A stretch of 36,801 bases of DNA from an uncultured Planctomycetales bacterium (GTDB lineage: Bacteria > Omnitrophota > Gorgyraeia > Gygaellales > Profunditerraquicolaceae): positions 85,702 through 122,502 of the forward strand of contig CAZAPM010000006.1 in NCBI GenBank assembly GCA_964487475.1, given 5' to 3'. The notes beneath the pieces were generated by a model that was not told the DNA's origin, made no database searches, and worked only from the letters and a program-made list of their open reading frames with translations. Shown here in pieces: positions 1-36,801 of the stretch. Positions within the stretch are counted from its first letter, which is position 1; the number at the start of each line of letters is the position of its first letter. The translations under genes were made by a program, and so were the position numbers.

Positions 1-404
1 CCGCGCAGATAAGGAAGCTGGGGAAAACCGCGGTGGTGGTACAGTCAACGCAGAACCTGGAGAAGGTGGAGCGGATCGTGGAACAGCTGCGGCCGCTGGT
101 AAAGGAGCTCGCGTTCTTCAACACCATCTGCAAGCCGACCCGCACCAAGCAGGAAGAGCTCAAGACCATGCCCCGGGAGAATGACTGCATGATCATCATC
201 GGCTCGAAGACTTCCGCCAACACCCGCAGGCTGTATGAGCTTTCCCGTTCCCTGAACAAGCGCACGCACTGGATCCAGACCAAGAAAGAGCTTCGGCCGG
301 CATGGTTCAAGGGCTGCGGATCAGTCGGGATCAGCGCCGGAGCCTCCACTCCCGAAGACACGACCCGCGAAGTGATCGCGGCGATCGCTGCCCTCGGAAA
401 ATGA
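1..404 (+). CDS. ispH: 4-hydroxy-3-methylbut-2-enyl diphosphate reductase, C-terminal part (truncated by window edge)
   Basis: IspH/LytB motifs VQSTQ, NTIC, IGSKTSANT and SAGASTP; the frame is open back to the window start. Confidence 0.9.
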   Translation, partial: AQIRKLGKTAVVVQSTQNLEKVERIVEQLRPLVKELAFFNTICKPTRTKQEELKTMPRENDCMIIIGSKTSANTRRLYELSRSLNKRTHWIQTKKELRPAWFKGCGSVGISAGASTPEDTTREVIAAIAALGK

Positions 405-414
405 CCCGCGCTTC

Positions 415-1857
415 TTATCGCTTCGAGATCATATCTGATACGATGCGCGCGCTCGCCAGCACTACCGGCAGCCCGCCTCCCGGCTGCGTGCTCGCGCCGA
501 CATAATAAAGCCCCGGCATCCGCCTATCGGCGTTATACGGCCGGAAGAACGCGCTTTGCAGAAGATTGTGCGCCAGGCCAAAGGTAGCCCCGTACTTGAT
601 ATTATAGCGCTCCGTAAAATCCTTCGGGTAAAACGCGTGTTCAACCTCGACCAGGGGCCCGAGGTCTATCCCGGTGCGCTGCTTGACCACCTCGAACACC
701 TTGCGCTTCAGCTGTGCTTCTTTCCCCTCAAACGGCTCGCTGCCCGGCTCGCGGTTGTTGACGGGGATGAGCACGTACACCAGGTCCTTGTCCGGAGGCG
801 CCAGTGACGGATCGGTCACCGTAGGCACATGGATGTAGAAAGACGGGTCGGTCGGCACCTTGCGCTCGGTGAATATCTCCCGGAGGTTCTGCCTGACATC
901 GGAAGAGAAAAAAAGGTTGTGGTGCGCCAGGCCCGGGACCTTGCGGGAGAGCCCCAGGTAGAGCAGATACACCGAGCAGGAATACATGAATTTAGGCAGC
1001 CGCCGTCCCAGAAGCGTCTCCTGGGCATAGGAGTAATCGGCGTTGACCACGACCCGGTCTGCCCGGGCTTCCCCGCGCGGAGTGCGCAGCGTGAACGACC
1101 CGTTCTTATGGATACCCGAGACCTCGGATCCGTAATGGAACCGCACCCCTTTCCGGCGGCACATCTCCTCCAGCGTCTGAGGGATACGGTACATCCCCCC
1201 CATCGGGTGGCGGATCTTATCCACATGGTCGGTATAGGCGATGATGCTGTAAAACCCGGGCGCGCGAAAGGGGGAAACCCCCATGAACATGGCTTCAAAG
1301 GTGAAGGCGAAACGCAGCTTTTCGGATTTGAAGAAGCGGCTGGCCAGGGTCCAGTATGACGCGGGAAGGTTGAGCTTGGAGAGCAGCGGCCAGTACCTCG
1401 GGTTAAGGGGAGCGGAGGGAGAAAAACTCTCGAAGAGGTAAGGCTTGAGCGCGCGGTACATGGTCCCGGTAACGCGCAGGAACTCGTCAAACCCCCTGGC
1501 GCTTCCCGGCTCGATACGCTCCATCTCCCGCTTGGTGCGCTCGCAATCACGATGCACGGTGAACACGTCCCCGTCGGGATAGAAAATCCGGTAATTCTCG
1601 TCCAGCACTTTCAGGGGAAGCGTATCCCCGAGGTCCACTCCGCAGGAGCCAAACGCCTCCTCGAAATATTCGGGCATGAGGACGAAGGAGGGTCCGGTAT
1701 CGAAGAGGAACCCCTTATCCCGGATGATGTTGTTGCGTCCCCCGCAGTGCGGAAGCTTCTCGAAGACATCGACGGAATACCCCTGCGCGGAAAGCCTGGC
1801 GGCCGCGGAAAGGCCCCCCACCCCCGCACCCACTACGGCAATATTGGGACGTGCCAT
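415..1857 (-). CDS. Phytoene desaturase (CrtI/CrtN)-family FAD oxidoreductase
   Basis: N-terminal VVGAGVGGL Rossmann motif, FDTGPS, HPMGGM and C-terminal YYVGASTQPGGGLP; ATG at 1857 preceded by a GGAGGAGG RBS. Confidence 0.85.
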   Translation of the reverse strand: MARPNIAVVGAGVGGLSAAARLSAQGYSVDVFEKLPHCGGRNNIIRDKGFLFDTGPSFVLMPEYFEEAFGSCGVDLGDTLPLKVLDENYRIFYPDGDVFTVHRDCERTKREMERIEPGSARGFDEFLRVTGTMYRALKPYLFESFSPSAPLNPRYWPLLSKLNLPASYWTLASRFFKSEKLRFAFTFEAMFMGVSPFRAPGFYSIIAYTDHVDKIRHPMGGMYRIPQTLEEMCRRKGVRFHYGSEVSGIHKNGSFTLRTPRGEARADRVVVNADYSYAQETLLGRRLPKFMYSCSVYLLYLGLSRKVPGLAHHNLFFSSDVRQNLREIFTERKVPTDPSFYIHVPTVTDPSLAPPDKDLVYVLIPVNNREPGSEPFEGKEAQLKRKVFEVVKQRTGIDLGPLVEVEHAFYPKDFTERYNIKYGATFGLAHNLLQSAFFRPYNADRRMPGLYYVGASTQPGGGLPVVLASARIVSDMISKR

Positions 1858-1877
1858 CGCTCCTCCTCCAAATAGTG

Positions 1878-1907
1878 AGGGCACCGCGCCTGATGGCACG
1901 GTGCCCT
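1878..1907 (-). terminator. 13-bp stem-loop after the small basic ORF (terminator-like or RNA-stabilising hairpin)
   Basis: Minus strand reads AGGGCACCGTGCC-ATCA-GGCGCGGTGCCCT with one G-U pair; the U-tract is weak (CACTATTT). Confidence 0.55.
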
Positions 1908-1926
1908 GTGATGACTTAACGCACTA

Positions 1927-2007
1927 TTACCCAAGATTGGGTTTTCTTCCCTTATTCGCTTTCTTGGTACGCCAGTTAAGCTTACCCCTGCGTTTGCGCT
2001 TTCCCAT
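1927..2007 (-). CDS. 26-aa highly basic protein MGKRKRRGKLNWRTKKANKGRKPNLG, similar to 50S ribosomal protein bL37 (absent from the ORF track)
   Basis: GAGAGG RBS 5 nt before ATG, tandem stops TAA TAG and a downstream hairpin; KANKGRKPN resembles the actinobacterial bL37 KANHGKRPN motif. Confidence 0.72.
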   Translation of the reverse strand: MGKRKRRGKLNWRTKKANKGRKPNLG

Positions 2008-2037
2008 TATATCCTCTCTTGTTGATACACTGCCGCG

Positions 2038-2781
2038 TTAATATTTATAATAATTGGCCGGCACGGTCTGCGAAATATAGCGCACCGCCTCGATGATGCA
2101 GATACGGATAGCTTTCTCCATGGGAGTGTTCGAATACGCCGACAAACCGCCCCCCAAACCAAACCCGCCCATAAAACCGGCCATGAACCCGCCGGCGATA
2201 TCCGATGCCTGCCCCTGGACCCGGGTCGCTGCCAGGACTTCGGAGGTCGAGGTATCCACGATGCGGATATCCAGCGCCATATGCGCCTTGTTCATGGTCG
2301 CCCCTAAAAGGCCTCCCAGGACGCCGTTGGCGATCCCGCCGCCTCCCCCGATCCCCGCCGATCCCCCCGAAGACTGGGGCTCGAACTCCGTCACCGCCGC
2401 GGTCACGATGATATCCGCGGTCTTGATCTGTCCCCGCTGCGCGCCGCTTCCCGCCTGCGCCGCGCCGGACGCCTGCAGTTCCTGCTCCTGCATCACGGCG
2501 TTGAGCGCCTGGCGCTCCAGTACGGAGAACCGGTTGCTCTGCAGCATGGAAGTCACCAGCATCTCGCGCAGCCCGGAACCGATCTCTCCGGTGGCTTTCG
2601 CCGCCTTCACTTCGAAATCCGCCACGGCAATGCGCACCTTGGGGCCGGAATAAGGAGGCAGGGGCGATGCCCCGGCGGTATTATCCACCTGGGCGGTCGG
2701 CTGCGTCATGGACGCGCACCCGGCCACAACCGCTGCTGCGGCGACCAAAGCGACCACTACGAAAATTCCGCGCACGCGCAT
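2038..2781 (-). CDS. CsgG/HfaB-family outer-membrane lipoprotein
   Basis: Lipobox VAGC; IAVADF, SNRFSVLERQAL..VMQEQ, AVTEFE and LDIRIVDTSTSEVL segments typical of the CsgG family. Confidence 0.8.
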   Translation of the reverse strand: MRVRGIFVVVALVAAAAVVAGCASMTQPTAQVDNTAGASPLPPYSGPKVRIAVADFEVKAAKATGEIGSGLREMLVTSMLQSNRFSVLERQALNAVMQEQELQASGAAQAGSGAQRGQIKTADIIVTAAVTEFEPQSSGGSAGIGGGGGIANGVLGGLLGATMNKAHMALDIRIVDTSTSEVLAATRVQGQASDIAGGFMAGFMGGFGLGGGLSAYSNTPMEKAIRICIIEAVRYISQTVPANYYKY

Positions 2782-2782
2782 A

Positions 2783-3403
2783 TTACTTTCCCCCTTCTTT
2801 TGCCAATGCTTCCGAGATCTTGAGCGCCAACGCTTCCCCGGCTTTTTCCAGGGCTTCCCGTCCCCCGGTGACGACGTCCAGATGCGCGGAGTTGCCTCCG
2901 GTCGAAAGATACGCCAGCACCTTGCCGTCCCTGACCCGGATCAGTTTCGCAGAGACATTGGCGAAGCAGGAACGCATCGAAGACTGCGGGATATTGCCGC
3001 CGGAAGTGGCCACGGCCTTTCCCACTACCGCATACTCGGCGCCTGCGGCGCTGGCCAGCTTACCCGTGGCATCGTCCGTGATGGAAACCACCCGGAATGC
3101 CGGCTGCTGCGATAATGATTCCTTGGCCGAAGCCGGATCGACCACGGTGAACCCTTTTTCGATCAATTTTCCGGCTACCATCGCTTCCGTGGCAGAAAGA
3201 TCTATCTCGCTGGCCCACCAGGCGCGCTGCGGGCCGTCAATGTTCTGTTCCGCGATCAAAAGGATTATCCGGAGGGAGGATACCGCTGCGGGAGCCTGGA
3301 GAGGCGCAGCCGGCGCCGCAACCGACGCATTCTCCTGCGCATACACGTTCCCAAACACGCACACCGATAATGCCCACACCAACGCCAGGATATACCTTTT
3401 CAT
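2783..3403 (-). CDS. Exported protein with a probable CsgG/FlgT/TolB-N-like alpha/beta domain
   Basis: Signal peptide; GFTVVD, AEYAVVG and AKLIRVRDGKVLA pattern; stop lies 1 nt before the CsgG-family start. Confidence 0.6.
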   Translation of the reverse strand: MKRYILALVWALSVCVFGNVYAQENASVAAPAAPLQAPAAVSSLRIILLIAEQNIDGPQRAWWASEIDLSATEAMVAGKLIEKGFTVVDPASAKESLSQQPAFRVVSITDDATGKLASAAGAEYAVVGKAVATSGGNIPQSSMRSCFANVSAKLIRVRDGKVLAYLSTGGNSAHLDVVTGGREALEKAGEALALKISEALAKEGGK

Positions 3404-3421
3404 ACCCGCTCCTTTTTCCTT

Positions 3422-3449
3422 ACTATATACAAAATATACCCGCTGTCAA
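3422..3449 (-). promoter_or_regulatory. Sigma70-type promoter for the 3403/2781 operon
   Basis: TTGACA-16-TATAGT followed by an AAGGAG RBS. Confidence 0.6.
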
Positions 3450-4105
3450 GCCAAAAGCCCGGCGCGGGTTATCTGCCCCAGGCCCGGGACCACACGCCAG
3501 GGACGCTGGGCCGAAAGCTCCCTTTTCGTGCTCGAGCCGGTCGTCACCATGATGCAGCGGACACCGGCGTTTCGCGCGGTCTCAGCGTCGATCGCCATAT
3601 CCCCCACGAACACCGTCTCCGCACATGCGCACTCCAGCTTCTGCATGATCACCTGCAGGATACGGGGATGCGGCTTTCCCCTGGCCAGCGTATCGGCGCA
3701 GCGCACATAATCAAAATACTCCGCGATCCGGAGATGTACCAAAAGCAGGCGGGCGAACTTCGTCGGCCGGTTGCTGGCGATCGCCAGCTTCACTCCCCGG
3801 CGTTTCAGCCGGCGCAAAAGCGCTTTCGCCCCAGGCATTAACCGCGAATACCTCGGCAGGTCCTTACGATGGACTTCCCGGTATATACGGATCGCTTTCG
3901 GGAAATCCTTTTTCGAAACAAAGGGACGGATCAGCTGCTTATCCCCCCATCCGACGCTGCGCCGGATGAACCCCAGGCTTTTCTGCGGATACCCCAGGGA
4001 CCGCATGGTAAAATTGAAGCTTCTGGCGATCGCGGGATACGCGTTGACCAGGGTGCCGTCCAGATCGAACACCACCAGGGAAACCGTTGCCTTAGCGTTA
4101 CTCAT
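3446..4105 (-). CDS. HAD-family hydrolase (phosphoglycolate phosphatase-like)
   Basis: FDLDGTL, IASN, KPHP and VGDMAID HAD motifs. Confidence 0.85.
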   Translation of the reverse strand: MSNAKATVSLVVFDLDGTLVNAYPAIARSFNFTMRSLGYPQKSLGFIRRSVGWGDKQLIRPFVSKKDFPKAIRIYREVHRKDLPRYSRLMPGAKALLRRLKRRGVKLAIASNRPTKFARLLLVHLRIAEYFDYVRCADTLARGKPHPRILQVIMQKLECACAETVFVGDMAIDAETARNAGVRCIMVTTGSSTKRELSAQRPWRVVPGLGQITRAGLLA

Positions 4106-4110
4106 GCCGG

Positions 4111-4146
4111 AAACAAAAGGCAGGGGTTACGTTCAACCCCTGCCTT
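4111..4146 (-). terminator. Rho-independent terminator after the 4169-4627 gene
   Basis: Perfect 12-bp stem AAGGCAGGGGTT/AACCCCTGCCTT whose minus-strand 3' end runs into TTTTGTTT. Confidence 0.8.
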
Positions 4147-4168
4147 GCTGTCTGATATCGGTAAATTG

Positions 4169-4627
4169 CTATTGCGCGGCCGGCGCGGCTTCAGGCGCTT
4201 CGGGAGCCGCCGCTTCCACTGCCGCAGCTTCCTCTTTAAGAGGCTCATCCATAACCGGAGCAACCGGTTCCGGTTTTTCCACGCTTATGTTCTTTGCCAG
4301 GACTTTGCCCTCACCGGCAGACATATAATCGATGCTTACCGTATCCTGGGGCTTGATCTCATCAAGGGACTTGCTGTTCTCAAAGGTGGTCTTCTCGTCG
4401 ACAGACAAGGACATCTCTTTTTCAGCGTCCGCTTCGTAATCGAGGTATTTCACCACCAGCACGTTCTTCGAAGGATCCACCGAGACTACCTCTCCCCAGA
4501 GCCACTGCATCTCGGGCTCCAGCACTGTCGGGTCCGGGACCTTCAAAGTCGCATCCTGGCAAAAACCCACTGCCGCCACACCGCACATCACCGCAAGAAA
4601 AATGACAAATAATACCGCCCGTTTCAT
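4169..4627 (-). CDS. Exported hypothetical protein (small beta-barrel, DUF5666-like) with an Ala/Pro/Glu-rich tail
   Basis: Signal peptide; WGEVVSVD and LDEIKPQDTVSIDY pattern; AGGAGG RBS. Confidence 0.65.
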   Translation of the reverse strand: MKRAVLFVIFLAVMCGVAAVGFCQDATLKVPDPTVLEPEMQWLWGEVVSVDPSKNVLVVKYLDYEADAEKEMSLSVDEKTTFENSKSLDEIKPQDTVSIDYMSAGEGKVLAKNISVEKPEPVAPVMDEPLKEEAAAVEAAAPEAPEAAPAAQ

Positions 4628-4654
4628 ACCTGCCTCCTTGTAATGGTAGGTTTT

Positions 4655-4683
4655 ACCCTACCACACTTTGCCGGCCTTGTCAA
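4655..4683 (-). promoter_or_regulatory. Sigma70-type promoter for the 4627 gene
   Basis: TTGACA-17-TAGGGT with an extended -10 TGG. Confidence 0.5.
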
Positions 4684-6071
4684 GAGTACGCCGGCAGCAT
4701 CACCAGCGCCGCCCATACGATCGCGGTAGTGACCACTCCGACCACCAATCCTATCCAAAACCATTGGAAGAACTTGACTTTCAGGTTTCTTTCCTTTTCC
4801 AGGATCCCCAGCGCGACGATATTCGCGGTAGAGCCGACCAGGGTGATATTCCCCCCCAGACACCCCCCGAAAAGCAGCGCCCACCACAGCGGCTGAAGCT
4901 TGACCTGCAGCGCGCCGAACCCCTGGATGATGGGGATGAACGCCGCCACCAGCACCACGTTATCCAGGATGCTCGAACCGATCGAGCTTATCCAAAGGAT
5001 GATCCCCAGCAGGAAATCAGGATTTGACCCTGTTGCCTGCACGATCTTTCCGGCCAGCACGTCGGTCGCACCCGTGTACTTCAGCGTCCCGGCCTGCGCA
5101 AAGAGCAGCAGGAAGAACAACAGCGTCCACCACTCCACGTCCTTCTCCACATACTCCCTGGCCTTGTCCCTTTTCCAGATCATGATCCCGGCGCTGGAGA
5201 TAAGCGGCACCACCAGCAGCATGGTATTGCCCTCCAGATCGAAAAAGAGCTCGAGACGGTGGTGGAACGCGATCACCAGCAGGGTGGAAAAAAAGATCCC
5301 CAGGCCGATCTTGAGCCTGCGCTCCGCGGGCACGGAGATGAGCTTGATCAGCATTTCGTTGTTGCCGAACTCCTTGATGTGCTGGTCGAACTTACGCATC
5401 TCTTTACGGTACCAGACCATCATGATCAGAGAGGCGGCGACCAGGCAAATCACGCTCAAAGGAAAGGCCTTGAGGATGAAATCCTCGAAGGTAAGCCCCG
5501 ATTTGGAGGCGATAAGGATGCCGATGGGATTGCCCAGGACCGTGGCAGCGCTTCCGATATTGGTGGCGAGCACCGCGATGATGATGAAGGGTAAAGGGTC
5601 CATCTCGAAGTAATCGCAGATCTCCAGCACCGCAGCCACGATGAAAATAATGGAGACCACCTCGGAGGTCATGGCGGAGAGGGCGGCGGAAACTCCGCAG
5701 ACGACCAGTACGAACTTGCGGGCGGTAAGGTTGCGGATGCGCAGCATCAGCTGCACCACCCAGGCAAAAAACCCTTCGTCCTTGAGCAGTCCGACGATGA
5801 TCATCATCCCCACCAGGAAAAGGATCACTTCCAGGGAGGCGAACTTAACCAGATGCTCGAGGTCTATGGCTTTGAAGATAAGCAGCAGGGACGTGCCGAT
5901 GAAGGCAAAACTCAGGCGGAACTCCCAGAAGAAAAGCGTGCCCAGGATAGAGACGGAAAAGACCGCGATCGACAATGCCTGGGAGGGCTCCAGCCCTATC
6001 TGACGCACGAAAAAGCCCAGCGCGGCGGAGAGCAGCGTCAACAGGAGCATTTTGGGCAGGAAGCCGCGCAT
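4680..6071 (-). CDS. ArsB/NhaD/SLC13-type ion transporter (IT superfamily permease)
   Basis: Multi-TM protein with ATNIGSAATVLGNP, ILDNV and LGGNITLVGSTANIV motifs. Confidence 0.85.
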   Translation of the reverse strand: MRGFLPKMLLLTLLSAALGFFVRQIGLEPSQALSIAVFSVSILGTLFFWEFRLSFAFIGTSLLLIFKAIDLEHLVKFASLEVILFLVGMMIIVGLLKDEGFFAWVVQLMLRIRNLTARKFVLVVCGVSAALSAMTSEVVSIIFIVAAVLEICDYFEMDPLPFIIIAVLATNIGSAATVLGNPIGILIASKSGLTFEDFILKAFPLSVICLVAASLIMMVWYRKEMRKFDQHIKEFGNNEMLIKLISVPAERRLKIGLGIFFSTLLVIAFHHRLELFFDLEGNTMLLVVPLISSAGIMIWKRDKAREYVEKDVEWWTLLFFLLLFAQAGTLKYTGATDVLAGKIVQATGSNPDFLLGIILWISSIGSSILDNVVLVAAFIPIIQGFGALQVKLQPLWWALLFGGCLGGNITLVGSTANIVALGILEKERNLKVKFFQWFWIGLVVGVVTTAIVWAALVMLPAYS

Positions 6072-6080
6072 ACGGAAGGG

Positions 6081-6527
6081 CTACCTCAATGGATTGATGA
6101 GCGCGCGTAAAAGGTCGGCGCGCGAGACTATACCCGAGACCTTGCCCTGCGCATCCAGCACCGGCAGGCGGCGGGCCTTACGGGCGAGCATCACGTGTAT
6201 CGCCTCCACCACACCGGTGGTCTCCGTCACGGTGACCACTTCCTTGCGGGAGACATCCGCGACCAGCGCCTGCGAGAGCTGCGCGAACTTCCGGTGCACG
6301 GCCTTGGGGTCGTCCTGATAGACGAAATTCCCGACTTGCGAGACATAACTGGGGAGGATATACGAAAGGATGTCCTTTTCCGTGAACATGCCCACGAGCG
6401 TGCGGTCCTCGGTCAGGACGGGCAGCCCGCTGATCTTGCGCTCCAGCAGCAGGTCCAGCGCCTTAAGCGCGGGCATCTGGGGCAACACGCTTACCACGTC
6501 CCTGGTCATGATCTCGTGTACTTTCAT
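6081..6527 (-). CDS. CBS-domain pair protein
   Basis: IMTRDVVSV, ISGLPV, GMFTEKD, RRLPV and GIVSRADLL; start chosen from GGAGG spacing. Confidence 0.85.
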   Translation of the reverse strand: MKVHEIMTRDVVSVLPQMPALKALDLLLERKISGLPVLTEDRTLVGMFTEKDILSYILPSYVSQVGNFVYQDDPKAVHRKFAQLSQALVADVSRKEVVTVTETTGVVEAIHVMLARKARRLPVLDAQGKVSGIVSRADLLRALINPLR

Positions 6528-6564
6528 CATCCCCTCCCTGCCCTGCAAAAACACCCCGAACTCG

Positions 6565-7125
6565 TTATCTCCGGAATGACCCCCGCGCTTTTGCGGAAAC
6601 GGCCACCGCGGCCATGAGCTTAAACCCTTCCGCAGCTATGAACGGGGCTGCGCCGGCGGCGAACGCCTGGGCGAAACTCCCGGCAAAATACACCCTCAGC
6701 CAAAGGACCCCGGCCGTGAAGATAATGACCTCGGCGGCCAGGAATGCGACCACGAGACGAACCGGGCTCCTCGAACCGCCGCGCAGGATGAAGGACGCCG
6801 CCAGGAACGCGGGCACGAACGCCCACAGGTATCCTGCCGTAGGCCCTGCCAGGTACAGCCAACCGCTTCCGGCATTGGTGAACCAGGGCACTCCGGCTGC
6901 GCCGAAGGTCAGGTACGCCGCAACCGCGGCCAAGCCCGCACCCCTGCCCGCAAAAGCAGCCATGCACATGATCACAAAGGTCTGCATGGTCGCGGGAACG
7001 GGGGTAAAAGGCAGCGGGATGCGCACAAAGGCGCTCAACGCCAGGGCGGTCAGAAAAAACAACGCCGTCAACGATTTTACGGCGATCTTATTGGTCACTA
7101 TCTCTTTCTTCAGCAAAGCTTCCAT
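6565..7125 (-). CDS. bioY: Biotin ECF S-component BioY
   Basis: IPLPFTPVPATMQT, GAAGVPWF and GPTAGYL motifs; start ambiguous between 7125 and 7146. Confidence 0.9.
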   Translation of the reverse strand: MEALLKKEIVTNKIAVKSLTALFFLTALALSAFVRIPLPFTPVPATMQTFVIMCMAAFAGRGAGLAAVAAYLTFGAAGVPWFTNAGSGWLYLAGPTAGYLWAFVPAFLAASFILRGGSRSPVRLVVAFLAAEVIIFTAGVLWLRVYFAGSFAQAFAAGAAPFIAAEGFKLMAAVAVSAKARGSFRR

Positions 7126-7180
7126 GCTCATTCCTTTGTTAACCATGATTGAACGAACGATTTACCTTAATGGTTTATAT

Positions 7181-7209
7181 AGTATACCGGATTCCGCCCG
7201 AAAAGTAAA
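7181..7209 (-). promoter_or_regulatory. Probable bioY promoter
   Basis: TTTACT-17-TATACT. Confidence 0.55.
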
Positions 7210-7212
7210 GCG

Positions 7213-7305
7213 GGGACGGTTCGCACAGGCGAACCCTGAGCATACCGATAAGCTCAGGGGTAGCTTCAAAGGGGGACAGTTTTAACCGTAAATCAGAACC
7301 GTCCC
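7213..7305. repeat. Nested inverted-repeat (REP-like) element
   Basis: Outer IR GGGACGGTTC (7213-7222) / GAACCGTCCC (7296-7305); inner hairpins GGTTCGC/GCGAACC and CCCTGAGC/GCTCAGGG; a second imperfect copy GGGACAGTT at 7273. Confidence 0.6.
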
Positions 7306-7311
7306 TAACGC

Positions 7312-7524
7312 TTATTCCTTGGCGATCGCCAGGGTGATCAACCCGGCGAGCAGGAAAAAGAGCCCCACACAGCCCTTGATGATGAACGCCAGATTGCCGA
7401 ACCAGCGGTTGATGGCATACGCCCCCACCACCAAAAACGCCAGCCCCAGCACGACCTTGCAAAAGGTGGCGAATACCTTGCCTCCGTCGGGTTTCTTCTC
7501 TTCCTTCTTGATCTCGTCTGCCAT
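7312..7524 (-). CDS. Small two-TM membrane protein (70 aa)
   Basis: AAGGAGGGG RBS, charged N-terminus and two hydrophobic segments. Confidence 0.7.
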   Translation of the reverse strand: MADEIKKEEKKPDGGKVFATFCKVVLGLAFLVVGAYAINRWFGNLAFIIKGCVGLFFLLAGLITLAIAKE

Positions 7525-7535
7525 ATCCCCTCCTT

Positions 7536-8447
7536 TTATGACGGCCTCGATTTCCAGCGCCGGTGGATCCATCCCCACTCCTGCGGATAGGCCCTGATAT
7601 ATCTCTCTATGATATCCGTGATCTTCTGTACGTTCAAGACCAGGGTCTCCTGCGAAGTCGCGCCCTCCGCCAGCTCCAGCGCCGGCTCGAAGATCAGACG
7701 GTGCGTATCACCCTTCTCCCGTACGATGAAACAGGGCAGGAGCGCCGCTTTGGTCCGCTGCGCCAGCACCACCGGCCCGGTCGCAGTCGCCGCCTTGGTG
7801 CCGAAAAAATCCACAAAAACCCCGGAGGTACCGAAATTCTGGTCCATCGGGATGAAGACCAGCTCGTTGTTGCGCAAATATCGCAGCGTAGTCTCGACAC
7901 AGGTGGTCCGCGGCTGGCTGCAGATGGTCTTGATCTTCATCAGCGCCCGTTTTTCATTGAACATGCGGTCGGTGCGCGCATCCCGCATCGGCCGCATGAT
8001 CCCGGAAACCGTGTATCCTTCGGCCGCCAGCTTCCCCAGCATCAGCGGAAAGTTACCGAAATGCGCGCTGACCAGGATCGCGCCTTTTCCCCGGGCCAAG
8101 GCGGCATCCAGATGCTCCCGGCCCTCGAAACGCACCTGCGACTTAAGCAGCGCGGGCTTGTCGAAAAAGAACATGATCTCCATGGCCGACTTCGCCATGT
8201 GGTCGAAACACTGCTTGGCGATACTCCTGATCTGCGCCGGCGATTTCTCCTTCCCGAAGGCGATCGACAGGCTGGAAAGCGCGATCTTGCGCTGTTTGCC
8301 GGCAAAAACATAACCCAACCCGGCGATGGCGTGCGCAAACCCCAGCACCCAGACGCGCGGAATGACCCGCATCGACATAAAACAGAAGTTCAAAAAGACC
8401 CACCCGACAAGATACGAGATATGCTTGCGAAATTTTTTCATGTCCAT
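7536..8447 (-). CDS. Lipid A lauroyl/lysophospholipid acyltransferase (LpxL/HtrB family)
   Basis: SAHFGN, MDQ, FVDFFG and YPQEWGWIHRRWK motifs. Confidence 0.85.
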   Translation of the reverse strand: MDMKKFRKHISYLVGWVFLNFCFMSMRVIPRVWVLGFAHAIAGLGYVFAGKQRKIALSSLSIAFGKEKSPAQIRSIAKQCFDHMAKSAMEIMFFFDKPALLKSQVRFEGREHLDAALARGKGAILVSAHFGNFPLMLGKLAAEGYTVSGIMRPMRDARTDRMFNEKRALMKIKTICSQPRTTCVETTLRYLRNNELVFIPMDQNFGTSGVFVDFFGTKAATATGPVVLAQRTKAALLPCFIVREKGDTHRLIFEPALELAEGATSQETLVLNVQKITDIIERYIRAYPQEWGWIHRRWKSRPS

Positions 8448-8452
8448 ACCGT

Positions 8453-8461
8453 ATTGTACCA
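8453..8461 (-). promoter_or_regulatory. Extended -10 promoter, probably leaderless, for the acyltransferase
   Basis: TGG-TACAAT ending 5 nt before ATG 8447; no SD sequence. Confidence 0.5.
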
Positions 8462-8493
8462 GAAAATCCCCGGAATTACCAACCCCCGGAGTA

Positions 8494-8979
8494 TCAGCGT
8501 TTATATCCTATCTGGCGCAGGAGAGACTTGCGCCAGGCCACGTCCTTTTCATCCTCTATCCCCTTCGGGGAAGCGCCGTCCACGACCCCCAGGATCCCGC
8601 CGCCGTTTGGGGTCCGCGCCACGATCACCTCCACCGGATTCGCGGTCGCGCAGAAGATCCCGCACACCTCAGGCACGCTCTTGACCGCATTGAGCACGTT
8701 GATGGGGTACACGTTCTTCAAAAAGATGTAGAAGGTGTGCCCCGCCGCCACTTCCTGCGCGGCATGTCTGGCCAAGTCCGCCATCTGCGGATCCGTCCCC
8801 TCCACTCGTATCTTGCAGGCGCCGGAAGCCTCGCAGAACGCCACCCCAAAAAGCGCTCCCGGAACGCAGTTGACCACCGCCTCATACAGGTCTTCCACGG
8901 TCTTGATGAAATGGCTCTGCCCGATGATGACGTTCACCTCCGCCGGCTTGGACAACGCGACCGAAACGATCTCAACCAT
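8494..8979 (-). CDS. Adenosine-specific kinase-like protein (DUF355 family)
   Basis: GQSHFIKTVEDL, FCEASG, AGHTF, YPINVLN, CATANP and GVVDG motifs. Confidence 0.85.
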   Translation of the reverse strand: MVEIVSVALSKPAEVNVIIGQSHFIKTVEDLYEAVVNCVPGALFGVAFCEASGACKIRVEGTDPQMADLARHAAQEVAAGHTFYIFLKNVYPINVLNAVKSVPEVCGIFCATANPVEVIVARTPNGGGILGVVDGASPKGIEDEKDVAWRKSLLRQIGYKR

Positions 8980-10450
8980 TCTGCCCTCCTTGCAGCACGA
9001 TCTTGCGAAACCCGATCACATCAGCGGGAGTCCCCCCGTTGTAGCATTTCATCGAGGCCAGGACGAACTCGGGGTCTCCCAGCGTACGCAGAGGCACCCG
9101 CAGCACCGCCACATGCGCCCCCAGCGCGATCTCGACCCCCGAAACGGGGACCTGCCGCGCGCCGTCAAACACCCGGACCTTCTTATGTTTGGTCAATATC
9201 CTTATCTTGGGCATCTGCGCAAAAGGCGTTTCCCGCCGGTACCCGAAAAGATACGCCTGCGTGCCGAAATGGATGTTGGTTTCCGCGTTCTTCTCGATCT
9301 TGATCAGCAGGTCGCCGTTTTCCAGCGCATAGCTCACCCTGCCGCGGACCTGAGGCGCCGGTTCTTCCTGGGAGATAGTCTCCTCCGTCTCTTCCTCCTG
9401 CTTGCGGCTGGAGAACAATTCGGAGATCCCGAAGAACTCCCTGGCCTTATCCAGCAGGGACAGCCTCGCAGGTGCGGCCTGCGACGCTTCCCGGCGGGGA
9501 CGGGTCAGCGCCACCTCGGGAAAATCCCCGTAGAGCTCGTTCTTCCTGGCGAACGCCAGCAGGTAGAACGCATGGGAGGCGGTTTGGCTCCGGTACTTCA
9601 AAATGGCTTCGTGTTTCTTCTCCAGCTGTTCCGGGGTCAATTCATAGGAAAGCCAACGCACGGACGCATGGTCGAATTTCTTCGCAGGCTCTAAGCTTAG
9701 CTCGGGGTGATAATGCCTGGGCAGCGGCCAACCCACGCTGTGCACCAGGTAAGGGTACACTTTCGGCGCAGGCGTCAACCGCAGGTCCGCCAGCGCCACC
9801 TGCAGGAAAAGATACAGGCTTTTATGGTCCACGTTCACGTCTGCAGGATGGGACACGAAGATCTTGGTAGGCGCGAAATCCTTCAGCACGCGCGTAAGGT
9901 CTTCCAGTATCATCTCGCCGGAATAAGGGGCCCCGGGAGAAAGGTTCTCCTTGTAAGGCACCGCGGAGATACGGGTAAGCCAGCTCTTGTACGGCGTGGC
10001 CTTACCCCAGTGCCACCGGAAGATGGTGAACGTCCCGAAATCGGGATATCCCAGAAAGGTCAGATCGGAGGGGTCCAGCCCCAAAAGCCGCATCCCTTCC
10101 ACCGATTCGCTGCGGCGCTCCTTCCCCAGCTTGATGAAATCCTTCTGCAGGAAGACCAGGCGCTTTTCGTACACAATGAACGCGAACTGGTTATGGTCTC
10201 CGTTGGTAAGGAATGCCACGTGCACTTTGGCGCCGGCTTCGCGCGCCGCCTGGATCGCTCCGGCACAGGCGATCGCCTCGTCATCCGGATGGGGGGCCAG
10301 GACCAATACCCTGTCTTCGGCCGTAAAAGGCTCGAGACGCGCCAAAGGGACGGGAGACACGGGAATATCCTGCCCGCGGGCAACGGACCCGGGCAAGAGC
10401 AGCGCCGCGATAAGTACGCTTAAAAGGTTGATTCTCATACGCATAGACAT
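8972..10450 (-). CDS. Exported PIG-L/LmbE-family N-acetylglucosaminyl deacetylase with a C-terminal extension
   Basis: APHPDDE, TNGD, LGYPD and HPAD..DH motifs; signal peptide; start uncertain (10438-10450). Confidence 0.8.
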   Translation of the reverse strand: MSMRMRINLLSVLIAALLLPGSVARGQDIPVSPVPLARLEPFTAEDRVLVLAPHPDDEAIACAGAIQAAREAGAKVHVAFLTNGDHNQFAFIVYEKRLVFLQKDFIKLGKERRSESVEGMRLLGLDPSDLTFLGYPDFGTFTIFRWHWGKATPYKSWLTRISAVPYKENLSPGAPYSGEMILEDLTRVLKDFAPTKIFVSHPADVNVDHKSLYLFLQVALADLRLTPAPKVYPYLVHSVGWPLPRHYHPELSLEPAKKFDHASVRWLSYELTPEQLEKKHEAILKYRSQTASHAFYLLAFARKNELYGDFPEVALTRPRREASQAAPARLSLLDKAREFFGISELFSSRKQEEETEETISQEEPAPQVRGRVSYALENGDLLIKIEKNAETNIHFGTQAYLFGYRRETPFAQMPKIRILTKHKKVRVFDGARQVPVSGVEIALGAHVAVLRVPLRTLGDPEFVLASMKCYNGGTPADVIGFRKIVLQGGQNG

Positions 10451-10534
10451 TATGGTGAGGTATCCTAGCACACAACAAATGCAACGCAAAGACTTTTTGG
10501 TGCAAAATGACGGCGGATGGTATATACTATCCCT

Positions 10535-11413
10535 ATGAACGCAGCCGCATTAGGTATCCATTACGCCAAGGTCCGCCGGGTGCTCCTGCAGGTGCTCCTG
10601 CTTAACTGGCTGGTCGCCGCGGCGAAACTGGTCCTGGGATATGCCACTTCCTGCGCCAGCATGTCCGCGGACGGGTTCCACTCCTTTGCCGACGGCGCTT
10701 CCAACATCATCGGCCTCGTGGGCATTGCTTTGGCCTGCCAACCCAAAGATAAAGAGCACCCCTACGGGCATAAAAAATACGAGACCCTCTTTTCCCTGGT
10801 CATCGCCGCCATGCTCTTTTTCATCTGCTGGAACCTCCTGCTGCAGGGGATACATTCGCTGCGCGACCCCAAAACCCCGGAAGTCTCCAGCGCAAGTTTT
10901 ATAGTAATGGCCGTCACGCTGCTCATCAATATCGCGGTCACCCGCTACGAAAAAGCCCGGGGCACCGCCCTTAAAAGCGACATCCTCCTCGCCGATGCCA
11001 TGCACACCCGCGCGGACATCCTCACCTCGTCCGCGGTCATCGTTGCGTTGATCGGCATTTCCGCGGGATTCCCCCTGATCGACCCCCTCGCTACCTTCCT
11101 TATCTGCGGGTTCATCGCCAAAGAAGCGGTGGCAATATTCAAGAAAAGTTCGGCCGTGCTCTGCGATACCGCCATCATCGTAGACGAAAAAATGGTTTCG
11201 GACGTAGTCCTGGGAATAACGGGGGTCAAAGCCTGCCACAATATCCGCTCCCGGGGAAGGCCGGACGATATCTACATCGACCTGCACGTGCAGGTGGACT
11301 CCCGCATGCAGGTGGATAAAGCCCACCGGATCTGTTATGCCATCGAGGACGCCCTGCGCTCCGCGATCCCGGAAGTCTCCGACGTAGTGGTGCACATAGA
11401 GCCGCAGGACTAG
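10535..11413 (+). CDS. Cation diffusion facilitator (FieF-like) transporter
   Basis: ADGFHSFAD, HPYGHKKYE, DAMHTRAD and VVVHIEP; ATG lies 6 nt after TATACT. Confidence 0.9.
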   Translation: MNAAALGIHYAKVRRVLLQVLLLNWLVAAAKLVLGYATSCASMSADGFHSFADGASNIIGLVGIALACQPKDKEHPYGHKKYETLFSLVIAAMLFFICWNLLLQGIHSLRDPKTPEVSSASFIVMAVTLLINIAVTRYEKARGTALKSDILLADAMHTRADILTSSAVIVALIGISAGFPLIDPLATFLICGFIAKEAVAIFKKSSAVLCDTAIIVDEKMVSDVVLGITGVKACHNIRSRGRPDDIYIDLHVQVDSRMQVDKAHRICYAIEDALRSAIPEVSDVVVHIEPQD

Positions 11414-12573
11414 CGACGCGCGGTCTCGCGGCGCAGGATACAGGCGACACCGATACTCGCCGCCAGCCCCATCCCCGCTCCCACGCTAAACGCCGCCCAC
11501 GAACCGTACATTTTCCACAACATCCCTGCGAGCAGGGACGCCGGAAGAAGCCCCACCCCGACGAGCATGCCGTGCGTACCCATGACCGTGGCCTTGAGGT
11601 GCGGCGGCGCCAGCTCCGCCAGAAGCGCTTTTTCCACCCCCTCAGTACAGGCCATGAAAAGTCCGTACACCGCGAAAAGCCACCAGGCCGCGGCCAGGGA
11701 ACTTGTCAGGGCGAACCCCGCATACACCAGCCCGTACGCGGCATACCCCGCGACCAACAAAGCCCTACGGCCGATCCTGTCGGAAAGCCGGGCCGCAGGA
11801 TAGCTTACCGTACTATAGATGACGTTATATCCCAGATACATCAGGATCACCTGCGGAAGGGTCGCACCCAGTTCCCGGGCCCGCAGCAGCAGGAACTGAT
11901 TCGAAGAGTTGCCCAGCGTAAAAATGAAGGCGAACGCCAGAAATCCTTTCAGCCGCGGGTCCAGCTGCTTCCAGGCAAAACGGGGAAGCTCCCTGGCCGG
12001 CGCAGCCGCAGGGACGGACGCCTTCTCCCGCACCAGAAACAGGACCCCCACCCCCGCTAACGCCGGGATAACGGAGATCAGGAAGATGACCCGCAGGTCG
12101 CCTGTGAACCTGGTGACCAGAAGAAACGCCAGCGCCACCCCGATGCAGGCGCCCAGGGTATCCATGGCCCGGTGCAAACCGAACGCCGCTCCGGCGCCGC
12201 GCGAGGAAACGACGCTCTCCGCGATCAGCGCATCGCGGGGCGCAGTGCGCACCCCTTTGCCGAAACGGTCGATGAGGCGGCCGGCCAACACCTGGCCCCA
12301 TCCTCCGGCGGCGTAGAGGAACACCTTACCGACGGTCGAGCAGAAATATCCGGCGATGGTAAAAGGACGGCGCCGTTTCATCCGGTCGGAGAAGTACCCC
12401 GCGAAGACCTTGAGCACGCTGGCGAGGCTTTCCGCGAACCCCTCGATCACGCCCAGCAACGCCGGGCTGGCACCCAGCTGCGACACCAGGAAGACAGGTA
12501 AAAGAGGGTACACCATCTCCGAGGAGATATCGGTCAGCAGGCTGGTGATCCCCAACAACACCACGTTGTTCAT
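11410..12573 (-). CDS. MFS transporter
   Basis: LTDISSEM, DRFGKGVRTAPRDA, FGLHRAMD and LSDRIGRR motifs. Confidence 0.9.
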   Translation of the reverse strand: MNNVVLLGITSLLTDISSEMVYPLLPVFLVSQLGASPALLGVIEGFAESLASVLKVFAGYFSDRMKRRRPFTIAGYFCSTVGKVFLYAAGGWGQVLAGRLIDRFGKGVRTAPRDALIAESVVSSRGAGAAFGLHRAMDTLGACIGVALAFLLVTRFTGDLRVIFLISVIPALAGVGVLFLVREKASVPAAAPARELPRFAWKQLDPRLKGFLAFAFIFTLGNSSNQFLLLRARELGATLPQVILMYLGYNVIYSTVSYPAARLSDRIGRRALLVAGYAAYGLVYAGFALTSSLAAAWWLFAVYGLFMACTEGVEKALLAELAPPHLKATVMGTHGMLVGVGLLPASLLAGMLWKMYGSWAAFSVGAGMGLAASIGVACILRRETARR

Positions 12574-12583
12574 CCGCTCCCCC

Positions 12584-14061
12584 TTACCGCTTTTTCCGGC
12601 GGAAGATCCAGGCGCTCGCGGCCGTCAGCGCGCATACCGCCACCCACCAATCCCCCAGCTTTCCGTACACCGTCCCCGCCCCGGCTGCGGCAACCTGCGC
12701 CGCGACCGTGCCCGGCACAAAGATCTTCCTGCCCGACGCATCCTGCACCAAAGAGACCACCCTGCCCCGCGGATCGATGCACGCCGAGACACCGGTATTC
12801 GCTGCCCGGCACACCCACACCCTGTTCTCCACCGCGCGCAGGATCGAAGCCTGGCAGTGCTGCCAGGCGGCGGGGCTTTTTCCGTACCAGGCGTCATTGG
12901 TGATGTTGATCAGGACTTGCGCGCCGGAGGCCACGAACGCGCGGCTCAACTCCGGGAAAAGGTCCTCGAAACAGATCAAGGAGGAGAATCTGACCCCGCA
13001 CTCCAGAGAAAATACCGTCCGCTCATTCCCGGGGGTGATATCCCCCAGCTCGTTGATCACGGGAATGAAGGAGAATGCGCGGCGGAAGGGAACGAACTCC
13101 CCGAACGGGACCAGATGCACCTTCCGGTACTCCTGCGCGCGCGCACCCTGCGCATCGAGCAGCAGCGCGGCGTTATAATAACGGTCCTCCTCGCGGGTCA
13201 CGGCACCGGCCAGCAGAGGAACGCCTTCGGCAGCCACCCCCTGGGAAAGGGCGAGGAACAGCTGGGGAGTCTCTTCGACGATACCGGGATAGGAAGCTTC
13301 CGGCCAGACCACCAGGTCCGGCCGCTTCTCCTGCCCTGCGGCGCTGCGGTAAAGTTCCAGGTGACGGCGGAGGATGAACTCCCGGTGCCTCGGGTCCCAC
13401 TTGAGCTCCTGAGGGATATTCCCCTGCACCACGGAGATCGTACAGGACCTCGCAGCAGACGGCGCACCCTCCCCCTTCATCTTCACGGCCCCATAGGCTC
13501 CTGCCGAGATCAGCAGTATCAGCGCGCACGCCGCAGCCTTACCCTTGTCCGCCAAAGGGACCTTTGCCTCGAGACAGAACGCGAGCGCGACATTCGACAC
13601 CATCACCAGAAAAGAGACCAGCCACACCCCGCCGATATCCGCGGTCTGCACCAGCCAGGGGGTCCCGGCCTGGGAATTCCCCATAAGCGCCCACGGCAAT
13701 CCGGTAAAAAGATGGCTGCGGACAAATTCCAGAAGGACCCAGAGACAGGGAAGCGCGAAGAAACGGCGGGAGAAAGAAAGGGGTGCGCGAAGCAGGTACG
13801 CATACCCGGCGGAGAATATGGCGGGATACAAGGCCAGATATGCCAGCAGCACCGCGGTGCCGAGGAACGTCACATGGACCAGCCAATACATCGTCACCAG
13901 CCAGAACACGGCGCCGAAGGCCAGGCCAAGGACAAACGCGTTGCGCACGCCCGCGCCGGAAAGCATCAACAGCCACGGGACGAACGCTCCCCAGGCCAGG
14001 AACCCGGCTGCCGGATGCCAGAAGGATATCCCGGCCAATGTTCCCGCGGCGCTACACCAGG

Positions 14062-14077
<16 letters not shown>
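12584..14077 (-). CDS. lnt: Apolipoprotein N-acyltransferase
   Basis: [27 protein letters not shown] and RAANTG motifs. Confidence 0.95.
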
Positions 14078-17016
<2,939 letters not shown>

Positions 17017-17017
17017 A

Positions 17018-18125
17018 TCACTCCTTGGGCATTGACTGCTGTTTCAAGAAAGCCTCGATGAACGGATCGAGGCCTCCGTCCATTATCTTATTGGTGTCGC
17101 CGGTCTCATGGCCGGTGCGGTGGTCCTTGACCATGGTGTAGGGGTGCAGCACGTAGGAACGGATCTGGCTGCCCCATTCGATCTTCTTCTTCTCGCTGCC
17201 CACCTGCTTCTGCAGCTCCTGGTCCTTGCGCTCCTGCTCGAACTCGTAAATGCGGGCCTTGAGGATCTTCATGGCGGTCTGCTTGTTCTGGAACTGCGAA
17301 CGCTCGTTCTGGCACTGCGCCACGATGCCCGTGGGAAGATGGGTGATGCGCACCGCGGAATCCGTGGTGTTCACGCTCTGCCCTCCCGCTCCCTTGGAGC
17401 GGTATACGTCGATCTTGAGGTCCTTTTCCTCGATCGGCAGATCGATCTCCTCTTCGACTTCGGGGATCACGTCCACCGAGGCAAAGGAAGTATGCCGCCG
17501 CTTGTTCGAATCAAAGGGGGAAATACGCACCAGCCGGTGCACCCCCCGCTCCGCCTTGAGATACCCGTAGGCGAAAGGCCCCTCCACCATCAGGGTCACG
17601 TTCTTGACCCCCGCCTCTTCCCCTTCCAACAGGTCGATGGTCCTGACCTCCCAGCCGTGGGATTCGGCGAAGCGCCGGTACATCCGCAAAAGCATCCCTA
17701 CCCAGTCGCAGGACTCGGTCCCGCCGGCGCCGGCATTGATGCTCAAGATCGCGTTGCTGCGGTCGAACTCTCCGGAAAAAAGGGTCTTGAACTCCAGCTG
17801 GGATATTTCGGTGTGCAGGAAGGCGACATCGCGCTGCAGGTTCTCCAGAAGCCCGGGATCATCCGGCCCGGCCAGGGCGGCGAACTCGATCCCTTCCTGA
17901 AACTTGGCGTTCGCCTGCTGCCAGGGTTCCACCACGGTCTTTAAGACCTTGAGCTCCTTGACCACCCGCGCCGAAGCCTCCGCGTCGTTCCAGAACCCCT
18001 CGGAGGCCATCAGACGGTTCAGTTCCTCTATCCGGGAAAGTTTCGCATCGACGTCAAAGACACCTCCGCAGTTGCTGGAGTTGCGACCCCAGGGAATCCA
18101 GGCGGGACTTGATGTCTTCGATCAT
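17018..18125 (-). CDS. prfB: Peptide chain release factor 2 with programmed +1 frameshift
   Basis: SPF and GGQ motifs; the 23-codon first frame [23 protein letters not shown] ends at CTT TGA C, and the +1 frame continues [20 protein letters not shown]. Confidence 0.97.
18053..18067 (-). promoter_or_regulatory. prfB frameshift signal (internal SD plus CTTTGAC)
   Basis: GGAGG-TGT-CTT-TGA-C on the minus strand. Confidence 0.95.
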
Positions 18126-18144
18126 GGCGTTACCTTTCGGAGGA

Positions 18145-19236
18145 TTATTTGCGCTTGAAACCGCGCAGGAAAAGAGAGAACTCTTCCTTATTGTCGGAAT
18201 ATTCGGCGGCGACCTCTTCGTTGACCTTGCCGTCGTTGACGAGCCTCGCCAGCGACTGATTGAAGGATTGCATCCCGAACACCTCGCCGTCCTCGATGAA
18301 CTGGGGGATCTCCCAGGTCTTGCCCTCGCGGATAAGGCGGCTCACCGTAGGGGTGAGCAGCATCACCTCGTATGCCGGGATGCGGCCCGTCCCCTCCTTC
18401 AGGGGAAGCAGGCGCAGGGAAATGACGCCCTTGAGCAGGCTGGAGAGCTGGGTACGGATCTGCTGATGCTGGTGCGGCGGGAAAAAGTTTATGATGCGCT
18501 CCACCGTCTGCGCGGCGTTGACGGTGTGCAGGGTGCTGGTCACCAGCACGCCGGTCTCCGCGGCGGTCAACGCGGCGGACATGGTCTCGTAATCGCGGAT
18601 ATTGCCGATATAGATGACGTCCGGGCTCTGCAGGGTGAACGCTTTCAGGGCCACCGAATAGGAGGCCACGTCTATCCCTAAGTCGCGCTGGTTGATCAGG
18701 GAGCTCTTATCCTTGAAGGTGAACTCGATGGGCTCTTCGACGGTCAGGATATGCCGGTGGCTGGTCTGGTTGATGTACTCGATCATGCTCGCGATGGTGG
18801 TGGACTTGCCGCTTCCCGCCGCGCCCGTCAAAAGCACCAGCCCGCGCTTCTCGGCGGAGAGGGTGCGCAGCACCTCCGCCGGAAGATTGAGCTCCTCGAA
18901 GGTGGAGATGTAATCCCGGATATTACGGATGACGATGGAAGGGGAGTTGCGCTGCATAAAGACGCTCACGCGGAAACGGCGGGAGAATTCCTTCATATAC
19001 AGCGCGAAATCGATGTCCAGGGCGAAATCGATGTCCAGGCTCTTGCGGAACTTCTCGCGCTGGTCATGGGTGGTGATATCGTCCACGGCCTTGATCACGT
19101 CTTCCACCGAAAGCTTCTGTTCGCCGAACGGGACCAGGACCCCGTCGATCCTGATCTGAGGGAACCCTCCGGCGCGGAAAAAAAGGTCCGAGCCGTCCTT
19201 TTGCACCATCTCCGCCAGCAATTCCTTGATGTTCAT
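18145..19236 (-). CDS. PilT/PilU-family type IV pilus retraction ATPase homolog with degenerate Walker B
   Basis: SDLFF, RFRV, GAAGSGKST, TVEEPIE, AAETG, TLHT and GMQSFNQSL; Walker B reads VIYIGNIRD. Confidence 0.9.
   Translation of the reverse strand: MNIKELLAEMVQKDGSDLFFRAGGFPQIRIDGVLVPFGEQKLSVEDVIKAVDDITTHDQREKFRKSLDIDFALDIDFALYMKEFSRRFRVSVFMQRNSPSIVIRNIRDYISTFEELNLPAEVLRTLSAEKRGLVLLTGAAGSGKSTTIASMIEYINQTSHRHILTVEEPIEFTFKDKSSLINQRDLGIDVASYSVALKAFTLQSPDVIYIGNIRDYETMSAALTAAETGVLVTSTLHTVNAAQTVERIINFFPPHQHQQIRTQLSSLLKGVISLRLLPLKEGTGRIPAYEVMLLTPTVSRLIREGKTWEIPQFIEDGEVFGMQSFNQSLARLVNDGKVNEEVAAEYSDNKEEFSLFLRGFKRK
19004..19039. repeat. Exact 18-bp tandem duplication inside the pilT-like gene
   Basis: GCGAAATCGATGTCCAGG twice, encoding LDIDFA LDIDFA. 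Confidence 0.95.
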
Positions 19237-19260
19237 CCGTACCCTCCTGCGTTGGGGACA

Positions 19261-19289
19261 ATTATAACATCGATTGGATGATTTGTCTT
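19261..19289 (-). promoter_or_regulatory. Probable promoter of the pilT-like-prfB-secA-lnt run
   Basis: AAGACA-17-TATAAT with an extended -10 TGT, followed by an AGGAGG RBS. Confidence 0.55.
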
Positions 19290-19531
19290 TCCAAATCTAA
19301 GAGCGTGCGCTTGGCCTTCACCCCCCAGGCGTATCCGCCGAGTGCGCCACCGGAAGCCACCACCCGGTGACAGGGGACCAGCAGGGGCCAGGGGTTCTTT
19401 TTCATGGCCTGTCCCACCGCCCGGGCCGCCTTAGGGTACCCGGCCTGCCGCGCCACCCACTGATACGTACGCACCTCTCCCAGGGGGATACGCATGACCA
19501 CCCGGTATACTTTTTTCTCGAACTCCGTCAT
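19262..19531 (-). CDS. Minimal O6-methylguanine-DNA methyltransferase (MGMT/Ogt C-terminal domain only)
   Basis: IPLGEVRTY, ARAVG, NP, PCHRV and GGY motifs in 89 aa. Confidence 0.88.
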   Translation of the reverse strand: MTEFEKKVYRVVMRIPLGEVRTYQWVARQAGYPKAARAVGQAMKKNPWPLLVPCHRVVASGGALGGYAWGVKAKRTLLDLERQIIQSML

Positions 19532-20766
19532 CTTCCGATCACCCTCTTGCGGTGCAGGATATGGTGATACGCCACCGCGAAACGGTGCGCTTCATCCCGC
19601 ACGCGGCGGATGAGATTAAGCCCGGCATCCCCTTCCCGGAAACGGAACGGCCGGGGCCTGCCGGCAACGTAAATATTCTCGTCCTCTTTGGCGATGCTCA
19701 TCAGCGCCACTTCCACCCCCAGCCCCTTCAGCACCCCCAGAGCCGCTTCCAGATGTCCCTTTCCCCCGTCGATAAGCACGAGGTCGGGCAGCGCCGCGCC
19801 CTCGGCCAGCACCCGCGTATAACGGCGGCGCACCACTTCCCGCATCATGGCGTAATCGTCGATACCGGCAACGGTACGGATACGGAACCTGCGGTAATTG
19901 GCTTTGTCGGGCTTGCCCTGCCAGAAGCTGACCATGGACCCCGTGGCCTCCCGGCCGCGCATATTGGAGATATCGAACGCCTCGATGCGCTCGCAGGGCT
20001 TGGGCAATCCCAGCAGATCCTGCAGGCGCTGCGCTTCCCCCAGGTATACCTCCCCTTCGGATTCCCCGGACACCACGCTCAACGCCTGCACCTGGTCCCG
20101 GTACTGTGCCGCGGCCTCGTAGCGGTGCTCCCTGGCAGCGCGCTGCATCTGCGCCGTCAAAGACGCGATCAGCTCTATATATTTCCCCTGAAGGAACAGC
20201 CTGACCCGGCCGATTATCTCTCCGTACTCTTTTTCCGGGATACTGCCTTCGCACGGCGCCGGACAGAGACGAAGCCGGTGATAAAGGCACGCCTTAGAGG
20301 GCATGGCCCGGCAGGTCCTGAACCCGAATATCCGGCGCATGGTCAGCATGGCTTTGCGCAAGCTGGCAGCGTCGGTATAGGGGCCGAAGTACTCCGCAGG
20401 CGAGGGATCCTCCCGCTTATTCCTGCGCACTACCGAGACGATGGGAAACCTCTCGCGGGTGATCCGCACCCAGGGAAAAGATTTGTCGTCTTTGAGCGCG
20501 AGGTTATACTGCGGCTGCAGCTCCTTGACCAGGGAGGCTTCCAGTATCTGGGCCTGCGCCTCGCTTAAAGTGACCCGGTGCCTGACGGATACGATGCGGG
20601 CGACCAGCGCCTGGGTCTTGGCATCCAACCTGCGGGAAAAATACGAGGCCACCCTTTTGCGCAGGGATTTGGCCTTGCCCACATACAGTACCGTACCCTG
20701 CGCATCCAGAAAAAAGTACACCCCCGGCAACAAAGGAAGTGCCGCCGCCTGCTCCCGGGCCGTCAT
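19528..20766 (-). CDS. uvrC: Excinuclease ABC subunit C, short form (412 aa) lacking the C-terminal HhH domain
   Basis: GIY-YIG (GVYFF, YVGKAK), Cys cluster, UVR domain and RNase H-like domain (EAFDIS, DDY, IDGGKGH, RDEAHRFA); ATGA overlap with murJ. Confidence 0.9.
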   Translation of the reverse strand: MTAREQAAALPLLPGVYFFLDAQGTVLYVGKAKSLRKRVASYFSRRLDAKTQALVARIVSVRHRVTLSEAQAQILEASLVKELQPQYNLALKDDKSFPWVRITRERFPIVSVVRRNKREDPSPAEYFGPYTDAASLRKAMLTMRRIFGFRTCRAMPSKACLYHRLRLCPAPCEGSIPEKEYGEIIGRVRLFLQGKYIELIASLTAQMQRAAREHRYEAAAQYRDQVQALSVVSGESEGEVYLGEAQRLQDLLGLPKPCERIEAFDISNMRGREATGSMVSFWQGKPDKANYRRFRIRTVAGIDDYAMMREVVRRRYTRVLAEGAALPDLVLIDGGKGHLEAALGVLKGLGVEVALMSIAKEDENIYVAGRPRPFRFREGDAGLNLIRRVRDEAHRFAVAYHHILHRKRVIGR

Positions 20767-22322
20767 ACCGCCATCCTGCTGCGCGCCCAGGCTGCCAGCT
20801 CCCTCAACTCCCGCACCCGCAGCACCCAGCAGCTTCCGACATACACCGCGGCCCCGGAGAAGATCACCCCCGAGAGCCTCAGCCAATGCGCTCCGGCAGA
20901 AGCATCCTTCGGGAAAGGAACGCTCCCCAGCAGCGCGCAAAAAACCCACATCAGCCCGCTGCACAGCGCGATACGCGCGGCGGAATCCGCGCACTCTCTG
21001 ACGGGAAGCTGCGGAAGCCTGCGCCGCAGCGCATCCACTAACCAGACGCAGGATAACAGCCCCGTGATCGAGGTAGCCAGCGCGATCCCCGAGATCTTCA
21101 AGGGGAACATGAGCGCCGCATTCAATGCCACGCTGCACGCCAACGCCACGGCCGAGATCCGGGCAGGGGTGGCGGTATCCTTCAGGGCAAAGAAACAGAA
21201 TTGCAGGATACGGTTCAGGCCGAAAGCCGTTAAGCCGATACTGTAGCAGACCAGCACCCGGCTGGTCTGCTCCACCGCATACGCGTCGAATTTCCCTCCG
21301 GAGAAAAGGGTCTCCACGATCAGGGGACTGGCAGCGATAAAACCGGCGGTGGCAGGCAGGAGCACGAAGAGGGTCGCCCGCACTCCGAATGAAAGCGTGC
21401 GCAGCAAATTGTCCCGGGAACTCTCCAGTCCCTGTGCGGAAAGGGTCGGCAGGATGGCCTGCGAAAGCGCGGTGCTGAACACCCCCAGGGGGAACTGGAT
21501 AAGCCGGTACGCGAAATACAGCACCGCCACCCCCCCCTCCCCCACGACCAGCGCGAAAGACCCGAAAATGGAATCCACGAAATTATTGAGCTGGTAGATA
21601 CCCGAGCTGGCCATGCGCGGCACCATCAGCCTGCCGATCTGGCGGCAGCCGGGATGACCGAACCCCGTAAGGAACGAGGGCCGGAACCCTTTTCTCCACA
21701 ACATCGGCACCTGCACCGCCAGCTGCAGCATCCCGCCCAGGAGCACGCCCACCGCCACCCCCCTGACCCCCTCTCCGAAAAAGATCGCGGAGGCGATAAT
21801 GGCGATGTTAAGCAGGCAGGGCGCGAACGCCGGAACGGAGAAATGCTTCAGGGAATTGAGCACCGCCATGGCGTAGGCGGCCAGGCCGATGAGCAGGATA
21901 TAGGGGAAGATGACCCGGTTGAGCGCAATGGTCACCGCCAGCTTCTGCGGATCGTCCGCAAACCCCGGGGCCATCAGCCGCACCAGCACCGGCGCCAGGG
22001 CGATCCCGGCCAGAGTGATCACGCTCAACACCACCAACAGGGCATTGAGCAGGGCATTCGCCAGCTTCCAGAACTCCTCCCTGGAGCGGGTCGCGGCATA
22101 CTCGCTTAAGACCGGCACCATGGCGGCATTGGCCGCTCCCTCCCCCACCATATCCCGGAAGAGGTTGGGGATGCGAAACGCCACCACGAACGCCTGAGCG
22201 TACACCTGCACTCCCAGGAGCCTGGCCAGGACCATATCCCGGAAAAACCCCAGCAGCCTCGAACAAAGGGTCGCCAGGCTGATCACGGAAGCGCTGCGGG
22301 CTATGGATTTGTTTGTTGACAT
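20763..22322 (-). CDS. murJ: Lipid II flippase MurJ (MviN)
   Basis: SRLLGFFRD, AFRIPNLFR, GEGA and RLIQFPLG motifs. Confidence 0.95.
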   Translation of the reverse strand: MSTNKSIARSASVISLATLCSRLLGFFRDMVLARLLGVQVYAQAFVVAFRIPNLFRDMVGEGAANAAMVPVLSEYAATRSREEFWKLANALLNALLVVLSVITLAGIALAPVLVRLMAPGFADDPQKLAVTIALNRVIFPYILLIGLAAYAMAVLNSLKHFSVPAFAPCLLNIAIIASAIFFGEGVRGVAVGVLLGGMLQLAVQVPMLWRKGFRPSFLTGFGHPGCRQIGRLMVPRMASSGIYQLNNFVDSIFGSFALVVGEGGVAVLYFAYRLIQFPLGVFSTALSQAILPTLSAQGLESSRDNLLRTLSFGVRATLFVLLPATAGFIAASPLIVETLFSGGKFDAYAVEQTSRVLVCYSIGLTAFGLNRILQFCFFALKDTATPARISAVALACSVALNAALMFPLKISGIALATSITGLLSCVWLVDALRRRLPQLPVRECADSAARIALCSGLMWVFCALLGSVPFPKDASAGAHWLRLSGVIFSGAAVYVGSCWVLRVRELRELAAWARSRMAV

Positions 22323-22344
22323 TATCCCTCAAGTATGGTATAGA
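22316..22344 (+). promoter_or_regulatory. Probable rpsT promoter overlapping the murJ start
   Basis: TTGACA-17-TATAGA with an extended -10 TGG; AAGGAG RBS downstream. Confidence 0.55.
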
Positions 22345-22405
22345 TTAAATACTTGTGAAATCGTATGTTTCAATCGTATAAGAAAAACGGTAAGGAGATA
22401 TTTCA

Positions 22406-22669
22406 ATGCCAAGACGTGCCACATCAAGAAGGACGGATCGCGCGGCGAACCGCAAGTACCTGCGCAATCTCAAGACCAAAAAAGACATAAAGAAATCCCT
22501 TAAGGAATTCCAGGGGCTGCTTACCGCAAAGAACATGGCGGAAGCGAAAAAGCTGCTGACCAAACTTTTCTCAAAACTGGATAAAGCGGCTAAAAAAGGT
22601 ATCCTGCACCCCAATACCGCGGCCAGGAAAAAATCCGGATTAAGCCGCCGCGTGGGCAAAACCGCTTAA
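22406..22669 (+). CDS. rpsT: 30S ribosomal protein S20
   Basis: LDKAAKKGILHPNTAARKKS motif in an 87-aa basic protein. Confidence 0.95.
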   Translation: MPRRATSRRTDRAANRKYLRNLKTKKDIKKSLKEFQGLLTAKNMAEAKKLLTKLFSKLDKAAKKGILHPNTAARKKSGLSRRVGKTA

Positions 22670-23299
22670 CGCGAACACCAGTTTTTCCAGCGCCAGCTCG
22701 GCTTTCAAGGCGCCGGTTTTGATCTCCCTGTCGCAGTCAAGAAGCAGTTTCATCTGCTTTTCGGCTGCGACAGTGTTTTGTAGGGCGCCCTTCTGGCAGG
22801 CGTACCGCAATCCTCCCAGTATCCTTTCCGGCTTCTCCCCTTCCTGCAGCAGCTGATGCAGCACCTTGAGCGCTTCCGAGACCTTGCGCTGCTCGAGTTG
22901 CCGGTAAAGATAGAACGTGTCGGGCTTGCGGAGCTCCTTGAAGGACATCCGCTTCGCCTTCGGGGCCAGCGCCTGGAAAAAGGCGTCCCTATACGGCACC
23001 TCGTCAGCTTCCAGCACCAGCACCACATGGCCTGCCGGTGCGCGTACGTATGAGGTAAGGTACTCTTTCAATTCGTCCTTGAGGGAAGCGGCGTCTTTGA
23101 TCACCACGACACGCCGGGAAGCGCCGGCGCCGACAGGCAGGAAGAGCAGCTTTTCCTGCAGTAATTTCAAGGTAAGGTCACGGCCGAAAAGGCAGTCGTA
23201 ATTGAATTCCCGGGATTCCGGGGAGAGGAGCTGCGCCTTCAGGGAAGCTAACGCGGCGTCTTTGGCAGGGACATCCGAACCGACCAGCAGATAGATCAT
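22640..23299 (-). CDS. holA: DNA polymerase III delta subunit, short form (219 aa)
   Basis: MIYLLVG, FNYDCLFG, RRVVVIK and C-terminal DREIKTG..ELALEKL; located between lptE and rpsT. Confidence 0.78.
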   Translation of the reverse strand: MIYLLVGSDVPAKDAALASLKAQLLSPESREFNYDCLFGRDLTLKLLQEKLLFLPVGAGASRRVVVIKDAASLKDELKEYLTSYVRAPAGHVVLVLEADEVPYRDAFFQALAPKAKRMSFKELRKPDTFYLYRQLEQRKVSEALKVLHQLLQEGEKPERILGGLRYACQKGALQNTVAAEKQMKLLLDCDREIKTGALKAELALEKLVFALSGFAHAAA

Positions 23300-23318
23300 G
23301 GGCACCTCGGGCAAGCGC

Positions 23319-23861
23319 CTACCACTCCTCGACGGTGCGCTCGACGATGCGCCGGGCCAGGTCCGCGATCGCGTCGCTGATCGCCGCTTCGTCGCTCTTG
23401 GAATTAAGGTGTCCCGGAGTGAAGTAGGTGGTATCCCCGGTAAAGCTTTTCTCTTCCCACACCAGCTTGTTCTCCCGGGCATCCCACAGCGCCAGGTTCA
23501 CCCGGACATTGACCCGGTATTCCTCCACCTCGTCGTTATCGTCATAGCGTAAAGGATCGCGCATGAACTCCACCAGCTCCCCGCGCAGCACCAGGTCGGC
23601 ATTGGCCTCGCTGACCGGCCGCAGGTTGCCGTCAAAAAGATATTTGTTCGCCACCGCCTTGGTGATATCGGTCTCCAGCCTCGGCCGGTAGATCTTATAT
23701 TTACCCTGGACGTTCGACTCCAGGGTGATGTCTATCTTGTTGACGAACGGCACGATATAAATGGTGCGGTACTGGTTAGAGATCGCCGAACGCGTCGTAT
23801 ACCCGCACCCCGCGCACGCCAGCGCCAGAAGACACGCGCCTGCCCGCAAGAACGTTCTCAT
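23319..23861 (-). CDS. lptE: LptE-family lipoprotein
   Basis: Lipobox ACAGCGY, TIYIVPFVN and ADLVLRGEL; upstream of holA. Confidence 0.72.
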   Translation of the reverse strand: MRTFLRAGACLLALACAGCGYTTRSAISNQYRTIYIVPFVNKIDITLESNVQGKYKIYRPRLETDITKAVANKYLFDGNLRPVSEANADLVLRGELVEFMRDPLRYDDNDEVEEYRVNVRVNLALWDARENKLVWEEKSFTGDTTYFTPGHLNSKSDEAAISDAIADLARRIVERTVEEW

Positions 23862-24811
23862 CGCTTCCTGCCTTTCTCCATCCGCTGCAGCCGCTCCAGG
23901 GCCTTGACCGCCCAGGAGGAGTGGGGATATGAATCGATCACGTCGTTATAGTAGATCGCGGCGGAGTCATATGCCTTCTGCTTCTCGTAGAATACCGCCG
24001 TCTCGAAATTCGCCTGCGCTTCCTTCTCGTTAAGCGCCGAGATGTTCTCTTCGGCCTTGTCGGAAAGCTCGGCGTCGGGATTGTCCCGCACGAACTCCTC
24101 GAACTTCTCCTTGGCTTCCTGCGCGGCGCCCTGATCGTACGCCGGCCCGCGCGATACCGCTGCGCGGCATTCGGCGATCTGGAACTTCGCCGGTTCGACC
24201 CAGTCGCTCTCGGGATAGCGGGAAAGCACCTTGTTGAACGCCTCCTCCGCCTCATAATAACGCTGCAGCTGCTTTAAGACCAGGCCGAGCTTATACTGCG
24301 CCTTGGCGGCAAGAGGCCCGTAGGTCGAATTCTCCACCACCTTGGTAAGGATCTCGATAGCCGGGTTCTCCACCGGCAAATTCACGCCCAGCGCCTTGCG
24401 CTTCTCCCCTTCGATGAACCGCTCAGCCAGCGCATACTGCTTCTCGATGATCTCCTGGATCCTGGTGGAGAACGGATACTTGTCGATCACTTTCTGATAC
24501 GCCTGGAACGCTTCGTAAGGACGGCCGGAAGCATCCTCGGAGAGCCCGAGATAATACTGGCTTTCCGCCGCTTCCTTGGATTTAGGGTAATTCTTGAGGA
24601 GTTTTTTGAATTCGGTTATGGCAGAGACGTAATTTTTTACCTCATAAAGGCTTCTGGCATATTCGAACTGCTCCGCGGGAGAGGGACGCGGCTCGGTTTT
24701 CGGATTGATCATCTTCTTGGTCTTCGGATTCAATATCCAGAAGGCATGCGCGTCAGCAGGGAAAGATGCCGCACCCAGGGCAAGGATCATCATCAGGACA
24801 GTAATTCTCAT
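23858..24811 (-). CDS. bamD: BamD-like TPR outer-membrane assembly protein
   Basis: Repeated TPR YPxS units, YDQ..AQEAKEKFEEF and C-terminal FYEKQKAYDSAAIYY; signal peptide without a clear lipobox. Confidence 0.7.
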   Translation of the reverse strand: MRITVLMMILALGAASFPADAHAFWILNPKTKKMINPKTEPRPSPAEQFEYARSLYEVKNYVSAITEFKKLLKNYPKSKEAAESQYYLGLSEDASGRPYEAFQAYQKVIDKYPFSTRIQEIIEKQYALAERFIEGEKRKALGVNLPVENPAIEILTKVVENSTYGPLAAKAQYKLGLVLKQLQRYYEAEEAFNKVLSRYPESDWVEPAKFQIAECRAAVSRGPAYDQGAAQEAKEKFEEFVRDNPDAELSDKAEENISALNEKEAQANFETAVFYEKQKAYDSAAIYYNDVIDSYPHSSWAVKALERLQRMEKGRKR

Positions 24812-24819
24812 AGGAAAGT

Positions 24820-24848
24820 ACTTTAACACACCGCCTACGCTTTGTCAA
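24820..24848 (-). promoter_or_regulatory. Promoter for bamD-lptE-holA
   Basis: TTGACA-17-TAAAGT with an extended -10 TGT, 8 nt before ATG. Confidence 0.6.
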
Positions 24849-26284
24849 CCGCATCCGCGCGGCAGAAAGAAGCACGCGCCGGGCATTTTCGAGGCCAGGT
24901 GTGCGGCTGCCAGCAGCGCTGAGATGGACAGCCGGCACAGATATGCGCAGGGCCAGGCTGCCGGAGGCAGCCAGAGTCCGCATACGATCAGCGCGGCTCC
25001 GGAAACGGTCACGGCCGTAGCCAAAGGCACGATAACGATATTGGCCAGTATCCCGGAAGGAGCGATCACCCGGCAGTGCCAGGCTACCGGCAGCGCCGTC
25101 CCGAACCAGGCGGTCAGGGAAGCGGCCAGCCCCGCCCCTATCCCGCGCATGATCCTGCCCGGATACCGGCTGACCCGCATCCAGGAATATACCCGGGGAT
25201 ACCCGGCGATCAGGGTGACCACGCTGGCAAAGGAAAGCTGAAAACTGGCATCCTGTGCCTGCCGCGGATCGGCAACGAGCATCGCGGTTGCCGCGATCCC
25301 GGCCGCATGCAGCATATCCGGGGTGCGCTGGCAGGCGGCTGCCAGAAGCGCCAGGCACGTCATTACCGTAGCCCGGGTGACCGGGGCAGCGGCTCCGGTC
25401 AACGCACAATATGCGATCACGCATACTGCCGCCAGGACCAGGCGCCTGGACCTGGAGAGCTGCACGAGTTTTCCCGCTCCCAGCACCAGCCAGGCGACCA
25501 CTCCGGTATTGAACCCGCTTACCACCAGCACGTGCACTCCTCCGCAGCGCACCAGCATCTGGAACACGGGATCCGGCACCCCCTCCTTCACCCCCAGCAC
25601 CATCGCCGCCGCAATGCCCGCATGCAAAGAAGGAAGGTACTTCTGCAGTACCTGCGAAAGCAGCACGCGCAGGGAGGCCATCATCCGGGGCACCTGCGCA
25701 AATCCCGTTGCGGGACGGCGGGAAAGGATATCGTATCCGCGCACCTGCGCACAGAACCCCGGGACCGCCCTCCGGCACGGCCTGGCCGGCAGGGAAAGCC
25801 GCATTTCGAGAGAATCCCCGGAAAAAAGCGCCTCCCCGCCGGTAATACGCAGCGTCACTTCTCCTTCACACGAGTACGCCTCCCGGCCGGTGCGCACCTC
25901 CTGCACGGAGAGCACGCACACCTGCGCGCTGCCGTATTTACGGACTTCCCCCTTTACCCTGCCGCGGCACTCGTATATCCCGGGATCCTGCAACGCGGGG
26001 ATGCGCGCGAAGTGCCGGGCGGATATCCCGCTGCGTACGGCCATGTGCGCGCCCCCGAGCAAAAAACACACTGCCAGGATGAGGCCTCCTCCGTATATCC
26101 GCTGCGCGTACCCCCGGGCCAGGGACGCCAGCATCATCGCACCGGCAGCCAGACACCACCAGGCTGCCGGAAACGGGATCAGCACCGCCATCCAGATCCC
26201 GGCTGCGAACGCCCCTCCTGCCGCGCACCAGGGCCGGCCGGAGACGGCATCATTCCACCTTGAAATGATCCTTGATCCGTTCAT
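24845..26284 (-). CDS. comEC: ComEC/Rec2 competence channel without the C-terminal metallo-beta-lactamase domain
   Basis: GGVHVLVVSGFN, PVTRATVM, SFQLSF and GILAN motifs. Confidence 0.85.
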   Translation of the reverse strand: MNGSRIISRWNDAVSGRPWCAAGGAFAAGIWMAVLIPFPAAWWCLAAGAMMLASLARGYAQRIYGGGLILAVCFLLGGAHMAVRSGISARHFARIPALQDPGIYECRGRVKGEVRKYGSAQVCVLSVQEVRTGREAYSCEGEVTLRITGGEALFSGDSLEMRLSLPARPCRRAVPGFCAQVRGYDILSRRPATGFAQVPRMMASLRVLLSQVLQKYLPSLHAGIAAAMVLGVKEGVPDPVFQMLVRCGGVHVLVVSGFNTGVVAWLVLGAGKLVQLSRSRRLVLAAVCVIAYCALTGAAAPVTRATVMTCLALLAAACQRTPDMLHAAGIAATAMLVADPRQAQDASFQLSFASVVTLIAGYPRVYSWMRVSRYPGRIMRGIGAGLAASLTAWFGTALPVAWHCRVIAPSGILANIVIVPLATAVTVSGAALIVCGLWLPPAAWPCAYLCRLSISALLAAAHLASKMPGACFFLPRGCG

Positions 26285-26573
26285 ACCGCACCGGGCCTAT
26301 TCCCTTGACCTTGCGCAGGTCATCCACGCGCTGATAAGGACCGGCGTCATTGCGGTAACGGATGATATCCCCGGCCAAGCGCTCCGGGATCTTACGGGTC
26401 CGCAGCAAGTCCGCGACCGTTGCCCGGTTCAAGTCCACCCGGCCGTCGAGCCCCTCCGCATCCAGGAACCGCGCGGCCGCAGGGAGACGCTGCTGCGCCA
26501 GACGTACCAGCGCACCGGCCTGCACCAGGCCGATCACCGCCATGACCATGATCCACTGGGATTTTGTCAGCAT
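26250..26573 (-). CDS. comEA: ComEA-like helix-hairpin-helix DNA-binding protein
   Basis: VDLNRAT, IIRYR, GPY and DLRKVKGIG; N-terminal hydrophobic anchor; GGAGG RBS. Confidence 0.85.
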   Translation of the reverse strand: MLTKSQWIMVMAVIGLVQAGALVRLAQQRLPAAARFLDAEGLDGRVDLNRATVADLLRTRKIPERLAGDIIRYRNDAGPYQRVDDLRKVKGIGPVRYERIKDHFKVE

Positions 26574-26666
26574 GCGATCCTCCTTTCCCCTTAAGACGCA
26601 GGGCAGGAGAGTATCTCACGCGGGATTGCACTGGCAGGAAGGAAGGGAATGCGCTATACTAAAGGT

Positions 26667-27044
26667 ATGGATGGGTGCAAGATACTGTGCATTGACGATG
26701 ACAAGAACACCTTCGTGACCATCCGTGATTTCCTGGAATCCTTCGGATACCAGGTCTGCGCGGCGTATGACGCCGCCAGCGGGCTGGAGATGGTGCGGGA
26801 CTGGCAGCCGGACCTGATCCTGCTCGACTTGGTGCTCCCCGATATCAGCGGATTCAAGATCGCCCAGGAAATAAAAAATGCGCCCGCCTGGGCGCATATC
26901 CCGATCATCGCCATCTCCCTGAAACACGAGGACGTCGACAAACACGTCGCGGCCAAGAGCGGCGCGATCGACTACCTGGAAAAACCCGTCTCCCTGGAAA
27001 AACTCGCCTACAGCATCAAGGAAGCGCTGGGACAAAAAAGCTAG
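26667..27044 (+). CDS. Single-domain response regulator
   Basis: IDDD, DLILLD, SG and KP receiver motifs. Confidence 0.88.
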
Positions 27045-29440
27045 ATCACGATACTGATCAGTTTGCCCGGCACCACGATCACCTTGCGCACCGGTTTTCC
27101 CGCGATCCACGAGGAGATCTTCTCGTCCCGCAGCACCTGTTCCCGGATCGCCTCTTCTGCCGCCGTCGCCGCCACTTCCAGATGCCCGCGCACCTTTCCG
27201 TTGACCTGCACGGCCAGCGTCACCGTGCTCTCGACCAGCAGGGCGGGATCGAAGATCGGCCAGGAGGCCTTGCCGACACTTCCGGCATGCCCGAGGTTCT
27301 GCCAGATCTCCTCGCAAAAATGGGGCGCGATGGGGCTTAAGAGCACCACCAGCTGCGAATACACCTCCTTATCCGCGCCGTGGCTGTAGATGGCGTTGGT
27401 CAATTCCATGAGCCCGGCGATGGCGGTATTGAATTTGAACTGCTCGAAATCCTCCGTCACTTTCTTGATGGCGCGGGCAAGGGCCTTGCGCACCTCGATA
27501 CCCGCCTGGGGGATAAGATTATCCTGGAGGCGCCAGACGCGCAGGAGGAACTTGTACGCCCCTTCGATCCCCCGGTCATCCCACTCCAGCTCGGTCTCGG
27601 GAGGAGCGGCAAAAAGGATGAAAAGCCGCAGCGTATCCGCGCCGTATTTACTGATGATGGAATCCGGGTCGACGATGTTGCCCTTGGACTTGGACATCAC
27701 TTCTCCGTCCTTCAACACCATCCCCTGGGTCAGCAGTTTGGTGAACGGTTCGGAAAAATCCACCAGCCCTAAGTCCTGGAAGAATTTAGTGAAGAACCGG
27801 GAATACAGCAGGTGCAGGATAGCGTGCTCGATGCCGCCGATATACTGGTCCACGGGCATCCAGTATTTCGCGGCGGCGGGATCAAAAGGCCCCTTCTCGA
27901 ATTTCGGAGAACAGAAACGCAGGAAATACCAGGAGGAGTCGAAGAAGGTCGCCATGGTGTCCGTCTCCCTGCGCGCGGGCTTCCCGCACTTCGGGCACGC
28001 GGCCTCGACGAATTCCCTGACCTTGCCCAACGGGCTTCCGCCCTCTCCGGTGAAAGGCGCGTCCTCCGGCAGGCGCACGGGAAGCGCCTCGTAAGGCACC
28101 GGCACGATACCGCAGGAGCCGCAATAGATCACCGGGATGGGCGTTCCCCAATAACGCTGACGGGAGATGAGCCAGTCCCGCAGCCGCCAATGGGTCTGCA
28201 CTTTTCCCATGCCCTTGTGCTCCATCCACTCCGCGATCTTAGCCTTCGCCTGAGTATTGGCCAGGCCGTCGAACTGGCCGGAGTTCACCTGCACTCCCGC
28301 CCCCTCCCAGGCTTCGGCCATCGTTTCCGGCGACAGTGCCGGGGCATCTTTCGGCTGGATCACCACCCGCATGGGCAGCCCATGGGCTTTCGCGAAAAGA
28401 AAATCCCTCTGGTCGTGGGTCGGCACCGCCATGATGGCGCCGGTGCCGTACTCCATCAACACGTACTCCGCCACCCAGACAGGGATGACTTCCCGGTTCA
28501 CGGGATTGACCGCATAGCTGCCGGTAAAAACCCCCTCTTTAGAAGCTTCTTTGGAATCCCGGGCCCCGCGCTTTTCCTTCAACGCCTTCTCGCAGAACGC
28601 GGCCACGGCCGCCGCTTCCGGTTTTCCCCGGGTCAGGGTCTCGACCAGAGGATGCTCCGGCGCCAGCACGATATAGGTCGCCCCGAAAATGGTATCTGCC
28701 CGGGTAGTGAACACATTGATGGTCTGGTCGCTTCCCTGCACCCGGAAGAATATCTCCGCGCCCTGGCTCCTGCCGATCCAGTTGGTCTGCATCGCCACCA
28801 CGCGCGGCGGCCATTGCGAGAGCCGGGAAAGGTCCTCCAGCAGCCGTTCCTTATAATCCGTGATCTTCAGGTACCACTGATCGAGCTCCTTCTGCTCGAC
28901 CGCGGAATGACAACGCCAGCAGCCGCCTTCGATAACCTCCTCGTTCGCCAGGGTGGTCGCGCAGGAAGGGCACCAGTTGACCTTGGAGGCCTTTTTGTAC
29001 GCTAATCCCCGCTCGAGCATTTTCAGGAAGATCCACTGATTCCAGGCGTAATACGGCGCGTCGCACGTGGAAACCTCGCGCTCCCAGTCATAGGAAAACC
29101 CCATCTTCCGCAGCTCGACCTTCATCCAGTCGATGCACTTGTGCGTCCAGATGTCGGGCTTGGTGCTGTTCTTGATGGCGGCGTTCTCCGCCGGCTGGCC
29201 GAAGGCGTCGAATCCCATGGGATGGAGCACGGAATACCCCTGCAGCGCTTTGACCCGCGCCGCCACATCGCCGATGGTATAATTGCGCACGTGGCCCATA
29301 TGGATCTTGCCCGAAGGGTACGGGAACATCTCCAGGAGATAATACTTCCTGCGGCCCGGAGTTTCCTCGGCCTTGAACGCCCCGGACTCCGCCCAGATGC
29401 GCTGCCATTTCTCTTCTACTGCCTTGAACGAATACTCCAT
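27041..29440 (-). CDS. leuS: Leucine--tRNA ligase
   Basis: MFPYPSG, HMGH, SRQRYWG, GGIEHA and VMSKS motifs. Confidence 0.98.
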
Positions 29441-29839
29441 TTATTTACCTTCCTGAAATTTCCGCAGCGGGACTAAAGAAAGCATGGTATTGATCCCGGA
29501 GAGTATCTTGTCGAACCCGCAGGGCTTGGTCAGATAATGGTCCGCGTCCAGCCCGTAGCCGCTGCGCACGGAATCCAGGTCGTTCTGCGCGCTGACGATG
29601 ATGACCGGGACCCAGCGGTCCGTAACCTGTTTGCGGAGCTCTTTCAGCACCTCGAAACCGTTCATCCCGGGCATCATCAAATCCAGCAGCACCACATCGG
29701 GCTTTTCCCCGATAGCCTTCTGCAGCCCCTCTTCCCCGCTGTATGCGGTCGCCACTTCGAACCCTTCCCGCATCAGCCTGCGGGCGAGGGTCTCGGTGAT
29801 ATCGGAATCGTCGTCGACTACCAGGATCTTATGCGCCAT
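29441..29839 (-). CDS. Single-domain response regulator
   Basis: ILVVDDD, LLDLMMP and YLTKP; its stop abuts the leuS ATG. Confidence 0.88.
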   Translation of the reverse strand: MAHKILVVDDDSDITETLARRLMREGFEVATAYSGEEGLQKAIGEKPDVVLLDLMMPGMNGFEVLKELRKQVTDRWVPVIIVSAQNDLDSVRSGYGLDADHYLTKPCGFDKILSGINTMLSLVPLRKFQEGK

Positions 29840-29843
29840 GACG

Positions 29844-30692
29844 TTATGCGGAGTTGCGCAGGGACCTGACCAGGGCCAGGTTCTGCTGATCCGCATCCTC
29901 GCTGTCTTTGGGGGTTTCCAGTATAAAGGGGATATCGCGCAGCGCCGGGTGGTTGATGATCCCGGCGATCCCCGCTTCCCCGATCGAACCTTTGCCGATA
30001 TGGGCGTGCCGGTCGAGATGGGAGCCTAACCGCCCCTGCGCATCGTTCAAATGCACCAGCTTCACCCGCTGCACGCCGACGTTCTTCTCGATCTCTCCCA
30101 GCATCCGCTCGAGCCCCTCCCGGGTGGCCAGATCGAAACCCGCCAGGTACGCATGCGCGGTATCCACGCACACCCCGACCCGGGAAACATCCTTGAGATC
30201 GGCCAGGACCTTGCGGTGATGGCTGAAGGTGTACCCCAGCCACGAACCGGAACCGGCGGTATTCTCCAGCAATATCCCCACCGGGCTTTTCGCGGTCTTC
30301 TCGATGATCTTATTGATCGCCCTGGCCAGACGCTTGAGCCCGCCCTTTTCCGTCGTATCCTTATGGCTGCCCATGTGGGTGACGATATATTCCGCGCCCA
30401 TGGCCTCGGCCTCCTGAACATCCTCGATATACGCTTCGATCGAGGCCCGGTACAGCCGCGGATTGGGGGACGCCAGATTGATCAGATACGGGACATGGAT
30501 GAACACCGGGGAGATCCCCGTGTCCTCCCGGTGCCGGGAAAATTCCTTGAGGTCGGCGATCTCCGCGGGCTTTTCGCGCCAGCGCTGCGGGCTGCGGGAA
30601 AAAACCTGCATGGTGTTGCATCCTAACGCCACTGCCCGGTCCAGGGAACGCGGAAGCGACCCCTGCGCGGAAACATGCACGCCTAATAACAT
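29844..30692 (-). CDS. nfo: Endonuclease IV (AP endonuclease)
   Basis: HVPYLINLAS, LENTAG, DTAH, HLND, DRH and ILETP motifs. Confidence 0.95.
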   Translation of the reverse strand: MLLGVHVSAQGSLPRSLDRAVALGCNTMQVFSRSPQRWREKPAEIADLKEFSRHREDTGISPVFIHVPYLINLASPNPRLYRASIEAYIEDVQEAEAMGAEYIVTHMGSHKDTTEKGGLKRLARAINKIIEKTAKSPVGILLENTAGSGSWLGYTFSHHRKVLADLKDVSRVGVCVDTAHAYLAGFDLATREGLERMLGEIEKNVGVQRVKLVHLNDAQGRLGSHLDRHAHIGKGSIGEAGIAGIINHPALRDIPFILETPKDSEDADQQNLALVRSLRNSA

Positions 30693-30700
30693 AATAGGTG

Positions 30701-30729
30701 ATTATACTTCAGTTGGTAGCCAGCGTCAA
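30701..30729 (-). promoter_or_regulatory. Near-consensus promoter for nfo-response regulator-leuS
   Basis: TTGACG-17-TATAAT, 8 nt before ATG. Confidence 0.75.
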
Positions 30730-32240
30730 GGACGCCGGAACAGCCGGCGCAGGGTAACGGAGATCACGTTATGGATATCCGGAAGGTAGATCCAGAACAT
30801 CAGGAAGAAGAACCGCGCCTCCTCCCAGGTGCGGAGCTTCGGGAACATGCGCCAGGGGTTGAAAAAGGAGGGCAGCCTCCGCTGGAGGAAGCGCCAGTTG
30901 AGCGCATGCTTGGCCGTAGAAAGCTGCTCCCTGGTAAAATGGGGGGTGGCTACCGTCGCTTCGCCGATATCCCCGATCCACTGCTCGTCCAAAGGCTCCG
31001 GCAGATCCTTCAACAACCCTTCCCGCTTGTAGATATCGAAAAGCTCGCTGCCCGGATACGGGGTAGCGGTGTAGAAGGTCGCCTTATCCAGCCCGCTGTC
31101 CAGGGCGAATTCGAGGGAAAGCCGGAAATCCTCCTCCGTTTCATGGGGGAACCCGATCAGAAAAGGGCTCATGGTCCACATCCCCAGCCGGTTGCAGTAC
31201 CTGATGATCTCCTTGGCATGGACGGGGTCCATGAAATCCTTGTGCATGAACTTGAGGGTCCGGGGAGAACCGGATTCCAGGCCGAAGACGATCTTGTAAC
31301 AGCCGGCGCGGCGCATCTTGCGCACGGTCTCCTTATCCAGGGTCCAGATCGCCACCCCGTTGGGAGTGCTCCAGCGGATATCCAGCTTCCTGCGGATGAT
31401 CTCGTCGCAGATCCCGTGGATGAACTCCCGGTTGAAGGTAAGGTTGTCGTCGTAAAAAGCCAGCTCGCGCATCCCGTACCGGCGGTACAGCTCCTCGATC
31501 TCGTCCCCGACGCGCGCGGGCGAACGCATCCGGTAGGTGTGCTTCCAGAGGCAGTGGATGGTGCAATACACGCACCGGTAGGGGCAGCCCCGGGATGCCA
31601 CGATGCTCATGCGGGGATTGCGCATGTTGCGCGCGGTCAGGTACCGCTCCTGCTGATAGGGCGACATATCCAGCATATCCCGGGCGGGAAAAGGCAGCGA
31701 ATCCAGCGGAGAGATGAACGGACGGGGAGGATTGACGCGCACCGACCCCTCCTCCTTGACCACGGTGCCGGGGATATCCTGCAGCGGCTGCCCGGCCGCG
31801 CGCCGGCGCACGATCTCCAACAGGGTCTCCTCCCCTTCCCCCTGCACCACGATATCGATGTAAGGGCTGCGGATCGTGCCTTCATAGGAAACCGCGCCGG
31901 CGCCTCCGCAGACCACCAGGATACCGGAAGAGACCTCCTTGACCATCCGCGCCGCCTCATACACCCCCCGCGAGTACTGGGTGTACATGTAGCTTATGCC
32001 TACGATATCGGGGGCGTACTCGCGCACCCGCTCCCGCAGCTCGGCGAAGGGGATGCCGTTACCCTGAAAATCACCGTCGGAAAAATCGCTGCCGTTGACG
32101 AACCCGTCGATCACGGAGACCTCGAAGGAATGCTGGCGCAGCCAGGCCGCAAGGTACAGCAGGCCCAGGGGCTCGGATTTCAGCTGGCCGGGCAGCCTGC
32201 GGTAACTCACCGCCGGGGGACGCAGCAAAAGGACCTTCAT
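30726..32240 (-). CDS. Cobalamin-binding radical SAM protein
   Basis: PLGLLYLAA, GEGE, SRGCPYRCVYC, DDN and GLESGS motifs; ATGA overlap with the GT2 gene. Confidence 0.9.
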   Translation of the reverse strand: MKVLLLRPPAVSYRRLPGQLKSEPLGLLYLAAWLRQHSFEVSVIDGFVNGSDFSDGDFQGNGIPFAELRERVREYAPDIVGISYMYTQYSRGVYEAARMVKEVSSGILVVCGGAGAVSYEGTIRSPYIDIVVQGEGEETLLEIVRRRAAGQPLQDIPGTVVKEEGSVRVNPPRPFISPLDSLPFPARDMLDMSPYQQERYLTARNMRNPRMSIVASRGCPYRCVYCTIHCLWKHTYRMRSPARVGDEIEELYRRYGMRELAFYDDNLTFNREFIHGICDEIIRRKLDIRWSTPNGVAIWTLDKETVRKMRRAGCYKIVFGLESGSPRTLKFMHKDFMDPVHAKEIIRYCNRLGMWTMSPFLIGFPHETEEDFRLSLEFALDSGLDKATFYTATPYPGSELFDIYKREGLLKDLPEPLDEQWIGDIGEATVATPHFTREQLSTAKHALNWRFLQRRLPSFFNPWRMFPKLRTWEEARFFFLMFWIYLPDIHNVISVTLRRLFRRP

Positions 32241-32962
32241 GCCGCACCCTGCCGAGAAGAAGCCTGCCAAAGCCTGACCCGCAGGATAAGCAGCTGCCAG
32301 GCTCCGCGCAGGCAAAACGCGATCAGGCGCCAGCGCACCAGCCATATCGCACCGGTGACCCGGGGCAGATGCGTCACCGGCACCGTGCGCATGCGCACCT
32401 TCCGCGCTCCGGCAGCCAGGGAAAGCATCAGGTTGGGGGCGCCCGCAGAGGAAGGGATCAGCCGCAACAACTCCTGCAGCACGCTGCGCTTGATCAGCCG
32501 GAAAGGGCAGTTGGCGTCCGGACACCACACTCCGAAAAGCAAAGTATCCGCGACCGCGATCACCCGGGAAAGCGCCTGCCTCTGCCAGGAATCCCTCCGG
32601 GGCGTACGCACCCCGCGGATGAAATCATACTCCTGCCGGAGGGCGTATATTTTAAGAAAATCCTCCGCGACGAACTGGCCGTCGCTGTCCACCTGGAACA
32701 CGTACTCCTTGGAGGAAGCGGCAAACCCGCGCAGGATGGAAGCCCCGTGCCCCTGCTGCGTATCGTTGCGCAATACCCGCATCCGGCCGTACTTCTGCGC
32801 CAGGCCCTGCAACAGCGCCGGAGAGGCATCCCGGCTGCAGTCATCCACCACGATCAATTCGAAATCCCGGACTGCGCGGGAGACCACCTCGTAGAACTCC
32901 TCCACCACGCGCACGATCGTCTTTTCCTCGTTGAAGCAGGGCATGACTACGGAAACCGACAT
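32237..32962 (-). CDS. GT2 glycosyltransferase (polyprenyl-phosphate/DPM1-like)
   Basis: VVMPCFNE, VDDCSRD, GHG and DSDGQ motifs. Confidence 0.9.
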   Translation of the reverse strand: MSVSVVMPCFNEEKTIVRVVEEFYEVVSRAVRDFELIVVDDCSRDASPALLQGLAQKYGRMRVLRNDTQQGHGASILRGFAASSKEYVFQVDSDGQFVAEDFLKIYALRQEYDFIRGVRTPRRDSWQRQALSRVIAVADTLLFGVWCPDANCPFRLIKRSVLQELLRLIPSSAGAPNLMLSLAAGARKVRMRTVPVTHLPRVTGAIWLVRWRLIAFCLRGAWQLLILRVRLWQASSRQGAA

Positions 32963-32963
32963 A

Positions 32964-33887
32964 TCACTCTTTCCTGGCGATGACCAGCATCTGGCCGACA
33001 TACATCCATAACGGTATAAAGAAAAGCGCCCGGAACCCCCGGGTCTTTTCGATCCTCCTGCCGAAAGGCAAAAGACGGATCAGCCTCTCCAGGGCGTATC
33101 CCGCCGGAAGGCACTTCCAGTGCCGCCGGACGCGGACCACCTCGAACCCGCACTGCGAAAGCATCCTCCGGATGGTGGCCGGAGAAAAATAAAAAAGGTG
33201 CATCGCCTCGATGAACCAGTAGCTGCGGCGGGTAAGCCAATGGTACGCGGAGTCGATGTTGGGCGTAGTGATCGCCAGCACGCCTCCGGGCTTCAGCACT
33301 TCGTACGCTTTCTTGACCGCCGCTGACGGGGAAGCCATATGCTCCAGGGAGTCGAACATCGCCACCAGATCGAAACACCCCTCCCGGCATGCGAAATCCT
33401 CGAAATATCCCTGGGTCACCGGCAGCCCCTGCGCGTTCGCCGCCGCAGCCGCCCACTCCGACGGCTCTATGCCCCGGCACTCATATTCGGGCCGGGAGAC
33501 CAGTACCTGCAGCAAGGGGCCGGTGGCACACCCTACATCCAGGACCCTGGCCGGGCGCCGGTCCGGCGCCAGGAAACGCGCAGCCTTGCGAAACGCCGCA
33601 TACAGTTCTTTGGACCTGGTCCGCTGGCCCTGAAGGTAGCCGTCATCCACGGTCCGGGCATAGTATGCACAATACCCGGATGCCGCGGGAGAGAACACCA
33701 GTCCGCACCCCTTACAGCGCAGCACTTCGGTCTTGATCATACGGGAGCCCGTCACCGTGAAATCCTCCGGACGTATGGTTATCCCCTCGTCCGCCGGATA
33801 TACCACGGAATGTTCCGTGCCCGCGCACAATTCGCAGGGCCGGGAATACTCCGCGTTGACCGAAGCGCTCCTTTTGGACATCCTCAT
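32964..33887 (-). CDS. Class I SAM-dependent methyltransferase with an N-terminal CxxC..CxxC motif
   Basis: CELC..CKGC, LDVGCATG, LEH, LKPGG and TPN motifs. Confidence 0.88.
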   Translation of the reverse strand: MRMSKRSASVNAEYSRPCELCAGTEHSVVYPADEGITIRPEDFTVTGSRMIKTEVLRCKGCGLVFSPAASGYCAYYARTVDDGYLQGQRTRSKELYAAFRKAARFLAPDRRPARVLDVGCATGPLLQVLVSRPEYECRGIEPSEWAAAAANAQGLPVTQGYFEDFACREGCFDLVAMFDSLEHMASPSAAVKKAYEVLKPGGVLAITTPNIDSAYHWLTRRSYWFIEAMHLFYFSPATIRRMLSQCGFEVVRVRRHWKCLPAGYALERLIRLLPFGRRIEKTRGFRALFFIPLWMYVGQMLVIARKE

Positions 33888-35335
33888 GTTCCTCCCAGCC
33901 ATTGCGCGATCCGGCGCTCCGCCGGGAACTGATAGATGTTATGCCGGTAGCGTAACCGCGCCGTCGGACGGTAACAGGCAGCCGCGAGGCGCGCGAAGGA
34001 GTTATTCAGCTTATAGGATAAGGACGCGCCGAGAAAAGGGCTGACGAAGCAATAATTGTCGATCATGCGGGCTTGCCGGGAAGTAAGCCAGGGGTAGCGC
34101 CAGTACGCCATCCGGTCGCTGCCGCACTCCGCCCACTGCTCCAGGGATCCCGGCTCCCGGTACCCGTGCTGCAAGGCCAGGCGGAACAATTCCGTGCCGG
34201 GGTTGACCTGGTACGGGGTGAAAAGCAGCATCGCCCGGGGATTCTCCTCCAGCAGCTTCCAGGCGAACTCGACGGTCTTACGCATCTCACCCTCGGTCTC
34301 CGTGGGAGCTCCCAGCAAGAAAGTGTACTTGACGTGCCGCATGTATTTTGCCAGCCGCAGGTTGGTCTCCCGCACCTCATCCAGCCGGATATCCTTGCTC
34401 AAAAGCGAAAGCATGCGCGCATCCCCGGACTCGACCCCGATATCCACGCTGCGGCATCCTGCCCTGGCCGCATCCTGCAAGAGTGAATCCGGCATACGGC
34501 GCAGCGTATCCACGCGCGCGCCCAAAAGGCCCCAGGCCACCTTATACTGCGCGCGCAAGAGCCCCTGCACAATGGCCTCGAACCTTTTGGGGTCCGCGCA
34601 GAAATTATCGTCCTCGAAGAAAAGGCTCTCCGCCCCTAAGTCCCGGACCGCATGCCCGATCATCTCCAGTACCCGCGCGGCGGACATCCCTCTCCAGGTG
34701 TTGCGGTTGAACACCGTATTATAACAGAAGGTGCAGCGGAAAGGGCACCCGCGCGAGGTCATCAAGGTAAGGCTGCGGCCTTTTTTTAACGCAATCCCGT
34801 AATACTTATCCATATCGACCAGGTGATACGGAAGCGGAAGCAGGGTATCGAGGTCCGCGATCAATTCCCGGTCGGGAGTATGCCTGATCCCCTGTTCCTT
34901 ATACGAGATCCCCGGCACTCCCGATACCGGATCACCCCGATATAAAGCTTCCGCCAATTCCAGAAGCGCGATATCCCCCTCTCCCCGCACGATATAATCT
35001 ATCGATCCCTCCCGGAGAGTCTGCTCCGGAAGGAACGTCGCATGCACTCCTCCCCACACCACCGGAACTCGGCCCGCGGTTTTTACCAGCCGGCTGGCCT
35101 CCAGGGCGGAATTGATCTGCGGCCCGGTCATGGAGGTGATGCCGCAAAGCACCGCGCCATCCAGCGCCTCCCGCAGGGAATGCTTCCACCCGCGATCGGT
35201 GCGCTGATCGATGATGCGCACCTCATAGCCGTGGCGGCAGGGTAATGCGGCCACTGCCAGCAATGAATCCGGGGGACGGATACCGGCAGCGTCCCATCCT
35301 CCGCTGCGGGGCTGGAAAAGCACTGTCTTTTTCAA
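33884..35335 (-). CDS. Cobalamin-binding radical SAM protein
   Basis: WGGVHAT, GEG, SRGCPFRCTFC, DDNF and GVESG motifs; TTG start overlapping the upstream TGA. Confidence 0.9.
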   Translation of the reverse strand: MKKTVLFQPRSGGWDAAGIRPPDSLLAVAALPCRHGYEVRIIDQRTDRGWKHSLREALDGAVLCGITSMTGPQINSALEASRLVKTAGRVPVVWGGVHATFLPEQTLREGSIDYIVRGEGDIALLELAEALYRGDPVSGVPGISYKEQGIRHTPDRELIADLDTLLPLPYHLVDMDKYYGIALKKGRSLTLMTSRGCPFRCTFCYNTVFNRNTWRGMSAARVLEMIGHAVRDLGAESLFFEDDNFCADPKRFEAIVQGLLRAQYKVAWGLLGARVDTLRRMPDSLLQDAARAGCRSVDIGVESGDARMLSLLSKDIRLDEVRETNLRLAKYMRHVKYTFLLGAPTETEGEMRKTVEFAWKLLEENPRAMLLFTPYQVNPGTELFRLALQHGYREPGSLEQWAECGSDRMAYWRYPWLTSRQARMIDNYCFVSPFLGASLSYKLNNSFARLAAACYRPTARLRYRHNIYQFPAERRIAQWLGGT

Positions 35336-36687
35336 AACGCGGCCTCCTCCAGCACGGTTTCCCGGCTCCCGCGCACCAGCCTATCGGCGACCTCTTTACC
35401 CTGCATCACCGCATGGTCGGTGTTGCCAAGCTCATATTGCCAGGTGCCGAATCTCCCCCGGGAATAGATGCCGCGAGACTCGAGCCAGGGACGGATACAT
35501 TGCAGCGCGGCATTACGATGCAGGGTGGGGCGGGGATAGGCATAAGGCGCATCATACACCGCGGTAGAGACGATCTTTCCGGCATCTTCCCGGGAGATCA
35601 CTCCTCCTGCGATCAGTCCTTCGATGGTACGGCGGACGATGGTCGCGGGACGCTCTCTCCGGTATTCGGAGTAGGAGGTCTCGCAAAGCAGGGAATACTG
35701 CCGCGAAGGATGGGGCACATTATGCCCGGAGTAATTGGAAAGGTACGTGACCCGGAAAAAGGGAAGTATGGGATCGGGGAAATACATCCAGCACGTCTTT
35801 TCCGGAGCGCGGCCGGCGATCCCGATACCTACGACCAGCACCCCGCTGTGCCGAAGCTCACCCGCCGCTTTGCGCACAGGGGAAGGACAACTGCGGAGGC
35901 TGCGCACCAGAAGATCCAGGGGCATGGTGGAAACGAGGGAATCGTACCCGGTACTGGTCCTGTCTTTGAAAAATATCCTGTGCGCATCCGCATCTATGCG
36001 CACGGCCTCTTTGCGAAAACGAACGCGGGGCCCAAGGCCTGCGGCGAGCGCGCGGATCCATCCGCCCGAGCCTCCCCGTCCGGGATAGCGGAACAGGGCG
36101 TTTCCGCCCCAGGCTTTGGGAGATCGCCCCTGCGCATCCGCTCCCTTCCCGCGCGCCGGGCTTACCCTCTCCCCCACCCAGAACGCGCCCATCGTCGAAG
36201 GGTCGCACGCCCACACCTTTTCGTTGTAAGGGAGCATGAAATGCCTGGCCAGGCCGCGGCCCATGGTGCGCACCACCCAGGTGCGAAAATCCTCACCGGG
36301 CATGGCTGCGCCTGGGGAGGCGGCATCCAGGCCGCGGATACACTCCTGAGATATTTTTTGGGGAAGAAGGGAAAGGTTTCGCTGGAGAGGATACGGCACC
36401 CAGGTGCCGGCGATACGCACCAGGCTGTGGCGCCGGTGCTTCAACACTCCTTCGGGAAGGCCCTCCTGCAGGAGCTTAAGGAAATACCGGTGTCGCGAAA
36501 AAAACACGTGTCCGCCCAGGTCCCAGGTAAAGCCCCGGGGATCCTGAAAACTCGCGCACAGGCCGCCGGCGTACTTCTGGCGTTCGAACACCCGGAACCC
36601 GCGGCACCCTGATTCCCGCAGCCGGTGCGCCGCGGCGATCCCTGTCGGCCCTGCGCCTATTATCGCGATGCCGGAACTTTTGGCCAC
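35332..36687 (-). CDS. FAD-dependent oxidoreductase similar to eukaryote-type UDP-galactopyranose mutase
   Basis: GAGPTG, GFTWDLGGHVFFS, PYNEKVW, WVGERV, FRYP..GG and RGRFGTWQYELGNTDH; AAGGAG RBS with a GTG start. Confidence 0.78.
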   Translation of the reverse strand: MAKSSGIAIIGAGPTGIAAAHRLRESGCRGFRVFERQKYAGGLCASFQDPRGFTWDLGGHVFFSRHRYFLKLLQEGLPEGVLKHRRHSLVRIAGTWVPYPLQRNLSLLPQKISQECIRGLDAASPGAAMPGEDFRTWVVRTMGRGLARHFMLPYNEKVWACDPSTMGAFWVGERVSPARGKGADAQGRSPKAWGGNALFRYPGRGGSGGWIRALAAGLGPRVRFRKEAVRIDADAHRIFFKDRTSTGYDSLVSTMPLDLLVRSLRSCPSPVRKAAGELRHSGVLVVGIGIAGRAPEKTCWMYFPDPILPFFRVTYLSNYSGHNVPHPSRQYSLLCETSYSEYRRERPATIVRRTIEGLIAGGVISREDAGKIVSTAVYDAPYAYPRPTLHRNAALQCIRPWLESRGIYSRGRFGTWQYELGNTDHAVMQGKEVADRLVRGSRETVLEEAAF

Positions 36688-36725
36688 GTTGCTCCTTCAG
36701 GCAGGACGGATACGGCAGGTAATAA

Positions 36726-36801
36726 TGGTGGAGCTGAGGAGGATCGAACTCCTGACCCCTTGCATGCCATGCAAGTGCTCTCCCAGCTGAGCTACAGCCC
36801 C
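36726..36801 (-). tRNA. tRNA-Ala(GGC)
   Basis: Reverse complement GGGGCTGTAGCTCAGCTGGGAGAGCACTTGCATGGCATGCAAGGGGTCAGGAGTTCGATCCTCCTCAGCTCCACCA; 76 nt, G3-U70 pair, encoded CCA. Confidence 0.97.

Follow-up and report, generated by a model that had tools for sequence, protein, structure and literature searches.

A 26-codon gene in the genome of an uncultured bacterium of the Omnitrophota probably codes for a large-subunit ribosomal protein of the bL37 family, and this protein would belong to a subfamily found in part of the phylum. The gene lies in the window (the whole stretch of DNA that was analysed, 36,801 nucleotides long). It is a real protein-coding gene, present in single copy, under strong purifying selection and with its own ribosome-binding site. 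The features of the locus are as follows.

1927..2007, minus strand: the small gene, 26 codons, TAA stop included in the coordinates; a putative bL37-like basic micro-protein of an Omnitrophota subfamily (translation, relatives and profiles)
1924-1926, minus strand: second stop codon, TAG (sequence)
2013..2018, minus strand: Shine-Dalgarno sequence GAGAGG, with the ATG 5 nt further on (sequence, and enrichment of such motifs among homologues)
1984..2007, minus strand: codons 1-8, an N-terminal Arg/Lys run, the counterpart of the basic N-terminal helix of bL37 and presumably helical itself (alignment)
1936..1962, minus strand: codons 16-24, the C-terminal motif KANKGRKPN (alignment)
1878..1907, minus strand: G+C-rich hairpin with a 13-pair stem, past both stops (folding)
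2038..2781, minus strand: upstream neighbour, a CsgG-family gene (PF03783, family match)
415..1857, minus strand: downstream neighbour, a gene of the flavin amine-oxidoreductase family (PF01593, family match), which we take to be phytoene-desaturase-like; not conserved as a neighbour

A small gene under purifying selection

On the minus strand (2007-1924) the DNA reads GAGAGG-ATATA-ATG...GGG TAA TAG and gives 26 residues followed by a double stop. The reading frame, the Shine-Dalgarno sequence, the double stop and a hairpin 19 nt downstream are all present as the original prediction had described them, and its count of 12 Lys or Arg among the 26 residues (7 Lys and 5 Arg) is confirmed. There are no acidic residues. 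The G+C content of the small gene is 47%, while that of the whole genome is 59%. As a check on chance we collected the ATG-started ORFs of 20-35 aa with an SD-like 4-mer in the window's own genome (n = 869), and six of them had at least 40% Lys or Arg and no acidic residue. The motif [KR]AN[HK]GxxP occurred once in the six frames of this genome, in the ORF described here.

Two sigma-70-like sites are found nearby. The stronger one (2022-2051, plus strand, 11 of 12 consensus bases) is directed away from the small gene and runs antisense into the CsgG gene. The weaker one (2074-2047, minus strand, 9 of 12 consensus bases) could serve the small gene.

A search of related genomes for a conserved frame and Shine-Dalgarno sequence had been suggested, and both were found. 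Of 61 genomes searched, namely the window's own together with 60 from the same family and order, 58 had a match to the peptide, as did all 28 of those at least 90% complete. From 150 extracted loci we obtained 133 unique coding sequences, all of 26-29 aa, starting with ATG in 131 cases and GTG in two. SD-like motifs preceded 93 of these 133, as against a mean of 18 and a maximum of 30 in 200 shuffles. Identity to the window was 79% within the gene, 36% in the 20 bases upstream and 23% in the 30 bases downstream. Among the 91 closest ungapped genes pS was 0.73 and pN 0.058 (uncorrected), so that the proposed check for a conserved motif with synonymous-site variation gave about 0.73 against 0.06; for all 107 ungapped 26-aa genes the values were 0.75 and 0.10, and the entropy of the three codon positions was 0.35, 0.23 and 1.21. 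The residues most conserved were the non-basic W, A, N, G and P. It had also been claimed that gene callers overlook this gene. In an exact look-up none of 11 family peptides was present in a collection of 15 billion proteins, which fits gene callers skipping so short an ORF.

Relation to bL37

The family is very probably homologous to bL37, and it is likely to have a ribosomal function. Its relation to actinobacterial bL37 lies in sequence similarity at modest E-values, and it is seen through the relatives of the window peptide. The window peptide alone had no match in Pfam, NCBIfam or PDB at E ≤ 10, and neither NF047428 nor NF047429 found the small gene when run on the window's genome. Compared with KANHGKRPN, its motif is identical at 6 of 9 positions and differs by H>K, K>R and R>K. 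The window peptide scores worst partly because His at the fourth place of the motif is rare among the close members (5 of 93, with Lys in 88 of 93); His is found in 28 of 40 divergent members.

The relatives were represented by 48 aligned, unselected members, which also make up profile A1. When they were compared with NCBIfam (18,950 families) at E ≤ 10, 31 of the 48 matched NF047428 and 21 matched NF047429, and the sole other family was hit by one transposase match. None of the 48 matched any Pfam family at the same threshold. Scored singly, the best peptides reached 26.5 bits with NF047428 (E 5.2e-6) and 22.3 bits with NF047429. The curated cut-offs are 30 bits for NF047428 (ribo_Myco_bL37) and 40 bits for NF047429 (ribo_Plancto_bL37); no member scored reached them, and NF047428 was over its cut-off in none of 301 genomes of the phylum, which points to a separate subfamily. 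In the reciprocal search, NF047428 gave 15 matches at E ≤ 0.05 over the six frames of the 301 genomes, and 10 of them, including the best six, sat on the ORF of the family. Two other K/R-rich micro-proteins of the window's genome had no NCBIfam match at E ≤ 1; thus basic composition alone does not yield a bL37 match. The original prediction had called the gene a bL37 homolog and had named a profile match as its test. Homology holds through the relatives, while the peptide itself matches no profile and its relatives all stay under the curated cut-offs.

Structures gave a similar picture. Profile A1 was searched against 177,635 PDB sequences and had three matches at E ≤ 10, namely mL102 (E 0.24) and two bL37 chains (E 6.1 and 8.3, not significant). 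A peptide without Trp, from locus L160, matched five PDB sequences with a best E of 0.002; four are named bL37 and the fifth is a 22-residue 'peptide' with the same aligned sequence. This peptide and solved bL37 share KANHGKRPN exactly. Since it also finds genes of the main subtype (with E-values as low as 6e-4 per genome), it forms a link between bL37 and the main subtype. Profile A2, whose members were picked for bL37-likeness, reached E 6e-4 against PDB, a value that is partly circular for this reason. The divergent member in genome G201 was matched by no bL37 model. For the bL37 sequence of 7KGB chain v, one depositor name is '30S ribosomal protein THX', which is apparently a mislabel.

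Actinomycetotal bL37 (NF047428; PDB 5O60 chain 3, 7KGB chain v and 8CRX chain V) shares with the family a length of about 24-27 aa, a very basic N-terminal half and a C-terminal KAN[HK]G[KR][KR]PN. Compared with the 24-aa bL37, the family peptides are longer (26-29 aa) in the middle, where the segment G-K-L-x-W-R-S has no bL37 counterpart. They also differ in that the closest relatives have Lys for His, the main subtype has an invariant Trp, and the host is without a detected uL30. Planctomycete bL37 (NF047429, 32 positions) is non-actinobacterial and its motif region aligns with the family; its hosts are reported to belong to the same superphylum (PVC) as Omnitrophota. Unlike the family, this model starts with a short N-terminal part and continues for about 15 positions past the motif, and the best score was 22.3 against a cut-off of 40. 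In the Tetrahymena mitoribosome, residues 68-77 of mL102 (PDB 6Z1P chain AQ) match the C-terminal motif at E 0.24-0.28, which is not significant, and at 109 aa the protein is four times longer than the family peptides. It is described as extending between the L7/L12 stalk and the central protuberance as far as the A-site tRNA (PMC7326499).

Distribution, genomic context and rival explanations

The window peptide matched 116 of the 301 phylum genomes. With profile A1 at E ≤ 0.1, 125 genomes matched: the same 116 (E ≤ 7e-9) and nine weak ones. Among the weak matches, the one in G201 is a true divergent member with the same gene context as locus L031, and the other eight are partial. The subtype without Trp adds three genomes (loci L160, L171 and L172, at 1501-1578; families f28 and f39), for a total of 120 of 301. 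The distribution is patchy and mostly all-or-none per family, and no convincing match lay beyond the window's class among the matches listed. On 80 non-matching genomes profile A2 gave seven weak partial matches, none convincing, and it missed the true member in G201. More divergent members may therefore stay hidden, and absence from the non-matching genomes is not established. The best 80 of 362 confirmed loci had 88-96% identity; 60 were titled Omnitrophota or Omnitrophica, 17 Planctomycetales and three otherwise. Ca. Omnitrophota is the most likely lineage of the host. In a metagenome scan with profile A2 at least five of 597 stretches passed. Viral-contig candidates were rejected, as the one of seven stretches that passed held a chance match within a 339-aa ORF.

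Main-subtype sequences have an invariant Trp12 in a central GKLxWRS segment. In sequence, the subtype without Trp is nearer to actinobacterial bL37 than the main subtype is, and it might be an ancestral form or the product of transfer.

For the neighbourhood we scanned 115 neighbours, that is 113 of 135 predicted ones (the 22 omitted were mostly opposite-strand frames) and the two genes in the window. A CsgG gene stands upstream in 23 loci, and this is the usual arrangement in the closest relatives. Genes for tRNA were found at 7 of 60 loci scanned. None of the 115 neighbours is a ribosomal-protein gene.

The ORF is very short and is nested within a 121-codon frame of the opposite strand, as a chance ORF or a structured RNA might be. 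This explanation has next to no probability and is refuted by conservation in relatives and by the codon pattern: the variation is concentrated in third positions, start and stop codons are preserved, Shine-Dalgarno motifs are more frequent than in shuffled sequences, and identity in the flanks is no higher than background. It is also very unlikely that the ORF serves as a leader peptide regulating the downstream gene via the hairpin. In the window a strong hairpin does stand between the ORF and the next gene (starting 19 nt past the first stop; -29.5 kcal/mol, z -4.65, with none of 200 shuffles equally stable), and metal-transport genes (ZIP, FeoA/B, NikR) often lie downstream in relatives. 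However, the hairpin is not conserved. It has no U-run and is absent from the terminator scan list, and in the 60 nt past the stop only 8 of the 133 unique homologues fold to -20 kcal/mol or lower (median -9.4), so the strong hairpin of the original prediction exists in the window and is no trait of the family. The downstream gene varies (12 ZIP, 11 H+-pyrophosphatase, 7 ThiI/NFACT-R, and others), and synonymous sites are near saturation while residues are fixed. The gene thus persists while surrounding genes change, and a fixed peptide amid changing neighbours argues against a leader.

Two further explanations were considered. The peptide might be related to bL37, or resemble it by convergence, and yet act elsewhere than on the ribosome, as a general nucleic-acid-binding or antimicrobial basic peptide. 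The patchy spread (120 of 301) and the absence of a ribosomal-operon context would fit, and in a disk assay bL37 of C. acnes is reported to have inhibited the growth of Gram-positive bacteria (PMC10085706). We nevertheless consider this unlikely. The pN of 0.06, the single copy and the lack of any visible signal or leader part are more in keeping with a peptide that binds rRNA and lies buried, and a weapon or a charge buffer should tolerate shuffling of Lys and Arg, whereas the residues most conserved are W, A, N, G and P. Even less probable is another ribosomal micro-protein, such as the small-subunit bTHX or bS22/eL41, or a filler of another rRNA cavity. These are likewise tiny basic ribosomal peptides of similar size and charge, and the start of the family peptide presumably resembles Thermus THX. 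None of the 48 members matched the Pfam or NCBIfam models of bS22/eL41 or bTHX, though, Pfam giving no match for any of them at E ≤ 10 and the NCBIfam scan returning neither a THX nor a bS22 model; moreover, the window's genome has a separate 33-aa bS22-like ORF (PF08213, E 0.36). Unrelated peptides can fill the bL37 cleft, as is described for Coxiella CLaSP, whose sequence is unrelated to bL37 (PMC13392368), and the N-terminal extension of Borrelia uL30 is reported to fill the same cleft by 5S rRNA (PMC10618245). Neither of them was among the PDB matches of profile A1, the L160 peptide or profile A2. A bL37-family protein remains the preferred reading.

Proposed role on the ribosome and meaning

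Solved bL37 is described as an N-terminal helix and a C-terminal loop, buried among H39, H40, the H41-H42 joint, H72 and H89 of 23S rRNA, under the tip of 5S rRNA (PMC5876184, PMC10085706, PMC6101614). If the peptide occupies this pocket, its Arg/Lys run would neutralise the phosphate backbone, and its xANxGxxP loop would pack into the pocket and support H89 next to the peptidyl-transferase centre. A base is the probable stacking partner of Trp12 in the main subtype. In the tests that were made, M. smegmatis deleted for bL37 is reported to have shown no phenotype in growth, translation or antibiotic response (PMC10081302). The simplest reading would be that the protein braces H89 and the 5S junction without being essential, probably in an accessory, stabilising role.

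We found uL30 in none of the 301 phylum genomes, while 13 of 14 controls were positive. In the spc operon of the window's genome (L155:1468-2520, plus strand), the ORF immediately after uS5 carries a long Lys/Ala-rich N-terminal extension, and we take it to be uL15. A simple rule that bL37 replaces uL30 was rejected, as uL30 was found neither in genomes that carry the gene nor in the others. A peptide that persists without uL30 strains, and does not refute, the idea that bL37 split off from a long uL30 (PMC10618245).

A search for 5S rRNA was positive in 45 of 50 gene-carrying genomes and in 42 of 50 without a match (the latter set included G201, which does carry the gene and was not among the aligned ones), and it was negative in the window's own genome. 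Nearly all genomes have a 5S rRNA of 117-118 nt, whether or not they carry the gene. A shorter 5S tip where bL37 is present was also considered and rejected, the length being the same in the best-scoring 30 of each set. The closing pair of the tip loop (alignment columns 86 and 91; L203-L262) is C-G in 23 of 30 sequences with the gene and in 2 of 30 without, a comparison confounded by kinship, and we treat this association as a lead only.

Two further small ORFs were seen in the window's genome. One, on contig C14 (L263:1071-1172, plus strand), is a basic, bS22-like ORF of 33 aa with a strong Shine-Dalgarno sequence, and its PF08213 match (E 0.36) is under the cut-off. Judged by such resemblance, bL37 and bS22 may occur together in this genome, as in Actinobacteria. 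The other, on contig C6 beyond the window (L265:995-1078, minus strand), is a Lys-rich ORF of 27 aa with two Cys near its start and a strong Shine-Dalgarno sequence; it had no Pfam or NCBIfam match.

bL37 has been called specific to mycobacteria or Actinobacteria (PMC5876184, PMC10618245, PMC6101614). The original prediction placed it outside Actinobacteria, as an unrecognised ribosomal component of this lineage. The host lineage is indeed non-actinobacterial, but NCBIfam already holds the planctomycete model NF047429 (ribo_Plancto_bL37). The literature covered, mostly from non-subscription journals, contained no paper that names bL37 together with Omnitrophota or Planctomycetes. On ribosomal or small proteins of Omnitrophota, literature of the same kind gave nothing relevant beyond a bS22 preprint. 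The family is thus most likely a third bL37 subfamily, previously unannotated, and non-actinobacterial bL37 as such is only partly new. The gain is modest, since the mechanism is not new and a non-actinobacterial model already exists, and its practical consequence is a call for a third NCBIfam model.

A near-invariant version in a distant phylum points to strong selection on the bL37 pocket. The family offers natural variants (His or Lys, Trp present or absent), and sister families that have or lack the gene can be compared. As a tentative and rather doubtful extension, bL37 might be an old, widely scattered ribosomal plug of at least three bacterial branches (Actinomycetota, Planctomycetota and Omnitrophota), neither an actinobacterial speciality nor a fragment of uL30, which would have been hidden by the length limits of gene callers and kept in a phylum without uL30.
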